DNA of 64,000 bases. Origin: Myxococcota bacterium (GTDB lineage: Bacteria > Myxococcota_A > UBA9160 > UBA6930). The first letter of the stretch is position 1, and every line of letters starts with the position of its first letter. Location of the stretch: contig OZ245015.1 in assembly GCA_965223705.1 (NCBI GenBank), positions 4,128,001-4,192,000 on the forward strand, given 5' to 3'. This document shows, piece after piece, positions 1 to 64,000 of this stretch. The notes below the pieces were generated by a model. The model was given only the letters and a program-made list of their open reading frames with translations, was not told the origin of the DNA and searched no databases. The position numbers were made by a program, and so were the translations under genes.

Positions 1-357
1 GCGCTCCTGGACTTGGAGCCTCCGGGAGAACATCTCCACCAGACGGGGAATCTTCGATAGACCGACGACCTTCCCGTTCGGGATATAGGCCACGTGGGCG
101 CGGCCGAAAAACGGGAGCATGTGATGCTCGCAGAGGCTGTAGAACCCGATGTCCTTCACCAGCACCATCTCGTCGTAGGAGACTTCGAACAGCGCGTTGT
201 TGAGGATCGAAACCGGGTCCTGCCCGTAGCCACTCGTGAGGAAGCGCATCGACTTCGCGACCCGAGACGGCGTGCGCTGCAGCCCGTCTCGGTCGGGGTC
301 CTCTCCGAGCTCCGTCAAGACCTCCCGAACGTAACTTTCGATGGAATCGCTACTCAC
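1..357 (-). CDS. folE: GTP cyclohydrolase I (5' part; runs off window edge)
   Basis: Manual translation from GTG at 357: ...[19 protein letters not shown]...[56 protein letters not shown], with the canonical FolE CEHH and RLQVQER motifs. Not in the ORF track because it is truncated. Confidence 0.93.
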
Positions 358-423
358 GGGCCCTCCCGGCAAAGGTTCCGAGAGTGCAACGCCTAGGCGC
401 CCGATTCAAGCGCGGGACGCCGG

Positions 424-1026
424 TCAGTATTTGCGGAGGAGGCCGCGGACGACCCCGCGGATCGTCACTTCCGAAGCGTGGAGTTCGATGGGGCGCAGTG
501 CCCGATTGGCGGGCTCGAGGGTCACCTTGTTGCCGCGCTTGAAGAACTTCTTCAGCGTCGCCTCACTGTCGCGCACGAGGGCGACGACGGTTTGGCCGTT
601 TCTCGCTTGGCTCGTGCTCTCGACGACCACGAAATCGCCGCTCTGGATATGCTCCTCGATCATCGAATCGCCTCGCACCTCCAGGGCAAACGTCTCCGAG
701 GGTCGGTGCACCATTTCCCGCGGCACCGACAAGGTCTCCTGCACTTCGATCGCCTCGATCGGCGCGCCGGCGGCCACCAAGCCGAGCAGCGGGATTTCCA
801 TGGTGCTGTCTGCCGAGCGCTGAATCGGCTCGACAGAACGCGAGTGATTCCACGACTTGCGCAGATAGCCCTTCGCAACGAGGTGGTGGATGTGCTTGTG
901 TACGGTCGCGACGGATGACAGCCCGAAGTGTTCGCCGATCTCCTTGAGACTCGGCGAATACCCTCGGTCGGCTACAAAGTCACGGATGTAGTCGAAGATT
1001 TCGTGCTGTCGTCGTGTAAGCGCCAC
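424..1026 (-). CDS. lexA: SOS repressor LexA
   Basis: N-terminal wHTH (LTRRQ..GYSPSLKEIG), Ala-Gly cleavage site (VAAGAP), catalytic Ser (VRGDSM) and Lys (ATLKKF); GGAGGAG RBS. Confidence 0.97.
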   Translation of the reverse strand: MALTRRQHEIFDYIRDFVADRGYSPSLKEIGEHFGLSSVATVHKHIHHLVAKGYLRKSWNHSRSVEPIQRSADSTMEIPLLGLVAAGAPIEAIEVQETLSVPREMVHRPSETFALEVRGDSMIEEHIQSGDFVVVESTSQARNGQTVVALVRDSEATLKKFFKRGNKVTLEPANRALRPIELHASEVTIRGVVRGLLRKY

Positions 1027-1046
1027 AACTCCTCCGCCTGATCGGT

Positions 1047-1078
1047 CGGAACAGTGGCGAAACTACGACGAAAGTCAA
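1047..1078 (-). promoter_or_regulatory. lexA promoter with overlapping candidate LexA operator (11-bp-period repeats)
   Basis: Minus strand reads TTGACT-ttcgtcgtagtttcgc-CACTGT. Three hexamers CTTTCG/GTTTCG/GTTCCG at an 11-bp period overlap the -35/-10 region. Confidence 0.55.
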
Positions 1079-1104
1079 GGCCTACGCGAGGCCCGGTACA
1101 AGAA

Positions 1105-1317
1105 TCAGCCCATCTTCTCTCGGGCGCGATCGATATCCGCGTCCATGATCGTCTTGCGCTTGTCGGCGATCGCGGAGGCGTGTGCTTCGCGCGCGAGACG
1201 AGCGAGGTAGTCCTCGGTCGCGCTCACCGCACGTTCGATCGCCGACCCCGAAACACGCAGGCCGTCGCCGTGCTTCGAGACCAGTCGCTTTACTACAGCG
1301 TTGGGTATATCACCCAT
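1105..1317 (-). CDS. Histone-fold protein (single fold, archaeal HMf-like bacterial histone), 70 aa
   Basis: MGDIPNAVVKRL..LRVS..AIERAV..LAREA..KRKTIMDADIDRA matches the HMf pattern (MGELP..GRII..RVS..RKTIKAEDIELA), including the L1 RVS motif and the RKTIxxxD clamp; AGGAG RBS. Confidence 0.85.
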   Translation of the reverse strand: MGDIPNAVVKRLVSKHGDGLRVSGSAIERAVSATEDYLARLAREAHASAIADKRKTIMDADIDRAREKMG

Positions 1318-1356
1318 GGGTCACTCCTATGGAGACCGTCCGGTGGGGGCGAGCGG

Positions 1357-1385
1357 AATCTAGGAACGGGAAACCGCTCCGTCAA
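1357..1385 (-). promoter_or_regulatory. sigma70-type promoter of the histone gene
   Basis: TTGACG-N17-TAGATT on the minus strand (1385-1380 and 1362-1357); a GAGCGG-N17-CCGCTC inverted repeat (1351-1379) overlaps it. Confidence 0.65.
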
Positions 1386-1399
1386 CACGATCCCTGAGG

Positions 1400-2599
1400 C
1401 TAGGTCCCCCCGGCCGCTGCTTCCGCCGCACGGACCACCGCGGTGATCGCTACGCCGTGGCGGAGCGCCAAGCGCCTGCAGTCGTCGTACTCCGCGGACA
1501 CCGAGGCCGAACCATCCGGTTTTTGGGCGATTTTGACCCGCACCGCCCCGTACTCCGTCGAGACGCGTCGGGATTCCCGGGCGAGCACCCACCGATCGGA
1601 CTCGCCGTAGCGGACGCCCAAGGTTCCGGTCTCGAGAAACAGACGCTCGGCCACAGGCTGACGCCGATCCGGCGGGCACAGGATCCGCAGCGCAAAGCCC
1701 GGCCGGTTTTTCTTTCCGATCGTGTGGGTAAGGGAGACGTCCACGGCTCCCGCATCGAGCAGCCGCTCCAGTACGTAGTCGTAGTGCTCGGGCTGAAGGT
1801 CGTCGAGCTGCGTCTCGATCACGCCGATGCGATCGGATCGGGCGAAGGGCACCTGGCCGAGCACGGCGCGCAGGACGTTCGGCAGCGAGCCTTCCCGCTC
1901 GTTGCCCGCGCCGTAGCCGACGCGGTCGATCACCATCTCGGGGAGCTGCCGAAATTCGTCGACCAACACGCGAAGGAGCGTCGCCCCGGTCGGCGTGACC
2001 GTCTCCCAAGCGATGTCCGCCGGGGCCACCGGAATGCCGCGCAGCAGTTCGAGCGTGGCGGGTGCCGGAACCGGCAGCGTGCCGTGCGCGGTCTCGACCT
2101 GGCCGTGCCCGAGGCTCGGCGGCGTCGCTGTGATCCGCCGAATCCCGAGCGCGTGGGTCGCGAAGGCCGCGCCGACGATGTCGACCAACGCGTCGACGGC
2201 GCCGACTTCGTGAAAGTGGATGTCGTCCACCGAGACGCCGTGAATCTTCGCTTCGGCCCGAGCGAGCGCGAGGAACATCGCCAGCGCCCGCTCGCGAACG
2301 GGCTCTTCGAGCTTCGCGCCCTCGATGCGGTTGCCGATCTCTTCGAGTGTGCGCCGACCGACGGGCTTGCCGCCGCCGCCGACAGCGACGTAGCGAGCGG
2401 CGATCGCGCCACGCATCACCTTGCGGACCCGCAGCGAAAAGGGGACGCCCAACCCGTCGAGGCCCTCGACGAGCTCTTTGCGCGACAAGCCGAGGTCGAA
2501 AAGAGCGCCGAGAAACATATTGCCCGCGATGCCGGAAAAGGTGTCGAGGTGCAGGATCTGTTCGCCGCGAGCGGCGCCCTTCGTTTTCTTCCGACTCAT
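1400..2599 (-). CDS. larC: Nickel pincer cofactor biosynthesis protein LarC (Ni insertase)
   Basis: SGIAGNMFLGAL, IHFHEVGAVDA, HGTLPVPAPAT, VTPTGA, KKNRPG, ETGTLGVR and EYDDC motifs. Confidence 0.93.
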   Translation of the reverse strand: MSRKKTKGAARGEQILHLDTFSGIAGNMFLGALFDLGLSRKELVEGLDGLGVPFSLRVRKVMRGAIAARYVAVGGGGKPVGRRTLEEIGNRIEGAKLEEPVRERALAMFLALARAEAKIHGVSVDDIHFHEVGAVDALVDIVGAAFATHALGIRRITATPPSLGHGQVETAHGTLPVPAPATLELLRGIPVAPADIAWETVTPTGATLLRVLVDEFRQLPEMVIDRVGYGAGNEREGSLPNVLRAVLGQVPFARSDRIGVIETQLDDLQPEHYDYVLERLLDAGAVDVSLTHTIGKKNRPGFALRILCPPDRRQPVAERLFLETGTLGVRYGESDRWVLARESRRVSTEYGAVRVKIAQKPDGSASVSAEYDDCRRLALRHGVAITAVVRAAEAAAGGT

Positions 2600-2630
2600 G
2601 ACTCGCGGCCTACCCGGGTTGCAGCGGCCG

Positions 2631-3383
2631 TCATCGCTCGCGGTTGATCAAGGTAGCCACGACCGCGGCGCTGGTTCCATTGTCGATGTTCACGACGCTG
2701 ACGTTCGACGCACAGGAAGAAAGCATGCCCAGGAGCGCGGCCACGCCGCCGAACGATGCGCCGTAACCCGTGCTCGTCGGCACCGCGATCACCGGGCGGT
2801 CCACGAGCCCGGCCACAACGGAGGGCAGCGCGCCCTCCATACCCGCGACCACGATGAGCACGTGCGCAGCCCGCAATTGCGCGAGACGGTCGAGCAGGCG
2901 GTGGAGGCCCGCGACACCGACGTCCTCGACACATTCCACTTTGTTGCCGAGGCGGCGTGCGACAACGGCGGCCTCCGCTACGACCGGTGCATCGGCGCTC
3001 CCGGCGCTCACGACGAGCACGGTGCCGACCCCGGTGATGGGGACTTCGCCGGGCCCCCACCAAAGCGTGCGGCTCGCCGCGTCGTATTCCGCCCCCGGAA
3101 AGAGCGCGAGCGTATCCCGAGCCAGTTCGGCGTCGACGCGCGTCGCCAGCGCGGGCTGATTCGAATCGCGCAGCCCGCGTGCAACCGCGGCCAAGGTCTC
3201 CGGGGTTTTTCCGGCGCCGAAAATGATCTCGGGCAGGCCCTGTCGAACCGCGCGATGGGTATCGACGCGCGCGCCCGGAACGTCGCGGAACGGAAGCTCC
3301 GCCAACGCGACCATCGCGTTCTCGGGGGAAAGCGCACCCCTCTGGACGCGCTCGAGAAGTTCTAGCAACTGCTCTTTTTGCAC
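2631..3383 (-). CDS. larB: Nickel pincer cofactor biosynthesis protein LarB (PurE-like carboxylase/hydrolase)
   Basis: PEIIFGAGKT, DVGVAGLHRL, VAGMEGALPSVV, PVIAVPTSTGYGA, VVNIDNG. Confidence 0.94.
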   Translation of the reverse strand: MQKEQLLELLERVQRGALSPENAMVALAELPFRDVPGARVDTHRAVRQGLPEIIFGAGKTPETLAAVARGLRDSNQPALATRVDAELARDTLALFPGAEYDAASRTLWWGPGEVPITGVGTVLVVSAGSADAPVVAEAAVVARRLGNKVECVEDVGVAGLHRLLDRLAQLRAAHVLIVVAGMEGALPSVVAGLVDRPVIAVPTSTGYGASFGGVAALLGMLSSCASNVSVVNIDNGTSAAVVATLINRER

Positions 3384-3430
3384 CGACGGAACCCTATCAG
3401 AGGGCCACGGTGCGGCCCATGGTCCGGGGC

Positions 3431-3982
3431 CTACGGTTCTTCGGGGAAGAGCGTGACGGGAATGCGGTAGAGCCCTTCGCGGTCGCGCACGGCGGTTTCC
3501 ACGCGCATCACGCTGCCGGTGCCACGGCGAACGGCCGACACCGCTTCGAGGGCAATACTTCCGTCGCGCGGAACGAGCACCGGAACCGAGGGCCGGAGGT
3601 CTAGCGCCAAGAGCGTTCCGATGGCGCCGATCAAGTGCGAGGCGAGGATGTTCGCCACTTCCTGAAGCGCCGAAACGCGGAGCGCTTCGCGATGGTCGGG
3701 TCCGAGCAGCGTTTCGCCGAGGCGAGCGGCGGTACCTTCGGGAAAACGAATCGCAACGGTTCCGCGAACGGGCCCTTCGATCTCAAAGAACGCAGCAGCG
3801 CACGTGGGTTCCGGATCGCGCGCACCGACGGCGGAGAGAGCCAACACCTGCGGGACATCCATCCAGCACTGCTTTTCGAGAAGAACGGCGAGGGCATCCG
3901 CGGCGTGGCCCGCGCCGACGTTCACCATCTCACGAAGGCGATCGACCCGATCGGACAGAACGTGGCAAGACAGTTGCGTCAT
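3431..3982 (-). CDS. cheC: CheC-family CheY-P phosphatase (DifG-like)
   Basis: Two ExxN motifs (LREMVNVGAGHAADAL; SALQEVANIL); start overlaps the cheA stop. Confidence 0.85.
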   Translation of the reverse strand: MTQLSCHVLSDRVDRLREMVNVGAGHAADALAVLLEKQCWMDVPQVLALSAVGARDPEPTCAAAFFEIEGPVRGTVAIRFPEGTAARLGETLLGPDHREALRVSALQEVANILASHLIGAIGTLLALDLRPSVPVLVPRDGSIALEAVSAVRRGTGSVMRVETAVRDREGLYRIPVTLFPEEP

Positions 3983-5597
3983 AGGAGGTGGTGGAGATCC
4001 AATGTGAAGACCGGGCTGCCGTTCCCGAGGACAGTGAGCCCGGCGAGCGCTCGGGCCGCGTCGAGGAACGCCGGCACGGGCTTGACGTAAATTTCTTCTT
4101 GGCCCGCGAGCCGGGTGACCCGGAGCGCGATCCGCGCGCCGCGAACTTCGGTGAGAACCAGGATCGCCGGCCCGTCTCCCGGATCGCTGGACGGGAGCGC
4201 CAGGGTTTCGGCCAGGTCGATCACCGGTACGGGCTCGTCATCGATCAAGGCGAACGCTTCCCGCCCGCTGTGCTCGATCGTTTCCTGCGTCACTTCGAGC
4301 GCGCGCTCCACCTTGCCGATGGGGATCGCGACCATCTCGTTCGAAACGCCCACCAGCAGCACGCGCTGGACGGCGGCGGTGACGGGAACACCGAGGGCTG
4401 TCGACGTGCCGACGCCGAGCTGCGATTCGAGCTCGACCCAGCCGCCAAGGGACTCGACAGTCGCTTTGACGGCATCCATTCCGACGCCCCGACCAGAGAT
4501 CTCGGACACTTCATCGCGCGTGGAGAGACCGGGGCGGAAGACGAGCGCTGCGACTTCGCTCGCCGGAAGATCCTCAGCCAAATCGGCGTGGAGAAGGCCG
4601 GCGTCGACGGCGCGATCGCGAACGGATTCGAGGTCGATCCCGCCCCCGTCGTCACGGACAACCAGGCGAATCGAGTCTTTTTCGCGCTGGGCCGAGACCA
4701 CGATCTGCCCGACGCGATTCTTGCCCCGGCGGACCCGCTCATCGGGGTCCTCGATTCCGTGGTCCACCGCGTTGCGCACGAGGTGAACGAGGGGATCGCT
4801 CAGGCGATCGAGAATGGCGCGGTCGAGCTCGAGCTCCGCACCCTCGAAGACCACTTCGACTTTCTTGCCGGCGGCTCGCGCGACGTCGCGGGCCACCCTC
4901 GGCAGGGGGTCGAGCACGCGCAACAGCGGCGCTGTCCGCAGGGAAAGCGCCCGACGCTGTAGCTCACTGACCGCTCGATCCATGCGGTCGAGCCCCGACG
5001 AAACCGTCCCGCTGGATTCTTCGGAACCGATACGCACCTGCCGAGACGTCAGCACGACTTCGCCTACGGTCGACAGAAAGCGATCCAACGTCTCGGTGCG
5101 GACCCGGACGCTCGGCGTCGCCGTCGGTCCTTTCGCGGGCTGGGCGTCGGCTGGACCTACCGACGCCCGGGCGCTTTTTTTGGTTCTCGCCGCTCGTGGG
5201 TTTCGATCGGCGGCTCATCGCTCGGAACGACCGGCACGGCCAACGCCTCGAGCAGCTCGGCGCCAGCGGCCGGAACCTCGCGGCCCTCGCGAACCGTTGC
5301 CACCATTCCCTCGAGACCTTCGAGTCCGTGAAAGAGAGCGGACAGGCCCGCTTCGTCTATGTGTCCCTCGGTGCGATACGCGTCCATGCGATCTTCCAAG
5401 CGATGCGCCACGTCGGCGATGCTGTCGTAACCGATAGAGGCGGCCATCCCCTTGATCGAGTGAGCCATTCGAAAGGCCGTGTCGATCGCCTCCGCTCGGT
5501 CGGGATCTTTTTCCAGTGCGAGCAATTCTCTCGAGAGCTCGGCGAGATGCTCCGTCGCCTCCTCGAGAAAGAGCTTCTTATACTTCTCGAGATCCAC
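3979..5597 (-). CDS. cheA: Chemotaxis histidine kinase CheA (DifE-like), split by a -1 frame change at about 5175-5181
   Basis: The HPt domain (GTG 5597; FLEEATEHL..FRMAHSIKGMA) ends at TAG 5157-5159. The -1 frame continues KKSARASVGPADAQPAKGPTATPSVRVRTETLDR into the dimerisation, HATPase (HLVRNAVDHG, DDGGG, SGRGVGMD) and CheW-like domains. The joined product is 539 aa. Confidence 0.9.
5142..5181 (-). other. Candidate -1 programmed ribosomal frameshift signal
   Basis: mRNA: CC A_AAA_AAA, 6-nt spacer GCGCCC, stem GGGCGUCGG, loop UAGGUCCAG, stem CCGACGCCC (perfect 9 bp). Confidence 0.7.
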
Positions 5598-5968
5598 TAC
5601 TCGCTCTTCTCGAGCACCTTCCCGAGCGTCGCGATTACGGCTTCGGGTTTGAACGGCTTCACGATGAAGTCGAGCGCGCCGGCTTCCAGGGCCTCGGCGA
5701 CGAGGGACTCTTGGCCGAGCGCGCTGCACATCACGATCGCCGCGTTGGGATCGACCTTCACGATGGTTTTGACCGCATCGATTCCGGATCGCTTCGGCAT
5801 CACGATATCCATCATCGTGACGGTGGGGTGCAGCTCCTCCCACTTGTCGACGACTTCGAAGCCGTCGGAAGCTTCTCCGACCACTTCCCAACCTTCCGGC
5901 TCCACAATGTCTCGGATCATCTGCCGCATGAACGATGCGTCATCGGCGACGAGGATACGCTTCATCAA
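5597..5968 (-). CDS. cheY: Single-domain response regulator CheY (DifD-like)
   Basis: ILVADD, MDIVMP, MCSALGQ, FIVKPF. Confidence 0.93.
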   Translation of the reverse strand: MMKRILVADDASFMRQMIRDIVEPEGWEVVGEASDGFEVVDKWEELHPTVTMMDIVMPKRSGIDAVKTIVKVDPNAAIVMCSALGQESLVAEALEAGALDFIVKPFKPEAVIATLGKVLEKSE

Positions 5969-6429
5969 AAACCTCCGTGCAGCGAGCTCTCTCCGACGAC
6001 GCCGCGCCGAAAAATCTCACCGACTTGTTGAATCAATTTCTGGGGATCCAGAATTTGCACGACGCGCCCATCGATGGGCCGACGCTCTGCGACGATCGAA
6101 CCGTCCCGCGCGCGCGAGGCGTGGCCGTCGACCAGACCGCAGACGCGGTCGACGGGGACGCCGATCCGAGCGCTCTCCTCGGCTTCGGCCAGGACGAGCA
6201 GGTGCTCCGGCGTCTCGAGATCATTGCGATCGATCTCGAACAAGACTTCCCGGTGGATTACCGGGAGCGCATCGCCGTGGTGATTGGTGATCGCTCCGGT
6301 TCGAGGCGGGACCGTGGGGATACACGCGAGCGGACCGAGCTCTGCCACCTCGGCGACGGATGCGATGGGAAGGGCGTAGGTCGTCTCGTCGACCTCGAAC
6401 AACAAGAGACGCGCCGCCGGACCGTTCAT
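5965..6429 (-). CDS. cheW: CheW coupling protein (DifC-like)
   Basis: [48 protein letters not shown]; lies between the MCP and cheY. Confidence 0.85.
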
Positions 6430-7697
6430 GACTCGCTGCCGTTTCCCGCTCGGAAGCGCTGCGACAGTGTCCGCATCGCGTCCGCGCGCTGCGTCAAGGC
6501 TTCGGCGGAGCCGACGATCTCGCCCATGGAGTCGAGCTGCTGTTTCGACGCTCCGGCGACTTCTTCCATCGACGCTGCGTTCGTCTCGGCGACCCGGCCG
6601 ATCTCCTGCATCGACTGCACCATGCGTTCGGCGTCTTGCGACTGATTGTCGGCCTCGTTGAAGATCTCTTCGGCGCGCGCCGCGGCTTCGCCGACGGCAC
6701 CGCGAATCTGTTCCAGCGAGAGAGCGATCGTGTTCACGTCCTCGCGACCCTCGCCGATGACCTGGCCGGACTCCCGCATCTCGTCCGCCACGTTCTGCGT
6801 GTCGCCCTCGATCTCGTTGATGAGCTTCGAAATCTCGTCGGCACTTCGTGCGGCGCTCTCGGCGAGCTTGCGGATCTCGTCGGCGACGACCGCGAAGCCG
6901 CGCCCCGCCTCGCCGGCGCGCGCGGCCTCGATCGACGCGTTCAACGACAGCAGGTTCGTTCGCGACGCGACGCTCGTAATGATCTCGGTGATCTGGTGAA
7001 CGTGTCGGGTTTTCGCTTCGAGCTGGAAGACCATCGCTCCCGACTGCTCGACGCGTTCGAAGACACTGCGCATCTTTTCAATCGCGAGCCGCGAGACGTC
7101 GACACCCGAGTTCGCTTTCTGATTCGCTTCGGCCGCGAAGCCAAACGCTTCGCGCGCCCGTCCGGCGTTGAGCTCGATGGCGCTCGCCATTTCGCCCGCG
7201 AGACGCGTCACGTCCTCGATGAGGCGCTGTTGCTGTGCGACACCCGCCGCGACTTCGCCGACCGTGGTGCAGATCCCCTCGCCGCTGCTGCTGATCGAAC
7301 TCGAGGCACTCGCCAGGTGAGCGGCGGCAAAAGAAACGCCTTCCGACGTCGATTGGACCTCGCGCACGAGTTCGCGTAGCGCCTCGAGCATGTTCGAAAG
7401 ACCGGCCACGAAATCGTGTCGCTCGTCGGGAAACTGCGGCGACGCACGCAGTGCGGCGATGTCCGAAAGATCGCCTGCTCCCATCCGTTCCGCAGCGGCC
7501 AGAAGCTCGTGTTGGTGGTGCAGGAAACCGCGAGACGCGACGAATCCGGCGGCGGCGGCGAGGCCCGCGCAGAGAATCAACCCGACCCAAGCGGGCGCCC
7601 CCGCCCAAATCGCCCGGGTCGCCCACGGCGTGAGTGCGCCGAGCCACGCGATGGCGACGGTCGCAGCGACGAACTTATGGGTGAGTGATAGCCGCAC
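6426..7697 (-). CDS. Methyl-accepting chemotaxis protein with two TM helices and no periplasmic sensor domain (DifA-like)
   Basis: Signalling hairpin [34 protein letters not shown]; two closely spaced N-terminal hydrophobic helices and a HAMP-like segment. Confidence 0.93.
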
Positions 7698-7705
7698 AAC
7701 GAGGT

Positions 7706-7733
7706 CTATCGGCGACCTCGCCGGGGTGCTTGA
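7706..7733 (-). promoter_or_regulatory. Candidate sigma28 (FliA)-type promoter of the chemosensory operon
   Basis: TCAAG-N15-GCCGATAG, 8 nt upstream of the MCP GTG start. Confidence 0.55.
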
Positions 7734-7760
7734 CCGACGGTGCTCTCGCCGGAACTTGCG

Positions 7761-8729
7761 TTAGAAGTGCCGCCAGCCTGCGCCACGGCGAATGCGGCCG
7801 TTTCGGTAACGGAGGTTTCGCGCGGTGATGATCCCGATCTGACGAACTGGCACACCGATCCGAGCCGCGATGCTGGCCTCGCTCCCGGCGCGCGGGGACG
7901 CGGTGAAGAGCAACTCGTAGTCCTCTCCGAAAGCGGTCAATACATCGAGCGGCCGCTTTCCCAGCCGTTCGCAGGCGCGATCGAAACCCCGCCGCCGCGG
8001 CAGCGTCGCCAGATCGATCTCCGCGCCGACTCGAGAGGCTTTCGCGAGATGCGCCAGGTCGGACAAGAGCCCGTCGGAGAGATCGATACATGCGCCGACG
8101 CCCGGCAGACGCGCCAGGCGTCGACCGGCTTCGACGCGCGGTTGCGGCAGCGGGATGCGGTGCGCCGGGCGCCGCCCGGGGTCGGCGGCTCGCCGCGCGT
8201 GGGCGAGGCCCGCCTCTCCCAGGCGACCGGTCACGAAAACTCGCTGTCCGACCCGAGCACCGGATCGCGTGAGGGCCGTGCCGCGCGAGACGGCTCCGAC
8301 CACCGTCGTGTGCAGGGAGAATTGCCGCGCTCGCGTGACGTTCCCGCCGACCACGGGACAACCGAGCGATCGCCCGGCGCGCGCCGCGCCGCGCAAGGCA
8401 CCCCGCGCGAGCGCCGCATCGCTTGAGGGCGGAGCGGCGAGGGACAAGAGTGCGCCCAACGGGCGCGCGCCCATCGCCGCGAGATCGGACAGGGCGCCCC
8501 GCAGCGCGCGAGCGCCGATCCGTGCCGGTCGCTCGGCGTCGATGCGAAAATGAACTCCGTCGACGACGGCGTCGACGCTCAGAGCGACATCTTCGCCGGG
8601 CTTCGGGCGCAGCAGCGCTGCGTCGTCGCCGATGCCCAGGTGGATTCCCGACGAAGCCTCGGCGTCCTTGCGCGCCTCGCGCTCGATCTGTTCGATGAGG
8701 CCGAATTCGCCGAGTTCCCGGAGCTGCAT
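7761..8729 (-). CDS. thiL: Thiamine-monophosphate kinase
   Basis: LGEFGLI, GIGDDAA, LSDLAAMGARP, CIDLSDGL, GEDYELLFT. Confidence 0.95.
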   Translation of the reverse strand: MQLRELGEFGLIEQIEREARKDAEASSGIHLGIGDDAALLRPKPGEDVALSVDAVVDGVHFRIDAERPARIGARALRGALSDLAAMGARPLGALLSLAAPPSSDAALARGALRGAARAGRSLGCPVVGGNVTRARQFSLHTTVVGAVSRGTALTRSGARVGQRVFVTGRLGEAGLAHARRAADPGRRPAHRIPLPQPRVEAGRRLARLPGVGACIDLSDGLLSDLAHLAKASRVGAEIDLATLPRRRGFDRACERLGKRPLDVLTAFGEDYELLFTASPRAGSEASIAARIGVPVRQIGIITARNLRYRNGRIRRGAGWRHF

Positions 8730-8759
8730 CGCGGAGAGGCTAGCTTGCTCCGAAGCGGT

Positions 8760-11168
8760 TCAGTTCTTGTCGGCGCGGGCCACCGGCGCGGGAACCCCGG
8801 CGTGGCGCTCCTGACGAAGCGCGGTGCCCTGAGATTCCGGCGATTCCTCCAGTGCGACCCCGAGGGCTTCACTCATGGATTCGATGGGAACAAAGCGCAT
8901 CTTCCGCGAAAGCTCCGCCGGGATTTCCGAGAGGTCCGCCATGTTCGCAGCCGGGATCAGGATCGTGGTCACACCGGCCCGGTTCGCGGCCAGGGCTTTT
9001 TCCCGAATCCCGCCGACCGGGAGCACCCGCCCTCGCAGGGTCACTTCTCCCGTCATCGCGATATCGGGCCGAACGGGAATACCCATCGCCATCGACACCA
9101 ACGCGGTTGCGATCGTGACTCCGGCCGAAGGACCGTCTTTCGGAATCGCTCCCGCCGGAATGTGAACGTGCACCTGCCGGCGGGACAACATCGTGGCGTC
9201 CCACCCGATGCCCTCGAGGTATGAGCGGACGTAAGTGAGCGCGGTCTGCGCCGATTCTTTCATCACGTCGCCGAGCTGACCGGTGAGAATGAGCCCCCGA
9301 CCCTGGGTCAGCGCCGTTTCCAGCCGGAGGACCTCACCGCCGGCTTCGGTCCACGCGAGGCCGTTCACGACCCCGGTCTCGCCCTCGGCCATGGCCGTCT
9401 CGTGGACGTGCTTGGGGGGGCCGAGCAAAGTCGGAAGCGTTCGCTGGTTGACACGAACGAGCGACGTCTGCCCTTCCGCCGCGCGACGCGCGGCCTTGCG
9501 ACACACGGCGGCGACCTGACGGTTGAGCTCGCGCACCCCCGCTTCGAGGGTGTAGTCCGTCACCATCGACGTCAGTGCGGCGGCGGACCAGTGGATGCGA
9601 TCGTCGGGGAGACCCGCCTCGCTCGTCTCTCGCGGAATGAGAAACGAGCGCGCGATCTCGATCTTCTCTTCCGGCGTGTAGCCCGAGAGTCGAATCACTT
9701 CCATCCGATCGCGCAGCGGCCGCGGGATCGGCTCGATCAGGTTCGCGGTGCAGATGAAGAAGACTTCCGAGAGATCGAACGGAACGTTGAGATAGTGATC
9801 GCTGAAGCGCGCGTTCTGCTCTGGATCGAGCACTTCGAGGAGCGCCGCTGACGGATCGCCCCGGTAGTCGGCGCCGATCTTGTCGATCTCATCGAGCATG
9901 AAGACCGGGTTGCGCGTCCCGGCCTGCTTGATGCCTTGAATGATGCGTCCCGGCAGTGCCCCGACGTAGGTCCGTCGATGGCCGCGAATTTCCGCCTCGT
10001 CGCGCGTGCCGCCGATGGAGACGCGAACGAACTCGCGGCCCATGGCCCGGGCGATCGAGCGCCCGAGCGAAGTCTTGCCGACGCCCGGAGGTCCGACGAA
10101 GCACAGGATGGGACCGCGCGAATCACTGCGCAGCTTCCGGACGCCTAGAAACTCGAGGATGCGGTCCTTGATGCTCGAGAGGTGGGCGTGGTCGGCGTCG
10201 AGGATGGCGCGCGCGTTGACGAGATCGAGGCGATCGGGAGATCCCTTCGACCAGGGCAGCGCGACGAACCAATCGAGGTAGCCCCGAACGACTTGTGCCT
10301 CGGGACCGTCCGGATGCATGTGTTCGAGACGAAGCATCTGCCGCATCGCTTCTTCGTACGCTTCGCCGGGCGCCCCGCTCTCTTCGATCTTGCGACGGTA
10401 CTCCGCGAGTTCTTCGATCCGGGGATCGACTTCGCCGAGTTCGAGTTGAATCGCGCGCAGCTGCTCGCGGAGAAATTGATCTCGCTGACCGCGAGACATC
10501 TCCTCCTTCGCTTGCGACTGGATCTCAGCCTGGACCGTGGTGACTTCGAGCTCGCGCCGCAGCATCGCGTCTACGCGACGCAACCGCGCGATCGGATCGG
10601 CGATCTCGAGAACTTCCTGGGCCTCGGCGAGGCGCAGGCGAAGATTCGATGCGATGAGGTCCGCGAGACGGCCCGGATCCTGGATATTGCCCGTAACCGA
10701 GAGAACTTCGGGCGGCAGGTGTTTCAGTGGAATCAGTTCCTCGACGTGCCCGCGCACAGCTCGAATGAGCGCCTCGGTTTCGACGCACCACTCGGGCTCT
10801 TCCGGTTCTTCGATCGGATGAACACACGCCCACCGAGCGGGTTCGTTCTCGACGAACGAGTCGATGCGCGCTTTGCAGAGCCCTTGGACGAGCGCCTTCA
10901 CGCGCCCGTCGGGCAAGCGCAGAATCCGCATGACCATCGCGACGGTTCCGACGCGGTGGAGATCTTCTCCTTCGGGCTCCTCGATATCACCGTTGCGTTG
11001 CGCAACCAACAGGACCAGCCGGTCCCCGGCGAGGGCGTCTTCGAGCGCGCCGATGGAGCGTTCCCGCGCGACGAACAGGGGGAGGACCATGTACGGAAAG
11101 ATCACCAGCTCGCGGAGCGGGAGGATCGGCAGCTCGTCGGGAATCACAACGTCGGAGGAATCGTCCAT
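8760..11168 (-). CDS. lon: ATP-dependent protease Lon
   Basis: LON N-domain (LPILPLRELVIFP), Walker A GPPGVGKT, RGHRRTYVGALPG, catalytic PKDGPSAG and GGIREK. Confidence 0.97.
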   Translation of the reverse strand: MDDSSDVVIPDELPILPLRELVIFPYMVLPLFVARERSIGALEDALAGDRLVLLVAQRNGDIEEPEGEDLHRVGTVAMVMRILRLPDGRVKALVQGLCKARIDSFVENEPARWACVHPIEEPEEPEWCVETEALIRAVRGHVEELIPLKHLPPEVLSVTGNIQDPGRLADLIASNLRLRLAEAQEVLEIADPIARLRRVDAMLRRELEVTTVQAEIQSQAKEEMSRGQRDQFLREQLRAIQLELGEVDPRIEELAEYRRKIEESGAPGEAYEEAMRQMLRLEHMHPDGPEAQVVRGYLDWFVALPWSKGSPDRLDLVNARAILDADHAHLSSIKDRILEFLGVRKLRSDSRGPILCFVGPPGVGKTSLGRSIARAMGREFVRVSIGGTRDEAEIRGHRRTYVGALPGRIIQGIKQAGTRNPVFMLDEIDKIGADYRGDPSAALLEVLDPEQNARFSDHYLNVPFDLSEVFFICTANLIEPIPRPLRDRMEVIRLSGYTPEEKIEIARSFLIPRETSEAGLPDDRIHWSAAALTSMVTDYTLEAGVRELNRQVAAVCRKAARRAAEGQTSLVRVNQRTLPTLLGPPKHVHETAMAEGETGVVNGLAWTEAGGEVLRLETALTQGRGLILTGQLGDVMKESAQTALTYVRSYLEGIGWDATMLSRRQVHVHIPAGAIPKDGPSAGVTIATALVSMAMGIPVRPDIAMTGEVTLRGRVLPVGGIREKALAANRAGVTTILIPAANMADLSEIPAELSRKMRFVPIESMSEALGVALEESPESQGTALRQERHAGVPAPVARADKN

Positions 11169-11231
11169 CCTTCGTTGTTTCGTCGGAGCCTCCGCGCGAC
11201 TTGAGGCGCGGGAGACGTCTCCGAGACAGCC

Positions 11232-13328
11232 TTAAGGCTCTGTGACGGAGAGCTCTTGCTTCGCGGGACGCAGATGGGGAGCGGTGCCCGCTTCGTCGAC
11301 GGAGATGATGCGCCCGCGGTGCACACCGAGGAGGTGTGGTCGCTTCGCAGCGTTTCCGTCGGGTAGCACTTTCGTCACTCCGGAAACCCCCGCAGCGATG
11401 CCCGTCCCCCGCAGTGATTCAGCGAGAGATCCGCCGTCACCGTCGCGCAACTGCGATAGGAGCAGGCGCGCCGTGTCGTAGGCGACGGCGGCAAAGGCGT
11501 CGGCGGGTTGACCGAACGTCGCTTTGTACCGGCTGCCGAAAGCGGCCAATGCGGGATGCTCGCTCTCGTCGTAGTAAGCGGAGGTGAAAACAGAACCGCC
11601 GACGTGATTGCGTCCGATGGCGACGAGATCGGGGTGATTCCAATCCGACAATCCGAGGAGGCGCACGCCCGAGATTTCGTGGAAGGTGAGCTGCGGCGCG
11701 ACGAGGGCGACGTTCTGATGCGTGTCGGGAATGAAGAGCGCATCGAAGTCGATGAAAGGCGGCAACGGCTCTCCGCCGGGCCCCTCCATTTCGGCGGCTT
11801 TTGCACGAAGCTCCGCCGCCGTCTCGGGCGACTTCCGCTTGGCTTCGCGGAGCAGGCGGTTCCGCGCGCGGATCGCTCCGAGTTCCGCGTTGCTGATCAA
11901 GCGGTAGCCGACCAGCGCGCGCATTGGATCCGCGAAGTCGGTCGCTCCCGCTTCGTAGCTCGCCACAGCGACGATTTCGCCGCCCCGGGCTTCGACGGCA
12001 TCCCAGAAAAGACCGCGCGCCTGGCGCCCGTATCCATCCCGCGGATACAGCACGCCGAAACGCGACAAGCCGAGCTCGTCCATGGCGTACGTGACGAGCG
12101 TTTCGATCTCCGCGCGCGGCGTCAGGCCGAAGCGGAAGATGCGATCGCCGGTGGTCGCGATCTCCTCGCGGCGCGACAGAGCGAGCAGGGGAATTCCCGC
12201 GCGCTGGGCCGCACGGGCCGCAGCTTGAGATTCCTTGCCGAGGAGCGGTCCGATGATGGCGGAAGCGCCTTCGCGCTCGAGCTCCATCACGCCGCGTTCC
12301 GCGCCCGCCGCCGTGCCACCGGTGTCGCGCACAAGGAGCTCGACGCCACCTCGCACGTGGCGCGCGCGCGCATCGAAAATTCCGGTCGCGAGTGTGATCC
12401 CCTCGAGACTCTTTCTGCCGACGCTCGCGTACGGCCCGGAGAGCGGTAGCAGAACGCCAACCCTGCCCGACTCACGCTCGGGATCGGTCGGCGGGAGAAA
12501 ACGAGCTTCGCGAATCGAGGGGAGCGCCGTCGCGCGCGCGCCGGCGCCGCCTCCGCCTTCGAGCTCGGACAGCAGCAGCGCCAACCGCTCGCCCGATTCC
12601 GCTGAAAGCGGGAGGGCGCCGGCCCGTCGCAACGCGTCTTCCGCGCGCGCGGGTTCGCCCGCCGCGAGCGCGCGGGACGCTTCTTCCAACCAGAGACGAC
12701 CGGCCGGGAAGCTGCGACCGAGTTGTTTCGCAAGCGGTGGCACCGTTCCGGCGGGCAAGCCGCGAATGACGTCGTCGATGAGCGAGTCGGTCGCCGCCGC
12801 GTCGACTTCGTTCTGCTCCCCGCGAAGCTCGGCCAACCAGCGCAGCTGACCGAGGGGATCGTTCCGGCGTCCCGCCAGTTCTGCGAGCCGGCGACGCAGG
12901 ATGCCCCGTCGTTCGGGATCGAGTTGCGAAAGTCGCGCGCCGGACAGCGTCGCGTAGGCGGCATCGAGATCGCCGGACGATTCCTCGATCTCGGCCAGGG
13001 CGAGCCGCGCGTCGAAGCTCGCAGGAGCGCGGGGATAGCGGCGCAACAACTCGCGCATCGTCGCGGTCGCCGTCTCGGGATCTCCGTCTTCCCGTTGGAG
13101 CTCGGCCAGGTCGAGCATCGCCTTCGGCGCCCGCGGATCGCGGGGACGCGTCTCGATCAATTCTGCGAGCGCGCGTTTCTCGGCCTCTCGATCGGCGGAC
13201 GTACCGGCCTCGTAGGTACCGGTGCGAGGCTCGGACGGAGTCGGCATGCGGAACGGCGGGCCCGCGCAGCTGGTGGCCAGCAACAGCGTCGCGCACATCG
13301 CGATTCGGCTCAGGTCGTGTCTACTCAA
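11232..13328 (-). CDS. TPR-containing lipoprotein with periplasmic-binding-protein type 1 domain (penicillin-binding protein activator LpoA-like)
   Basis: Lipobox LLLATSC, TPR-like repeats, VGVLLPLSG, IIGPLL, FDALFIPD. Confidence 0.75.
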   Translation of the reverse strand: MSRHDLSRIAMCATLLLATSCAGPPFRMPTPSEPRTGTYEAGTSADREAEKRALAELIETRPRDPRAPKAMLDLAELQREDGDPETATATMRELLRRYPRAPASFDARLALAEIEESSGDLDAAYATLSGARLSQLDPERRGILRRRLAELAGRRNDPLGQLRWLAELRGEQNEVDAAATDSLIDDVIRGLPAGTVPPLAKQLGRSFPAGRLWLEEASRALAAGEPARAEDALRRAGALPLSAESGERLALLLSELEGGGGAGARATALPSIREARFLPPTDPERESGRVGVLLPLSGPYASVGRKSLEGITLATGIFDARARHVRGGVELLVRDTGGTAAGAERGVMELEREGASAIIGPLLGKESQAAARAAQRAGIPLLALSRREEIATTGDRIFRFGLTPRAEIETLVTYAMDELGLSRFGVLYPRDGYGRQARGLFWDAVEARGGEIVAVASYEAGATDFADPMRALVGYRLISNAELGAIRARNRLLREAKRKSPETAAELRAKAAEMEGPGGEPLPPFIDFDALFIPDTHQNVALVAPQLTFHEISGVRLLGLSDWNHPDLVAIGRNHVGGSVFTSAYYDESEHPALAAFGSRYKATFGQPADAFAAVAYDTARLLLSQLRDGDGGSLAESLRGTGIAAGVSGVTKVLPDGNAAKRPHLLGVHRGRIISVDEAGTAPHLRPAKQELSVTEP

Positions 13329-14449
13329 TCGAACAGATCTTTCAGCTTGTCGAGGAAGCCCTTCGTCACGGGTGACGTGTCGGTGCCGGTCTCCTCGGCG
13401 AACTCCTCGAGAAGCTCCCGCTGCTTCCGAGTGAGCTTCGCCGGCACCTCGACGAAGATTCGCACGAACTGATCGCCTCGGCGCCCGTCGGCCAGGTTTG
13501 GCAGCCCTTTTCCGCGCAGGCGGAACGTTTTGCCCGACTGTGTGCCCTCGGGGATCTTTAACTGGACCCGCCCCTCGAGGGTCGGTACTTCGATCTCGCC
13601 GCCGAGCGCCGCCTGGGTGAAAGGGATCGGGCGCTCGCAGTGGAGATCCGGGCCGTCGCGCTCGAAGAGTGGATGCGGTGCCACGGAAATCACGACGTAG
13701 AGGTCTCCCGGCGGTCCGCCGGCCACGCCGGCCTCACCTTCCCCGGAGACTCGGAGGCGCATGCCGTCGTCGACACCGGCGGGGACACGAACCGAGAGCG
13801 TCCGCTCGCCTTCGACGCGACCCGCTCCGCGGCACTCGCCGCAGGGATTCCGGACGACGAACCCCTCGCCGCGACATTGGTCACAGGGCCGGCTGATGCG
13901 GAACAAGCCCTGTTGGAAGATGGCCTGGCCCGATCCACCGCAGGACCCACAACGCTCGGGCTCTGTGCCCGGTGCGGCACCGGAGCCGTGACACGCCTCG
14001 CACGCGAGGGTTTTCGGAATCTCGATGCTGGCTTCCAGGCCATCGGCGGCCTGGTTGAGGTCGATCTCGAGGTTGTAACGGAGATCCGCACCGCGCTGTC
14101 CGCGTCCGCGTCGGCCGCCAGCAGCACCTGCGGCACCGAAGAGATCGCCGAACAGGTCGTTGAAGATGTCGCCAAAACCCGAGAAATCGCCGCCCTGAGC
14201 GAAACCACCGCCTCCGCCGGCGCCCGCTACGCCTTCGTGGCCGAAGCGGTCGTACATGGCGCGTTTCTCGTTGTCGGCGAGGATCGCGTACGCCTCGGAG
14301 GCTTCCTTGAACTTCTCTTCGGCGACGGCGTCGTCGGGATTGCGATCGGGGTGGTACTGAAGCGCCAGCTTCCGGTACGCGCTCTTCAGCGTATCCGCGT
14401 CGGCGTCGCGGGAGACTCCCAATACTTCGTAGTAGTCCCGCTTCGCCAA
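13325..14449 (-). CDS. dnaJ: Chaperone DnaJ
   Basis: J-domain HPD, G/F-rich region, four CxxCxGxG repeats. Confidence 0.97.
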   Translation of the reverse strand: MAKRDYYEVLGVSRDADADTLKSAYRKLALQYHPDRNPDDAVAEEKFKEASEAYAILADNEKRAMYDRFGHEGVAGAGGGGGFAQGGDFSGFGDIFNDLFGDLFGAAGAAGGRRGRGQRGADLRYNLEIDLNQAADGLEASIEIPKTLACEACHGSGAAPGTEPERCGSCGGSGQAIFQQGLFRISRPCDQCRGEGFVVRNPCGECRGAGRVEGERTLSVRVPAGVDDGMRLRVSGEGEAGVAGGPPGDLYVVISVAPHPLFERDGPDLHCERPIPFTQAALGGEIEVPTLEGRVQLKIPEGTQSGKTFRLRGKGLPNLADGRRGDQFVRIFVEVPAKLTRKQRELLEEFAEETGTDTSPVTKGFLDKLKDLFD

Positions 14450-14501
14450 ATGGTGACTCGTTGCGTTCCGCCGGAGTTATTCGATGGACCGATGCGCGGG
14501 C

Positions 14502-16328
14502 TCAGTCAGAGGCCTCTTCCGCACCGAGGCTCGCGTATAGCGCTTCCGTCATTTGGTAGGAGAGCGTCGAGAGTTCGTCAACGGCTGCGGCGAGAGCTTG
14601 CTCGTCACCGGAGGAGATCTCGGCCTTGGCTTTCTCGATCGCGCCTCGGAGCGCTTCTTTCTGATCGTCCGCGATGTGGTCCGCGTATTCCTCGACGGTG
14701 CGCTCGGTGGAGTAGATCAGGCCATCGGCCTTGTTCACGAGCTCGGTCTTCGCGCGGCGCTCCTGGTCCGATTGGGCGTGCTCGGACGCTTCTTCGACCA
14801 AGCGCGCGATGTCTTCGTCCGACAAGCCGCCGTTCGCGCTCACGCGCACGGCCTGTTCCTTGCCCGTACCGAGGTCCTTGGCGGACACCGCGACGACACC
14901 GTCGGTGTCGATTTCAAAGGCGACTTCGATCTGCGGGACACCGCGCGGCGCCGGCGGAATCCCCACGAGTTCGAAGCGACCGAGGGTCTTGTTGTCCTCG
15001 GCCATCTCGCGCTCGCCTTGGAGCACGTGGATACGCACGACGTTCTGGTTGTCTTCCGTCGTCGAAAATACCTGAGCTTGGCGCGTCGGAATCGTCGTGT
15101 TCTTCTCGATGATCTTCGTGAAGACACCGCCCTGGGTCTCGACGCCGAGCGACAGGGGCGTGACATCGAGCAGCAACACGTCTTCGACGTCGCCCTGAAT
15201 CACACCGCCCTGAATCGACGCGCCGACGGCGACGACCTCGTCGGGGTTCACCGTCTTGTTGGGATCGCGGCCGAAGATCTCTTTGACCTTCTCCTGGATG
15301 CGCGGCATGCGCGTCATGCCGCCGACCAGGATCACGTCCTTGATATCGGCCTTGGAAAGCCCTGCGTCTTCGAGCGCTGTCTCGCACGGCTCGATCAGTC
15401 GATCGATCAAGTCTGCGACGAGCGCTTCGAGCTTCTCGCGCGTCAGCGTCAAATTGAGGTGCTTCGGACCGGACTCGTCGGCGCTGATAAAGGGCAGGTT
15501 GATGTCGGTGGCTTCGGTCGACGAGAGTTCGTGCTTTGCGCGCTCGGCCGCTTCCTTGAGTCGCTGCAGTGCCATCGTGTCGGGTCGCAGGTCGATCTGG
15601 TGTTCGCTCAGGAACGCCTCGATCAAGTGCTCGACGATGCGCTGGTCGAAATCTTCGCCGCCGAGGAACGTGTCACCGTTCGTGCTGCGGACTTCGAACA
15701 CGCCGTCGCCGAGTTCGAGGATCGAGATATCGAATGTGCCGCCACCGAGGTCGAAGACCGCGATGCACCCGGACGTCTCTTGCCCGAGCCCGTAGGCCAG
15801 CGCGGCAGCCGTCGGCTCGTTGATGATCCGCAGGACGTTGAGCCCCGCGATCTTGCCCGCGTCTTTCGTCGCTTGGCGCTGTGCGTCGTTGAAGTAGGCG
15901 GGAACCGTGATCACGGCGTCGGTCACGGCATCGCCGACGAAGTCCGCCGCGATCTCGCGCATCTTGGCGAGCACGATCGCGGAAATTTCCTGGGGCGGCG
16001 CGAGCTTGTCGCCGAGGCGAATCCAGGCATCACCGTTGTCCGAGGCCTCGATGCCGAACGGGGCGATCTTCGCGAACTCGGCGGCTTCGGGCGAGTCGAA
16101 GGGACGTCCGATCAAACGCTTCGCCGCAAATACGGTGCGATCGGGGTTGGTGACCGCTTGGCGTTTCGCGATTTGACCGACGAGTTTTTCGCCCTGATCG
16201 GTGAACGCCACCATCGAAGGCGTCGTGCGCCCGCCCTCGGCATTGGGAATCACCTGCGGTTCTTGACCGTCCATGATGGCGCAGCAAGAGTTCGTGGTTC
16301 CGAGGTCGATGCCGATGACTTTGCTCAT
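14502..16328 (-). CDS. dnaK: Chaperone DnaK
   Basis: [48 protein letters not shown] (ATG 16328; alternative GTG 16331). Confidence 0.98.
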
Positions 16329-16330
16329 CA

Positions 16331-17086
16331 CTAAACCTCTTCGTCGCCGGTTTCGCTTTTCGACGAAACCTCGTCGGCGCCGTCGGGCACGGTCGCGATA
16401 TCGTCCGCAATCGGTTGGGGCGCGGCGGCTTGTTCCGCGAGCGGGGTTTCACTCTTCTTCGAAACGATGACCTTCGCCGGTCGCAACAAGCGATCGCGAA
16501 GCTGATAACCCTTCGCGAACACCTGAACGACGGTGTTCTGCGGAACCGAGTCATCTTCTTGCTGTGCCATCGCCTCGTGGACTGCGGGATCGAACGCCTC
16601 CCCCGCCGCTTCGATCACGGTCACGCCGTGGCGATCGAGCGCTTGAATCAATTCTCTTTGTACGAGTTCGACACCCTGCAACATCGCTTCGAAGTCACCG
16701 CCCGCACTGCTTCGCGCGTGCTCAATTGCGCGTTCGAGATTATCGACCGTTCCTAAAAGGTCCTTGACGATATTCTCGTGGCCGTAGTTGTGGGCGTCCT
16801 GCCGCTCTTTCATCACCCGTTTGCGGTGATTCTCGTAGTCGGCCTGAAGGCGTATGTATTGATCCTGCAGCGCTTCGTGGGCCGCGCGCAGTTCGGTGAG
16901 TTCGGCCTCGAGCCGACCGTCGGAATCGCCCGCATCACCGCCCGATTCTTTCGCGCCGACCGCTTCCGCCGCTTCGCGGAGCGCTTCCTCGAGCGCCGGG
17001 TTCGGCGGAAGAGTCCCGCCCGAGGCCTCGTCGGAAGCGTCGCCGTCGTTCACCCTGTCGTCGTCGTGGACGTCGCCCTGACTCAC
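16331..17086 (-). CDS. grpE: Nucleotide exchange factor GrpE
   Basis: [44 protein letters not shown] start chosen after a GGAGA RBS. Confidence 0.95.
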
Positions 17087-17212
17087 GTGTTCTCCATCGA
17101 ACGAACCGTTCGCCGTCCTATCGGCAAAACGGACGTTCAGTCGTAACACCCTGTTTTTCGTAGGTCAAACACCATGGACCGAAGTTCCAGGAGCCGCGAT
17201 TTTCCCGTGTGG

Positions 17213-18376
17213 TCAGAGCAGTTCCAGGAGGACGCTATCCGCGATGCGGCGTCCGGAAGGCGTCAATTTGAGGTGTCGCCCGAGCGTGACTGCGACGAGT
17301 TCCGCGGCCTGGAGCGCGACGAGACGCGCGCGCAGGAGCGAGCCGGCGTCCGTGTTGAATTCTCGGCGGAACGCGCGGAGATCGAGGCCGCGGTCGGTTC
17401 GCAGCGCGAGAAAGACCGCTTCCCGCATCGCCTCGTCCCGAGAGAGAGCCGGAGAGCTTTTCTCGGCGTGGCCATTGTCCTCCACTCGCCGAAAATACTC
17501 TTCCAAGAGGCGCGGATTCTCGGGGCGTCTCCCGTACGGCGCGGACGACCCGTTTGGATCGAACGAGCTCGCGCCGACGCCGAGCGCCAACACCGGGCGT
17601 CGCTCCCAGTAGCGCCGGTTGTGGAGCGAAGCGAAGCCGGGGCGCGCGAAGTTCGACAATTCGTAGTGGCGGTAGCCCGCCCTCTCGAGGGTCTCCCACA
17701 CGGTTTCGAGCATCGCGTAGCCGGTTTCCTCGTCGGGCAGCGCGAGCTTGCCGCGCGGGGCGGCGCGCGCGAAAGGCGTGTCGCCCTCGATCGTCAGGGT
17801 ATATGCAGAAATGTGTTCGGGAGCGAACGCCAACGCGCGGTTCAGATCGCACTCGAGCGATGTGAGCGTTTGGCCGGGCGCGCCGAAGATCAGGTCGAGA
17901 GACACGTTGTCGAAGCCGGCGTCACGGGCGGCGCGAAGGGTCGCGTCGCACGCGTCCCTCCGGTGGGCCCGGCCGAGTCGCCGGAGCGTCGTGTCGTCGA
18001 AGGACTGAACACCGATCGACAAGCGGTTCACTCCGCGCGCGCGAAACGCCGGCAGACGCTCTCGCTCGAGCGTGCTGGGGTTCACCTCGAGCGTCACTTC
18101 GCGCGGTTGCCCGGGAAAGTGTCGGCCCACCGCGTCGAGGAGCCTGGCCACACTCTCCGGGCGGAGAAGAGACGGCGTTCCGCCACCGAAATACACCGTG
18201 GCGACGCGGGCGCCGGCGAAATCTCCGGCCCGTTGTCGCAGCTCCCGGATGAGCGCGTCGAGGTAGCGCGTTTCCTCTCCCAGGGAGAGCGTCGGGCGAG
18301 GGACCACCGCGAAGTCGCAGTACGGGCAAACGCGTTCGCAGAAGGGAATGTGGAAATAGACGCCGACGTCGCTCAC
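17213..18376 (-). CDS. hemW: Radical SAM heme chaperone HemW (HemN-like)
   Basis: YFHIPFCERVCPYCDF, YFGGGTPS, RLSIGVQSF, YELSNF, HNRRYW; start inferred at GTG 18376. Confidence 0.9.
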   Translation of the reverse strand: MSDVGVYFHIPFCERVCPYCDFAVVPRPTLSLGEETRYLDALIRELRQRAGDFAGARVATVYFGGGTPSLLRPESVARLLDAVGRHFPGQPREVTLEVNPSTLERERLPAFRARGVNRLSIGVQSFDDTTLRRLGRAHRRDACDATLRAARDAGFDNVSLDLIFGAPGQTLTSLECDLNRALAFAPEHISAYTLTIEGDTPFARAAPRGKLALPDEETGYAMLETVWETLERAGYRHYELSNFARPGFASLHNRRYWERRPVLALGVGASSFDPNGSSAPYGRRPENPRLLEEYFRRVEDNGHAEKSSPALSRDEAMREAVFLALRTDRGLDLRAFRREFNTDAGSLLRARLVALQAAELVAVTLGRHLKLTPSGRRIADSVLLELL

Positions 18377-18415
18377 CGAGGACAGCGTACTGGACCTCCG
18401 GTACCCTCGTCCCGG

Positions 18416-21001
18416 GTGAGCGCAAGCCTCGAGCACTCCACATCGAACTCCGAGCTCCGAGCAGAGACTCTGCCGTCGGGTCTGCGTGTGCTCGCGCGCA
18501 CCTCGCGACGCGCGCCGGTCGCGGAAGTGCAGGTGTGGGCCAAGGTCGGCTCGGCGGACGAGGCCGATGACGAGTCCGGGATCGCCCACTTCCATGAGCA
18601 TATGCTCTTCAAAGGCACCGAGCGGCGCGGGCTCGGGGAAATCGCGGGCGATATCGAAGGGCGCGGCGGCTACCTGAACGCCTACACGAGCTTCGACGTC
18701 ACGGTCTATCACGCGACCTTGCCGAAGGAAGCGGTCGACGTCGGCATCGACGTCCTCGCGGACGCGACCCAGCACAGCGTCTTCGCCGAGGAGGAAGTCG
18801 AGCGGGAGATCGAAGTCGTCCTCGAAGAGATCCGTCGCTCGGAAGACACGCCGCACCACGTGCTCGGTGACGCCATCTTCGAAACGGCGTATCGCGAGCA
18901 TCCTTATCGCCGGCCGATTCTCGGCAGCCCGGAGAGCGTCCGTCGCATGACGGGCCGCCGCGTCGCCGACTTCTACCGGCGCTGGTATCGCCCGGACAAC
19001 TTGATGGTCGTGGGCGTCGGTGATTTCGACGTCGACCGTTTCGTCGAAACCGTGGCGAAGCATTTCCCAGGCGATGTGTCGGCGCCGCGCGCTCGGGCGC
19101 GCAAGGCGGAACCGGCCGTTCTCGCGCCGCGCATTCGGATCGTGCGCCGCCCGTTCGAGCGCGGTTGCTTGGAGCTCTGTTGGCCCAGCGTCTCATTCGA
19201 CCACCCCGATACGCCGCTGCTCGATCTACTCGCGTTTATCCTGGGCGAGGGCGAGAGTTGCCGACTCGTCCGTCGCTTGAAAGAAGACGCCGACGTCGCG
19301 GATCGCATCGACGCTTCCTCTTATACACCCCTCGATGCGGGCTTGTTTGGGGCCAGCGCCGATTTCGATCCGGCCCAGACCCGCGACCTCGTCTCGCGCC
19401 TCGCCGAAGAGATCGAACAATTGCGCCACGAACCGGTGAGAGCGGAAGAGCTCGACAAGGCGCGCGCAAACTTCCTGGCAGCGGAGCACTGGGAGCGCGA
19501 GAGCGTCTCGGGCCAAGCGCGCAAGCTCGGCACTTTTGAGCTCCTGGCCGGCAGTGCAGATCGCGAAGTCGACTATCTCGCGCGCGTCGCCCGCGCGACG
19601 CCGGAAGATCTTCTCGAAGTCGCCCACCGTTGGTTGGTTCCGGAGCGAGCGCTACTCGGCGTCGTCCTCCCCGAAAACGCCGACACCGAAGACGCTCACC
19701 TGAAAGAAGCGCTCAGCGAAGGCACGGAGCGGTGCTTGCGGCGTTACCGGACACCGCGACGGTCTGCGCCCGTAGGCGACGTCGTGAGCTTCGAGCTCGA
19801 TTCCGGCGCGCGCCTTCACGTCGTCCCGCGGCGCGAGCTCCCGATTGCCGCGCTCCGCTTCGCGATGCTCGGCGGGCTCCTCGCGGAAGACGCCGCCACC
19901 GCCGGCGCGGCCCATTTCCTCGCCGGGATGTGGATGCGCGGCACAAAGAAACGCAACGCCGCGACCTTCGCTCGCAACGTGGAAAGTCTGGCCGGAGATG
20001 TCGACGGGTTCTCCGGACGAAACAGCATCGGCTTGACCGTCGAAGGTACGAGCGATCGGTTGCTCCCGCTTCTCGATCTCGCGGCGGAAGCGCTTCTCGA
20101 ACCGGCTTTTTCAGAAGAAGAGCTCGACCGCGAGCGCAGCGATACCTTGGCCGCGCTCGCGCGCCGCGAGGATCGCCTCGGAGCGCGCGTCTTCGACCTC
20201 TTCTGCGAAACGATGTACCCGACGCATCCGTATCGCTTTCCGCTCCTCGGCACCGAGAGCGCTGTGAACCGGTTCACGCCGGAAGCGCAACAGGCACTGC
20301 ACGACCGAATCGTTCGCGGCGGTAACCTCGATATCGCCTGTGTCGGCGACGTCGATCCGGACGAACTGGCGTTGGCACTTTCCGTTCGCCTGACGGCGCT
20401 CGAACCGGGTCGAGCCGGTTTTGCGCTGCCCGAAGAAGACGCGGTTCCGGAGGGTCCCCGCGAAGTGGTCGCGACGAAAGATCGCGCGCAGGCGCACTTG
20501 GTTCTGGGATTTCCCGGGCTTCGCCTCGACGACCCCGACCGCTATGCCCTCGACGTGTTGTCTCAGGTGTTGGGCGGGCAGGCGGGCAGGCTCTTTATGG
20601 AGCTTCGCGACAAGCGCAGCCTCGCATACAGCGTGTCGGCGTTCGCCGCGGAAGGGCTCGCCCCGGGCTATTTCGCGTTCATGATCGCGACCGCTCCCGA
20701 TAAGTTCGAAGACGCGAAGCGCGGGCTCTATGAGGAAGTGGCGCGCTTGTTCGACGAGCCTCCGGACGCGGCCGAGCTCGACGCGGCCAAGCAGCAGATC
20801 GTCGGGAGCTTCGCGATCGAAAGCCAGCGCGCCGGCGCCCGCGCTTTCCACATGGCGCTCGACGCGCGCTACGGACTGGGCGTCGACAACGCGACACACA
20901 CCCCGGAACGCGTGCGAGCGGTGTCGAAAGATGACGTCCGCCGCGTCGCAGAACGCATCTTTGATATGGACCGCTCGATCTTGGCGGCGATTCGGCCGTA
21001 G
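18416..21001 (+). CDS. M16 family zinc peptidase (fused alpha/beta type)
   Basis: Inverted zinc motif AHFHEHMLFKGT, NAYTSFD, FYRRWYRPDN; second half has a degenerate motif; start inferred at GTG 18416. Confidence 0.9.
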   Translation: MSASLEHSTSNSELRAETLPSGLRVLARTSRRAPVAEVQVWAKVGSADEADDESGIAHFHEHMLFKGTERRGLGEIAGDIEGRGGYLNAYTSFDVTVYHATLPKEAVDVGIDVLADATQHSVFAEEEVEREIEVVLEEIRRSEDTPHHVLGDAIFETAYREHPYRRPILGSPESVRRMTGRRVADFYRRWYRPDNLMVVGVGDFDVDRFVETVAKHFPGDVSAPRARARKAEPAVLAPRIRIVRRPFERGCLELCWPSVSFDHPDTPLLDLLAFILGEGESCRLVRRLKEDADVADRIDASSYTPLDAGLFGASADFDPAQTRDLVSRLAEEIEQLRHEPVRAEELDKARANFLAAEHWERESVSGQARKLGTFELLAGSADREVDYLARVARATPEDLLEVAHRWLVPERALLGVVLPENADTEDAHLKEALSEGTERCLRRYRTPRRSAPVGDVVSFELDSGARLHVVPRRELPIAALRFAMLGGLLAEDAATAGAAHFLAGMWMRGTKKRNAATFARNVESLAGDVDGFSGRNSIGLTVEGTSDRLLPLLDLAAEALLEPAFSEEELDRERSDTLAALARREDRLGARVFDLFCETMYPTHPYRFPLLGTESAVNRFTPEAQQALHDRIVRGGNLDIACVGDVDPDELALALSVRLTALEPGRAGFALPEEDAVPEGPREVVATKDRAQAHLVLGFPGLRLDDPDRYALDVLSQVLGGQAGRLFMELRDKRSLAYSVSAFAAEGLAPGYFAFMIATAPDKFEDAKRGLYEEVARLFDEPPDAAELDAAKQQIVGSFAIESQRAGARAFHMALDARYGLGVDNATHTPERVRAVSKDDVRRVAERIFDMDRSILAAIRP

Positions 21002-21007
21002 CCGCTT

Positions 21008-22765
21008 TCAGGGAGCGATGGCCAGGCCGTCGCCCCGTGGATCCGTGCCCCCGAAAAAGCGCCCTCCCCCTGCGTCGACGTGAATTGCCTGGGCGCTCGA
21101 CCAGAAGCGCCCCGACACCTCGACGTTGTGGCCGCGGTCGCGGAGGGCCTCGATGACATCCGCGGGGACGTCGGGCTCGACCAGCAAGCGATCGGGGAGC
21201 CACTGGTGATGGAATCTCGGGGCCGATACCGCCGCCTGCACGTCCATCCCGTAGTCGATCACGTTCAAGATCGAGAGCAGCGTCGTCGTGATGATGCGAG
21301 GGCCACCGGGGCTGCCGGTGATGAGGAACGGTTCTCCGTCGCGCAGCACGATCGTCGGCGTCATGCTCGAGAGCGGTCGCTTCCGCGGTGCGACGGCGTT
21401 CGCACCGCGCGTATCGACCAAGCCGAACGCGTTCGGCGTGTCGAGGGCAATCGAGAAATCGTCCATCTCGTTGTTGAGCACCACGCCGGTGCCCGGCACC
21501 GTGATCCCCGAACCGAACAACAAGTTGATGGTCTGGGTGACCGAGACCGCGTTGCCCGCGGCGTCGATGACCGAGAAGTGCGTCGTGCCTCCGTCGTGGG
21601 GCGCCTCACCCGGGCCCGCGACTTCGATCGCGACCTCGTCGAGATGCCAGGTGAGCGGCGAACGGCTCCAGCGGGGCGGGTTGATCCGCGCGCGCAGCTT
21701 CTCGGCGTAGGTGGCCTTGCCGAGCCATCCGGGGATCTCGACGAAGTCCGGATCGCCCAAGTGCGCAGCGCGATCGGCGAACGCGAGCTTCATCGCTTCG
21801 GTGATCACATGGAGGCTCTTCGACGAGCCCGCCCCGCGTGCGGCGAGATCGAAGCCTTCGAGAATCTGAAGCATCGAGACCAGCGCCAGGCCGCCTGAGG
21901 ACGGCGGCGGGAACGACAGGACCTCGTAGCCGCGATATGTCCCGCGGCTGGGTTCTCGAACGGCTGGGCGATACGCAGCGAGATCTTGTGCGGTGAGTAT
22001 GCCCCCCGCCTCGCGGGCCGCCGCGACCATCCGGTCGGCGAGCTCCCCCTTGTAGAAAGCGCCGGGACCGGCCGAGGCCAAGTGGCGGAGGGTCTTCCCC
22101 TTCTCGGGTTGGCGCAGCACGGTTCCCACGAGCGCTTCCGGCGGCTGACCGCGCACCGGCAGCTGAATGGCCGCGGTCGCGGGGAACCGATCGGCGAGTC
22201 GGTCGTCCCAGAACGCGAGCGAGCGCGCGTGGCTGCGCCCCAGCGCGAAGCCCTCTTCCGCGATTCGGATCGCCGGCTCGACCAGCGTCGCAAACTCGAG
22301 ATTCCCCCACTGCTCCCGCGCGAGTTCGAGGCCGGCGACGAGCCCTGGGGTCGCGACGGCCAGCCCACCCCACCGCGACGCGTCCTTCGCGACACCCTCG
22401 GCGACGTACATGTCGCGCGAAGCAGCGGCCGGCGCCGTCTCTCGCGCGTCGACGGCGTACACCTCGCCGCTCGCGAGTCGAACGAGAAGGAAGCCGCCGC
22501 CGCCGATTCCGGAGTGGTGTGGGTCGCTCACGGACAGCGCCAACGAGATCGCGACCGCTGCATCGATCGCGTTTCCACCCGCTCGCAAGATGGCGGCACC
22601 CGCCCGGCTTGCATCGACCTGTGGGGTAACCACCATGCCTCGCGTGCCTACAACGGGCGCTGGTGCGGCACCGAAGGCCGGATAGGCGAACGCGACGAGA
22701 GCGAGAACGAGAAGCTTCAGCGGACGCTTCCGGTGGCCGAGTGACTGGCGATGACGAGCCGACAC
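21008..22765 (-). CDS. ggt: Gamma-glutamyltransferase
   Basis: Signal peptide, GGNAIDAAVA, SGIGGGGF, DARETAP, catalytic TTHFSVID, LNNEMDDF, PLSSMTPT, GSPGG. Confidence 0.95.
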   Translation of the reverse strand: MSARHRQSLGHRKRPLKLLVLALVAFAYPAFGAAPAPVVGTRGMVVTPQVDASRAGAAILRAGGNAIDAAVAISLALSVSDPHHSGIGGGGFLLVRLASGEVYAVDARETAPAAASRDMYVAEGVAKDASRWGGLAVATPGLVAGLELAREQWGNLEFATLVEPAIRIAEEGFALGRSHARSLAFWDDRLADRFPATAAIQLPVRGQPPEALVGTVLRQPEKGKTLRHLASAGPGAFYKGELADRMVAAAREAGGILTAQDLAAYRPAVREPSRGTYRGYEVLSFPPPSSGGLALVSMLQILEGFDLAARGAGSSKSLHVITEAMKLAFADRAAHLGDPDFVEIPGWLGKATYAEKLRARINPPRWSRSPLTWHLDEVAIEVAGPGEAPHDGGTTHFSVIDAAGNAVSVTQTINLLFGSGITVPGTGVVLNNEMDDFSIALDTPNAFGLVDTRGANAVAPRKRPLSSMTPTIVLRDGEPFLITGSPGGPRIITTTLLSILNVIDYGMDVQAAVSAPRFHHQWLPDRLLVEPDVPADVIEALRDRGHNVEVSGRFWSSAQAIHVDAGGGRFFGGTDPRGDGLAIAP

Positions 22766-22802
22766 GGCGCGACGCTAACACACGCGGGGCGAGGAGAATC
22801 CG

Positions 22803-23513
22803 GTGAAGCGACCTAATCCGCTCACACTATCGCGACTTACCGTCGCCCTATTCGCAGCCTCACTGGTGATCGCCGCCTGTGGCGCCGAAGAACCGCCGCC
22901 CGACCCGCCGAAACTGACCCGCGTTCCGGTCCCCGTACCCGAAGCGACCGGCCCGAGACCCGTGGTGGCGGTCGAGGTCGCCGAGTTCGGGACGATCCAG
23001 ATCGAGCTCTTCCCGGACGTCGCGCCCAAAACCGTCGATAACTTCTTGAAACTCGCCGACGAAGACTTCTACGTCGGGACCACCTTCCACCGCGTGATCC
23101 CGGAATTCGCGATCCAAGGCGGCGACCCGCTCTCGAAAGATCGCGACCCGCGCAACGACGGCGCCGGCGACCCCGGCTACGTCATCGAGGACGAGTACAC
23201 ACAGATCGCGCATCGCCGCGGCATCGTTTCCATGGCCAACAAGGGCCACCCGAAGACCGCCGGCTCCCAATTCTTCATCGTGGTCGAGGACCAACCGCAC
23301 TTCGACGGGAAGTACGCCGTCTTCGGCCGCGTGATCGAAGGCATGGACGTCGTCGACAAGATCAGCGTGACCCCGCGCGACGTCTACGGACGCTACGGCC
23401 CGCCCGATCGGCCGCGCGAGAACGTGGTGATCGCCGGAATCGAGCAGATCTCCGATGGCACCGCGGCGTTGGCAAAGAACGAAGAACCCATCGCCGGCGA
23501 GGACGCGCCCTAG
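22803..23513 (+). CDS. Cyclophilin-type peptidyl-prolyl isomerase, lipoprotein
   Basis: Lipobox LVIAAC; APKTVDNF, FHRVIPEFAIQGGDP, SMANKG, GSQFFI, YAVFGRV. Confidence 0.93.
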   Translation: MKRPNPLTLSRLTVALFAASLVIAACGAEEPPPDPPKLTRVPVPVPEATGPRPVVAVEVAEFGTIQIELFPDVAPKTVDNFLKLADEDFYVGTTFHRVIPEFAIQGGDPLSKDRDPRNDGAGDPGYVIEDEYTQIAHRRGIVSMANKGHPKTAGSQFFIVVEDQPHFDGKYAVFGRVIEGMDVVDKISVTPRDVYGRYGPPDRPRENVVIAGIEQISDGTAALAKNEEPIAGEDAP

Positions 23514-23549
23514 CCCACCCCGCATCCAGCCGGTAGATTTCCGCTTCCT

Positions 23550-23625
23550 GGCCCGGTAGCTCAGTTGGTAGAGCACCTGACTGAAAATCAGGGTGTCGGC
23601 AGTTCGATTCTGCCCTGGGCCACCA
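23550..23625 (+). tRNA. tRNA-Phe (GAA)
   Basis: 76 nt; acceptor GGCCCGG/CTGGGCC-A-CCA, D-arm TAGCTCAGTTGGTAGAGC, anticodon loop CTGAAAA, T-loop TTCGATT. Confidence 0.97.
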
Positions 23626-23775
23626 TTCATTCCCATCTCAAGCTAGTCAGGCACAGACAACGCCGAGAACTGGATGCTCGGGGCTCACTCCCACGTTCCC
23701 GGACGGGCGGAAAGAGCGGGACGCTGCGTCTCGACGAGCCGCCTCGAATCGTCACACCGCTAGAATCTCTCGCGA

Positions 23776-24339
23776 ATGACCCTCTTCGAGTACATATCCG
23801 TCGCGATTTCGTTGGTGCTGTCGCTCGCGGCGGTGCGGGTGTTGGGCGGACTTTCGGTGGCGTTCGCGGAAGGGCGGCGGTTCTGGGTGCACGCGGCCTG
23901 GCTCGTGATGGTGCTCGGCATCTCGGCACTCGTATGGTGGAACTTCTGGTCGTTCCGAGACGCTGATTGGAACCTCTTTCGGTTTCTCATGGTGCTGGCA
24001 GCGCCAGGCTCGATCTACCTCATGGGCGCAGCTCTCGTACCCGAGAGCCCCGGCGAGGTCGCGTCGTGGGAGGAACACTTCTTCTTCGCGCGAAGACGCT
24101 TCTTTCTGGCGCTCGGTGCGTTCTTCGTCACGGTGTCGACGACGTCCTACGTGCTCCTCGAGATCCCGTGGATGACTGCCGCGCGGGCTTCCCAGATTGT
24201 GGGCTTCACGCTCGCGGTAGTGGGCGTGGTGTCGCCGAGCCCGCGGGTACATCGCATCCTTCCGATCGCCTTTGCCGTACTGCTCGCCGCTGTCTCGTTC
24301 CTGATCTTCGAGCGGCCGGGGTCGCTCAACGACGTCTAG
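23776..24339 (+). CDS. Hypothetical multi-pass membrane protein
   Basis: 187 aa with about 6 hydrophobic segments; TAGAAT lies 9 nt upstream of the ATG. Confidence 0.75.
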   Translation: MTLFEYISVAISLVLSLAAVRVLGGLSVAFAEGRRFWVHAAWLVMVLGISALVWWNFWSFRDADWNLFRFLMVLAAPGSIYLMGAALVPESPGEVASWEEHFFFARRRFFLALGAFFVTVSTTSYVLLEIPWMTAARASQIVGFTLAVVGVVSPSPRVHRILPIAFAVLLAAVSFLIFERPGSLNDV

Positions 24340-24473
24340 CGATGACTCTTCGGCTGCGGGTTGACGTTGGCGAGCGAATGGTCTCAGCCGGGCGATGAAG
24401 CTAGGTTGCGGGTTCCGCGCCAACCGATCGGTTCGCTTGCGAAGCTTTCGTACCGGCATCATTGAGGACCACC

Positions 24474-25262
24474 ATGGACTCCGCGCCCTTCCCGAAACCC
24501 ACCAAAGATTTCGAACGCGCGAAGCGCGACATCGTCGAGTACGGGCTGTGCGTCATCCCCGACGTACTCACGGGCGACCAACTGGCGCGCACGCGACAGC
24601 GCCTCTACGAGGCCACCGAGTGGGACGCGCAGCGGGGGCTCACGGGCGATCCATTTGTGCTCGACGTCGACGCGAGCAACCGCCGCGTGTGGGCGCTCCT
24701 CAACAAGGGCTGGGAGTTTGTCGAGATGGCCGAGCATCCCGTGGCCCTCGAGCTACTCCGTTCCGTGTTGGGCTGGCCGATGCTGCTCTGCAACATCAGC
24801 GGAAACATCACCGGGCCCGGCGGTGACGCGGGCGTGCTGCACGCCGATCAGATCTTCTCGCCCGAGCCGTGGTCGGCGGCTTACGGCGCGAACGCGGTGT
24901 GGATGCTCGATGATTTCACCGAAGCCAACGGGGCGACCCGTATCGTGCCGGGTAGTCACCGCTTGAACCGGATACCGCGCGAGGACGAACTCGAAACGGA
25001 AACGGTGGCGCTCGAGGGTGCGGCCGGAACCCTGGTCGTCATGGAGGCGCGCGTCTGGCACCGGACCGGTGCAAACCAGACGCGCGATTCGTATCGGGGC
25101 GGGGTATTCGGTTGGTACACGCTGCCGATCTACCGCACCCAGGAAAATTGGTTCCTCTCGCTCAACCCGAACGTTCGACAGAGCGCGTCGGATACCCTCC
25201 TCGAGCTACTCGCCTTCCGAACGGAAGGTCTCGGGTTGGTGAACGGCGCGTCGCCGATCTGA
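24474..25262 (+). CDS. Phytanoyl-CoA dioxygenase family (Fe(II)/2-oxoglutarate) protein
   Basis: LHADQ (HxD), LDDFTEANGATRIVPGSH, distal WHRTGAN. Confidence 0.88.
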   Translation: MDSAPFPKPTKDFERAKRDIVEYGLCVIPDVLTGDQLARTRQRLYEATEWDAQRGLTGDPFVLDVDASNRRVWALLNKGWEFVEMAEHPVALELLRSVLGWPMLLCNISGNITGPGGDAGVLHADQIFSPEPWSAAYGANAVWMLDDFTEANGATRIVPGSHRLNRIPREDELETETVALEGAAGTLVVMEARVWHRTGANQTRDSYRGGVFGWYTLPIYRTQENWFLSLNPNVRQSASDTLLELLAFRTEGLGLVNGASPI

Positions 25263-25272
25263 GGAATGCCGT

Positions 25273-26481
25273 CTAGGCCACGATTACCGTCGCGGGATCG
25301 GCGGCGGCGAGTGCCGTCTCGCGATCCGGTTTGGGCGGATAGATCCACTCCGTGTTGATGCTTCGCTTGAGTGCCTTGGCGTCCTCGCGCACCATCTTGA
25401 CCTCGCGCTCCCAGCCTTCGGAATAGACGGCTCCCCACGGACCGAGATCGAGACACGTCACGTACTTGGGCTGGCTGTACGGTAAGAGGGGCTGACCCAG
25501 AAGGTCCGCGGCCGCGTTGTGCCCGGCGTAACGCCCGAGGCTCAAGGCGTGTTGGCACGACATCAGGGCGGTGTTCCCCAGGTCGTCCGTCGCGGCCAAC
25601 GCCGTGTCGCCTGCTACGAAGACCTCGCCGGCACCCTTCGCGCGCAGCTCGCGGTCCACGTGAACGCGACCCAAGGAATCGTGTTCACCGGGGATCTGGG
25701 CGGCTAGGGGATGCGCGCGAAGCCCCGCCGTCCAGACCACCGTCTGTGCCGGGATTCGCTCGCCGGATGCGGTGGTCACCCCGTCGGCGTCGACCGACAC
25801 GGCAGCGGTCGACATCATCACTTCCACCGCTTCACTCGCGAGCGCTTCTTCGATGTACGGTCGCGGTCCCGGCCCGAGGTCGGGACCAATCTCCTGCGCA
25901 CGCTCGAGGAGAACGACGCGAAGCGCCGTGTCGTCACCGAGGATCGCGCGCAGCCGCTTCGGCATGTCGGCCGCCGTCTCGATTCCGGTGAACCCGCCAC
26001 CGGCGATCACCACCGTATTTCGACTCGGGCTCTCCGGCCGTTCAGCGAGCGAGTGGAGATGTTCGTCGAGAGCGACGGCACTCGAGAGCTGATCGACGTT
26101 GAAAGCGTGTTCTTGCAGACCGGGAATTTCCGGCAGGAAGACGGTGCTGCCTACGGCCAGGACGAAGCGGTCGTAGGGCAGAACGACGCGCTCGTCGTCG
26201 GGCGACCGCACCTCCAACTGGCGTGCCTCGGGCCGAATGGCTTCGACCCATCCGGGTACGTGTTCCACACCAACGGCGTCGAACAAAGGGCCGATGTCGG
26301 GAGCCATCTCGTCGAACGCCGTCTCGTAGAAACGCGGCCGGATATGAAGCTCGGGTTTCGGCGACACGACGGCGATCGCAATGTCGCTTTCTTTGCCTGC
26401 CATCGAGACTGCGCGTGCAGCTGCCAGTGCGGCCCACATTCCGGCGAATCCCGAACCTGCTACGACGATCTTCTGAGTCAC
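25273..26481 (-). CDS. FAD-dependent pyridine nucleotide oxidoreductase (NDH-2-like)
   Basis: Two Rossmann motifs (VVAGSGFAG, VIAGGGFTGIE), VWTAG, FVAGD. Confidence 0.88.
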   Translation of the reverse strand: MTQKIVVAGSGFAGMWAALAAARAVSMAGKESDIAIAVVSPKPELHIRPRFYETAFDEMAPDIGPLFDAVGVEHVPGWVEAIRPEARQLEVRSPDDERVVLPYDRFVLAVGSTVFLPEIPGLQEHAFNVDQLSSAVALDEHLHSLAERPESPSRNTVVIAGGGFTGIETAADMPKRLRAILGDDTALRVVLLERAQEIGPDLGPGPRPYIEEALASEAVEVMMSTAAVSVDADGVTTASGERIPAQTVVWTAGLRAHPLAAQIPGEHDSLGRVHVDRELRAKGAGEVFVAGDTALAATDDLGNTALMSCQHALSLGRYAGHNAAADLLGQPLLPYSQPKYVTCLDLGPWGAVYSEGWEREVKMVREDAKALKRSINTEWIYPPKPDRETALAAADPATVIVA

Positions 26482-27017
26482 TCTCGTCCTCCGTGCGGCG
26501 CTGAGTTCTTGGCGCCGCGGCCCAATTGTCTCTCATGGAGCCAACCGCGGATGTCCTCCGAGAACCGGCGCGGAGCCTTCCGACCGACGCGGGCGGCCAG
26601 GCCAGCGAGCGTCTCCTCCGCAAGGCTCTCGCGCATCGCCGCTTCTGCGCGAAGCATGACGGCGTGGATCGAACACACCCCTTGCGTGGCCCACCGGGGC
26701 GCCGAATCGCCGAAGACGGCACAACGGTCGCGGACCTCGCGACACTCGAAGAGCGGCTTGTCGCCTTCGATGGCGTCCACCACGTCGAGGACCGTGATCT
26801 CGGAGGGCGGGCGCGCCAGCCGGTAGCCACCATGAACGCCTTCGGCACCGGACACGATTCCTGCCTTCTCGAGCTTGGGAAAAATCTTTGCGACGAAGGA
26901 AGGCGAAACGCCCTGCAACTCAGAGAGATCGCGGGTGCTCGGTTGGCCCACACCGGCGTCCACCAACCAGAGCAGGCAGTGAAGCCCATATTCGACTCCG
27001 CTTGTAAGGTGCGGCAT
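26478..27017 (-). CDS. Rrf2-family regulator, RsrR-like ([2Fe-2S] Glu/His/Cys/Cys ligand pattern)
   Basis: SGVEYGLHC (E9/H13), GVHGGYRLARPPSEITVLDVVDAIEG, FECREVR..C..CSIH. Confidence 0.9.
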   Translation of the reverse strand: MPHLTSGVEYGLHCLLWLVDAGVGQPSTRDLSELQGVSPSFVAKIFPKLEKAGIVSGAEGVHGGYRLARPPSEITVLDVVDAIEGDKPLFECREVRDRCAVFGDSAPRWATQGVCSIHAVMLRAEAAMRESLAEETLAGLAARVGRKAPRRFSEDIRGWLHERQLGRGAKNSAPHGGRE

Positions 27018-27053
27018 AACGAAGACTATATCAGTCCGCGTTTAATCGTGCAA
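27018..27053 (-). promoter_or_regulatory. sigma70 promoter with 11-3-11 inverted-repeat operator for the Rrf2 gene
   Basis: TTGCAC-N17-TATAGT-N7-ATG; AACGAAGACTA-tat-CAGTCCGCGTT (8/11 symmetric) at 27018-27042. Confidence 0.65.
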
Positions 27054-27109
27054 TCGACAGAGCGCGAAAGCGACATCTACTTCTGAGCGCGCGACGTATC
27101 TGTCATTGC

Positions 27110-27778
27110 ATGTCCGCACTGCTTCGTCTCGTGGTGATTTCGATTGCTGCCTTCCTTTGCGTCGGTTTCACTCCCAACCGTGAACAGACCGAGCGTTTCC
27201 TAAGAATTTTGGCGGAAAGCGGTTTCACGATTGAAGACATTTCGACGGCTCTCGATGCTGAGCCGACGTGCCGGGACATAAGTCCGCCGAGCTGCGTGAT
27301 CTCAATTCTCAATCCGTCGAAACACGAATGCTCGTGGAGCCAACGCCGCTGCAAAGTGCGCAGTTGGGATGGTCGACACTGGAACGACCACGTATCGCCC
27401 TACCCATGCTCGCTTTCCTGTACGTATCACTACAGAGCGGGGATTCCGGCCAGTCCCTACGGAGGGACCGATTGTTTCTTCGAGATCGCTGATCCGCTTC
27501 CGGAGCGGCTCGTGCCGGATCTCTCTTTCCTTCTAGACGAGTGCGAGGTGCGCGATCGGATGCAACACGGTGCTTGTGACATGCGCGATCGCGGATCAAC
27601 GATCAAGATCGGGCCAGCCGTCGCCTGGTGTTTTCAGGTGGGACCTGACGGGTCACAGAACCTTCGGTCATCCAACCGAAAAGGGACTTCAAGAATGCGT
27701 GAGAACGCTGCGGAGACAGGCGAGCGACGAAGCGTATCGTTTGTGTCAATCCGGGCAGCAGACCCGCGACGGGTTTGA
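27110..27778 (+). CDS. Hypothetical Cys-rich protein with signal-peptide-like N-terminus
   Basis: Hydrophobic N-terminus, many Cys residues, visibly lower GC than the flanks; no recognisable family. Confidence 0.4.
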   Translation: MSALLRLVVISIAAFLCVGFTPNREQTERFLRILAESGFTIEDISTALDAEPTCRDISPPSCVISILNPSKHECSWSQRRCKVRSWDGRHWNDHVSPYPCSLSCTYHYRAGIPASPYGGTDCFFEIADPLPERLVPDLSFLLDECEVRDRMQHGACDMRDRGSTIKIGPAVAWCFQVGPDGSQNLRSSNRKGTSRMRENAAETGERRSVSFVSIRAADPRRV

Positions 27779-27929
27779 GAAGCAGCTGTACCAAGCTGTC
27801 GGTCTTCTGTATGAAAAGTGTTGGTGGCCACCCCCTCGCGCCATAACAAGGTCTAGTCGAGCTCGCGGGGGAACAGGAGCCCCGCCCCCGCATGCTACGA
27901 TCGCGCTCCCTTGATTTGGAGCATTCCCC

Positions 27930-28108
27930 ATGGCCCTACGACTCGCCCGTGCCTTCGCCACGTCGCTCGACACGCGCTCGATCGCGCGCAGTGGCGCGAC
28001 CGTCTGGCTGCCTTGGAAGCAGAGGGAGCGACCGAGATCGCCTACCAGCCGGCGGGCAAGGACATCGCCCGCGAGCTCGAAGCGTTCGCATCGGTAGTGA
28101 AGGGCTAG
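27930..28108 (+). pseudogene. Relic of an LLM-class flavin-dependent oxidoreductase (N- and C-termini joined out of frame)
   Basis: GGAG RBS plus ATG 27930 gives MALRLARAFATSLDT (LLM-like N-terminus). Another frame gives ..DRLAALEAEGATEIAYQPAGKDIARELEAFA (LLM-like C-terminus). CGCTCGA is repeated at the junction. Confidence 0.55.
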
Positions 28109-28127
28109 AGCGCCCAAGGAGCCATCC

Positions 28128-29540
28128 TTGACACGTTGCCTGATCCGTAACGCGACGGTCGTCTCCATCGACTCGTCTATCGGGAACCTTCCCCGCGCCG
28201 ACATCTTGATCGAGGATGGACGCATCGCCGAGATCGGGACCGATCTCGAAGCGAGCGCCGACGAAGTGTTCGATGCCGAGGGCTACATCGCGTCGCCGGG
28301 TTTCGTCGACACGCACCACCACGTGTGGCAGACCGCCATGCGTTCCCTGACCGCCGACTGGAGTCTCGGCGACTACGTTGCCGGAATTCGCGTCGTCGCC
28401 AGCACCCGCTATCGGCCGCAAGACATGTACGCCGCGACCCGGCACGGCCTCGTCGAAGCGTTACACGTGGGTGTGACGACGACGGCCGACTACTGCCACA
28501 ACATCCTCTCCCCCGACTATGCGGAGGAAGCGCTGCGCGGCACGATCGACTCGGGCGCGCGCTCGATCTGGTGCTACGGCTTCAACACACCCCCCGGAGC
28601 CGAGACAGCCTTTCCCGATGTCGACGCCCGCGGGCGCTTTCTCGAGGCGTTCGCGTCCCGGCATTTTTCGTCGCGCGACAGTCGGATCACCCTCGGTGTA
28701 TGTCCGGAGGAGAGCTTGTTCTGGGAGGCGGATCCGTCCGTCGGTGCGAAGCAGTTCCGTTTTGCGCGCGCTTGCGACGCTCGCGTCTTCTGGCACTGCA
28801 ATTCGAGTCGATCCGCCACCGGACAGCCGACGCTTGACGTGGCGGCGATCGCCGAGCACGACCTGGTCGGTCCGGACATGACACTGGTGCACATGGGCGG
28901 ATCGCACGACACCGAGTGGGATCGCGTCGCCGATGCCGGCGCGAGCTTCAGCTTCACGCCGGAGACGGAACTCCAGATGGGGATGGCGTTCCCCAACATC
29001 GAACGGGCGCAGCAAAAGGGGATTCCGTTCGGGTTCGGCATCGACATCGTTTCCAACAACAGCGCCGATCTTCGCTTCGCCCTTCGCATGGTCCTCCAGG
29101 CGGAACGCCATCGCCGCTCCGAGAACGGCGGCATCGCGGGAATCGCGCAGCAAGGCCTCGACCTGTCCTGCGCCGACGCGCTTCGCTGGGGAACCCTCGA
29201 CGGCGCGCGCGCTTGCGGTCTCGAACAAAGCGTCGGCTCGCTGACCCCCGGGAAGAGAGCCGACATCCTGTTGCACGACACACGACACCTGACCATGGTG
29301 GGCTACGACCCGAGCCAACCGGAAGCTGCCCTGATCCTTCACGGAAATCCCGAGGCCCTGCGCCACGTGTTGGTGGATGGCAAGTTCGTGAAGCGCGACG
29401 GCGTCGTCGAAGGTGCGGAAAGCGCGAGTCGCCAGCTCGCCGAGACGAGCGAGCATATTTTTGGCGAGCTCGAACGCCTCGGCGGCACGCCGGGAATCCT
29501 GGCGGCGGGCTACGAGGTATTCGCCGGTCTCGGCGGCTGA
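28128..29540 (+). CDS. Amidohydrolase (MTA/SAH deaminase-like, metal-dependent)
   Basis: PGFVDTHHHVWQ, GVTTTAD, TPETELQMG, GTLDGA, GSLTPGKRAD. Confidence 0.88.
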   Translation: MTRCLIRNATVVSIDSSIGNLPRADILIEDGRIAEIGTDLEASADEVFDAEGYIASPGFVDTHHHVWQTAMRSLTADWSLGDYVAGIRVVASTRYRPQDMYAATRHGLVEALHVGVTTTADYCHNILSPDYAEEALRGTIDSGARSIWCYGFNTPPGAETAFPDVDARGRFLEAFASRHFSSRDSRITLGVCPEESLFWEADPSVGAKQFRFARACDARVFWHCNSSRSATGQPTLDVAAIAEHDLVGPDMTLVHMGGSHDTEWDRVADAGASFSFTPETELQMGMAFPNIERAQQKGIPFGFGIDIVSNNSADLRFALRMVLQAERHRRSENGGIAGIAQQGLDLSCADALRWGTLDGARACGLEQSVGSLTPGKRADILLHDTRHLTMVGYDPSQPEAALILHGNPEALRHVLVDGKFVKRDGVVEGAESASRQLAETSEHIFGELERLGGTPGILAAGYEVFAGLGG

Positions 29541-29546
29541 AGCGCT

Positions 29547-29738
29547 CTAGACGGGCTCGGCGCTCACCAAGATCGCCGCGATCAGGCACGGCTCCTCAGT
29601 CCGAACGCTCCACGCGTGATTGGTGCCGCGTTGCACCAGCACGTCGCCCGGTCGGAGGCAGACCGCGCCGTCCGAGAGGAAGACCGAGCGGCCTCCCGCA
29701 TTGTGTCCGGTTACGACGCGTCGGATTGATTGGGGCAT
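29547..29738 (-). pseudogene. Cupin-domain gene with in-frame internal deletion (63 aa)
   Basis: The N-terminal IRRVVTGHNAGGRSVFLSDG is joined directly to the C-terminal LRPGDVLVQRGTNHAWS; the first cupin motif is missing. Confidence 0.6.
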
Positions 29739-29761
29739 GCCGGCTTTCCATCGGTTGGAGG

Positions 29762-30205
29762 CTAGAGGTTTGCGAGCTCGGACTTTCCGTAGTCGACCGT
29801 CCGCCAACGCTCGGGGCGCATGACATAGACCGTCGCGGGTTCCGACTTCGTCGCTTCGACGAAGGCGTCCCCGCCCTTTTCCCCGAAGTAACGCCGCGCC
29901 ATAGGCCGCGAGTCGCCTTCGACATCGGCAGGTCGAGTTTCGACGATCGGCCCCTCGACACTCACGTATTGGTACGTCGGTGGAGTTTCGGTTTGTGCGA
30001 CCAGCGTAAACCGCCCGGCCTTCTCGAGGCAGCGCGCTTTGGCGGAGCGCGTCCCGGTGATCACCCGAATGCCGCGCTCCGGCGTGTAGTCGTACCAGAT
30101 CGGTGCCGAGAGCGGCGGGGCGCCCTCCTGTTCAATTGCGATCACCCCGACGTGCAATCCGGCGAGAAAGGCATTGCGTTCGTCTTCCGTCATCTTGGTC
30201 GACAT
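29762..30205 (-). CDS. Pyridoxamine 5'-phosphate oxidase-like (PPOX/FDOR, possibly F420-dependent) protein
   Basis: MTEDERNAFL..APIWYDY..SAKAR..YQYVSVEG..MRPERWRTVDYGK. Confidence 0.82.
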   Translation of the reverse strand: MSTKMTEDERNAFLAGLHVGVIAIEQEGAPPLSAPIWYDYTPERGIRVITGTRSAKARCLEKAGRFTLVAQTETPPTYQYVSVEGPIVETRPADVEGDSRPMARRYFGEKGGDAFVEATKSEPATVYVMRPERWRTVDYGKSELANL

Positions 30206-30297
30206 GGGTCCTCCAGGGCGGCCCATGGTACCGCGCCGTACCCGGTTGCGTGGCCCCCTGCCCCGCATCGTGCGACCGTCTTGTGAGGAGAAACCCC

Positions 30298-31290
30298 GTG
30301 ATCGAATCCATCACCGCCTTGGGATTCCCGTGGCAGACGCGAGATCCCTTCCTCTTTTGCGCCTACCACAAAGATGACTACCCGAAGGGAAGCGAACACC
30401 AGGGGCCGGCGACGTCGCTGGCGGGGCGACACCTGGGTCAAGACTTCGATCCTCGGGGTGGCTGGCGGATGTATCACGGCACGGTCGTGCCGGGATTCCC
30501 ACAGCACCCGCACCGCGGTTTCGAGACGATCACCATCGTGAACCGCGGCTACGTCGACCATTCGGATTCCCTGGGAGCGACGGCCCGTTTCGGACCGGGG
30601 GACGTTCAGTGGCTTACCGCGGGTCGCGGAATCGTCCACTCGGAGATGTTCCCGCTTCGAGAGCGCGACGCGGAGAACCCGCTCGAATTGTTTCAGGTGT
30701 GGCTGAACCTGCCAGCGGTGAACAAATTCGCCGACCCCTACTTCACGATGCTCTGGCGCGACGAGATTCCCGAAGTGCGATCGGGCGATACCCGCGTTCG
30801 GGTGGTCGCCGGACGCTACAGATCGGCGAAGGCGCCACCGTCCCCGCCCTCTTCCTGGGCCTCACAACCCGGCGCGGACGTCAACGTGTGGACGATCGAG
30901 ATGGGGGCCGGGGAGCGCCTCAGGCTGCCGGAGGCCTCTGCGGGGATTCATCGGACCCTGTACCTCTACGACGGGGATGCGCTTTCGATCGCCGACACGC
31001 GCGTTCCGGTGAACCACATGGTCGCGCTGCGCCCCGACGTCGAGGTGCCGCTCGAAAACAGCTCGGAAACCGCGCGGCTGCTGCTCCTCGAGGGGCGTCC
31101 GATCGGAGAGCCCGTAGCGCACTACGGTCCCTTCGTGATGAACAGCGAGGAGGAACTGCGCCAAGCCTTCGCGGACTACCAGCGAACGGGTTTCGGTGGC
31201 TGGCCCTGGCCGACCGATGCGCCCGTACACGCCCGGGAAGAGGGGCGCTTCGCCGTTCATGCCGACGGTCGCACCGAGCGACAGAGCTAG
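30298..31290 (+). CDS. Pirin family protein
   Basis: DPFLFCAYH, GFPQHPHRGFETIT, WLTAGRGIVHSEMFP, FQVWLNLP, YGPFVMN; GTG after GAGGAG. Confidence 0.92.
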   Translation: MIESITALGFPWQTRDPFLFCAYHKDDYPKGSEHQGPATSLAGRHLGQDFDPRGGWRMYHGTVVPGFPQHPHRGFETITIVNRGYVDHSDSLGATARFGPGDVQWLTAGRGIVHSEMFPLRERDAENPLELFQVWLNLPAVNKFADPYFTMLWRDEIPEVRSGDTRVRVVAGRYRSAKAPPSPPSSWASQPGADVNVWTIEMGAGERLRLPEASAGIHRTLYLYDGDALSIADTRVPVNHMVALRPDVEVPLENSSETARLLLLEGRPIGEPVAHYGPFVMNSEEELRQAFADYQRTGFGGWPWPTDAPVHAREEGRFAVHADGRTERQS

Positions 31291-32963
31291 GCGGGAGCCC
31301 CGCCGCGAACGAGACGCCCGGGGAGCGCTCCTGTGTGCTCGCCTCCCTCGAAGGTGACTTCGCCGCTCTTGATGGTCGCGGTGTAACCCCGGGCCTTTTG
31401 GATCAAGCGCTTACCGCCGGCGGGGAGGTCGTACACCATCTGCGGGTCTTCGAGCGCGAGCGCATCGAAGTCGATGATGTTGAGATCCGCGCGATAGCCG
31501 GGAGCGACGACGCCGCGATCGTGCAAACCATAGAGCCGCGCGGTGTCCTGCGTCATCTTGTGCACAGTGTAAGGGAGAGAGAGCTTCGGTCCCTTCGTTC
31601 GATCGCGCGCCATGTAGGCCAGCATGTAGGTCGGAACGCTGGCGTCGCACAGCACGCCGCAGTGCGCGCCGCCATCCGACAAGCCGAAGACCGACAGATC
31701 GTTCTCGATGGCGAGACGCTGTTGTTCGAGATCTCCGCGGTACTTGCCGAACAGGTAGAGCAGAGGCCGCCCCTCCGACATCGCGTCCATCAACGCTTCG
31801 CGGACATGGCAGCCTTTCGCCTCGGCGTGACCGGCGACGGAGTCGGCGTAGCTCGGCTCGTAGCTCAGGTCTTCGGGCAGCACGAACATCTTGTCCCAGG
31901 TCGAGATCATGCGGTTGGTGTCGCGGTAGCGAGACACCTTCGCTTCGTCGGCCATGACGTTGGCCCGGAAGGCCGGGTCCCGGAGCTTCCGGCGCTGCTC
32001 TTCGACGGGCAGGGACTTGATCGCACCGTAAGAGGGGAACTGTCGCATCGGATTGACGGTGCCCTCGAGGGTCATGAGCACGGAGGCCGGTCGCGCCCCC
32101 ACCTGAGGACGAATCTCAAGCCCTTCGGGGTTGAGCCGGGCGGCGAGATCCCAGATCCCCCGGTTGACGTCGGGCGTCACCAAGAACGTCATCGGCCGCC
32201 GCGTCTTCCGGGCGATGCTCTCGATCCAGCGGAGCTCCTCCTCGGTATCGAGATGATCCGAGATGATCTCGAAGGTCCCGTGGTCGACCGCGGTGAAAGC
32301 GTCGCCGATCGCCATCATCTCCGCGGCGCTGGCGTTCGTCCCGGGAACGAGGTTGCCCTCTTTGTCGAGGTGACCGTAGAAGCGGGATGTGGAGAAGCCG
32401 AGCGCGCCGTCGCGGAGCGCCTGCTCGGTAATGGCCGCCATCTGCGCCATGTCTTCCGGCGTCGCGTCGTCGTAGCAGCGATCGCCCATCACGTAGTGGC
32501 GCACCGCGACGTGAGGAACCTGCGAACCGATATCGACGGCGTAGGGCGTGTCGATCGCATCGAGATACTGACCGTAGGTCTCCCAACCCCACGGAATGCC
32601 CTCGTGGAGTGCGGTACCGGGGATGTCCTCGACGCTCTCCATCAGCTCGACCAGCTGGTTCTCGCTGCCCGCATGGACCGGCGCGAATCCCACTCCGCAG
32701 TTCCCCATGACCACCGTGGTGACACCGTGCCAGCAGCTCGGGGAGACGCGCTTGTCCCAACACACCTGGCCGTCGTAGTGCGTGTGAATGTCGACAAAGC
32801 CCGGGGTGACCAGCTGGCCCATGGCGTCGATCTCTCGTTTCGCGCGGCCTTCGACCTTGCCCACGTCTGTGATGCGCCCGCCGGTGATGGCGATATCCCC
32901 GGAGAACGCGTCGCTTCCGGTACCGTCGACAATCTCTGCGTGGCGTAGAATGAGGTCGTGCAT
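31287..32963 (-). CDS. N-acyl-D-amino-acid deacylase family amidohydrolase
   Basis: PGFVDIHTHYDGQ, HGVTTVVMGNCGVGFAP, SDGGAH, DRGVVAPGYRADLN, DLPAGGKRL. Confidence 0.92.
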   Translation of the reverse strand: MHDLILRHAEIVDGTGSDAFSGDIAITGGRITDVGKVEGRAKREIDAMGQLVTPGFVDIHTHYDGQVCWDKRVSPSCWHGVTTVVMGNCGVGFAPVHAGSENQLVELMESVEDIPGTALHEGIPWGWETYGQYLDAIDTPYAVDIGSQVPHVAVRHYVMGDRCYDDATPEDMAQMAAITEQALRDGALGFSTSRFYGHLDKEGNLVPGTNASAAEMMAIGDAFTAVDHGTFEIISDHLDTEEELRWIESIARKTRRPMTFLVTPDVNRGIWDLAARLNPEGLEIRPQVGARPASVLMTLEGTVNPMRQFPSYGAIKSLPVEEQRRKLRDPAFRANVMADEAKVSRYRDTNRMISTWDKMFVLPEDLSYEPSYADSVAGHAEAKGCHVREALMDAMSEGRPLLYLFGKYRGDLEQQRLAIENDLSVFGLSDGGAHCGVLCDASVPTYMLAYMARDRTKGPKLSLPYTVHKMTQDTARLYGLHDRGVVAPGYRADLNIIDFDALALEDPQMVYDLPAGGKRLIQKARGYTATIKSGEVTFEGGEHTGALPGRLVRGGAPA

Positions 32964-33026
32964 CGCGGGCTCCCTGGTGGGTGGGTTCCTTCAACCTAGC
33001 ACTGCCGGCTCGCCGAGGAGATTCTC

Positions 33027-33377
33027 ATGCTCGACGGCATCCACCATGTGTCCATCAACGTGTCCGACGTGCAAGCCGCCCGGGACTTCTACGAGAACGT
33101 CCTGGGGCTCGAGCGGCTGGCGCGCCCGGACTTCCGCTTTGACGGCGCCTGGCTGCGCTCCGGGGAGCAAGAAGTGCATTTGATCGGCATCGACTCCGGA
33201 CCGCCGGTGAAGGAGCAGCACTTCGCCTTCCGGGTCGCGAACCTCGAGGCGGTGCGCGAGGCCTTGGCGGCCGCGGGGCACTCGTGCTCCGAGACCAGCG
33301 AGATCTCGGGGGTGTGCCTACAGGCGTTCACCCGGGATCCGAGCGGCAACCTCATCGAGTTCAACCAGCGCCTGTAG
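33027..33377 (+). CDS. VOC/glyoxalase family protein
   Basis: IHHVSINV..ARDFYENVLG..HFAFRV..DPSGNLIEF. Confidence 0.9.
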   Translation: MLDGIHHVSINVSDVQAARDFYENVLGLERLARPDFRFDGAWLRSGEQEVHLIGIDSGPPVKEQHFAFRVANLEAVREALAAAGHSCSETSEISGVCLQAFTRDPSGNLIEFNQRL

Positions 33378-33384
33378 CTTGGCG

Positions 33385-34461
33385 CTACCAACCTCCGAGT
33401 TCGGCCTGACGTCGGCGGTGTTCTCGCGGCGCGCCGAGGAACGCGCGGTCGAAGAGCGCGCGCTTGCACCAGATCTGGACATCGCCTTCCCACGTAAAGC
33501 CGATCCCGCCGTGGATCTCGACCGCGGCCCGCGCGATATCGGCGAAGCGATCGGCGTTGTGCGCTTTCGCAACCGATGCGAGACGCGATGCCTCGTCTTC
33601 TTCTCGGTCGTTCAGGTACGCGGCGTACCAGTAGAGCCCGCGGTTGGGTTCGATTTCGAGGGCCAGGTCCGCGAGCTCGTGCTTCAGCGACTGGAAGCTT
33701 CCGATCTTTACACCGAACTGTTCGCGGGTGAGGGCGTAGTCGATGCACATGTCGAGGAGTCGCTTCCCGCCGCCGAACGCGTCCGCTGCGAGCAGGACGG
33801 CGCCGGTGTCGATCACCCGCTGTGCGAGATCGGAGTGGTCGGGCAGAAGGTCCACCGCGCAGTTCCGAAACGTGACGTTTGCCAAGGGTCGCGTCCAATC
33901 CGCCGCCTCGACGGAAGAGGACGAGAATCCGTCCGCGCCCTTTTCGACGATTCCTAGGCGTCCGCCGGCGAGACCGACGACGATGCAATCGGCGTGGTCC
34001 GCGTGGGGCACGAGCGTCTTTGCTCCGTCGATCCGAGTCGCGGCGTCGAGGGTCCAACCGGCGGGAGACCAGCCGCCCGAAGCTTCCGCCAACGCGACAG
34101 TGCCCACGAGCTCGCCGGACGCCAAGCCGGGCAGCCAGCGCTCCTGTTGCGCCGCGCTCCCGCCCAAGGTGAGTGCGCGAATCGCCAAAACGTGGCCGAG
34201 AAACGGACCGGGCACGGCGTAGCGACCGAGAACTTCCGCGGCGCACGCCAGGTCGAGTACGTCGAGGCCGGCTCCGCCGTGCGCTTCAGGAGCGTGCAAA
34301 CCGACGATTCCGAGCTCCGCGAGGCCTTTCCACAGCTCGCGGTCGAGGCCCGTGTCTCTTTCCGCGAGATCGCGGATCTGTTGCGGCGAGCACCGATCCG
34401 AGAGGAATTGGTTGAGCGTTTCCTGGAGAAGCTGTTGCTCTTCGCTGAGATCGAAATTCAT
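33385..34461 (-). CDS. Acyl-CoA dehydrogenase family protein (short partner subunit)
   Basis: MNFDLSEEQ, REQFGVKIGSFQSLKH, IHGGIGFTWE; start overlaps the upstream ACAD stop. Confidence 0.9.
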   Translation of the reverse strand: MNFDLSEEQQLLQETLNQFLSDRCSPQQIRDLAERDTGLDRELWKGLAELGIVGLHAPEAHGGAGLDVLDLACAAEVLGRYAVPGPFLGHVLAIRALTLGGSAAQQERWLPGLASGELVGTVALAEASGGWSPAGWTLDAATRIDGAKTLVPHADHADCIVVGLAGGRLGIVEKGADGFSSSSVEAADWTRPLANVTFRNCAVDLLPDHSDLAQRVIDTGAVLLAADAFGGGKRLLDMCIDYALTREQFGVKIGSFQSLKHELADLALEIEPNRGLYWYAAYLNDREEDEASRLASVAKAHNADRFADIARAAVEIHGGIGFTWEGDVQIWCKRALFDRAFLGAPREHRRRQAELGGW

Positions 34462-35669
34462 TTCGACGTTCCGCGGTCCGCCGCGCGGTCGCGGGGCAAG
34501 CCCAGCCCACGCTCGGCGATGACGTTGCGTTGGATGTTGCTCGTGCCGCCGGCGATCGCGAGCCCGAGTGAGGTGAAGTAGTTCGCGACCCAACCGGGCG
34601 GGTCTTTCGGTCGGCCGAAGAGCCCGAGTTCGCCGGGGGCGACGAGCGCGTCGTCGCCCAGTAGGTCGATGGCGATGCGCGACACTTTGTGTCCGATCTC
34701 GGTGGAGTAGAGCTTGCCCATCATGGTCAAGAGCCCGGCGCCCTCGCCTTTGGCGCCTGCGGTCAACTGCCGAAGTCCCGACGCCTGGTGCGCCCAGACG
34801 TAGCCTTCGAGCTCGGCCAACCTTTGGCGAACGCCTTCGTCTTCGATGGCGGGGCGTCCGCCGAGTTGCGTTTCCTGCGCGAGTTTCACCAGACGCCGAA
34901 ATGCTTCGAGGCTTCGCCGTGAAGTCCCGACCAGGTTGCGTTCGTGCTTGAGCGTCGTTCGCGAGACCTTCCACCCCTGGCCGCGTTCGCCGACGATCCA
35001 ATCTTCGGGCGTCCGCACGTCGTGGAAGAAGACCTCGTTGAAATCCGAAATGCCCGTCATCATGCGGAGCGGTCTCACGTCGATGCCCGGTTGTTTCATA
35101 TCGATCAAGAGGTACGAAATACCGGCGTGCTTCGGCGCCTCGGGCTCGGTGCGCACGAGGCAAAACATGTAGTCGGCCATGTGAGCGTCGCTGGTCCACA
35201 CCTTTTGCCCATTGATCACCCACTCGCCGTCGCGAAGTTCTCCGCGCGTCTTCACGCTCGCCAAGTCGCTGCCCGATCCCGGCTCGCTGTATCCCTGACA
35301 CCATGTGATCTCGCCGCTGAGGGTCGGCCGGATGAACTTTTCCTTCTGCCAGTCCGAGCCGTGCTCGAGAAGGGTGGGCACCAGCATCGCCGTACCCATC
35401 CGGGTGTCTTCCTGCGGCGCGCGCTGCGCCGCAAACTCGTCGCGAATGACCTGGGCGCGGAGCACGTCGGCCTCTTGTTCCGAACCGCCGTACTGCTTGG
35501 GAATTCCGCGATAGAGAAGCCCCGCCGCCACCGCGCGCTCGCGAAAGAGCGCAACGGCTTCGCCTTTCGGCAGATCGGCCTCGGCCCCGCGGAGCGGCCA
35601 ATTGTCGCGCAGGAAAGCGCGAACTTCTTCGCGAAAGCTCTCGAGCTCGCTTCCGTAATCGAGGTCCAT
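34458..35669 (-). CDS. Acyl-CoA dehydrogenase family protein
   Basis: WCQGYSEPGSGSDLAS, INGQKVWTS, FNEVFF, IAGGTSNIQRNVIAERGLGLP. Confidence 0.92.
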   Translation of the reverse strand: MDLDYGSELESFREEVRAFLRDNWPLRGAEADLPKGEAVALFRERAVAAGLLYRGIPKQYGGSEQEADVLRAQVIRDEFAAQRAPQEDTRMGTAMLVPTLLEHGSDWQKEKFIRPTLSGEITWCQGYSEPGSGSDLASVKTRGELRDGEWVINGQKVWTSDAHMADYMFCLVRTEPEAPKHAGISYLLIDMKQPGIDVRPLRMMTGISDFNEVFFHDVRTPEDWIVGERGQGWKVSRTTLKHERNLVGTSRRSLEAFRRLVKLAQETQLGGRPAIEDEGVRQRLAELEGYVWAHQASGLRQLTAGAKGEGAGLLTMMGKLYSTEIGHKVSRIAIDLLGDDALVAPGELGLFGRPKDPPGWVANYFTSLGLAIAGGTSNIQRNVIAERGLGLPRDRAADRGTSK

Positions 35670-35673
35670 TCGC

Positions 35674-36504
35674 CTACCGTCCTTCCCAAACCGGCGGGCG
35701 TTTCTCCATGAACGCACGCGGCCCTTCACGAGCGTCGCGTGAGGTCACCACGGGTTTCGCATTGCGCGATTCCGTCAAGAACGCTTCGTCGAGATCCATT
35801 CCCTGCACTTCCAGCACGGTCTTCTTGATCGCGTCGAGCGCCAACGGCGCGTTCGCCGCGATGGTCGCCGCGAGTTCGATCGCCTGGGGCAGCAGCTGAG
35901 CGGGCTCGACGATGCGATTGATGAAGCCGCACTCGAGTGCCCATTCGGCGGAGAAACGCTCGCCGGTGAGGAGCATTTCCATCGCCTTGACGAAGGGGAT
36001 CATGCGCGGGAGCCGAACCTGGGATCCGCCCGCCGGCACGATGCCGCGCTTCGGTTCGGGCAAACCCAGTGTCGCGGTCGGTACCGCGAGCCGGAGATCG
36101 CACGCTTGTACGAGCTCGGCCCCACCCGCCAGGGCAGTGCCGTTCACGGCGGCGATGACGGGTTTCGGGAAGATCCGATCCTTCAGCAGAACTTTGTCGA
36201 GGAGCCGGCGATCGCTGACGTAGCGCTCGTCCCACTCGTCCTCCGGTTCGCGCGCTTTCGTGATCAGCGGGATGAGGCTTCCGAGATCGGCCCCGGCGCT
36301 GAAGGCGTCGGTGCCGGCACCGGTGATAATGATGACGCGGGCATCCGCGTCTTCCGCGAGCTCGGCCCACGCGTCGGCCAAACGCACCATCATCTGGGGC
36401 GTCAGGGTGTTTTTGCGTTCGGGTCGGTTGAGGGTCAACACGACACACCCGTCATCCCTCCGGTCGATCAAAAGGTGAGCTTTGGGATCTTGTTCCGCGG
36501 TCAA
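35674..36504 (-). CDS. Enoyl-CoA hydratase/isomerase family protein
   Basis: LNRPERKN, FSAGADL, KPVIAAVNG, DAREGPRAFMEKRPP; TTG start after AAAGGAG. Confidence 0.9.
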   Translation of the reverse strand: MTAEQDPKAHLLIDRRDDGCVVLTLNRPERKNTLTPQMMVRLADAWAELAEDADARVIIITGAGTDAFSAGADLGSLIPLITKAREPEDEWDERYVSDRRLLDKVLLKDRIFPKPVIAAVNGTALAGGAELVQACDLRLAVPTATLGLPEPKRGIVPAGGSQVRLPRMIPFVKAMEMLLTGERFSAEWALECGFINRIVEPAQLLPQAIELAATIAANAPLALDAIKKTVLEVQGMDLDEAFLTESRNAKPVVTSRDAREGPRAFMEKRPPVWEGR

Positions 36505-36514
36505 GGCTTCTCCT

Positions 36515-37978
36515 TTAGCGAGGTGCAACGGTCCATCGGCCCGCTTCGACTTCGACGCTCCGTCCGACCCATTCTTCGGCCACCATAGAGGCCATGACGT
36601 CCGGATCGTCATTGCGCGCCACGGCGCGACGCGCGTCGCGAGTATCCACGACGACAACACCGGCGGTAGGGCCCTTGCGGTCGTGCATGACGGTGCACCC
36701 CGCGACGCGACCGGGGCCGCTGTAGTCGCTCGCGACCGGAATCTCGGCGAAACGGCGTCGCGTTTCGCCGGTGACATCCTGTGCGCGGAAACCTTCGGGG
36801 TTGGGATCACGGCCCCAGACGGCGAACCCCTGCTTCGTCAGCACTCCCGAAACGGTGCTCACCAGTCCGCGTGAACCGGGCCGCGTGCGGAGCCGCTTCG
36901 CGAGTTGTGCCGTCGCATGGATCACGAAATTGTTGAACGGACCGCCGGCGAAAGGCATGCCTCCGGTGAAGCTGCGCGCAGCACCGGGCGGGAGCTCGAG
37001 CGCTTCAGCGTAGAGATCCATCGCGACGGGGAAGCAGCTGTAGAGCTCGACCCAGTCGAGTTCTGCTGCCGTGCACTGAGCCGCCTCGAGCGCGGCACGC
37101 GCCGCGACCTCGGCGCCCGGACACCGATCGAGCTCGGCCCGCGCCGAAGTGTTCACCATGTGGTTCGCTTCGGCGCTGCTCATGGCAAACGCGAGATCGG
37201 ATGCCGGCACGCCCGCCCGCTTCGCCGCCGCGTGGGACATCAAGAGGAGCGACGAGGCCTGATCGACGCTCCAGTTCGCGACGTGGAACTTGCCGTAGGG
37301 ATCGGCGAGCGGCCGTCCTTCGAGAATCGCTTGCTGCGAGACGACTTCGTCATCCCACCCGTCGGGGTTGGCAACGGCGATCCGGGACAGCTCGTGATAC
37401 TGCGCGGCCACGTTGTTCGCGCGCTCGTCGCGCGGAATGCCTCGCGCCACGCGGTAAGCGCTTTCGAGAACGGCGTAGTAGCCCACGGCATCGTTGCCGA
37501 GCCCGGCCTCGCGTTCGTAGGCGGGGACGATTTCCTTGTCGGGTTTCCAGACAACATCCGAAGGCTCGGCGCTCTCGCGGTCGCGGAGCTCAACGCCATC
37601 GATGCGGGCGCGCAGCAAGCGATAACCAGCTTCACCGCCCGCGACCAGGGCACACTCGATTTCGCCGTCGGCGATGCGCGAGCACGCATCGGCGATCACG
37701 GTCTGCTGCGAGACACCGACGAGCGCGCTCACCGTCTTCGCGCGTTCCGCACCGACGGCAGTAGCGATCAATCCACCGGGGTCGCGGTAGCGCCAACGAC
37801 CGATGGGAACGTAGATGCGCTCGAGGTTCGAGAGAATGCGGGGGTTTCCGGCATCTTCCGCCGCGATCTTCGCCGCGCGGATCATGAGCTCGATCGGCTC
37901 ATCCGCCTCGAGCGCATTTTCTGTTCGCTGGGTCACGAGGCCCACGCCTGCGATGACCGGCGTTCTTGCTTCGTTCAT
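36515..37978 (-). CDS. Thiolase-like (acetyl-CoA acetyltransferase-like) protein
   Basis: PVIAGVG, WSVDQAS, ELYSCFP, TGGMPFAGGPFNNF, SGVLTKQ. Confidence 0.82.
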   Translation of the reverse strand: MNEARTPVIAGVGLVTQRTENALEADEPIELMIRAAKIAAEDAGNPRILSNLERIYVPIGRWRYRDPGGLIATAVGAERAKTVSALVGVSQQTVIADACSRIADGEIECALVAGGEAGYRLLRARIDGVELRDRESAEPSDVVWKPDKEIVPAYEREAGLGNDAVGYYAVLESAYRVARGIPRDERANNVAAQYHELSRIAVANPDGWDDEVVSQQAILEGRPLADPYGKFHVANWSVDQASSLLLMSHAAAKRAGVPASDLAFAMSSAEANHMVNTSARAELDRCPGAEVAARAALEAAQCTAAELDWVELYSCFPVAMDLYAEALELPPGAARSFTGGMPFAGGPFNNFVIHATAQLAKRLRTRPGSRGLVSTVSGVLTKQGFAVWGRDPNPEGFRAQDVTGETRRRFAEIPVASDYSGPGRVAGCTVMHDRKGPTAGVVVVDTRDARRAVARNDDPDVMASMVAEEWVGRSVEVEAGRWTVAPR

Positions 37979-38027
37979 GCCGAGGAGCCCAGTACGCCGG
38001 CACCGACCACTTCGACTACTTTCACGG

Positions 38028-38597
38028 CTAACCGATCGGACACGCCGGGGCGTCGGCAACCGACTCGCGCGTGCTCGAGTCGACGTCGGTCTCGAACGTG
38101 GCGTGCACGCGGTTGACCATCGCCGCGAGTCCGACGGTCATGGCGAGCTCCAGCCGCTCCTCTTGAGAAAAAGCGGCTTCGAGCGCTGCATAGAGCTCGT
38201 CGTTCACTCGGTTGTGCCGAGTCAGCTCCTCGGAAAACCGCAACACCAAGCGGTCCTTCTCATCCAATGACTCGCAGGTTTCAGGGGCCGCCATGGCCGC
38301 CATCTCTCGATCCGTCAGTCCGACGCTCCGACCGAGCATCACGTGGGTCGGGATTCAGTAGTGACAACTGTTGACTTGCGAGGCGCGCAGGTAGGCGAGT
38401 TCGCGCAGGCGCGGCGCCAACGTGGGCTCGCCGTAGAGCGCCTCGGCGATTCCGAGAAACCCTTCCGCGGCCTTTTCGTTGTGCGCCCACAACTTGAATA
38501 CGTTGAGGACGGAGAACCCGAGTGTCTCCATGCGCTGAAAGAGTGCTCGTTGCGCGTTCGAAGCAGCGCTCTCTTCGACCAGGGGAATCCGAGACAT
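38028..38597 (-). CDS. Carboxymuconolactone decarboxylase/AhpD-like protein with in-frame UGA (probable selenocysteine)
   Basis: Track ORFs 38355-38663 and 38028-38342 are in one frame. Read-through gives LRELAYLRASQVNSCHY-U-IPTHVMLG, i.e. CxxU-xxx-H, 189 aa; GAAAGGAG RBS before ATG 38597. Confidence 0.82.
38327..38354 (-). other. Candidate bacterial SECIS hairpin
   Basis: Directly after the UGA: AUC-CCGACC-cacgugaugcuc-GGUCGG-A (6-bp GC-rich stem, G-containing apical region). Confidence 0.5.
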
Positions 38598-38653
38598 GCG
38601 TCTCCTTTCGTGGTTGCGTTGGGCCGGATCTTTCCACGCTCGGGCGGTTTCGG

Positions 38654-39505
38654 CTAGCGCCACACCGGATCTCGAACGAGATGGCAGCTGCGAAAGCGCT
38701 GATTCTCCAAATAAGAGAAAGCGAGTCTCTCACCGGCAAGGAAACGCCGGTTGAGCTCCTCCGGCGACACGTCGCCGCTCGGATAGCGGTGCAGCTCATC
38801 CACGCGGTTGAACGCCAAATTGACCAGGCGGGGGGCGGCGTAGCAGAGCATTCGGTCTGCCCAGGGCTCGCTGGCTTGCAGCTCGGGTTCGATTCTCGTG
38901 ATGTGCTGAAACACCGGAACGGAATCGAGATGCCGCCGGAAGCGCTCTGTGAGGAAGACGTTCCCGTCCACCGAGAAGCGAACTTCCCAGTCGCCGCGAG
39001 GGCACTTCGAATAGTGCGCCCAAGCGCGTCGAACGTAGGTTGCGGAGGCGCGCGGTGGGACGCGCCAGGTTCTCCCACGGCGCATGAACGGGGGACGCGT
39101 GATCCAATCCATCGGTTGGCACCAGACCACTCCCCGGTGGAGACGCAACGACAAGGCCAGGAGATCCGGTTCGGTGCGAAGGCGCTGGAACTCGCGATCG
39201 TCTGTCGAAAAGTCGCGCAGCAACACGTCGTCATCGACGAAGAACGCGAAGAACTCGCGAGGGTTGGCGTCGATGAGTGCCGTGAGCTGTCGATTGAGCG
39301 GCGCGTCTGTTTCCTTCGCAAAGCGCACCTCTGGGTGGAAGCTCGCGACGCGTTCGTATCCGCGCTCGAACTGCACGTCCGTCGCCTTGTAGAGGACGTT
39401 GATTGCGTACGCCGCGCTGTCTCGACCGTAGCGGTACATCGAGGAAAGCAGCTGGTCGAGCTGTGCCGCGCGATCGCGCGAAAAGACGATCGCGCTGAGA
39501 CTCAT
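38654..39505 (-). CDS. Glycosyltransferase-like protein (GT-A fold)
   Basis: AIVFSRDRAAQLDQLLSS, FFVDDD motif. Confidence 0.6.
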   Translation of the reverse strand: MSLSAIVFSRDRAAQLDQLLSSMYRYGRDSAAYAINVLYKATDVQFERGYERVASFHPEVRFAKETDAPLNRQLTALIDANPREFFAFFVDDDVLLRDFSTDDREFQRLRTEPDLLALSLRLHRGVVWCQPMDWITRPPFMRRGRTWRVPPRASATYVRRAWAHYSKCPRGDWEVRFSVDGNVFLTERFRRHLDSVPVFQHITRIEPELQASEPWADRMLCYAAPRLVNLAFNRVDELHRYPSGDVSPEELNRRFLAGERLAFSYLENQRFRSCHLVRDPVWR

Positions 39506-39540
39506 CTTCGCTTGCCGGCGGCGCTATATTTCACCGTCCC

Positions 39541-40524
39541 ATGGCCGCTGACAAAACGCCCAAGGTCACCGTCGTCGTCACGCAGCGCGAGCGCTTTAGC
39601 GGATCGCTCGAATCGCTGGATTCCCTGCTGGCCAACACTTCCGAGCCGTTTGCGCTGGTGTACGTCGATGCCGGTGGGCCGAAGAAGATGTCGACCGCGC
39701 TTCGCCGCCGTGTCGAAGCGCGCGGTGGCATGTTCCTTCGGATCGACTCGTTCCTGTCGCCCAATGCGGCGCGCAACCTCGGACTCGCCCGGGTCGAGAC
39801 ACCGTACCTCGCCTTCGTCGACAACGACGTGCGGTTCCGCGAAGGCTGGCTCGAAGAGCTCGTCGCCTGCGCCGAAGACACGGGTGCCGTCCTCGTTTCT
39901 CCGATCACGTGTCAGGGTGAACCCCTTCACTCGGAGATCCATTGTCTGGCGGGCACGACCTGTATCGAGATCGACGAGAAAGGCCGACGCGTCCTCAGGG
40001 ATTGGGCCGGCCGCCAAGGGGAGCCGCTCTCGTCGTTTACCGGTGGGGACGAGCCCTTCGAAATGGAGACGGTCGAATACCATACGCTCCTCGCGCGAAC
40101 GGCGTTCTTCGAGGAGCATGGGCCCCTCGACGAGAAGCTTCCGGCATTGCACGAGCACGCCGATCTCTCGCTTTGCGTTCGCGAACAGGGCGGTCGGATC
40201 TTTCTCGCACCGCGTTCGGTCGTGACGTACGTCGGTCCGAAATCCTTCACTCTCCGCGACGCTCGCTTCTTCCTGCTGCGTTGGAGCGACGCCTGGCTTC
40301 TCCAGAGCATCGAGCGCATGGAGGAGAAATGGCAACTCGATCGCTCGCCCGAGTTCGGGGCGTTGCTCCGCGGCAACGGCTGGCAGCGGCGGCAGCTGGT
40401 ACTGCGCGGATTGGCCAACCGGGTTCCCGCCGGGCGGTGCAAGGAAGCCGCGAAATCGCTTCTCTTTCGAATCGACCACTGGGTCGGGCGAGCGAAGGGC
40501 CTTACCACAGACTCGCACCGGTAG
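39541..40524 (+). CDS. Glycosyltransferase family 2 protein
   Basis: VTVVVTQRERF, ARNLGL, YLAFVDND, LDEK..HEHADL. Confidence 0.85.
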   Translation: MAADKTPKVTVVVTQRERFSGSLESLDSLLANTSEPFALVYVDAGGPKKMSTALRRRVEARGGMFLRIDSFLSPNAARNLGLARVETPYLAFVDNDVRFREGWLEELVACAEDTGAVLVSPITCQGEPLHSEIHCLAGTTCIEIDEKGRRVLRDWAGRQGEPLSSFTGGDEPFEMETVEYHTLLARTAFFEEHGPLDEKLPALHEHADLSLCVREQGGRIFLAPRSVVTYVGPKSFTLRDARFFLLRWSDAWLLQSIERMEEKWQLDRSPEFGALLRGNGWQRRQLVLRGLANRVPAGRCKEAAKSLLFRIDHWVGRAKGLTTDSHR

Positions 40525-41395
40525 TGCGCGCGCCGCGTTTCTGCGCGAGCGATCGCACGCCGTCGCGAGCACGGCGCTCGATCGCCCGCGGCAGGACCGC
40601 CAGCAACCGCCCCGCCATCGCGATGCGCTCGGGCCACGGAACGCTGAAGTCGGGATGCTCGCTCGCCGCGTACAGACTTGTGAAATCCCGAAAGCAATCC
40701 CAGAAGCGCAGCTCGCGTCGGCTGAAGCCCTCACCCGCATAGTGAATAAAGTGCGCACAGCGCCGGACGCGAGCATCGCGGCCAAAAAGATTCATCCAGT
40801 TGAACTCGCCCGCGAGCGGCCGAATCTCGAAATCGTGACGGGCGATCAGCAGGTTGAAGTAGGTCTGGTCCCAGTGGTCGTCGATGAGGACCGCGCGCAG
40901 GAACTCCTCTTCGACGAGGTGATCGAGAAACGTCGCATCTCGGCCGAACAACATGACACCGGAGTTGTAGTAGACAGGCCGGCCTTCGTGGCGCGGCCAG
41001 TTCGGCAGTGGCCCGAGAGCCTCGCACAACGTCGCGACGTCGAGGGATCGATCGGCGTGGCGGCCCTCTTCGAGCAGGTAGCAAGCTGCGGCGTTCGGGT
41101 GCGTTTCGAAGATGTCCGGCGCCTCGGGCGCGATGAGAACGTCGCCGTCGACGTAGAGCACCCGCTCGTAGTCGCGAAGCAGGCTCCGTACGTGGATTTT
41201 CTCGAGGACGGCGGAGGCGGCCGGATGCCCTAGCGGCGGGAACCGTCGCGACACGGAGGCCTCGCGGCACGCGATGAAATCCGCGCCGATCCGCGCCGCG
41301 TAGTGGCGCATCGCGGGCAGCGTGTAGCGAAAGATCGGATCGGAGCCGATCGCGACCGTATAAATCGCGCAGCGGCTGGACGGTTCGGCTCGCAC
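40502..41395 (-). CDS. Glycosyltransferase (GT8-like / nucleotide-diphospho-sugar transferase)
   Basis: YERVLYVDGD (DxD), YYNSGVM, DQTYFN, FIHYAG; start GTG 41395 (TTG 41401 alternative). Confidence 0.8.
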   Translation of the reverse strand: MRAEPSSRCAIYTVAIGSDPIFRYTLPAMRHYAARIGADFIACREASVSRRFPPLGHPAASAVLEKIHVRSLLRDYERVLYVDGDVLIAPEAPDIFETHPNAAACYLLEEGRHADRSLDVATLCEALGPLPNWPRHEGRPVYYNSGVMLFGRDATFLDHLVEEEFLRAVLIDDHWDQTYFNLLIARHDFEIRPLAGEFNWMNLFGRDARVRRCAHFIHYAGEGFSRRELRFWDCFRDFTSLYAASEHPDFSVPWPERIAMAGRLLAVLPRAIERRARDGVRSLAQKRGARTTGASLW

Positions 41396-41432
41396 GGTCA
41401 AAGATTGTAGGGGCGAAGACCCGTCTTCGGGC

Positions 41433-41630
41433 TCAGGCTGAGCCTCCCCTCCGCTCGTGCACTCGCTGGCGGATCCGGGCGGCGAGCCGCCGCAGCAGGT
41501 CCGGCGACGCGGGGCCGCTCATCGCCCGCCGTTCGAGCTCGCGAGCGACGGCGTCGAGGAGCTTTTCCCGCCAGTCGGGCTGATTCTCCGGGTCCGCCGG
41601 ACGCTGTTGGATCATGCGATCGGTTAGCAC
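41433..41630 (-). CDS. Small hypothetical protein (60-65 aa, basic, helical)
   Basis: Fills the intergenic gap; amphipathic WREKLLDAVARELERR..LLRRLAARIRQR; start is GTG 41630 or ATG 41615. Confidence 0.5.
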   Translation of the reverse strand: MLTDRMIQQRPADPENQPDWREKLLDAVARELERRAMSGPASPDLLRRLAARIRQRVHERRGGSA

Positions 41631-41649
41631 ACTTTCGTTCTAATTTCGC
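41631..41649 (+). promoter_or_regulatory. Second copy of the lexA-promoter motif (candidate SOS box)
   Basis: ACTTTCGTTCTAATTTCGC versus ACTTTCGTCGTAGTTTCGC at 1075-1057 (minus): 16/19 identical. Confidence 0.5.
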
Positions 41650-41673
41650 TTTTTAACTGGATCCCTTACGGGC

Positions 41674-42060
41674 GTGAGCGATCCTTCCATCATGTTCGAA
41701 CCGCTCTCCGGCCGCTGTTATTGCGACAAGATCCGCTTCGAAGTGACGTCGGAGCCGCTCGAGACGGTGGTCTGTCATTGCCCGGACTGCCGGCGTGCGA
41801 TCGGGGCACAATCCGTCGCCTGGATCTTCGTGGCGACGGACCGCTTCCGCGTGGTCGACGGCGAGCTCGCGAGCGTCAGCATCCGCCCCGGAATCGAGCG
41901 ATTGTTTTGCGGAGCGTGCGGAACATCCATCGCGTGGGTGAGTGACGAGTATCCGGGTCGCATCGACATCACGGTGGGAAGCCTCGACGATCCGGCGCGA
42001 GTGCCTCCCGAGAAAGCGGTCCATCGTCGCCACCGGATCCCCTGGGCGTCGCGAATCTAA
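41674..42060 (+). CDS. GFA (CENP-V) family zinc-binding protein
   Basis: GRCYC, CHCPDCRR, FCGACGT, VGSLDDP; alternative start ATG 41692. Confidence 0.9.
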   Translation: MSDPSIMFEPLSGRCYCDKIRFEVTSEPLETVVCHCPDCRRAIGAQSVAWIFVATDRFRVVDGELASVSIRPGIERLFCGACGTSIAWVSDEYPGRIDITVGSLDDPARVPPEKAVHRRHRIPWASRI

Positions 42061-42064
42061 GGGA

Positions 42065-43309
42065 ATGAGCGGTTTCAAGGCGCCGCGACTCCCGCTGAAT
42101 CTCGCCGGCAGAGCGTTTGGCGCACATAAGTACGAGACCTACCGCTGGTTGCTCGAGCATGCGCCCGTGTGTCGGGGGCGCATCGGCTGGCTCCGCTTCG
42201 TGCTGGTCGCGCGCTATGAAGACTGCCAGGCCGTACTCGCCGACCCGCGGCTCCTTCGCAACCGCGGGCGCGCGAGAGGACGCGGCGGCCCGTTGCCTTT
42301 TCCGCTTCCAAAGAACGTCGCCGCCTTGGCCAAGAGCATGATCGTCGAAGACGACCCGGAGCACCGCCGCCTGCGCAATCTCGTGAACAAGGCGTTTACG
42401 CGTCGCGCCGTAACCCGGCTGGAAGCTCGCGTCGAAGCCGACGCACACGCGCTCCTCGATCGCCTGCCGACCCAAGACCGTGTCGACCTCTTGAAGGATT
42501 ACGCGCGACCGATTCCGACGAGTGTCATCGCCGAGATGGTCGGCGTCTCGAAAACAGAGGTCGACCGATTGAAAGACACGCTGCGGGTGCTCTCGGACGG
42601 GTTCTCGGGCTGGGGACTCGTTCGGACGCTCTTTGTTGACTTGCGAAGAACGGGTCGCTTTCTCCGAGAGCTCATCGAGAAGAAGCGCGGCGATCCCGGC
42701 GAAGACATTCTGTCCGACTTGATTCGCGCCGAGGAAGACGGCGATCGCTTGAGCGCCGATGAGCTCGTGAGTCTCGTCTTTCTGCTCATCATCGCGGGAT
42801 TCGAAACGACGCAGCATCTCATCGCAAACGGCGTCGCCGTCCTCCTCGAACATCCGGAGTCGTGGGATGCGTTGCGTCGCGATCCTTCGCTCATGGGCTC
42901 CGCAGTCGAGGAAATCCTGCGCTTCCGCGGCCCGATCCACGGAACGAAACCACAGTACGCGACGCAAGACTTTACCTTGGAGGGGGAGCGCATTTCGCGG
43001 GGCACTGCCGTCATGCCGCTCCTTGGCGCGGCGAACCGCGACCCTGCGGTGTTCGATGATCCCGACGAATTCCGTGTGACGCGCACGCCGAACCGGCACT
43101 TGAGCTTCGGTTTCGGTCGACACTTCTGTCTCGGGGCACAGCTCGCGCGGATGGAGGCCGCGGTGGCGCTGCGCGTGCTTCTCGAGCGGAGCCCGGAGCT
43201 GCGACTGGCCGGCCTTCCGGGCTCCCTCGAACTCGCGAACACCGTCGGGTGGCACCGCTACACCGAGCTCCCAGTTGTTCTCGGCAAAGCGGGTCCGGAC
43301 GTGCGCTAG
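42065..43309 (+). CDS. Cytochrome P450
   Basis: DDPEHRRLR, IAGFETT, EEILR, HLSFGFGRHFCLGAQLAR. Confidence 0.96.
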   Translation: MSGFKAPRLPLNLAGRAFGAHKYETYRWLLEHAPVCRGRIGWLRFVLVARYEDCQAVLADPRLLRNRGRARGRGGPLPFPLPKNVAALAKSMIVEDDPEHRRLRNLVNKAFTRRAVTRLEARVEADAHALLDRLPTQDRVDLLKDYARPIPTSVIAEMVGVSKTEVDRLKDTLRVLSDGFSGWGLVRTLFVDLRRTGRFLRELIEKKRGDPGEDILSDLIRAEEDGDRLSADELVSLVFLLIIAGFETTQHLIANGVAVLLEHPESWDALRRDPSLMGSAVEEILRFRGPIHGTKPQYATQDFTLEGERISRGTAVMPLLGAANRDPAVFDDPDEFRVTRTPNRHLSFGFGRHFCLGAQLARMEAAVALRVLLERSPELRLAGLPGSLELANTVGWHRYTELPVVLGKAGPDVR

Positions 43310-43318
43310 GTTCCCGGT

Positions 43319-43510
43319 GTGACCAAGCTCTCGTGGCAACAGGCATTGGCGCTCCTCGTGGTGAGTTCAATCGCGAGCTTTGCCGCCGGTGCGCTCTTGA
43401 CGAAGGCCGTTCCCGACATCGGGATGACCAGCGCCGCGACCACTCCCGCCGCCGACGCAGAAGCCTTCGACGTCATCATTTCCGGGAACGGTGCCACGGG
43501 CGCCTGGTAG
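43319..43510 (+). CDS. Small secreted/membrane hypothetical protein (63 aa)
   Basis: Hydrophobic N-terminal helix; TAGGTT lies 6 nt upstream of the GTG. Confidence 0.45.
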   Translation: MTKLSWQQALALLVVSSIASFAAGALLTKAVPDIGMTSAATTPAADAEAFDVIISGNGATGAW

Positions 43511-43512
43511 CC

Positions 43513-44436
43513 CTATCCCGCGTTCGCGGGTGCCAACGCTTCGAGCAACGCCCAATCCGGAACGCACGCATAGCCGAGCTCGACTCCGTGCACCTTCGGC
43601 GTGAGGGGTTGTCCGCCCTCGGCCGATGCGACCGCGTTCACCGCCACCTGTGTCGCCCCGGCGTCGAAGTGTTGCGCGATGCGTCGGCGGATGTCGTCGA
43701 CCGTGCCCCACGCCACGAGGGCGTCGACCAACGCGTCACTCCCACCGTTGTCGAGGTCGGCTTCGCTAAATCCGTAGCGGAACCAGTTTTGATAGTAGTT
43801 GGGAGCCTGCGCGTAGAAGTTCAAGGTGTGTCGACCGATCGCGCGAGCACGATCCGGGTCTTCGCACAAGACGGCGTGCTGCATCGTGCAAATCCACTTG
43901 TCGGGCCCCAAGATCTTGCGTGAACGCTCGGTGTGTTCGACCGGGCAGTTCGCGGGGATCGTGCCATTCGTTCGCGACCCGGCGAGCTCGGTCATCTTCG
44001 GCCCCAGTGCCGCGAGGACAAGTGGCGGATCCTCCCCCGGCAGCGCGGGCTTTGAAGCGTCCATGGCGTCCAAGTAGTTCCGCATGAAGGTGAGCGGTTT
44101 TTCGTAGGTGTGTCCGCGCGCTTCGCTCACGAGAACTCGGTGTGAGACCCCGAGGCCCATGATGAAACGGCCGCCCGAAAAATCGTGGAGCGAGCGCGCA
44201 CCCTGTACGGACGCCATCGGATCGCGCGCGTAGACGTTCGCGATGCCGGAGCCGACCTCGAGGGTGTCGGTCGAGGCCAGCAAGTGTGCCCCGCAGGCGA
44301 AGCTCTCGTGGTGAAGCGCCTCGACGTACCAAAGCGTCTCATAGCCCAGGGATTCGACCCGGCGAGCGGTCGCGGAGAGCTCTGCGCCTGTAAACGCATC
44401 GGAGTAGAGAAACATTCCGAGACTTCCAGTCTTCAC
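43513..44436 (-). CDS. LLM-class oxidoreductase, probably F420-dependent
   Basis: ESLGYETLW, GSGIANVYARDP, GRFIMGLGVSH, LAALGPKM, DALVAWGT; GTG after GAGGAGG. Confidence 0.88.
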   Translation of the reverse strand: MKTGSLGMFLYSDAFTGAELSATARRVESLGYETLWYVEALHHESFACGAHLLASTDTLEVGSGIANVYARDPMASVQGARSLHDFSGGRFIMGLGVSHRVLVSEARGHTYEKPLTFMRNYLDAMDASKPALPGEDPPLVLAALGPKMTELAGSRTNGTIPANCPVEHTERSRKILGPDKWICTMQHAVLCEDPDRARAIGRHTLNFYAQAPNYYQNWFRYGFSEADLDNGGSDALVDALVAWGTVDDIRRRIAQHFDAGATQVAVNAVASAEGGQPLTPKVHGVELGYACVPDWALLEALAPANAG

Positions 44437-44484
44437 AAGACCTCCTCGATCGGTGCGTTCGTCGATCCATCCTATCATTGACGA

Positions 44485-45333
44485 ATGCCGAAAGACGTCA
44501 CGGTCTGCCTCTCGTTCGACTTCGATGCGATGTCGGTCTGGATCTCGAGTTTCAAGACCGACTCCCCAAACGCGCTTTCTCGGGGAGAGTTCGGGCGCGT
44601 CGGTGCACACCGCGTCCTCGACCTCTTGCGGGAGCGCGGAATCCCGTCGACCTGGTTTATCCCGGGCCACACGATCGAAGCGTTCCCCGAAGCTTGCCGC
44701 CAGGTCGTGGAAGACGGGCACGAAGTCGGCCACCACGGCTACTGCCACGAGAATCCGCGCTCCCTCTCCGATGAAGAAGAGCGGAACGTATTGCTGCGGG
44801 GCTCCGCTCTCATCGAGAAACTGAGCGGAGCGAAGCCCGTCGGCTACCGCGCCCCGGCCGGCAGCTTCAGCGGGCGAACCATCGGCCTGCTGACGGAGCT
44901 CGGGTTCCGCTACGACAGCAGCATGATGGGGGACGACTTCTCGCCCTACTACTGCCGGGTCGGCGATGAGGCGCCGGTTGACAGCCCCTTTGTATTCGGC
45001 CGGAGTGTGGATCTGGTCGAGCTACCGTTCTCGTGGAACCTCGACGACTTCCCCGCCTTCGAATACACCGCCACGAGGCGAGGCATCCAGCAGGGCCTCG
45101 CCGACCCGGACCGGGTCTACGCGATTTGGCGCGACGAATTCCGATATCTGTACGACAGGATCGGCTCCGGCGTATTCGTGCTGACGATGCACCCCCAAAC
45201 CATCGGGCGTGGGCACCGGATGCTCATGCTCGAACGTCTGCTCGACGACATGGCCGGGCGCGAAGGCGTGCGCTTTGACACCATGGCCACCTATGCGGCG
45301 CGCTGGCGCGAGCGCCACCCGCCGGCGTCTTAG
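44485..45333 (+). CDS. Polysaccharide deacetylase family (PuuE/HpPgdA-like)
   Basis: SFDFDA, TWFIPG, HEVGHHGYCHE, GYRAP, YDSS, LTMHPQ. Confidence 0.9.
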   Translation: MPKDVTVCLSFDFDAMSVWISSFKTDSPNALSRGEFGRVGAHRVLDLLRERGIPSTWFIPGHTIEAFPEACRQVVEDGHEVGHHGYCHENPRSLSDEEERNVLLRGSALIEKLSGAKPVGYRAPAGSFSGRTIGLLTELGFRYDSSMMGDDFSPYYCRVGDEAPVDSPFVFGRSVDLVELPFSWNLDDFPAFEYTATRRGIQQGLADPDRVYAIWRDEFRYLYDRIGSGVFVLTMHPQTIGRGHRMLMLERLLDDMAGREGVRFDTMATYAARWRERHPPAS

Positions 45334-45638
45334 CCGTCCACCATGACGTGCTCTTCGGTGAGCAGGATGACGAGGTCTCCCGAACCGTCTGTGGCGCTCT
45401 TCCTGGCGCGCTGGCCCTCGGGCTTGTCGAAGATGGCTTCCATGTGTTCGCGCTTCTCAAACCACACTTCTGCAGCGCCATCGTAGGCCTGGTCGTCCGT
45501 GGTCGAGAGGTTGATGCAGTAGCGAACCAAGCCGGGCCACTGCTTCACCTTCTCCGCGTGCTCCGAAAGCCACCAGCTGCGGAATTCGTCGATGGGCATT
45601 CCTTCAGGGCGCTTCAAAATCCCGACGACTTTGAACAT
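45330..45638 (-). CDS. EthD family reductase
   Basis: LKRPEGM..EFRSWWLSEHA..PGLVRY..YDGAAEVWF. Confidence 0.85.
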   Translation of the reverse strand: MFKVVGILKRPEGMPIDEFRSWWLSEHAEKVKQWPGLVRYCINLSTTDDQAYDGAAEVWFEKREHMEAIFDKPEGQRARKSATDGSGDLVILLTEEHVMVDG

Positions 45639-45866
45639 CGGCTCCTCCTACTTCGTCTGTGATTCTACGCAGAATCGAAACGCCGGGGGTGGAACGTGCT
45701 CGAAAAAGTGATCTTGCTCACGCCTTCCGGCGATCAAAGCCGCAACACTCGGCGTCGCATTTCCCTTGAGGCGTGTCTCTACGCCCGGATAGACTGCGTC
45801 TCCGGCTTTGGCCCACTGCAAAACGCGGCGAGAAAACCCCGAAGCTGTCATGCAAGGAGAGACTGA

Positions 45867-46310
45867 ATGGGACTGTTTGACTTCGTGAAGGAGGCCGGAG
45901 AAGGCCTCATCGGAGCGCTGGGCAAGAGCCGAGACGAGGACTCGAAAGCGCTCGAATCGCGTGTCCGCGATCTGGGAATCTCCGTCGACGGACTCCGGGT
46001 CGACGTCGACGGTGAAAAAGCGGTGCTGCGTGGCAAGGCGGCGAACCAGGCGGATCGCGAGAAAGCCATTCTCGCCGCGGGCAATACGCCCGGCATCGCC
46101 CAGGTCGAAGACGAGATCGAGGTCAGCGCGCCGGAGCCGGAATCCCAGTACTACCGCGTAAAGAGTGGGGATTCGCTTTCGAAGATCGCCAAGCAGTTCT
46201 ATGGCGATCCGATGAAGTACCCCGTTCTCTTCGAAGCGAATCAGCCCATGCTGAAGGACCCGGACAAGATCTATCCGGGGCAGGTGTTGCGAATCCCTCC
46301 CCAATCATAA
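45867..46310 (+). CDS. BON-LysM protein (Kbp/YgaU-like)
   Basis: MGLFDFVKEAGE, BON domain, LysM YRVKSGDSLSKIAK..IYPGQVLRIP. Confidence 0.92.
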   Translation: MGLFDFVKEAGEGLIGALGKSRDEDSKALESRVRDLGISVDGLRVDVDGEKAVLRGKAANQADREKAILAAGNTPGIAQVEDEIEVSAPEPESQYYRVKSGDSLSKIAKQFYGDPMKYPVLFEANQPMLKDPDKIYPGQVLRIPPQS

Positions 46311-46364
46311 GGGGGGTAACTGCGATCGTACCCGCGCAGTCATGCGACGGGAATTGGAGGAACG

Positions 46365-46811
46365 ATGAAAAGAATCATCGCGATCACGCTTGGAATCGGA
46401 ATGACGGTTGCCCTGGCTGCGCTTTCGGGCTGCAGCCGCGATGACGCGCAGCGCGGCGCGGATGCCGTAAGCGAAGCGGCGAGCGAGGCTGCCGATGTTG
46501 CTTCCGACGCGGCAGACGCAGCCGGCGACGCCGCCTCGGACGCCATGAACGCGGCGACGGACGCCGCATCGAATGCGGCGGAGGCCGTGGAGCAAAAGGC
46601 GGAAGAAGGCGCTGAAGGCGCGAAGGGCATGCTCGGCGCGGCAGCTAGCGCGCTCGGCGCGGACAGCCCCGCCGATGTGTGCCGCAAGCTCGCCGGTGAG
46701 GGCGCTTGGGAAAAAGCCCTCGAAGTCTGTCGGAAGGCCCACGAGCTTTTCCCGGATGACATGGCCATCGAACACGCGCTTCAGCAAGCCGAGGCCGCCG
46801 CCGCGGAATAA
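46365..46811 (+). CDS. Ala/Asp-rich lipoprotein of unknown function
   Basis: Lipobox LSGC, low-complexity DAAxDAA repeats, C-terminal TPR-like helix pair; GGAGG RBS. Confidence 0.8.
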   Translation: MKRIIAITLGIGMTVALAALSGCSRDDAQRGADAVSEAASEAADVASDAADAAGDAASDAMNAATDAASNAAEAVEQKAEEGAEGAKGMLGAAASALGADSPADVCRKLAGEGAWEKALEVCRKAHELFPDDMAIEHALQQAEAAAAE

Positions 46812-46834
46812 CGCGGGGACTTCGTTCGAAGAAG

Positions 46835-46866
46835 AGGCGGGAAGCGTGAGCTTCCCGCCTTTTTTT
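46835..46866 (+). terminator. Intrinsic terminator
   Basis: AGGCGGGAAGC-GTGA-GCTTCCCGCCT followed by a T-run. Confidence 0.9.
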
Positions 46867-46975
46867 GTTGGGACTCTCCCCCATCGTACGGCAAACGCCC
46901 GATCTCGAACCGTGCCGATTCTTCCGAAGACGTGGACTCCGACAAAAGCTGCCCGAACGTGGCACTGGAGGCCCT

Positions 46976-48607
46976 GTGAAAGGATCGGATCTCTTCGTCC
47001 GCTGCTTGGAGAACGAAGGCGTCGACACCATCTACGGAATTCCCGGCGAAGAGAATATCGACGTCATGGAATCCCTCCATGACAGCACGATCGAATTCGT
47101 CACCACGCGCCACGAGCAAGGCGCGGCGTTCATGGCCGACGTTCACGGCCGACTGACGGGCACAGCCGGAGTCTGCCTGGCGACCCTCGGTCCCGGTGCG
47201 TGCAACCTCGTCACCGGAGCCGCCGACGCGAACATGGACCGTGCGCCGATGGTGGCGATCGCCGGGCAAGCGGACACCGGCCGCATGCACAAAGAGAGTC
47301 ATCAACACGTCGACCTCGCCCAGCTCTTCGCTCCGGTCGCGAAGTACGTCACCCAAATTCGCGAAGGCGGGGTCATCCCGGAAGTGATGCGCAAGGCCTT
47401 CAAGGTCGCCGAAGGCGAAAAACCGGGACTCTCGTTCGTAGAACTTCCGGAGAATGTCGCCGACGCCCCGGCCGTCGGCGAGCCGCTCAGGCCGCAACAA
47501 GCGACCCAGGCGTACCCACATCCGGGCAAGGTCCGACAAGCGGCGGACGTCATCTCGTCGGCGCGCTCTCCGATGATTCTCGCCGGGAACGGCGTCATCC
47601 GAGGAAACGCGTGTCAGGCGCTTCAGGCCTTCGCTGAAAAACTCAACATTCCCGTCGCAACGACGTTCATGGCGAAAGGCGCGATTCCCTTCTCGCATCC
47701 GCTCTCTCTCGGGAGCGTGGGTCTACAAGCGAGGGACTACGTCGATTGCGGCTTCGAGCAAGCCGACGTCATCGTGTGTGTCGGCTACGACATGGTGGAG
47801 TATCACCCGCGGCTCTGGCATCCCAACGGAACGAGCCGCTTGATTCACCTCGACGCGTCCCCAGCCGAAGTGGATGCCCACTACATCCTTGAAACCGGCG
47901 TGGTCGGTTCCATCGCGGCCGTACTCGAAGCGGTCGCCGAAATCGCGAAACCTTGCGATGCGAGCCCGGTGCGGGCCTTGCGGGAAATCGTCGTCGAAGA
48001 ACTGTCGCGATTTTCGGACGATCTCTCGTTCCCGATGAAGCCGCAAAAAATCGTGTCCGACCTCCGGAAGGTCCTCGATCCGAGAGATATCGTGCTCAGC
48101 GACGTCGGTGCGCACAAGATGTGGATGGCCCGGATGTACGAAGCCGAGGCGCCCAACACGTGCATCATCTCCAATGGTTTCGCATCGATGGGCATCGCCG
48201 TACCGGGCGGCGTCGCGGCGAAGCGGATTCATCCCGACCGCAAGGTCGTCGCGGTCTGCGGTGACGCCGGCTTCCTGATGAACTCTCAGGAAATCGAAAC
48301 CGCACTGCGCGTCGGGACACCGTTTGTCGTGCTGATTTGGAACGACTCGAAGTACGGACTGATCGAGTGGCACCAACATCGAAAGTTCGGCCGAAGCAGC
48401 CATATCGATTTTTCGAACCCGGACTTTGTGAAGTACGCCGAGAGCTTTGGAGCGAAGGGGTACCGCGTAGAAAGCGCGGGCGACCTCGTCCCGACGCTCC
48501 GACAGGCGCTGGCCGACAACACCGTATCGGTGATCGACTGTCCGGTGGACTACTCGGAGAACATGAAGCTCACCGAGAAGCTGGGCCAGCTCGAGCTGCG
48601 GATCTGA
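46976..48607 (+). CDS. ThDP-dependent enzyme of the acetolactate synthase family (possibly 2-oxoglutarate decarboxylase)
   Basis: CLENEGV..GIPGEEN, RHEQGAAFMAD, ESHQ, SDVGAHKMW, ISNGFASMG, GDAGFLMN..N ThDP motif. Confidence 0.88.
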   Translation: MKGSDLFVRCLENEGVDTIYGIPGEENIDVMESLHDSTIEFVTTRHEQGAAFMADVHGRLTGTAGVCLATLGPGACNLVTGAADANMDRAPMVAIAGQADTGRMHKESHQHVDLAQLFAPVAKYVTQIREGGVIPEVMRKAFKVAEGEKPGLSFVELPENVADAPAVGEPLRPQQATQAYPHPGKVRQAADVISSARSPMILAGNGVIRGNACQALQAFAEKLNIPVATTFMAKGAIPFSHPLSLGSVGLQARDYVDCGFEQADVIVCVGYDMVEYHPRLWHPNGTSRLIHLDASPAEVDAHYILETGVVGSIAAVLEAVAEIAKPCDASPVRALREIVVEELSRFSDDLSFPMKPQKIVSDLRKVLDPRDIVLSDVGAHKMWMARMYEAEAPNTCIISNGFASMGIAVPGGVAAKRIHPDRKVVAVCGDAGFLMNSQEIETALRVGTPFVVLIWNDSKYGLIEWHQHRKFGRSSHIDFSNPDFVKYAESFGAKGYRVESAGDLVPTLRQALADNTVSVIDCPVDYSENMKLTEKLGQLELRI

Positions 48608-48609
48608 TC

Positions 48610-50043
48610 GTGCGGAGACAGCGTCTGCGAGTTCCCGGAGCGAAACCCTCGGAACCGATGCCGGTGACAAACCCGTTCGATCTGTCCGTGATCGGAGAGG
48701 TCGAAACCGCGGATGACGCCGGCGTCGAGCTGGCGCTCGCGAACGCGCGACGCGCTTTCGACGACCGCGATGGCTGGCTCAAACCCGCGACGCGCGTCGA
48801 CATCCTGGATCGCGTCGGGAGGCGGATGGCAGCAGAGCGCGAGGAGCTCGCGGAGGAGGCGACACGAGAAGGCGGCAAGCCTCTCAAGGACTCCCTTGTC
48901 GAAGTCGATCGCGCGATCGACGGCGTCAGGAACTGCGCCGAGCTCATACGCGGGAACGGAGGTCGAGAAGTTCCGATGGGCGTAAACGAGGCGTCGCTCG
49001 GTCGCGTGGCGTTTACCCGGAAGGAGCCGATCGGCCCGGTGCTGGCGTTTAGCGCCTTCAACCACCCGCTCAACTTGATCGTCCATCAGATCGGACCCGC
49101 GATCGCCGCCGGCTGCCCGGTGATCGTCAAGCCCGCCGACGCGACGCCTTTTTCGTGTTTTCGAATCGTCGAGATGTTCCTCGATGCGGGGCTTCCCGAA
49201 GCGTGGTGTCAGGCGCTCGTGACCCGAGACCTCGACCTCGCCGGCCGAATGGTCGCCGACCCACGCGTCGCGTTCTTCACCTTCATCGGAAGCGGGCGCG
49301 TCGGTTGGGCGCTCCGCAGCAAGCTCGCCCCGGGAACGCGGTGCGCCCTCGAGCACGGAGGTGCCGCACCGGTGGTCATTGCTGCCGATGCCGATCTCGA
49401 CGAAGCCGCGACCCTGCTGGCGAGAGGCGGCATGTATCACGCCGGGCAAGTGTGCGTCTCGGTGCAGCGCGTCTTCGCCGACCGGAGGATCGTCGATCCG
49501 CTGACGGATCGGCTCGCTGCGGCGTGCGGGAAACTCGAGCTGGGTGACCCCTTGCTCCCCGACACGGATGTCGGACCCCTCATCCGGCCTCAGGAAGTGC
49601 ACCGTGTCCATGACTGGATCGAAGAAGCGCGCGCCGCAGGGGGCCGCGTCGTCACGGGCGGACAGCCGCTCGAACCGTCGTTCTACCACCCCACGATCCT
49701 TCGCGACGCCCCCCGCGAAGCCCGCGTCAATTCGCAAGAGATCTTCGGGCCGGTGGTCAGCATCAACCCGTGTGACGATGTCGACGAGGCCATTCGCGAA
49801 TCGAATCGCCTCCCCTTTGCATTCCAGGCGGCCGTCTTCACGCAATCGCTCGACACGGCACTCGACGTCGGTCAGAGGCTCTGCGCCGCAACCGTGATGG
49901 TGAACGATCACACCGCCTTCCGGGTCGACTGGATGCCCTTCGCCGGACTGAGAGAATCGGGCTACGGCGTCGGCGGGATCCCCCACACCTTCGAAGACAT
50001 GCAAACCGAAAAGCTCTGGGTCATCCGCTCGAAGGCCCTGTAG
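48610..50043 (+). CDS. Aldehyde dehydrogenase
   Basis: FNHPLN, VKPA, FIGSG, LEHGG, GQVCVS, EIFGPV, MPFAG; start GTG 48610 or ATG 48658. Confidence 0.92.
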   Translation: MRRQRLRVPGAKPSEPMPVTNPFDLSVIGEVETADDAGVELALANARRAFDDRDGWLKPATRVDILDRVGRRMAAEREELAEEATREGGKPLKDSLVEVDRAIDGVRNCAELIRGNGGREVPMGVNEASLGRVAFTRKEPIGPVLAFSAFNHPLNLIVHQIGPAIAAGCPVIVKPADATPFSCFRIVEMFLDAGLPEAWCQALVTRDLDLAGRMVADPRVAFFTFIGSGRVGWALRSKLAPGTRCALEHGGAAPVVIAADADLDEAATLLARGGMYHAGQVCVSVQRVFADRRIVDPLTDRLAAACGKLELGDPLLPDTDVGPLIRPQEVHRVHDWIEEARAAGGRVVTGGQPLEPSFYHPTILRDAPREARVNSQEIFGPVVSINPCDDVDEAIRESNRLPFAFQAAVFTQSLDTALDVGQRLCAATVMVNDHTAFRVDWMPFAGLRESGYGVGGIPHTFEDMQTEKLWVIRSKAL

Positions 50044-50121
50044 AGCCTCCGCGACCCGCTAAGGTGTGCCGGAACCGGCGTCCGACTTCGATTCGGACAG
50101 CTACAGCGACTGGGACCGCGT

Positions 50122-50715
50122 TTGCACCACCGCATCCGCAAGATGGAAGCGCTCGCCTACGACCTTTTGGCCCGCTTTCGCGAGCGGCTGGGTCGCGGCT
50201 CCGCCGGCTTTCGGGCGCTGACCGAACTCCCGGCGACCCGACCCATCGACGTCCTGGTGCTCTGCCAAGGCAACGTCTGCCGCAGCCCTTACGCGGAAGC
50301 CAAGCTGCGCGAGGCGCTCGGCGACCCCGAAGAACGGCGCGTCCGCGTACGCTCGGCCGGCCTGTTGACCACGCCGGGCAAGCCCGCGCACCCGACGGGT
50401 TCTGAAGTCGCACGCAGGCGGCGCGTGGACCTGACGCAACATCGCACGCGAGACGCCGACCCCGAACGGCTCTTCGCAGCGCACGTACTGCTCATCATGG
50501 ACCCTTCGCATCGCCGACGAGTTGCGGCAATCGATCCCTCGCTCCTGCGGAAGACGATGTTCTTTTGCGCGCCGGCTGTCGCAGAAGGCGTACCCCTCGT
50601 CGTTCCCGACCCTTACGGTCTGCCGACCGAAGTCTTTGAGGCGTGCTTCGATCAGCTCGATCGCGCTGCGGCGGTCCTCGCGCGCGAACTCCTCGATCGA
50701 CTCGACGTCCCGTGA
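50122..50715 (+). CDS. Low-molecular-weight protein tyrosine phosphatase family protein
   Basis: P-loop CQGNVCRS, SAG, DPY; start uncertain. Confidence 0.85.
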   Translation: MHHRIRKMEALAYDLLARFRERLGRGSAGFRALTELPATRPIDVLVLCQGNVCRSPYAEAKLREALGDPEERRVRVRSAGLLTTPGKPAHPTGSEVARRRRVDLTQHRTRDADPERLFAAHVLLIMDPSHRRRVAAIDPSLLRKTMFFCAPAVAEGVPLVVPDPYGLPTEVFEACFDQLDRAAAVLARELLDRLDVP

Positions 50716-51377
50716 ACGAGGTGCGGGGCCGACTCGAGGAGCTCTTGCCGGCGGAAATCGCGGTGCGCGTCTGCGCAGCCGATGTCGCTGCGCCCGTAGG
50801 GTTTCCCGAGGAGGAACAGACGATCTCGAGGGCGGCCGAGCGCCGTGTGCGCGAGTTTCGTCTCGGCCGTGCGCTGGCCCGCGAATGCCTCGCCGCACTC
50901 GGAGAACCGCCGGCGGCGATCCCGATAGGCGAGAACCGTGCGCCCCGGTTTCCCGAGGGCTACGTCGGCAGCGTCTCCCACTGCGCGGACGCGGTGTGTG
51001 CCGTGGCAGCCCGGACGCGTTCGATTCGCAGCGTCGGAATCGATATCGAGCGCTTTGCGCGCCTCGGCGAGCGGCTCGAGGAGCGGATCTTGACCCCTGG
51101 CGAGGCGCAAGAGCTACGCGCCGTTGCACCGGAAGAACGCGCGGTCCGCGCGGGCCTGGCCTTCAGTGCGAAAGAAGTGATCCACAAGAACGTCTCGCCG
51201 CTGTTTGGACGCAATTTGCGCTTTCTCGACGTGTCGATCGCGTTCGAGTTCGACGCCGGTCGGTGGTCGGTCTCGTCGGCGTCCGATCGCTCGCGCGACC
51301 TTCCCTGGTCGGATTTTCGCGGCGTGCACAGCCGGAGCGGCGACCTCGTCGTGACCGCTGGCTACTTCCCGGCGTAG
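50712..51377 (+). CDS. 4'-phosphopantetheinyl transferase (EntD/Npt-like)
   Basis: RVREFRLGRALAR, GSVSHC, VGIDIE, FSAKEVIHK. Confidence 0.88.
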   Translation: MNEVRGRLEELLPAEIAVRVCAADVAAPVGFPEEEQTISRAAERRVREFRLGRALARECLAALGEPPAAIPIGENRAPRFPEGYVGSVSHCADAVCAVAARTRSIRSVGIDIERFARLGERLEERILTPGEAQELRAVAPEERAVRAGLAFSAKEVIHKNVSPLFGRNLRFLDVSIAFEFDAGRWSVSSASDRSRDLPWSDFRGVHSRSGDLVVTAGYFPA

Positions 51378-51529
51378 CCGGCGTTTCAAACTGGAAGCGT
51401 CTCCCCTTTCGTTCTGAAACACCTCTTTCAGAGCGAAACGTGCCCCCGCAGGGTCCCTAGCGGCAGCTGGTTGCAAAGACCCTCGATTTTTCTCTTGAGA
51501 TTGAACGGCAATGTTTCGATGGGGCCTGA

Positions 51530-51545
51530 TGGCACCAGCGTTGCA
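51530..51545 (+). promoter_or_regulatory. sigma54 (-24/-12) promoter of flagellin
   Basis: TGGCAC-CAGCG-TTGCA, an exact GG-N10-GC match, about 115 nt upstream of the ATG. Confidence 0.75.
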
Positions 51546-51658
51546 CAAACCCCGCGTTCAAGGTGATAGCCAGGTAGCGCTACGCCTCGCCGCCTCGCTC
51601 GATTGAACGGGCGTGGGCGTAAAAACAACACCTGAGTACCAGGGAAGGGAAAGAACTG

Positions 51659-52480
51659 ATGGGACTTCGAGTGAATACGAACGTCGCTTCGCTCAATGCG
51701 CAGCGCAATCTCTCCAATGCGACGGAGAGTCTGAGTCGATCCTTTGATCGGCTGTCGTCCGGCTTGCGCATCACGCGCGCATCTGACGACGCCGCGGGGT
51801 TGGCCATTTCCGAGCGCTTTCGGGCCGACGTCCGGAGCCTCCAGCAAGCGCAGCGCAACGCGAACGACGGCATCTCGATGCTTCAGGTTGCCGAAGGCTC
51901 GCTCAACGAATCGAGCAATATCTTGGTTCGGATGCGAGAGCTCGCTGTCCAGGCCGCCAACGGCACGTTGGGATCGGCGGAGCGCGCCACGCTCGATCAG
52001 GAGTTCCAGGACCTGATCTCCGAGATCGACCGCATCGCGGCGGTGACCGAGTTCAACGGCATCCAACTGCTCGACGGAAGCGCGACCTCGGTCACATTCC
52101 AGGTGGGCGCGGGCAACAGCGCGAACGACCGCATTTCGGTTTCGGGCGTGGATGCGACGGCGACGGGTCTCTCGATCGGCGCTGCGGACATCACGACCGA
52201 CACGAACGCCCAGTCGGCCATCGGGACGATCGACACGGCGATCGATTCTCTCACGGGTTTGCGCGCGGACTTCGGTACCGCTCAGAACCGGCTCGAATCG
52301 ACGGTCCGCTCGATTGCCGTCGCTGTCGAGAACACCGCCGCAGCGGAATCGCGTATTCGAGACGTCGATGTGGCGAGCGAAACCGCTCAACTGACCCGGA
52401 ACCAAGTCCTACAGCAAGCCGCCGTGTCGGTGCTGGCCCAGGCGAACTTGTCGAGTTCCCTGGCGCTTCAACTGCTGTAG
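51659..52480 (+). CDS. fliC: Flagellin (minimal, 273 aa)
   Basis: LRVNTNVASLNAQRNL, RLSSGLRITRASDDAAGLAIS, RMRELAVQAANGT, FGTAQNRLE, SRIRDVDVASE. Confidence 0.96.
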   Translation: MGLRVNTNVASLNAQRNLSNATESLSRSFDRLSSGLRITRASDDAAGLAISERFRADVRSLQQAQRNANDGISMLQVAEGSLNESSNILVRMRELAVQAANGTLGSAERATLDQEFQDLISEIDRIAAVTEFNGIQLLDGSATSVTFQVGAGNSANDRISVSGVDATATGLSIGAADITTDTNAQSAIGTIDTAIDSLTGLRADFGTAQNRLESTVRSIAVAVENTAAAESRIRDVDVASETAQLTRNQVLQQAAVSVLAQANLSSSLALQLL

Positions 52481-52484
52481 AGCC

Positions 52485-53390
52485 TCAGGAAACGCTCGCG
52501 ATGCGCTCATTCGGAGGGGATGACCGTCGCCGGCGAAGGACGCCGAAAAGCCGCAGCACCACCTGAGCGACGACGCCTCGCACGAAGTGTTCGTCCCGTT
52601 CGTGCTGCCACAGCTCGCGGAGGAACCGCGAGTAGTTCGACGCGGAAACACCCAGACGGGCGACCGAAACAGAGAGCGCGGAGCGCGTCTTTCCCTCGTG
52701 CCACCAGCACCCCGGGACAAAGATCGTGTCTCCTGGCTCGAGCTCCACGGAGATCGCTCGAAACTGTCCGAGTGCCGGGTAGTTGCGAAAGTCGAGACGA
52801 TCGAGCTCGGGTAGCGAGGAGCGGAACCCGCCGCGCACGCTCCGCATCGGTCCGAGCGCCAGCGCTGCTTCCGGGGGGAGAAGCGCGACGCGCTGCGTCC
52901 CGACGAGCTGGGTTTCCAGACGGTAAGCGCCCAAGGGCTCGCGACGGAGCGGCGAGACGCTGCCGGCTCCGCCGAGTTCGAGTTCCGGCTCGGGGTCGAT
53001 GCGACCCACCCAGCCGTTCGGAACGAGGGGGTGAGGGAACCAGGAGCGATCGATCCCGCGCAGATCGTCGATATCCTCGAAGAGCTCTCGCGACATTCTG
53101 CGCACCGCGACGCCCCACAGGTGGGGCGACATCTCGTCGTCCAGCGCCTCGAACAAGTCCGAGAGCAGGACTTCGCCGTCTCCGCAGGGGATCGGCATTT
53201 CGCCATAGCGCGCGCGTAGGTAGCCCCCGGACCAACGGTCGCGGGCTTTCCAGTGGTCCGCAGCTCCGCCGAATACGATCGGACGTTCCTTCTCGAAGAA
53301 CTGGCGGCGGAGGGTGAGTGCGTGGATGCGCTCCCGTCGCTCGATCCGCCCTGTCGATGTTCGGTCGACCGCCATCCCGGTGGGTGCCAC
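52485..53390 (-). CDS. JmjC/cupin-8-like protein (degenerate metal site)
   Basis: PIVFGGAADHWKA..W, LGGAGSVSPL, LEPGDTIFVPGCWWH. Confidence 0.78.
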   Translation of the reverse strand: MAPTGMAVDRTSTGRIERRERIHALTLRRQFFEKERPIVFGGAADHWKARDRWSGGYLRARYGEMPIPCGDGEVLLSDLFEALDDEMSPHLWGVAVRRMSRELFEDIDDLRGIDRSWFPHPLVPNGWVGRIDPEPELELGGAGSVSPLRREPLGAYRLETQLVGTQRVALLPPEAALALGPMRSVRGGFRSSLPELDRLDFRNYPALGQFRAISVELEPGDTIFVPGCWWHEGKTRSALSVSVARLGVSASNYSRFLRELWQHERDEHFVRGVVAQVVLRLFGVLRRRRSSPPNERIASVS

Positions 53391-53441
53391 CCTCGGCGCA
53401 AAGGTGGCGGCGGCGGCTTTGATTTTCTCCTCGCCTGCCGG

Positions 53442-53990
53442 CTAGAGGAACTTGCTCGCGAGATTCAGGACATCGTCGATGACAGAGCCATCTCGATCCG
53501 AATCGAGAAACGCCTCGAGCAGCCCGCCGCCCCCTTGGCTGCGGGGCTCGTTCGGCGAAAGACCGCTCAAAGAGCCACCGCCGGTGGCCTGCTTGCTCAA
53601 AGCGCCCATTGCTGCCGCCGCCAACAGCGGCAGCATCTTTTTCAGCAGGGAGCTGTCGAGCCCGGTGCGCCTAGCGGCGTGTCCCGCCATGTTCCGACTG
53701 ACGTCTTTGCTGCCCAGGACGTGCCCGAGAATCGCGTTGCCGTCGTCTCGCGTCGACGGCTGGCCCAGGACCCGCGGATCGTCGACGTAACGGCTGTGCC
53801 CGCCGCCCTTGAGGGCGTCGAGGAGACTCTCGAGGCCGCCGGGCTGTCTCGCGTTGCGCTGCAGGCCACGGGCCAAGCCGGGCAGGAGTGCTTCCATTCC
53901 GGAGCGCGTGTCGCTCTGGCCCAGGCCCAGCGAGCCGGCGACGCTCTTCACGAGTTCGGGGTTGTCGAGAAGCATCTCTGCCAAGTTCAT
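53442..53990 (-). CDS. DUF937 family protein
   Basis: LLPGLARGLQRN, DGNAILGHVLG, LDSDRDGSVIDD. Confidence 0.8.
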   Translation of the reverse strand: MNLAEMLLDNPELVKSVAGSLGLGQSDTRSGMEALLPGLARGLQRNARQPGGLESLLDALKGGGHSRYVDDPRVLGQPSTRDDGNAILGHVLGSKDVSRNMAGHAARRTGLDSSLLKKMLPLLAAAAMGALSKQATGGGSLSGLSPNEPRSQGGGGLLEAFLDSDRDGSVIDDVLNLASKFL

Positions 53991-54017
53991 CGGGAAGCCT
54001 CCGCTTGAACGACCATC

Positions 54018-54707
54018 CTACATGAAACCGCGGGCCGTTCCGTCTTCGACTTGCAGGTTTACGACGGCGAGGTCGCCTTCAAGGCGCACCGGGCCCCTGG
54101 CCAGGGGGATTGCCGTCTCGAACATCGGACCGTCCCACACGTAGGTGTGAAACTCACCGCGTTCGCCACAGGAGTCGACCGATGCCGGCAAGGCAGCGAG
54201 AAACGCCCGGTCGAAGGCCGCCCCTGCGAAATCGGCCGTGAGGCGCGTCGTGTCGACGGCGGTCACGACGGCGCGAAGCCCCTCATCCAGCATTTCGTCC
54301 GCCAGGGCTCTCGTCGGGCTTTGCCACAGCGGAAACAGGAGCTCGACCCCGAGCGGCGCAAAGAGTGACCTTCGATAGTCGCGAATGTCCTCGAGAAAAA
54401 GATCGCCGAACGCCATCGACCCGACGCCGGCCGCGCGCGCGACCGCCGCAACGCGCGCCACGGCGGCTTCGTACCGGTCGTTCGGGCACGGCGTCGGCAA
54501 CGACTCGACGTGGAGGGGCAGGCCGACAGCCCGAGCCTGCGCTTCGACCAATTCCCACGGCGTGCCGTGGATGGGAACGCGCCCGTCTCGCTCCGCGCGC
54601 GTTGTCACGAGGCCGGTCACGCGGTAGCGGGGATCGCGAGCCAACCGAGCGAGCGCCCACGCGCTGTCTTTGCCACTGCTCCACCAGAGCCATACCGGTT
54701 CTGCCAT
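54018..54707 (-). CDS. PP-loop adenine nucleotide alpha hydrolase (Dph6/DUF71-like)
   Basis: WSSGKDS, FGDLFLEDIRDYR, FPLW, CGERGEFHTYVWDGPMF; 3 nt downstream of btuB. Confidence 0.85.
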   Translation of the reverse strand: MAEPVWLWWSSGKDSAWALARLARDPRYRVTGLVTTRAERDGRVPIHGTPWELVEAQARAVGLPLHVESLPTPCPNDRYEAAVARVAAVARAAGVGSMAFGDLFLEDIRDYRRSLFAPLGVELLFPLWQSPTRALADEMLDEGLRAVVTAVDTTRLTADFAGAAFDRAFLAALPASVDSCGERGEFHTYVWDGPMFETAIPLARGPVRLEGDLAVVNLQVEDGTARGFM

Positions 54708-54710
54708 GGC

Positions 54711-56699
54711 TCAGTAGCGGAAGCGAAAGCCCGCGTACGCACCGAAGCCCGGGGATTCGTAGCCCGCGATTTCGTGATAGTCGTCGTCGAGCAGGTTCTC
54801 GATGCGTCCGAACATCTCAATGCGATCGCTCAACTGGTACGAGCCAGTGAGCTGCACCAGCGTGTAGGCACCGAGTCTGACTTCTTCGTTGGTCGAGAAA
54901 TCCGTGTCCAGCTGACTTCCGTTGTAGAGGACGGCGAGGTTGATGTTCGCCCTGTCTCGCAGAAAACGCAGATTCGCTGCTACGGAGCCGGTGTGTTTGG
55001 GTCGCCGAATCTCGTGTTGCGTCTCCACGACGCTCAACTTGTCCGAAGACAACGTCGTCTGATCCGAATCGACGTAGCTGTAGGTGGCTGTCAGATCGAA
55101 CCCGGTCCACGGCACGATACGAAGGGTGGCTTCGAATCCATCTCGTTCGCTCTCCCCGATCACGTTGTCTGCCGTGAAAGCCGGATCTCCGCCCGTCGAA
55201 ACAAAACCGTCGATCTCGTCCTCGAGGTCATTCTCGAAATACGTAAGACCGAAAGTCGCTGCCCCGTTGAGGAGCTCTTGTTCGAATCCGATGTCCCATC
55301 CTTCACTCGTCTCGGGTTTTAAGTTCGGATTACCCCGAAAGAAGAAGCCGGGACCGAAGAAATTCGGCAGCTCACCAAACAAATCGAACATACCGGGGTT
55401 CTTGACGCCTTCGCCCCAGCTCGCATGCAAGCGAGTGCTCTCCCAAGGGAGGACATAGCTCAGTGTCGCTCGGTATGTCGTCGCGTTGTCGAAATCATCG
55501 TTGTTGTCCCTTCGCACGCTTCCGGAGAGGAAAAGGGTTTCGTCGAAGTTGACCCGATACTCCCCGATCCAACTGTTCTCGCGGAGCGTCTGAGTTTGTT
55601 CGGTCCCTAGAGAACCGACGAATTGCAAACGTCCGTGCTCATAGGCGCCCGTCACAACGTGGGACAGGCCTCCGGCTTCGAACACGCCGGTCGTTTGATA
55701 GCGATAGCGGCGCTTATCTCCCCGGGTCTCCGAGAGCAGGAACCCATCGTCACGCTCGTCGCGTTTCGTATCGAGTTTCGAGATGTCTACGCGATGGGTC
55801 CACCGACCCTCCAAGAGACTTACTTCCGCCCACGCGCGTCCGGTTCCGTGTTCGCTGACCGAGTTCTCGCGCGTATTGACGATCAAACCGAAGGTAGACG
55901 GCCCGACAAAATCCTGTGTATCTCGTTCGTGATCCTCGCGGCTGTAGCGGACGGAACCACCGACTCGGAAGAACGGTGCCAACCGCGCGGAGCCCCGAAG
56001 GTTGTAGGTATGGTTGCGATAGCCGTCCCGCTCGCCGCCAGTGGGCGAATGGCTGATACCGTGGGTATCGAGAAAATTGATGGAGCCCGTCAACCGCCAG
56101 TCGACCCCACCTCCACCGACAATGGCGTGAGCGCGGCGCGTACCGAAAGTGCCAGCTTCAACGAGCGCTCCTGCGTGAACGCCTTCGGGAAGCTCTCGAG
56201 TTACGATATTGATGACTCCACCGACCGCCTCGCTGCCGTAGAGCGCGCTTTGTGAGCCGCGCAAGACTTCGATTCGCTCGATGTCATCGGCGAGTAAATT
56301 GCCGAAATCAAACTCGTCATTCAGCGCGGGATCTGTCACTTCGACACCGTCGATCATGACGAGGGTGTGGTTGCCTTCCGCGCCTCGAATGCGGACCTGG
56401 GTGAGCGAGCCAAAACTACCGGTTCGGCTCACCGCGACACCGGGGACCTCGCGCAAGAGATCAGAAGCGAAAGGCACGCCTCGGCGCTCGATTTCCTCAC
56501 GGTCGATCACCGTGACCGAACTTCCGAGCTCGATCACGGCGCGCGGCGTGAGGGAGCCGATACCGACGCGCTCGTCGGACGCGAGCGAAGCATGAGAAAC
56601 GACAGAAGACAGGACGACGCAAAGAGGGAGCCAGTGCGCTCGGCGCACGGCATGCACTAGGGACAAGCGATCCACCTCGGCGCCGATTCCGAGCGCCAT
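54711..56699 (-). CDS. btuB: TonB-dependent receptor, BtuB-like
   Basis: Plug domain (VTVIDREEI, IRGAEGNHTLVMIDGV, IERIEVLRGSQSALYGSEAVGGVINI), ENLLD, terminal aromatic residue; preceded by a cobalamin riboswitch. Confidence 0.88.
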   Translation of the reverse strand: MALGIGAEVDRLSLVHAVRRAHWLPLCVVLSSVVSHASLASDERVGIGSLTPRAVIELGSSVTVIDREEIERRGVPFASDLLREVPGVAVSRTGSFGSLTQVRIRGAEGNHTLVMIDGVEVTDPALNDEFDFGNLLADDIERIEVLRGSQSALYGSEAVGGVINIVTRELPEGVHAGALVEAGTFGTRRAHAIVGGGGVDWRLTGSINFLDTHGISHSPTGGERDGYRNHTYNLRGSARLAPFFRVGGSVRYSREDHERDTQDFVGPSTFGLIVNTRENSVSEHGTGRAWAEVSLLEGRWTHRVDISKLDTKRDERDDGFLLSETRGDKRRYRYQTTGVFEAGGLSHVVTGAYEHGRLQFVGSLGTEQTQTLRENSWIGEYRVNFDETLFLSGSVRRDNNDDFDNATTYRATLSYVLPWESTRLHASWGEGVKNPGMFDLFGELPNFFGPGFFFRGNPNLKPETSEGWDIGFEQELLNGAATFGLTYFENDLEDEIDGFVSTGGDPAFTADNVIGESERDGFEATLRIVPWTGFDLTATYSYVDSDQTTLSSDKLSVVETQHEIRRPKHTGSVAANLRFLRDRANINLAVLYNGSQLDTDFSTNEEVRLGAYTLVQLTGSYQLSDRIEMFGRIENLLDDDYHEIAGYESPGFGAYAGFRFRY

Positions 56700-56711
56700 T
56701 CAACGTGCCTG

Positions 56712-56870
56712 CGAGGCCCGGTCTTCTGGCTCCCGGTTCAGCCTCCCGCGATGCCTTCCCGGGTGTGGCGCAACTTGTCGCCTACCCAGTGGCTGTGTCT
56801 CGCGGTCGTCCCCGGTTACAGCGGCGGTCCCGCGCCGGTTTTTCACCGGCTTCCCGCGGCGCGCCCGAGC
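56712..56870 (-). promoter_or_regulatory. Cobalamin (B12) riboswitch
   Basis: Minus strand: GGGAA-gccGGTGAAAaaccggc..GCTGTAA..GCCACTG..GGGAAGG..GAGCCAGAAGACC (B12 box); TTGACA at 56944-56939 upstream. Confidence 0.9.
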
Positions 56871-56969
56871 GCGCCGGCTCCGGGCCTTTCCCGGAGCGCT
56901 TCCTCGCTCGGCGTAGAGTGAGGGCCACAGGACTTCTTTGTCAAGCTGGGGCACGCTTGGGGGCCGCTC

Positions 56970-57974
56970 ATGCCGGCACCCCGAAACTTCTCGTGGCGAA
57001 CCGCCGTCGATCACCAAGCACTCCGCGTTGCGGCGCTGTGCGCGGGAGCCGTGCTTCTCGGTGTGTCGCTCCTGGCGCCCGGGGAGGCCGCGCTTCGAGG
57101 GCTCCGCGTAGTGCCCGAAGCGACCGGCGTCCTGGGTGCCGCGTTTCCCATCACGCTGCGAAACGATTCGCAGACGACCGTCCTCTCCGAGCCACCCTCC
57201 CGCATGGTCTCCATCGCGGTGACGTCCGACGAAATCCTCGCCGACCTGGGCGCGGCCTCGCGGACCGTGGGCGTGAGTCGCTTCGTAGACGATCCCCGGG
57301 CGTCTTCCGCAATCGGCCGTTTTCCCCCTTCGGTCGCTCGACTCTACGGCGATGCCGAATCCGTCCTCGCACTGGAGCCCGATCTCGCCATCGTTTCGGG
57401 CTACACCCACGCGGAACACGTGGCGCTACTCGAAGAAGCGGGGATCGCGGTCTTCCGCCTCGGCCGCCCCCAAACCTTCGCCGCGATCGACGAAACACTG
57501 CGAAGGCTGGGCACTGCGGTGGGGTTGCGCGGAGAGGCGGACCGACTGCGCGAGGCGGTTCACAAGCGGTTGACGGCGGCGGAAGAAGCGGTGACGGGGC
57601 GCCCTCGCCCACGCGTTCTGTTTCTCAGCTGGGCGGGTTACACGTCGGGCACGGAAACGCTGATCGACGAAATCATCACACGCGGCGGCGGCACCAATGC
57701 GGCGCGTGATGTCGGTCTCCGCGGCACAGTGCCCCTGTCGCTCGAAATCGCGCTGGCCTTGAGGCCCGACTTCGTGCTCACGTCCTCGGATGTCGCCGGC
57801 GAAGACGTCGCTGCAAACGCGCTCCGCACCGATCCGCGCTGGAGCCAAATCGATGCGGTTCGCGAGGGTCGCATTCTCGCTCTGCCCGGAGCCCTTGCGT
57901 TATCGACGTCCCACCACGCTGCGGGCGCCGTGACAAAGGTCGCGGCCTGGCTCCACGGCGAGTCGGCGCCGTGA
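56970..57974 (+). CDS. btuF: Cobalamin/Fe-siderophore ABC transporter substrate-binding protein (BtuF-like)
   Basis: PSRMVSI..DEIL, ESVLALEPDL, SLEIALALRPD, IDAVREGRI; context of btuB and the riboswitch. Confidence 0.8.
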   Translation: MPAPRNFSWRTAVDHQALRVAALCAGAVLLGVSLLAPGEAALRGLRVVPEATGVLGAAFPITLRNDSQTTVLSEPPSRMVSIAVTSDEILADLGAASRTVGVSRFVDDPRASSAIGRFPPSVARLYGDAESVLALEPDLAIVSGYTHAEHVALLEEAGIAVFRLGRPQTFAAIDETLRRLGTAVGLRGEADRLREAVHKRLTAAEEAVTGRPRPRVLFLSWAGYTSGTETLIDEIITRGGGTNAARDVGLRGTVPLSLEIALALRPDFVLTSSDVAGEDVAANALRTDPRWSQIDAVREGRILALPGALALSTSHHAAGAVTKVAAWLHGESAP

Positions 57975-58996
57975 ACCGCGCTGCGGGCGTCGGCCTCGCG
58001 TGCGTGACCGCACTCGCGGGCCTTCTGTTCGCGAGCTTCTGGGTCGGGTCCGCGCCGCTCGACGGGGAAACAATCCGCAGCGCGCTGGCGGCGCGTTTCG
58101 GTGCGGAATCCCCGCCCGTGCCGGCCTGGATCGACACCATCCTGTTTCAGATTCGATTGCCGCGGGCGGTGTGCGCGGCCCTTGTCGGCGGCAGCCTCGC
58201 GGTCACCGGGTGCGCGCTCCAAGGGTTGTTCCGCAATCCCTTGGCAGACCCCGGCGTCCTCGGCGTCTCCTCGGGAGCCGCGCTCGCCGCGGTGACGTGT
58301 CTTTATCTCGGGCTCGCGACGCTATCGCCGTGGGCGCTTCCCTTGGCCGCTTTTTCCGGTGCCTTGGCAACAGGCGTGCTCGTGTACCGCGTCGCTTCGG
58401 TGCGCGGCCAAACCCCGCTCGCCACGTTGCTACTCGCGGGGATCGCGGCGAGCACCATCGCACAGGCGGGTCTCGCCCTCGTGCTCTTTCTCGCGCTCGA
58501 AGAATTCGACGTCGGACGGCAGATCGTTCAGTGGAGTCTCGGCGGCGTCGAGGGGCGCGGCTGGAGTCACGTTGCGCTCATCGCGCCTTCGACCCTCATC
58601 GGAGCGGGATTGCTCCTCTATCACGCGCGCGATCTCGACGCGATGTCGCTGGGAGAAACGCAAGCGGCATCGGTGGGTGTCGACGTGCGCGCCTTGCGCC
58701 ACCGGGTGATCACCGCGTCGGCGGTGTTGGTGGGCGCCGCGGTCTCCGTCGCCGGCGTCATCGGATTCGTCGGTTTGGTCATTCCCCACGCCCTGCGCCT
58801 CCTCATCGGACCTCGACATCGCGCGCTCCTGTTCGCGTCGCTCGTCGGCGGCGCTGCGTTTCTCGTGTTGGCCGACCTGTTCGCGCGCAGCGTGTGGGCG
58901 CCGAAAGAAATGCGCCTGGGGATCGTCACCGCGGCGATCGGCGGACCGTTCTTCCTGGCGCTGCTTCTCGCCAAGAAACGCGAGGGATTGTTGTGA
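57971..58996 (+). CDS. btuC: ABC transporter permease (BtuC/FecCD family)
   Basis: IRLPRA, LQGLFRNPLADPGVLGVSSGA, GVIGFVGLVIPH, GGPFFL. Confidence 0.88.
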   Translation: MNRAAGVGLACVTALAGLLFASFWVGSAPLDGETIRSALAARFGAESPPVPAWIDTILFQIRLPRAVCAALVGGSLAVTGCALQGLFRNPLADPGVLGVSSGAALAAVTCLYLGLATLSPWALPLAAFSGALATGVLVYRVASVRGQTPLATLLLAGIAASTIAQAGLALVLFLALEEFDVGRQIVQWSLGGVEGRGWSHVALIAPSTLIGAGLLLYHARDLDAMSLGETQAASVGVDVRALRHRVITASAVLVGAAVSVAGVIGFVGLVIPHALRLLIGPRHRALLFASLVGGAAFLVLADLFARSVWAPKEMRLGIVTAAIGGPFFLALLLAKKREGLL

Positions 58997-59796
58997 CGAC
59001 ACCGCTTCTGTCCGTCGAAGATGCGGAGGTTCAGTACGGTGATGTCCGGGTGCTGACCGGTGCTTCTTTCACCGTAGAGGCGGGTGAATTCGTCGGTCTT
59101 CTGGGGAGAAACGGCGCGGGCAAGACCACGCTGCTCCACGCGACACTGGGGTTACTTCCGATGCGCGCCGGAGAAGTGCGCGTGGGGGGCGTACCGATTC
59201 GCGAACTCCGTCGCAAAGACATCGCACGGCGCGTTGCCCTCCTCCCACAAGACGGTGTGTTTGGCAGCCACTTCCGTGTGCGGGACGTCGTCGCCATGGG
59301 CCGCTATGCGCACCGTACACCGCTCGCGCCGGAAAGCGACGCCGATCGAGCGAGCATCGATTCCGCTCTTCGAGCGACGGAGCTTCAGCGCCTCGCGACG
59401 CGTCGCGTGACCGAACTTTCGGGGGGTGAACGACAACGACTGCTGTTTGCCCGCGCCCTCGCCCAGGAAGCGCCGATGCTCTTGCTCGACGAACCCACCT
59501 CGAATCTCGATCTGGTCCACCAACTCGAGACCCTCGAGCGCGTTCGGGCACACACCCGTGAGGCACCGGGCCGGGCCGCGCTCGCGGCGCTCCATGATCT
59601 CAGCTTGGCGGCGCGGTATTGCGATCGCCTCCTCCTGCTCGACGCAGGGACGATTGCGCTGGACGGTCCCCCGGAAGACGTGCTCCACTCATCGGTGCTC
59701 GAGCGCTATTTCGGCGTTGAGGGCACGGTCGAACGCGACCCCGAGCTCGGGCTTCGGGTCGTCGCGCGACGGCGCGCAGGAACGAGAGCGGTATGA
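58993..59796 (+). CDS. btuD: ABC transporter ATP-binding protein (BtuD/FecE family)
   Basis: GRNGAGKT, LSGGERQR, LLLDEPTSNLD, LHDL; GTG 58993 overlaps the permease stop. Confidence 0.88.
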   Translation: MTTPLLSVEDAEVQYGDVRVLTGASFTVEAGEFVGLLGRNGAGKTTLLHATLGLLPMRAGEVRVGGVPIRELRRKDIARRVALLPQDGVFGSHFRVRDVVAMGRYAHRTPLAPESDADRASIDSALRATELQRLATRRVTELSGGERQRLLFARALAQEAPMLLLDEPTSNLDLVHQLETLERVRAHTREAPGRAALAALHDLSLAARYCDRLLLLDAGTIALDGPPEDVLHSSVLERYFGVEGTVERDPELGLRVVARRRAGTRAV

Positions 59797-60696
59797 GCCA
59801 GGATCTAGACGAGATCGCGTTGGGGCACGTCGTCAAGCTGCGCGGGCATCTACCCGCTTCGGCGGCGAGCGCGTGGGCCGACGAACAAGCCCGTCCGGCG
59901 GAAGCCCTGGTCGCCATCGAACGGGCGGCGAAGCGCTTCGCCGACGCCCCTCGCGCGCTCTTTCGCTGCCGCGGTGAGGCGTGCCGCGAAGCCGCGGGGT
60001 CCGTCGACGTGCGGGCGGACCTTCCGGTCATCGACACGGGCTGCCAAGGCAATTGCGAGCACGCGCCGATGGCGACGTTGATGTTCGACGGCGCTTCGCG
60101 AAGTTTTGGCGGGCTCGGGACGCCCGATGCCTGGGCCGCCGTCGAGGTGTTCGCCGGGCGCTGTGCCAAAGAAGGAACGGCGCTGGTCGAAGACGGGGCC
60201 GTTCGCAGTTTCCTCTTCGACCCGATGCACGCCGAGCATGGCCCCGACCTGTCGGCGTTCGCGTTCCTCCAGGGTCACTTCCGCGGGACCGGCCACTACG
60301 CGGTGGGAAAACATTCGTTTCACAAGGAAGTGATCGGTCGCTGGGAGGCTTCGGGAGCCGCGCTCTGCCTGCGGATGGAAGTCGCCTACCCGCTCCCGCG
60401 CGGCGGGGTCGACGCCCACGAAGCGTGCGTGTGGGTCACACCCGAACGCGACGGGGACTTCTGGCTCGGTTACGCCATCACCGACGGAGGGGCTACGCGG
60501 CAATACCGGTATGCCGTCGACCCACAGACGGGAGCGCTCTACTTTGAGGATCGTCCACCGGGACATGGCCACAGCGCGAAAGACCGCGCGCAAGTTGCTG
60601 ATCCCCAATGAGCGGGGCTACGAAGAACGGCTCGAAGTCGAGCAGGACGGCGCGTTCCGTCTGTACTCAAGCATTCAGCTCGAGCGCGTCGCATAG
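59793..60696 (+). CDS. Hypothetical protein: thioredoxin-like [2Fe-2S] ferredoxin module plus beta-barrel-like C-terminal domain; apparent +1 frameshift near 60580
   Basis: CRGEAC..TGCQGNCEHAP. ORF 59793-60611 ends in an unnatural tail, while the +1 frame continues TARKLLIPNERGYEERLEVEQDGAFRLYSSIQLERVA to 60696. Confidence 0.6.
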
Positions 60697-60710
60697 GAGA
60701 AGAGAACGCT

Positions 60711-61502
60711 GTGTCGGATGTGTTGTACGAGCAGAATGACGGCGTCGCCACGTTGACACTCAATCGCCCGGATCGCCTCAACGCCATGGGAGGCGAGATG
60801 CTTCCGGAGGCCTTGTTGGCGATCGAAGGAGCCGCCGCAGACGACGACGTCAAAGTGTTGGTGATGACGGGAGCCGGTCGGGGCTTTTGCGCCGGCGGCG
60901 ACCTTTCGGAAGGTGCCGGCGGCGGCTTCGGCGGGACGCGCCCGATCGACACCCAGGTGCGCGAGCTCCGCAGTTGGATGCGCACCTCCCAGCTCCTTCA
61001 CGAAATGCCGAAAGTGACCATCGCCGCGATCAACGGCGCGTGCGCCGGCGCCGGCTTCTCGTGGGCGTGCGCGTGCGATCTCCGGTTCGCCGCAGAAGGT
61101 GCGAAATTCTCGACGGCGTTCCTCAACGCGGGATTGACCGGAGACTTCGGCGGCACCTGGACGCTTCCCCGCCTCGTCGGACCGGCGAAGGCGCGGGAGC
61201 TGTATTTGCTGTCGGAACCCTTCCCAGCGGACGAGGCTCACCGAATCGGCCTGGTCTCAGAAGTGCTGCCCAAAGAGAAGCTGATGGACCGGGTCCACGA
61301 AGTCGCCGCCCGCTTGGCGGCCCGCGCGCCGATCGCCGTGCGGGGGATCAAGGAAAACCTGAACGACTCGTTGCGGTTGTCCTTCAGCGAGGCCCTCGAT
61401 CGAGAAGCGGAGCGCCACCAACGGGCGTGTCAGACCGAAGACGCCGCCGAAGCCGCCAAGGCGTTCATCGAGAAGCGCGAGCCTCGCTTCATCGGCCGCT
61501 AG
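60711..61502 (+). CDS. Enoyl-CoA hydratase/isomerase family protein
   Basis: LNRPDRLNA, FCAGGDL, PKVTIAAINGACAGAG, AFIEKREPRF. Confidence 0.92.
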   Translation: MSDVLYEQNDGVATLTLNRPDRLNAMGGEMLPEALLAIEGAAADDDVKVLVMTGAGRGFCAGGDLSEGAGGGFGGTRPIDTQVRELRSWMRTSQLLHEMPKVTIAAINGACAGAGFSWACACDLRFAAEGAKFSTAFLNAGLTGDFGGTWTLPRLVGPAKARELYLLSEPFPADEAHRIGLVSEVLPKEKLMDRVHEVAARLAARAPIAVRGIKENLNDSLRLSFSEALDREAERHQRACQTEDAAEAAKAFIEKREPRFIGR

Positions 61503-63023
61503 CTAGCGCGAGGAATAGAAGACGACGCGCGCACCGTCGCGTGCCTCCTGCCTGCGCATCATGACGCTGCCGTCGGGAAGACGCGCGATAAAGCGCTGAG
61601 AGCCCGGTGGGATCGGGAGCGGTCCCGAGAACGGCGCGGGCCCGAACAAGCGCCCTGCGACCTCGACCAACGTCCCATCGGGCGCCTCGACGGACACCCT
61701 TGCGGGCGGAGTTTCGCGGACCGAGCGGTCCGGTTCGGAGACCGGCGCGATCGCCGCGGGTGCCTCGATCCCGTCCTCCGCGTCAGCACGTTGTCGTTGT
61801 TGCGAATCTTCGAGCCCGGGCGGCGGCGGGCTCGAGACAGGCGGCAGTGTGGCGGAAGGCTCCTCAACCGGGGCTTCTGCAACGCGGAGATCTTCCGTGA
61901 TCGCGGGCTGTTCCAGGGCCTGACCGTCGGGCTCCGCCGCCGCCCCACGGGCGGCGGGCGCAGGCGTGGGGCGAAACGAGACGGAAGGTGGCGCGAGATC
62001 GGTTTCGTGAACGAGAGACGCGATTTCCGTCTCTGAAGGTGCCGGCGAAGCCGTCGGCGTGGCCATACGCTGGAAAAAAAACGGGTCCGCCAACCCCACC
62101 AGACCGATCGCAATCAGTGTTCCCGAGGCCGCCCCCAAACCGAAGCGCCAGAAGTTCCGATCCGTGGCAGCCGTAGCGAGCCCGGGCGGCGGCGCCCACG
62201 GTGGCCGCGTCGCACTCGGACGCCGCGGCGGCGTCTTGCGCTGTGGGGCCGTTCGCTTCGGAGCACGCGCCGCGAGGCGCGGCTCAGAGGGCGGCGCCTC
62301 CTTGGGCGTTGCGCCTCGCAGCAACAAGTCGGACGCCGCGAAGTCGACGGCCCCGGGGCAGCCGTCGCTCTCCGCCCAAATCGCGTGAACGCGATCGGCC
62401 GAAAACACGTCCCGCCGCGTTGCGTCGAGGCGCCGAAGCTTCGCATCGACGTACGCGACACACTCGCTCGCGGCGAGCGGCGCGGTGTAGTTGACGCTTT
62501 CGACGGCCGAATGGGCGGACAGGCGCGACGACGCCTCGCACGGAACGGCGGCGAACGCGAACCGGAGCCGGCCCTCGCTCGCGTCGGCGAACTCGAACAA
62601 CTGGCGGGTCGTTTCCGCAGGCAGAGAATCGGCTTCGTCGATGAGTAGGATCAAGCCGCGAACGGAACGATCGCTCGACGCCTCCGCCAGCAGGGCCCCT
62701 TCCGGATCCGGCTCATCATCGATTCCCAGGGAAAGCAGTGCCCAACGACAGAGTTCGTCCGCGGTGAGCATCGGATACGGCAGGTAGACCGGCGCCCAGC
62801 TCGCTGCCAGCCGACAGGCGAGCACATGGAGCATCAGCGTCTTTCCATAACCCGGCGGTGCCACCAGGAACGGGTGCCGATCGTCCTCACCGTCGATTGC
62901 GCTTTGCATCGCGTCGAGGGCTTCTTCGGCGGCGGGCCGTGCCACGTAGAGGGACGGGTCGGCAGAGTTCAGGAACGGATCCCGCCGGACCGGAGCCCCC
63001 TCGCGAATCACGCCACCCGCCAT
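61503..63023 (-). CDS. ExeA/GspA-like AAA ATPase with TM helix, Pro-rich linker and small C-terminal (PEGA-like) domain
   Basis: DPFLNSADP, APPGYGKT, LLIDEAD, SDGCPG, hydrophobic segment, Pro/Ala-rich linker. Confidence 0.72.
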   Translation of the reverse strand: MAGGVIREGAPVRRDPFLNSADPSLYVARPAAEEALDAMQSAIDGEDDRHPFLVAPPGYGKTLMLHVLACRLAASWAPVYLPYPMLTADELCRWALLSLGIDDEPDPEGALLAEASSDRSVRGLILLIDEADSLPAETTRQLFEFADASEGRLRFAFAAVPCEASSRLSAHSAVESVNYTAPLAASECVAYVDAKLRRLDATRRDVFSADRVHAIWAESDGCPGAVDFAASDLLLRGATPKEAPPSEPRLAARAPKRTAPQRKTPPRRPSATRPPWAPPPGLATAATDRNFWRFGLGAASGTLIAIGLVGLADPFFFQRMATPTASPAPSETEIASLVHETDLAPPSVSFRPTPAPAARGAAAEPDGQALEQPAITEDLRVAEAPVEEPSATLPPVSSPPPPGLEDSQQRQRADAEDGIEAPAAIAPVSEPDRSVRETPPARVSVEAPDGTLVEVAGRLFGPAPFSGPLPIPPGSQRFIARLPDGSVMMRRQEARDGARVVFYSSR

Positions 63024-63031
63024 GCGTGCGG

Positions 63032-63640
63032 CTAAGCCTTGGCGCTCGGGCGAGCGGACACGGTTTCGTGCCAGCGGGCGAGGTGTTTCTGCTCGGGAGC
63101 GACGCCGATCTTGCTGACGCGACCGAAGTCAATTCCGCACAGGGCCGTGACATCGGCGATCGTGTACCGGTCGCCCGCGATGAACTCGCGACCCGAGAGC
63201 TCGCTGTCGAGCCATGCGAGCCTTTTCTCGGCCTGGCGGCGGCAGGCTGCGCCGTAATCGGGCACCTGTTCGATCCGGCCCTTGAAGAACTCGTGGCTGT
63301 TCCGAAAGACCTGGGCGATGGGGAGGAGCACCTCGAATTCCATCCGGCGCTGCCACATTTCGACCCGGGCTTTGTCCTCGGCGCCCACTCCCATGAGCGG
63401 CGGCTCGGGCTCCAACTCTTCGAAATAGCGACAGATCGCGACGCTCTCCGCGATGAAGCTCCCATCGTCGAGCTCGAGAACCGGCACCGTTCCCATCGGA
63501 TTCTTTGCGGTGAACGCGGGCTCGCGGTTGGCCGCCTTGGCGATGTCGACCGGCTCGAGCGGTACCTCGATGCCTTTCTCCGCCAGGAATATCCGCACGC
63601 GCCGACAGTTCGGCGCCATCGTGCTTTCGTGAAGCTTCAT
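63032..63640 (-). CDS. Glutathione S-transferase
   Basis: APNCRRVRIFLAEKG, NPMGTVPVL, ESVAICRYFE, FIAGDRYTIAD. Confidence 0.93.
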   Translation of the reverse strand: MKLHESTMAPNCRRVRIFLAEKGIEVPLEPVDIAKAANREPAFTAKNPMGTVPVLELDDGSFIAESVAICRYFEELEPEPPLMGVGAEDKARVEMWQRRMEFEVLLPIAQVFRNSHEFFKGRIEQVPDYGAACRRQAEKRLAWLDSELSGREFIAGDRYTIADVTALCGIDFGRVSKIGVAPEQKHLARWHETVSARPSAKA

Positions 63641-63709
63641 CGTCCCTCCCCGACCGGGAGGAGTGTAGGGGCTTCGCGCGGGCTCGCGAGGGTGTCTCCC
63701 CGCAGGCGA

Positions 63710-64000
63710 TTACTGCAGGAAGGGCAGGACCTTGAGCGCACCTCGGCCGGCGAGATCGAGAGCCTCCCCGAACCGTTCCCCGAGGGTCGGTGCGGGCACA
63801 TGCTCCGGGCAGCGAGCACGGAGCCGGTGGTGAAGACGCCGCAGCTGAGCTTTCGTGGCCTCTTCCCAGAGCTCGTTTCCGCGGCTCTCGGCGCGCGCGA
63901 GGTCGCCCTGGTAGCGCGCGATCTGGCGGGTCAACCGGTGGCACTCGCCGCGCGGAGGCTCGTCCCCTGCCGCGGCGGCCGCGGCGAAGAAACCCGCGAT
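63710..64000 (-). CDS. Hypothetical (probably secreted) protein, 3' part; start lies outside the window
   Basis: Open frame from the window end: IAGFFAAAAAAGDEPPRGECHRLTRQIARY..RCPE..LPFLQ*. Confidence 0.55.
   Translation of the reverse strand: MAGFFAAAAAAGDEPPRGECHRLTRQIARYQGDLARAESRGNELWEEATKAQLRRLHHRLRARCPEHVPAPTLGERFGEALDLAGRGALKVLPFLQ

Follow-up and report, generated by a model that had tools for sequence, protein, structure and literature searches.

A tail-less full-length histone lacking the archaeal tetramer residues is common to most of an uncultured class of Myxococcota

Archaeal histones of the HMf type, such as HMfB of Methanothermus fervidus and HPhA of Pyrococcus horikoshii, combine a 28-residue α2 and a three-turn α3 with a sprocket arginine, an RKT motif and an R-D clamp, and four of their residues (L46, H49, D59 and L62) are named as required for hypernucleosomes in PMC6136690. 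Nucleosomal histones are placed only in archaea by the published surveys (PMC10627809, PMC11390915, PMC12701072), and a short α2 has been called ‘diagnostic’ of bacterial singlet histones (PMC10627809). HBb, or Bd0055 (PDB 8CMP, 8FVX), is a bacterial singlet with an RKT motif, no tetramer histidine, an α2 shorter by four residues, a one-turn α3, an SK motif and no sprocket arginine, and it is reported to wrap DNA when residues of the L46/H49/D59/L62 set are restored (PMC10627809). Face-to-face histones (HTkC, 9F2C; HLp, 9QT0), which have been reported in Myxococcota, share the histone fold, with shortened α2 and α3 helices and an R48/N52 toroid signature. Bacterial full-length folds are not wholly new, as IHF and RdgC histones have been described, with tails and operons. 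IHF histones, according to the text of Schwab et al. (2024), are predicted dimers with a sprocket arginine, RxTxxxxD and a two-helix C-terminal dimerising tail. An IHF-like gene accompanies theirs in the same operon, and they have no α1 DNA-binding residues; Myxococcota are not among the phyla that this text lists for them. Other histone literature was also drawn on (PMC11317129, PMC13260811, PMC11789641, PMC11894785).

The gene studied here lies in a 64,000-nucleotide stretch of Myxococcota DNA, the whole of which is referred to as the window (Table 1). The open reading frame, ribosome-binding site and promoter of the initial annotation proved to be real, and the promoter is the sole promoter-like site within positions 1-3600 (0.2 ± 0.4 in shuffled sequence). 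Its description as the gene’s own near-consensus promoter is upheld by conservation, as 35/70 homologous loci have the same pattern no more than 100 bp ahead of the gene (shuffles: mean 0.19, maximum 3), and a Shine-Dalgarno-like word precedes the homologous histone genes in 56/70 loci. The strong expression that had been read from these signals found no support, the codon score of the gene standing at the 61st percentile in what is a weak test (the ribosomal genes used as reference are spread between -0.03 and 0.06). The net charge of the histone is only about +2. Elsewhere the window holds a cobalamin riboswitch (56719-56856, minus strand) and a tRNA-Phe gene (23550-23625, plus strand).

Table 1. 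Features at and around the histone gene (window coordinates).
Feature	Coordinates	Strand	Evidence or remark
folE (GTP cyclohydrolase I), gene cut by the window edge	1..372	-	PF01227
lexA, neighbour outside the histone unit	424..1026	-	TIGR00498, 199 bits (cut-off 111)
lexA -35 (TTGACT), overlapped by the candidate LexA operator TTCG-N7-TTCG	1058..1078	-	conservation
Full-length singlet histone gene, 70 aa (P0001), pI 9.3	1105..1317	-	ATG start
Ribosome-binding site AGGAG, 6 nt 5' of the histone ATG	1324..1328	-	sequence
Sigma-70-type promoter of the histone gene, TTGACG-N17-TAGATT	1357..1385	-	promoter pattern search
larC, ancestral upstream neighbour	1400..2599	-	upstream in 65/70 loci
larB, upstream of larC	2631..3383	-	NF033503, 265 bits

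The protein is a genuine histone with the full helix lengths of the archaeal type. The profile search that had been proposed as a check matched both Pfam models above their cut-offs (Histone, 45.9 bits; CBFD_NFYB_HMF, 32.3 bits), whereas the NCBIfam archaea_histone model gave 36.8 bits, below its 50-bit cut-off. Archaeal-type proteins were matched with a profile probability of 99.6, and the HBb profile with only 88 (E 3.6e-7); identity to HPhA was 35%, and alignment to H3 was gapless from L1 through α3. The AlphaFold monomer model, likewise proposed as a check, was a confident histone fold (pLDDT 95.4, from an 82-row alignment that included archaeal-type rows) with three helices at residues 6-15, 24-51 and 59-69, two loops and the R-D clamp; α2 thus has 28 residues and α3 has 11, where about 28 and about 10 are expected of HMf-type histones. 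A first model, built from 58 close rows, had α2 and α3 fused in one long helix (24-69; pTM 0.53) and was set aside as a shallow-alignment artefact. The accepted model superposed on HPhA (PDB 1KU5) with a Z of 9.6 and an rmsd of 1.1 Å over 66 residues, a match that was tied with H3 and other full-length folds, and Foldseek returned no match to it at E ≤ 0.001, the top rows being H3/H4 with a TM of about 0.9. Across the class, L1 and RKT are 33 residues apart in 68/68 sequences (all of 69-74 aa), whereas the HBb-type (18) and face-to-face (12) sequences compared, from the same class, have a distance of 29, and RKT is followed by 17-21 residues rather than the 9-12 of the latter two types. The L1-to-RKT distance shows that this is not an α3 histone, a type whose five groups all have an α3 of 3-4 residues and an α2 shorter by 4-5. 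The closeness to archaeal HMf-type histones that was first noticed by eye is therefore confirmed in helix lengths and in structure.

The residues by which HMf-type histones hold DNA are present, as had been noted: R10, R19 and RKT correspond to R11, R21 and R54-K55-T56, and D61 completes the clamp with R54. The sprocket R21 was found in 180/180 distinct homologues and the α1 KR pair (K10/R11) in 178, while R54, K55, T56 and D61 were present in 68/68 class sequences. The dimer-dimer interface is another matter. Using an offset of +2 to HMfB, set by the anchors R52, T54 and D59 (PMC6136690, PMC10627809), L46, H49, D59 and L62 become S48, A51, D61 and R64, so that only the aspartate is retained, and in the gapless H3 alignment A51 pairs with the histidine within ‘AIHAKR’ of H3. 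The initial assignment of these positions, and the loss of the four-helix-bundle residues that it implied, are both sound: position 51 was never histidine in the 180 homologues (A, R, K, D, E, G, S, T or Q), position 64 was leucine in one, and position 48 was serine in 149. Within the class, positions 51 and 64 swap small, basic and acidic residues, and this free variation of charge fits the absence of a higher oligomer and lends no support to the alternative oligomerisation mode that had been inferred. A49, M58, D59, A65 and R66 are nearly invariant in the class, and glycine stands at L1 positions 17 and 19 in 169 and 160 of the 180 homologues; the region of the stacking loop (HMf G16) reads G17-x-G19, with a one-residue insertion relative to HPhA that leaves the register ambiguous. 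The histidine is present in only 13 of the 27 archaeal-type relatives scored, so its absence is common and is not by itself proof against a tetramer. The toroid signature of face-to-face histones is also missing, with S48/D52 in its place (R in 0/180 and N in 12/180), and, unlike IHF histones, the protein is tail-less and keeps K10/R11, the IHF genes lying elsewhere in the genome.

The gene was found in 126 of the 201 genomes of the class, which we take to be UBA9160, and in 125/139 outside two families, f5 (0/59) and f8 (0/2), in which no full-length gene was detected; genus g4 also gave 0/2, in genomes 87% and 91% complete. The proposal of a chromatin protein of this lineage thus holds in so far as the gene, with its conserved promoter, is lineage-wide. 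It is single-copy in all carriers but one, G081, a genome 98% complete and 4% contaminated in which two copies (contigs C121 and C31) may reflect a binning artefact. Homologue records were labelled Myxococcota or Deltaproteobacteria. In the remaining classes of the phylum, 243 genomes gave a single match, an IHF-histone-like protein whose gene directly precedes an IHF-like gene (L246:443-1050, genome G336). Full-length relatives beyond the class, in differing gene contexts, came from Vicinamibacterales (L092-L096 and L128, the last between genes for argininosuccinate synthase and RNase H) and from single records titled Verrucomicrobia, Planctomycetota and Brocadiia; the L097, L161 and L162 set includes two Planctomycetota records and the Verrucomicrobia-titled one, where the histone gene lies after one resembling gyrase A. 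Such relatives are scattered over Acidobacteriota, Planctomycetota and Verrucomicrobia-labelled genomes.

In a 40-row tree, 22 sequences of this family were split from 18 archaeal-type matches by a branch with 98/95 support. This tree was built on 74 columns from groups picked by similarity, with long rows, P0215 and P0256 omitted; only three of the archaeal-type rows had an archaeal name in their cluster, and P0147, on the bacterial side, is labelled archaeon. The phylogeny that had been suggested gives a separate branch, and we claim no donor or direction from it. In a quick tree of 86 rows, which was distrusted, a long branch carrying HBb-type rows fell within the class. The gene is vertically inherited at one ancestral locus, and its presence at that locus across both orders of the class rules out contamination or recent archaeal transfer. 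Contigs of two DNA runs, which may be of the source sample, span the histone-lexA junction.

As the initial annotation had remarked, the histone gene lies 78 bp before the GTG of lexA on the same strand (gap 1027-1104) with no obvious terminator, the region holding three terminator-like sites where 2.6 were expected and the spacer folding with a z of -0.82. This spacer is not empty, as TTGAC-T-TTCG-N7-TTCG within it combines lexA’s own conserved promoter with a candidate LexA operator. The TTCG-N7-TTCG pattern alone occurs at chance level in the window (8 sites, 7.2 expected), so the claim rests on its conservation: it was found upstream of 34/38 lexA genes, where it overlaps the -35, and of 0/98 histone genes (0.14 and 0.2 in shuffles), with box scores of 24.9 for lexA, 26.6 for an error-prone polymerase gene and -6.9 for the histone gene. 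The candidate operator also precedes that polymerase gene (source genome G000, contig C1, upstream of 3908916), not recA; another TTCG-N7-TTCG site (41634-41648, plus strand) lies upstream of a 122-aa open reading frame in the window. Our literature search found no paper on a TTCG-type LexA SOS box in Deltaproteobacteria.

The wider gene order does not bind the histone to lexA. Among 51 genomes with both genes on one contig, drawn from the 89 for which both positions were among the matches listed (28 lexA matches were not), all had the two genes co-oriented, at a median of 3.7 kb and with 45 at 2-7 kb, and lexA was directly adjacent (<300 bp) in only three. In all five long loci that were read, larB-larC-(hydrolase)-histone is separated from lexA and folE by a groEL block in convergent orientation. 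Downstream of the histone, 42/70 loci have a convergent response-regulator gene (in L163:4409-5764 it encodes a protein of about 450 aa with one receiver domain, co-oriented with groEL). As groEL is about 130 kb away in the source genome and the regulator gene was not found there, the adjacency came about through loss of the intervening block. A scan of the related loci with a broad alignment gave no usable pattern. The conserved histone-lexA-folE adjacency that had been looked for is thus absent, and the histone lies next to lexA through a local chance of gene arrangement. An SOS function of the histone, with transcription jointly with lexA, is very improbable, even though the two genes share a strand, a short gap with terminators not above chance, and co-orientation within 7 kb in 48/51 genomes; lexA has its own promoter and box, and the linkage of lexA to groEL was kept in 20/20 loci without the histone. 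Read-through from histone to lexA is possible in this genus.

Profile PF00808 found one gene in the source genome, and the notion of a sole histone was discarded because this search missed two further histone folds, one of the face-to-face type and one of the ZZ zinc-finger type. The former, with a basic N-terminal tail (contig C1, 505634-505843, plus strand; L202), is present in 188/201 class genomes regardless of the full-length gene, including 57 of the 59 f5 genomes, so that a replacement of one by the other was also rejected. Its own tetramer signature is complete (R at -6 and N at -2 of RKT); it has a ribosomal-protein-like codon score at the 99.7th percentile (again a weak test), and may be the main chromatin or wrapping protein of the class. 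The ZZ histone (contig C1, start 822383, minus strand; L212) is widespread in the class, and in genus g17 of family f2 it has two tandem HBb-like domains (L226).

Family f5 had appeared to be without a histone, which was wrong: a stand-alone HBb-type singlet of 62-65 aa replaces the full-length histone in 56/59 f5 and 2/2 f8 genomes (E ≤ 2.1e-20). The 98 genomes outside these families with an HBb-like match all had it within the ZZ gene or a contig-broken half of it (four cases), and the 20 such regions that were read, that of the source genome included, were all ZZ fusions; when the whole ZZ protein was used as the query, 7/7 control genomes still showed the singlet separately. No genome in the class survey holds both the full-length histone and a stand-alone HBb-type singlet, a mutual exclusion that is a new observation here, and genus g4, represented by two incomplete genomes, has neither. 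In the f5/f8 loci larC lies near lexA in 7/20, none with a histone there, and at one such empty site (L083) the hydrolase and regulator genes are about 100 bp apart. Since the gene is retained at the locus in the class's other order, the most economical interpretation is that f5 and f8 lost it, and as the LexA tree places the two families apart with moderate support (SH-aLRT 88-93 at the relevant forks), there were two HBb swaps at most.

The HU/IHF family has exactly two members in 48/52 class genomes, and in the three genomes typed these were IHF alpha and IHF beta, with no HU detected; in the source genome, too, no HU was detected and IHF alpha and beta lie at 2087436 and 2552918 of contig C1. 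Genomes of other classes carry at least three HU/IHF-family genes in 26/34 cases, and the same query gave two in 5/5 class genomes. A general tie between HU loss and the full-length histone was rejected, as carriers outside the class have three HU/IHF-family genes.

We propose, with a probability of roughly 0.6, that the full-length histone is a homodimer that bends DNA non-specifically as a general nucleoid protein, in an HBb- or HU-like role and without nucleosome-like stacking. Each dimer would engage about 30 bp, by way of two L1-L2 sites plus the α1-α1 site, as HMf dimers do, and with no tetramer interface it would act as an isolated DNA bender. It would fill the role that HBb would hold in f5 and f8, where the gene was lost, and would do so in cells in which IHF but no HU was detected, beside a face-to-face histone that is perhaps the main wrapper. 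This reading is supported by the invariant DNA contacts, the missing bundle residues and the exclusion with HBb. Against it, that exclusion rests on two events at most, a genus, g4, has neither singlet and so may do without the role, the net charge is low, and codon usage is average where that of the face-to-face histone is extreme (the weak test above); furthermore, relatives outside the class live with HU-like proteins, as HBb too coexists with HU, and a full α3 with near-invariant A65/R66 and M58/D59 would be needless for a purely HBb-like role.

The near-invariant residues, A49 included, are also what lends weight to the idea that the dimers assemble into tetramers or open hypernucleosome-like fibres, giving nucleosome-like chromatin, through a non-canonical interface, which would be built from the small S48, A49 and A51 and the conserved charges D52, D59 and R66. 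The helices α2 and α3 are long enough for wrapping, the L1 glycines are kept, and the histidine is missing from many archaeal-type relatives as well. Yet positions 51 and 64, where small, basic and acidic residues alternate within the class, do not resemble a conserved interface, L1 has one residue more than in HPhA, and archaeal histones without H49 did not form stable tetramers, as reported in PMC10627809; we consider such assembly unlikely, though far from negligible. The broader picture of a class with histone-based chromatin without HU, made of three histone types with the full-length one assembling through a non-archaeal interface, is doubtful to the same degree. The presence of three histone folds in one genome would also suit a partner or cap, the full-length histone forming heterodimers with the face-to-face or ZZ histone that limit or tune their assemblies, and heteromers of differing stacking ability have been proposed as a size control in archaea (PMC6136690). 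This is improbable, given that the face-to-face histone has its own tetramer residues and persists where the full-length gene is gone, that the two α2 helices are of unequal length, by four residues (L1-to-RKT distances of 33 and 29), and that the genes are unlinked. A low-abundance specialist, be it a local cofactor of transcription or replication or a stage-specific protein, would sit well with the codon usage, the low charge and the gap in g4, and is if anything slightly harder to credit, as the near-consensus promoter and strong ribosome-binding site are conserved across the class, there is no extra domain, and the protein excludes singlets of a type that is an abundant nucleoid protein in Bdellovibrio.

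The full-length histone is a catalogued yet undescribed variant of prokaryotic histones. Table S1 of Hocher 2023 (PMC10627809) includes a 70-aa member identical to the source protein at 64/70 positions, which stands there undescribed, together with a relative from Lentisphaerae. It also lists, for a UBA4427 genome, histones of the HBb, face-to-face and ZZ types, the full-length type being absent among the rows listed. No description of a tail-less full-length bacterial family was found in a search that most subscription papers fell outside, nor was any literature found on UBA9160 histones.

A tail-less singlet of archaeal dimensions is thus of long standing in a bacterial class and has been passed on vertically there, and its exchange for HBb in two families is a natural swap experiment. 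The swap opens two questions to experiment: whether the choice of bending or wrapping is set by helix length or by the tetramer residues, and whether histones take the place of HU. The protein, at 70 aa, is easy to express and assay. If assembly through a new interface were true, this would be the first bacterial lineage with a wrapping histone of archaeal length, in contradiction to the published confinement of nucleosomal histones to archaea and eukaryotes, and it would connect, as a living link, the full-length histones of bacteria with the shortened ones.

Follow-up and report, generated by a model that had tools for sequence, protein, structure and literature searches.

Organization of the cheA locus

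The window, a 64,000-nucleotide stretch of contig OZ245015.1 (assembly GCA_965223705.1, positions 4,128,001 to 4,192,000), comes from a Myxococcota bacterium whose 4.56-Mb genome is held in two contigs. On its minus strand lies a chemotaxis operon in the order MCP-CheW-CheY-CheA-CheC, in which cheA is divided between two reading frames. The genes and features, in window coordinates and in the direction of transcription, are as follows.

6426..7697, minus strand: methyl-accepting chemotaxis protein (MCP), 423 aa (Pfam, NCBIfam)
5965..6429, minus strand: cheW, 154 aa (Pfam)
5597..5968, minus strand: cheY, 123 aa, immediately upstream of cheA (Pfam, NCBIfam)
5157..5597, minus strand: cheA HPt (P1) zero-frame ORF, 146 aa, GTG start (Pfam Hpt, E 3.7e-16; NCBIfam CheA profile positions 3-118)
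5175..5181, minus strand: slippery run A7, CC A_AAA_AAA (X_XXY_YYZ), in the HPt frame (sequence)
5169..5174, minus strand: spacer GCGCCC, 6 nt, between heptamer and stem (sequence)
5142..5168, minus strand: stem-loop of 9 Watson-Crick pairs and 1 G-U pair with a 7-nt loop (folding)
5157..5159, minus strand: zero-frame stop UAG, 5 codons past the A-run, at the stem/loop border (sequence)
3979..5175, minus strand: −1-frame continuation of cheA, with AGC (5175-5173), an Ala/Pro-rich linker, P3 dimerization, P4 HATPase and P5 CheW-like domains (Pfam, NCBIfam)
3431..3982, minus strand: cheC/cheX-type phosphatase, 183 aa (Pfam, NCBIfam)

The GTG start of the HPt ORF overlaps the cheY stop by 1 nt, and the start of cheC/cheX overlaps the cheA stop (ATGA). 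An NCBIfam search gave the locus no pathway-specific (Dif) name, and the nearest CheAs from cultured Myxococcaceae, 41-44% identical, are in frame.

Together the two frames supply the CheA domain set P1 (HPt), P3, P4 and P5, with P2 absent, and the NCBIfam CheA profile is split accordingly, positions 3-118 falling on the first ORF and 269-664 on the second. The HPt ORF ends GAA CCA AAA AAA GCG CCC GGG CGT CGG TAG (EPKKAPGRR*), while the kinase frame stays open between 5214 and 3979 and carries the Pfam domains H-kinase_dim, HATPase_c and CheW. This kinase frame has no ATG, GTG or TTG ahead of the TTG at 5088, which itself lies inside the P3 motif. The first-pass annotation of this DNA had proposed a 146-aa HPt frame, a kinase frame with no obvious start before the dimerization domain, and a 539-aa full-length CheA; the ORF reading and the Pfam Hpt match bear out all three, the predicted trans-frame protein comprising 141 + 398 = 539 aa.

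The A7 run (5181-5175) is in phase with the HPt frame, as that annotation had read it, and the hairpin begins 6 nt past it, across the spacer that had also been described. The nine perfect pairs first proposed for the stem are present, but a G-U pair extends them to 10 bp: GGGCGUCGG(U) at 5168-5159 pairs with (G)CCGACGCCC at 5151-5142 around the 7-nt loop, which places the UAG at the border of stem and loop rather than at the start of the loop. The hairpin has a minimum free energy (MFE) of −24.5 kcal/mol (z = −2.43 against dinucleotide shuffles). An internal Shine-Dalgarno (SD) stimulator had been judged unconvincing, correctly so, as the SD-like element in the window is weak (−3.3 kcal/mol). 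Runs of at least seven A or T number only 95 in the whole genome, AAA makes up 26% of its Lys codons, and the genome encodes tRNA-Lys(UUU) and a canonical 16S tail.

Conservation of the frame break and A-run

To see how widely the broken frame is shared, we compared cheA loci from related genomes, as the first-pass annotation had suggested for the frame break and heptamer. The break was found in 26 of the first 29 relatives. Our main comparison covers 142 orthologous loci from 141 species-level genomes of the same order, in 10 families; a quick IQ-TREE tree, from which L055 is absent (the anchor pattern left three residues), was used qualitatively only. A −1 break together with an A7-A10 run occurs at 124 of the 142 loci (A7 at 66, A8 at 13, A9 at 13 and A10 at 32). 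At three others the run is accompanied by a +1 relation (L131 and L150, both GAA AAA AAG, and L180, with A10), and at five the frames are continuous through the run, with a −1-frame stop soon after it; four of these five are A10 loci of one genus, in which that stop lies 1-8 codons past the run. The remaining ten are in frame with an ordinary linker and no run. A break without a run was seen at none of the 142 loci. In the sister order, 8 of 14 genomes have the break with a run (A11 at one locus). Farther away, each of the 53 CheAs with an HPt match is in frame. The conserved break and heptamer that the annotation had anticipated are present in both orders.

The details of the junction are equally constant. 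At all 124 loci with a −1 break and run, no stop interrupts the kinase frame across the last seven A's of the run and the codon preceding the two AAA codons ends in A; at two loci the shift must fall within only 19 nt. The zero-frame stop follows the run within six codons at 101 of 123 loci (background rate 9.6%), with a median distance of 3 codons against 43 in the background. No canonical start lies between 25 codons upstream of the run and P3 at 23 of 41 loci, a count that took in 41 of 44 loci, the other three having no P3 anchor pattern. In L244, a distant paralogue outside this set, the frame changes with no homopolymer present.

Stimulatory elements and run length

To look for elements that might accompany the run, we folded the sequence around it. 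The 45 nt past the run have a mean MFE of −22.5, compared with −15.3 in control windows of the same genes; the sliding profile dips at offset 0 only, and shuffle z-scores below −2 were obtained at 21 of 44 loci and in 7 of 132 control windows. No structure was evident immediately 5' of the run (MFE −17.4 compared with −15.3 in control windows; −18.6 compared with −16.4 when a larger set was used). The downstream signal belongs to the short runs. At A7/A8 loci the MFE is −23.1, and −17.6 one window further on (n 79, paired p 3e-9); at A9/A10 loci the corresponding values are −14.8 and −13.6 (n 44, p 0.23). The two classes also differ inside a single family, f11 (p 1e-4), although the relatives are not independent and these p-values overstate the case.

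The spacer between run and helix ranges from 0 to 13 nt among relatives. Among the first 44 loci, nine have a main helix that begins 13 nt from the run, a large distance for a −1 stimulator. As to the covarying stem that the first-pass annotation had asked for, two pairs are changed on both sides in a subgroup of nine sequences; the signal is modest, 11 of 500 shuffles reaching the observed score.

Complementarity to the anti-SD peaks in 8-mers starting 15-12 nt before the heptamer (mean −5.4 to −5.9 kcal/mol, background −1.5). It too follows run length, averaging −6.5 in A7/A8 loci and −3.7 in A9/A10 loci; values of −6 or better occur in about 52-69% of A7/A8 relatives and in 6% of background windows. 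Short runs (A7/A8) carry a hairpin and often an SD-like element, and long runs (A9/A10) carry neither. The anatomy of the junction, its conservation and this association of the elements with short runs are all direct observations.

Probable recoding at the A-run: ribosome or polymerase

That cheA is recoded in some way at its A-run, whether by the ribosome or by RNA polymerase, is in our judgement very probable. The conserved break, run and phase support the earlier proposal of one gene with two products made by programmed recoding. For this window we lean, with moderate confidence, towards programmed −1 ribosomal frameshifting that would yield a free 146-aa HPt and the 539-aa CheA. Under standard decoding, translation would end at the UAG five codons past the run and release the free HPt (P1). 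Some ribosomes would pause over the 10-bp hairpin 6 nt downstream of the run, where the two tRNA-Lys(UUU) on AAA AAA could slip one base back on A_AAA_AAA, and translation would resume in the −1 frame to complete the P1-P3-P4-P5 CheA. Support for the ribosomal mechanism in particular is good but indirect: A7/A8 loci have a localized hairpin past the run and in many cases an SD-like element, both of which A9/A10 loci lack. We infer the ribosome as the place of slippage, the efficiency of that slippage and an action of free HPt in trans, as substrate, shuttle or sink of the kinase core.

The main rival is programmed transcriptional slippage, in which polymerase adds one A (or drops two), so that A8 mRNAs encode the fused CheA by normal decoding; for this window we regard it as rather unlikely, but as a serious competitor. 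Runs of A9-A10 without stimulators make up 45 of the 124 loci, with A11 at one locus of the sister order; an A-run is also a site of transcriptional slippage, and these long-run loci, with neither hairpin nor SD-like element, resemble the A9 of Thermus dnaX. At L131, L150 and L180 the kinase is in the +1 frame, unreachable by a −1 ribosomal shift, and these loci fit transcriptional slippage better, since one dropped A would suffice. In Antonov 2013 (PMC3711429), efficiency in another gene grows with run length, from 10% at A7 to 40% at A9 and 63% at A11, and a non-conserved direction of shift is taken as a sign of transcriptional realignment. Against this, the run in the window is only A7, the minimum, and below the roughly nine or more needed for efficient polymerase slippage. 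The short-run loci moreover carry a downstream hairpin and an SD-like element, neither with a known role in polymerase slippage (the hairpin because it is untranscribed while the run is being copied), and have no stable structure directly upstream of the run.

Separate genes, phase variation and assembly error

Could the HPt and a P1-less kinase core simply be two genes, translated independently, with coupling or reinitiation near the HPt stop? Split CheA systems are found in Rhodobacter sphaeroides (CheA3/CheA4), and at 18 of 41 loci the kinase frame has some GTG, ATG or TTG after the run and ahead of P3. The window, however, offers no such codon before the TTG inside P3, more than half of the relatives counted (the 23 of 41 above) lack a start over the wider interval, and independent genes would leave unexplained an in-phase A-run that is kept at 124 loci and lost once the frame is fused. 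We consider this reading very improbable.

Just as improbable, in our view, is phase variation at the DNA level, in which replication slippage would switch the gene OFF (split) or ON (fused) within populations by changing the length of the run. Homopolymers do mediate phase variation in many bacteria, and five loci here are in frame with a run. Yet while run lengths vary from A7 to A10, the frame relation is constant across the 124 loci, the 3' end of the run holding the phase, and the codon before AAA AAA may be CCA, AAA, GAA, GCA and others, a pattern better explained by substitutions or changes of whole codons than by indels of one base. The four in-frame A10 loci, all of one genus, look like recoding of reversed polarity and not like an ON allele. 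Nor was any length variant seen in contigs of four sequencing runs, though contigs drop rare variants.

The frame break is not an assembly error. The annotation had proposed checking A7 against A8; Logan contigs of those four runs (from two samples in a single study, which may be where the assembly itself came from) span the junction with the same A7, 0 differences and 0 gaps. These contigs are of DNA type; a look for sequencing runs that contain the stretch listed none of RNA. An error in the homopolymer, or a recent inactivating frameshift that made a pseudogene, is accordingly the least tenable explanation of all: a two-contig genome does suggest long reads, which are prone to homopolymer errors, and one relative (L161) has A8 and is in frame, but the identical break recurs in 124 independently assembled genomes and both halves are conserved as protein (kinase 55-71% and HPt 50-72% identity). 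Also counted against error or decay is a crude screen for frame switches at the genome's A/T runs of at least seven, which gave eight candidates, cheA among them. The other seven, judged by eye, looked like Arg-rich junk frames or ordinary gene ends.

Relation to known recoding systems

The closest parallel is dnaX. In Escherichia coli a −1 frameshift occurs at A_AAA_AAG with an upstream SD and a downstream hairpin, Thermus thermophilus uses transcriptional slippage at A9, and the two-ORF dnaX of Chlorobi needs recoding for the long product. As in dnaX, the A-rich slippery site of cheA lies between domains and one gene would give two products of different length; an SD-like element and hairpin accompany the run in short-run lineages, and the run is bare in long-run ones; and both polarities appear, the shift being predicted to make the long product at 124 loci, with four or five loci in frame and followed by a −1 stop. 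The differences are that cheA encodes a chemotaxis histidine kinase and dnaX a polymerase subunit, that the heptamer is A_AAA_AAA instead of A_AAA_AAG, and that the gap from the end of the SD-like element to the heptamer is about 6-7 nt instead of 10 nt.

The OrfA/OrfAB arrangement of IS3/IS1-family elements is similar in that the zero frame ends soon after an A-rich heptamer, a −1 shift fuses the frames, and a stem-loop lies downstream. Those are mobile elements; cheA, by contrast, serves signalling and belongs to a conserved che operon on the chromosome, and its site is conserved as an orthologue across two orders. In E. coli copA, a −1 frameshift releases the N-terminal domain CopA(Z), so that recoding in a linker gives a free N-terminal domain beside the full-length multidomain protein, as proposed here; in copA, however, the frameshift gives the short product, whereas in most cheA lineages it would give the long one.

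Within CheA itself, E. coli CheA-L and CheA-S arise by alternative initiation, and P1 can be phosphorylated in trans. Like these isoforms and the split CheAs, the variants predicted here would separate P1 phosphotransfer from the kinase core, but the division would come from recoding at a slippery run and not from a second start or separate genes. The FSscan-predicted +1 frameshift hotspot in E. coli cheA (CCC CGG C; PMC2790909), supported there by reporter assay only, shares with our case the gene name; the site, the direction and the organism differ, and it involves no conserved frame break.

Significance of a probable cheA recoding

Full-text literature searches found no description of −1 recoding of cheA, nor did we find it in the greater part of the Atkins 2016 review (PMC5009743) or in the main text and two of the three supplements of Antonov 2013.

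We tentatively suggest that selection acts on how much free HPt is made relative to full-length CheA, and that lineages have interchangeable ways of setting this ratio. Ribosomal −1 frameshifting would serve where A7/A8 is accompanied by an SD-like element and a hairpin, and transcriptional slippage where the run is a bare A9-A11; in the one in-frame A10 genus, with its −1 stop, polarity would be reversed, so that slippage makes the short product. Free P1 might in that case act in trans, as a tuned phosphate shuttle or sink for a kinase that lacks P2. If true, a signalling pathway would hold a cellular counterpart to the dnaX story. To our knowledge, few cellular (non-mobile, non-viral) bacterial genes have conserved programmed frameshifting, and cheA would extend their number by a signalling kinase that more than 130 species-level genomes from two orders of uncultured Myxococcota share.

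For the study of recoding, the loci form a natural series from A7, A8, A9 and A10 to in frame with a run and in frame without one, and the stimulatory elements come and go with run length, which makes a division of labour between ribosomal and polymerase slippage testable. For chemotaxis, the prediction is that free P1 is made at a fixed ratio to the kinase, a device not described for CheA in the literature searched. Current annotation probably reports cheA genes of this kind either as two ORFs or as pseudogenes.

A che operon with cheA in two reading frames

The minus strand of the window carries a che operon in the order MCP, cheW, cheY, cheA, cheC/X, with cheA divided between two frames.

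Che operon and frameshift cassette (window coordinates)
7697-6426, minus: MCP
6429-5965, minus: cheW
5968-5597, minus: cheY
5597-5157, minus: cheA, HPt ORF (zero frame), 146 aa; Pfam Hpt, 3.7e-16
5214-3979, minus: cheA, open -1 frame; dimerisation, ATPase and CheW-like domains
5181-5175, minus: A7 run, phased A_AAA_AAA
between A7 run and stem, minus: spacer, 6 nt
5168-5159 with 5151-5142, minus: stem, 9 Watson-Crick pairs and one G-U pair, 7-nt loop
3982-3431, minus: cheC/X

The HPt ORF begins at a GTG that overlaps the cheY stop by one base (TAGTG, 5595-5599) and the cheA stop overlaps the cheC start (ATGA, 3979-3982), overlaps that suggest translational coupling at both junctions. The HPt ORF ends GAA CCA AAA AAA GCG CCC GGG CGT CGG TAG. 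Positions 3-118 of the NCBIfam CheA profile are matched by the first ORF and positions 269-664 by the second, and jointly the two ORFs are one CheA without P2. ORF, Pfam and NCBIfam analyses thus bear out the first-pass annotation, which had placed a 146-aa HPt frame ahead of a kinase in the -1 frame. It had also seen no obvious kinase start before the dimerisation domain (P3), and indeed the first ATG, GTG or TTG of the kinase frame is the TTG at 5088, within a conserved P3 motif. Its in-phase heptamer, 6-nt spacer and 9-bp stem were recovered as described, the stem gaining the G-U pair, and the 539-aa CheA that it proposed matches the predicted product of a -1 shift (141 + 398 aa). The zero-frame UAG lies at the stem/loop border, and the hairpin has an MFE of -24.5 kcal/mol (z -2.43 relative to dinucleotide shuffles). 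Both tRNA-Lys(UUU) and a canonical anti-SD are present in the genome.

Only one of the genome's two cheA genes is recoded, since the paralogue (C1:1602255-1603406; kinase core 36% identical) occupies a continuous 876-aa open frame. The operon is flanked upstream by an AIR synthase-related ORF (7761-8729) and downstream (1400-3383, minus) by a LarC-like Ni_insertion ORF (Pfam E 6.1e-129) and an AIR carboxylase-like ORF (LarB/PurE-like).

Chance and sequencing error

The 4.56-Mb, 64.7% GC genome contains 95 A/T runs of 7 or more, and AAA makes up 26% of its Lys codons (∼7 per 1000 codons). Logan contigs from four runs, representing two samples of one study that may be the assembly's own source, cover the junction with no differences and no gaps; they agree with A7 rather than A8, and the same break is kept in orthologues. 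When all A/T runs of this length were crudely screened for frame switches, eight candidates emerged, cheA among them. The other seven were judged by eye to be junk frames or gene ends, so the assembly is not riddled with homopolymer breaks. Two further homopolymers in the window, T7 at 46860-46866 (C1:4174860) and A8 at 62074-62081 (C1:4190074), failed this screen.

Conservation among relatives

In a first sample, 33 of 41 related genomes gave a match and 29 orthologous loci were fetched. In 26 of them HPt and kinase stand in -1 relation and meet at a run of A7-A10; the remaining three are in frame and run-less. Named genome records, scanned next, yielded 80 loci (four, duplicating earlier loci, were removed): all 21 close loci (47-66% identity) had the -1 break and in-phase run, 53 more distant CheAs (34-46%) were in frame with a P1-P3 gap of 200-1400 nt, and six lacked an HPt hit. 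The close loci are mostly titled uncultured Myxococcota or 'Deltaproteobacteria bacterium', with a few other labels. Across the order, an orthologue was found in 160 of 193 genomes, and 118 additional upstream regions were fetched, six of them cut by contig ends. The frame break and heptamer, which the first-pass annotation proposed looking for in orthologues, recur order-wide.

Combined tally (142 loci, 141 genomes, 10 families)
-1 relation with run: 124 (A7 66, A8 13, A9 13, A10 32)
+1 relation with run: 3
In frame with run: 5
In frame without run: 10
Break without run: 0

A sister order belonging to the same class was sampled with 14 genomes: eight show the -1 relation and a run (A7 in two, A9 in five, A11 in one) and six are in frame without one. 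HPt matches from outside the class lie within open frames 590-1144 aa long, apart from three short ones. A quick tree disperses the in-frame, run-less orthologues within the recoded clade, which suggests repeated loss. In one subgroup (L034, L037, L041, L043, L046, L050, L055 and relatives) the junction sits in a near-invariant nucleotide block, GGTGGGGGGCGAACC-A7-GTCCNGAGCTAGAGCCCG, whose constancy extends to the third positions of codons and to the TAG stop.

Stimulatory elements and mechanism

Folding of the 45-nt segment that follows the run, computed for the first 44 unique loci, gave a mean MFE of -22.5 kcal/mol vs -15.3 for control windows of the same genes, and shuffle z fell below -2 in 21/44 loci vs 7/132 controls. 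The sliding MFE profile dips at offset 0 only, while GC stays at 0.77-0.79 across 60 nt. The helices (6-16 bp) differ in sequence between subclades, and in one subgroup the stem stands 13 nt from the run. The covariation anticipated for the stem was seen in one 9-sequence subgroup, whose 9-bp stem is 97.5% paired with two pairs changed on both sides. Upstream, anti-SD complementarity is maximal for 8-mers starting 15-12 nt before the heptamer (mean -5.4 to -5.9 kcal/mol vs a background of -1.5), and the amino acids encoded there vary between subclades.

Stimulators by run class
A7/A8 (n = 79): MFE after run -23.1, next window -17.6, paired p 3e-9; SD mean -6.5 kcal/mol, -6 or better in 52% of A7 and 69% of A8
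A9/A10 (n = 44): MFE after run -14.8, next window -13.6, paired p 0.23; SD mean -3.7 kcal/mol, -6 or better in 15% of A9 and 23% of A10

Hairpin and SD-like element thus go with run length, being found in A7/A8 and not in A9/A10. The hairpin difference between the classes persists within family f11 (p 1e-4); all these p-values are inflated by kinship, both run classes nonetheless occurring in several families. The same pattern, a short run with stimulators vs a long bare run, is known from dnaX, and by that analogy a minimal heptamer with stimulators would imply ribosomal frameshifting and a long bare run polymerase slippage. The window, with its A7 run, a 10-bp stem behind a 6-nt spacer and an SD-like element that is weak, belongs to the short-run class. 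Judged from these comparisons, the cheA break is very probably a real, conserved, programmed recoding site of some kind. For the window itself we lean, with some reserve, towards -1 ribosomal frameshifting; transcriptional slippage at the A-run, as the long bare runs of relatives would imply for those loci, is the less likely, main alternative there.

Site of the shift and the short product

The kinase frame is open across the last seven A's in all 124 loci, and in two of these only 19 nt, with the run at their centre, separate the last upstream kinase-frame stop from the zero-frame stop. Without exception, the two AAA codons are preceded by a codon with A in third position (CCA 61, AAA 45, GAA 8, others 10). 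Initiation of the kinase part independently of the HPt frame is countered by 23 of 41 loci, which have no canonical kinase-frame start between P3 and a point 25 codons ahead of the run. From the run to the zero-frame stop the median distance is 3 codons (within 6 in 101 of 123 loci), against a median of 43 in the same frame inside the kinase body, where 9.6% of positions have a stop within 6. This suggests selection for an HPt product that is short and defined.

Variants and relation to earlier work

Against the ribosomal reading stand the 13-nt stem spacing noted above and two kinds of variant locus. A kinase in +1 relation is found at three loci: L131 and L150, of one genus, with GAA AAA AAG, a strong hairpin and an SD-like element, and L180, with an A10 run. 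By their phasing, a -1 ribosomal shift cannot serve them; a transcript short of one A could, as could a -2 slip of the ribosome. The five loci in frame with a run comprise one with A8 and four with A10 (one genus), the latter having a -1-frame stop 1-8 codons past the run. We read these four as probable cases of reversed polarity in which slippage would give the short product; a fixed ON allele would look alike.

Literature searches, including the searched text of the main recoding review and of the GeneTack survey (Antonov 2013), returned no cheA recoding of this kind; the sole cheA frameshift met in these searches (PMC2790909) is a +1 hotspot predicted in E. coli cheA, where the site is unrelated.

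One genome (G061) has two recoded cheA copies, one A10 and one A7 (L168 and L207); the two could be paralogues or come from different strains binned together (contamination 4%). In a distant CheA from another family of the phylum (L244, G291:C2:114650-115950), the HPt and kinase frames differ with no homopolymer between them; an error and a pseudogene are two possible explanations among others.
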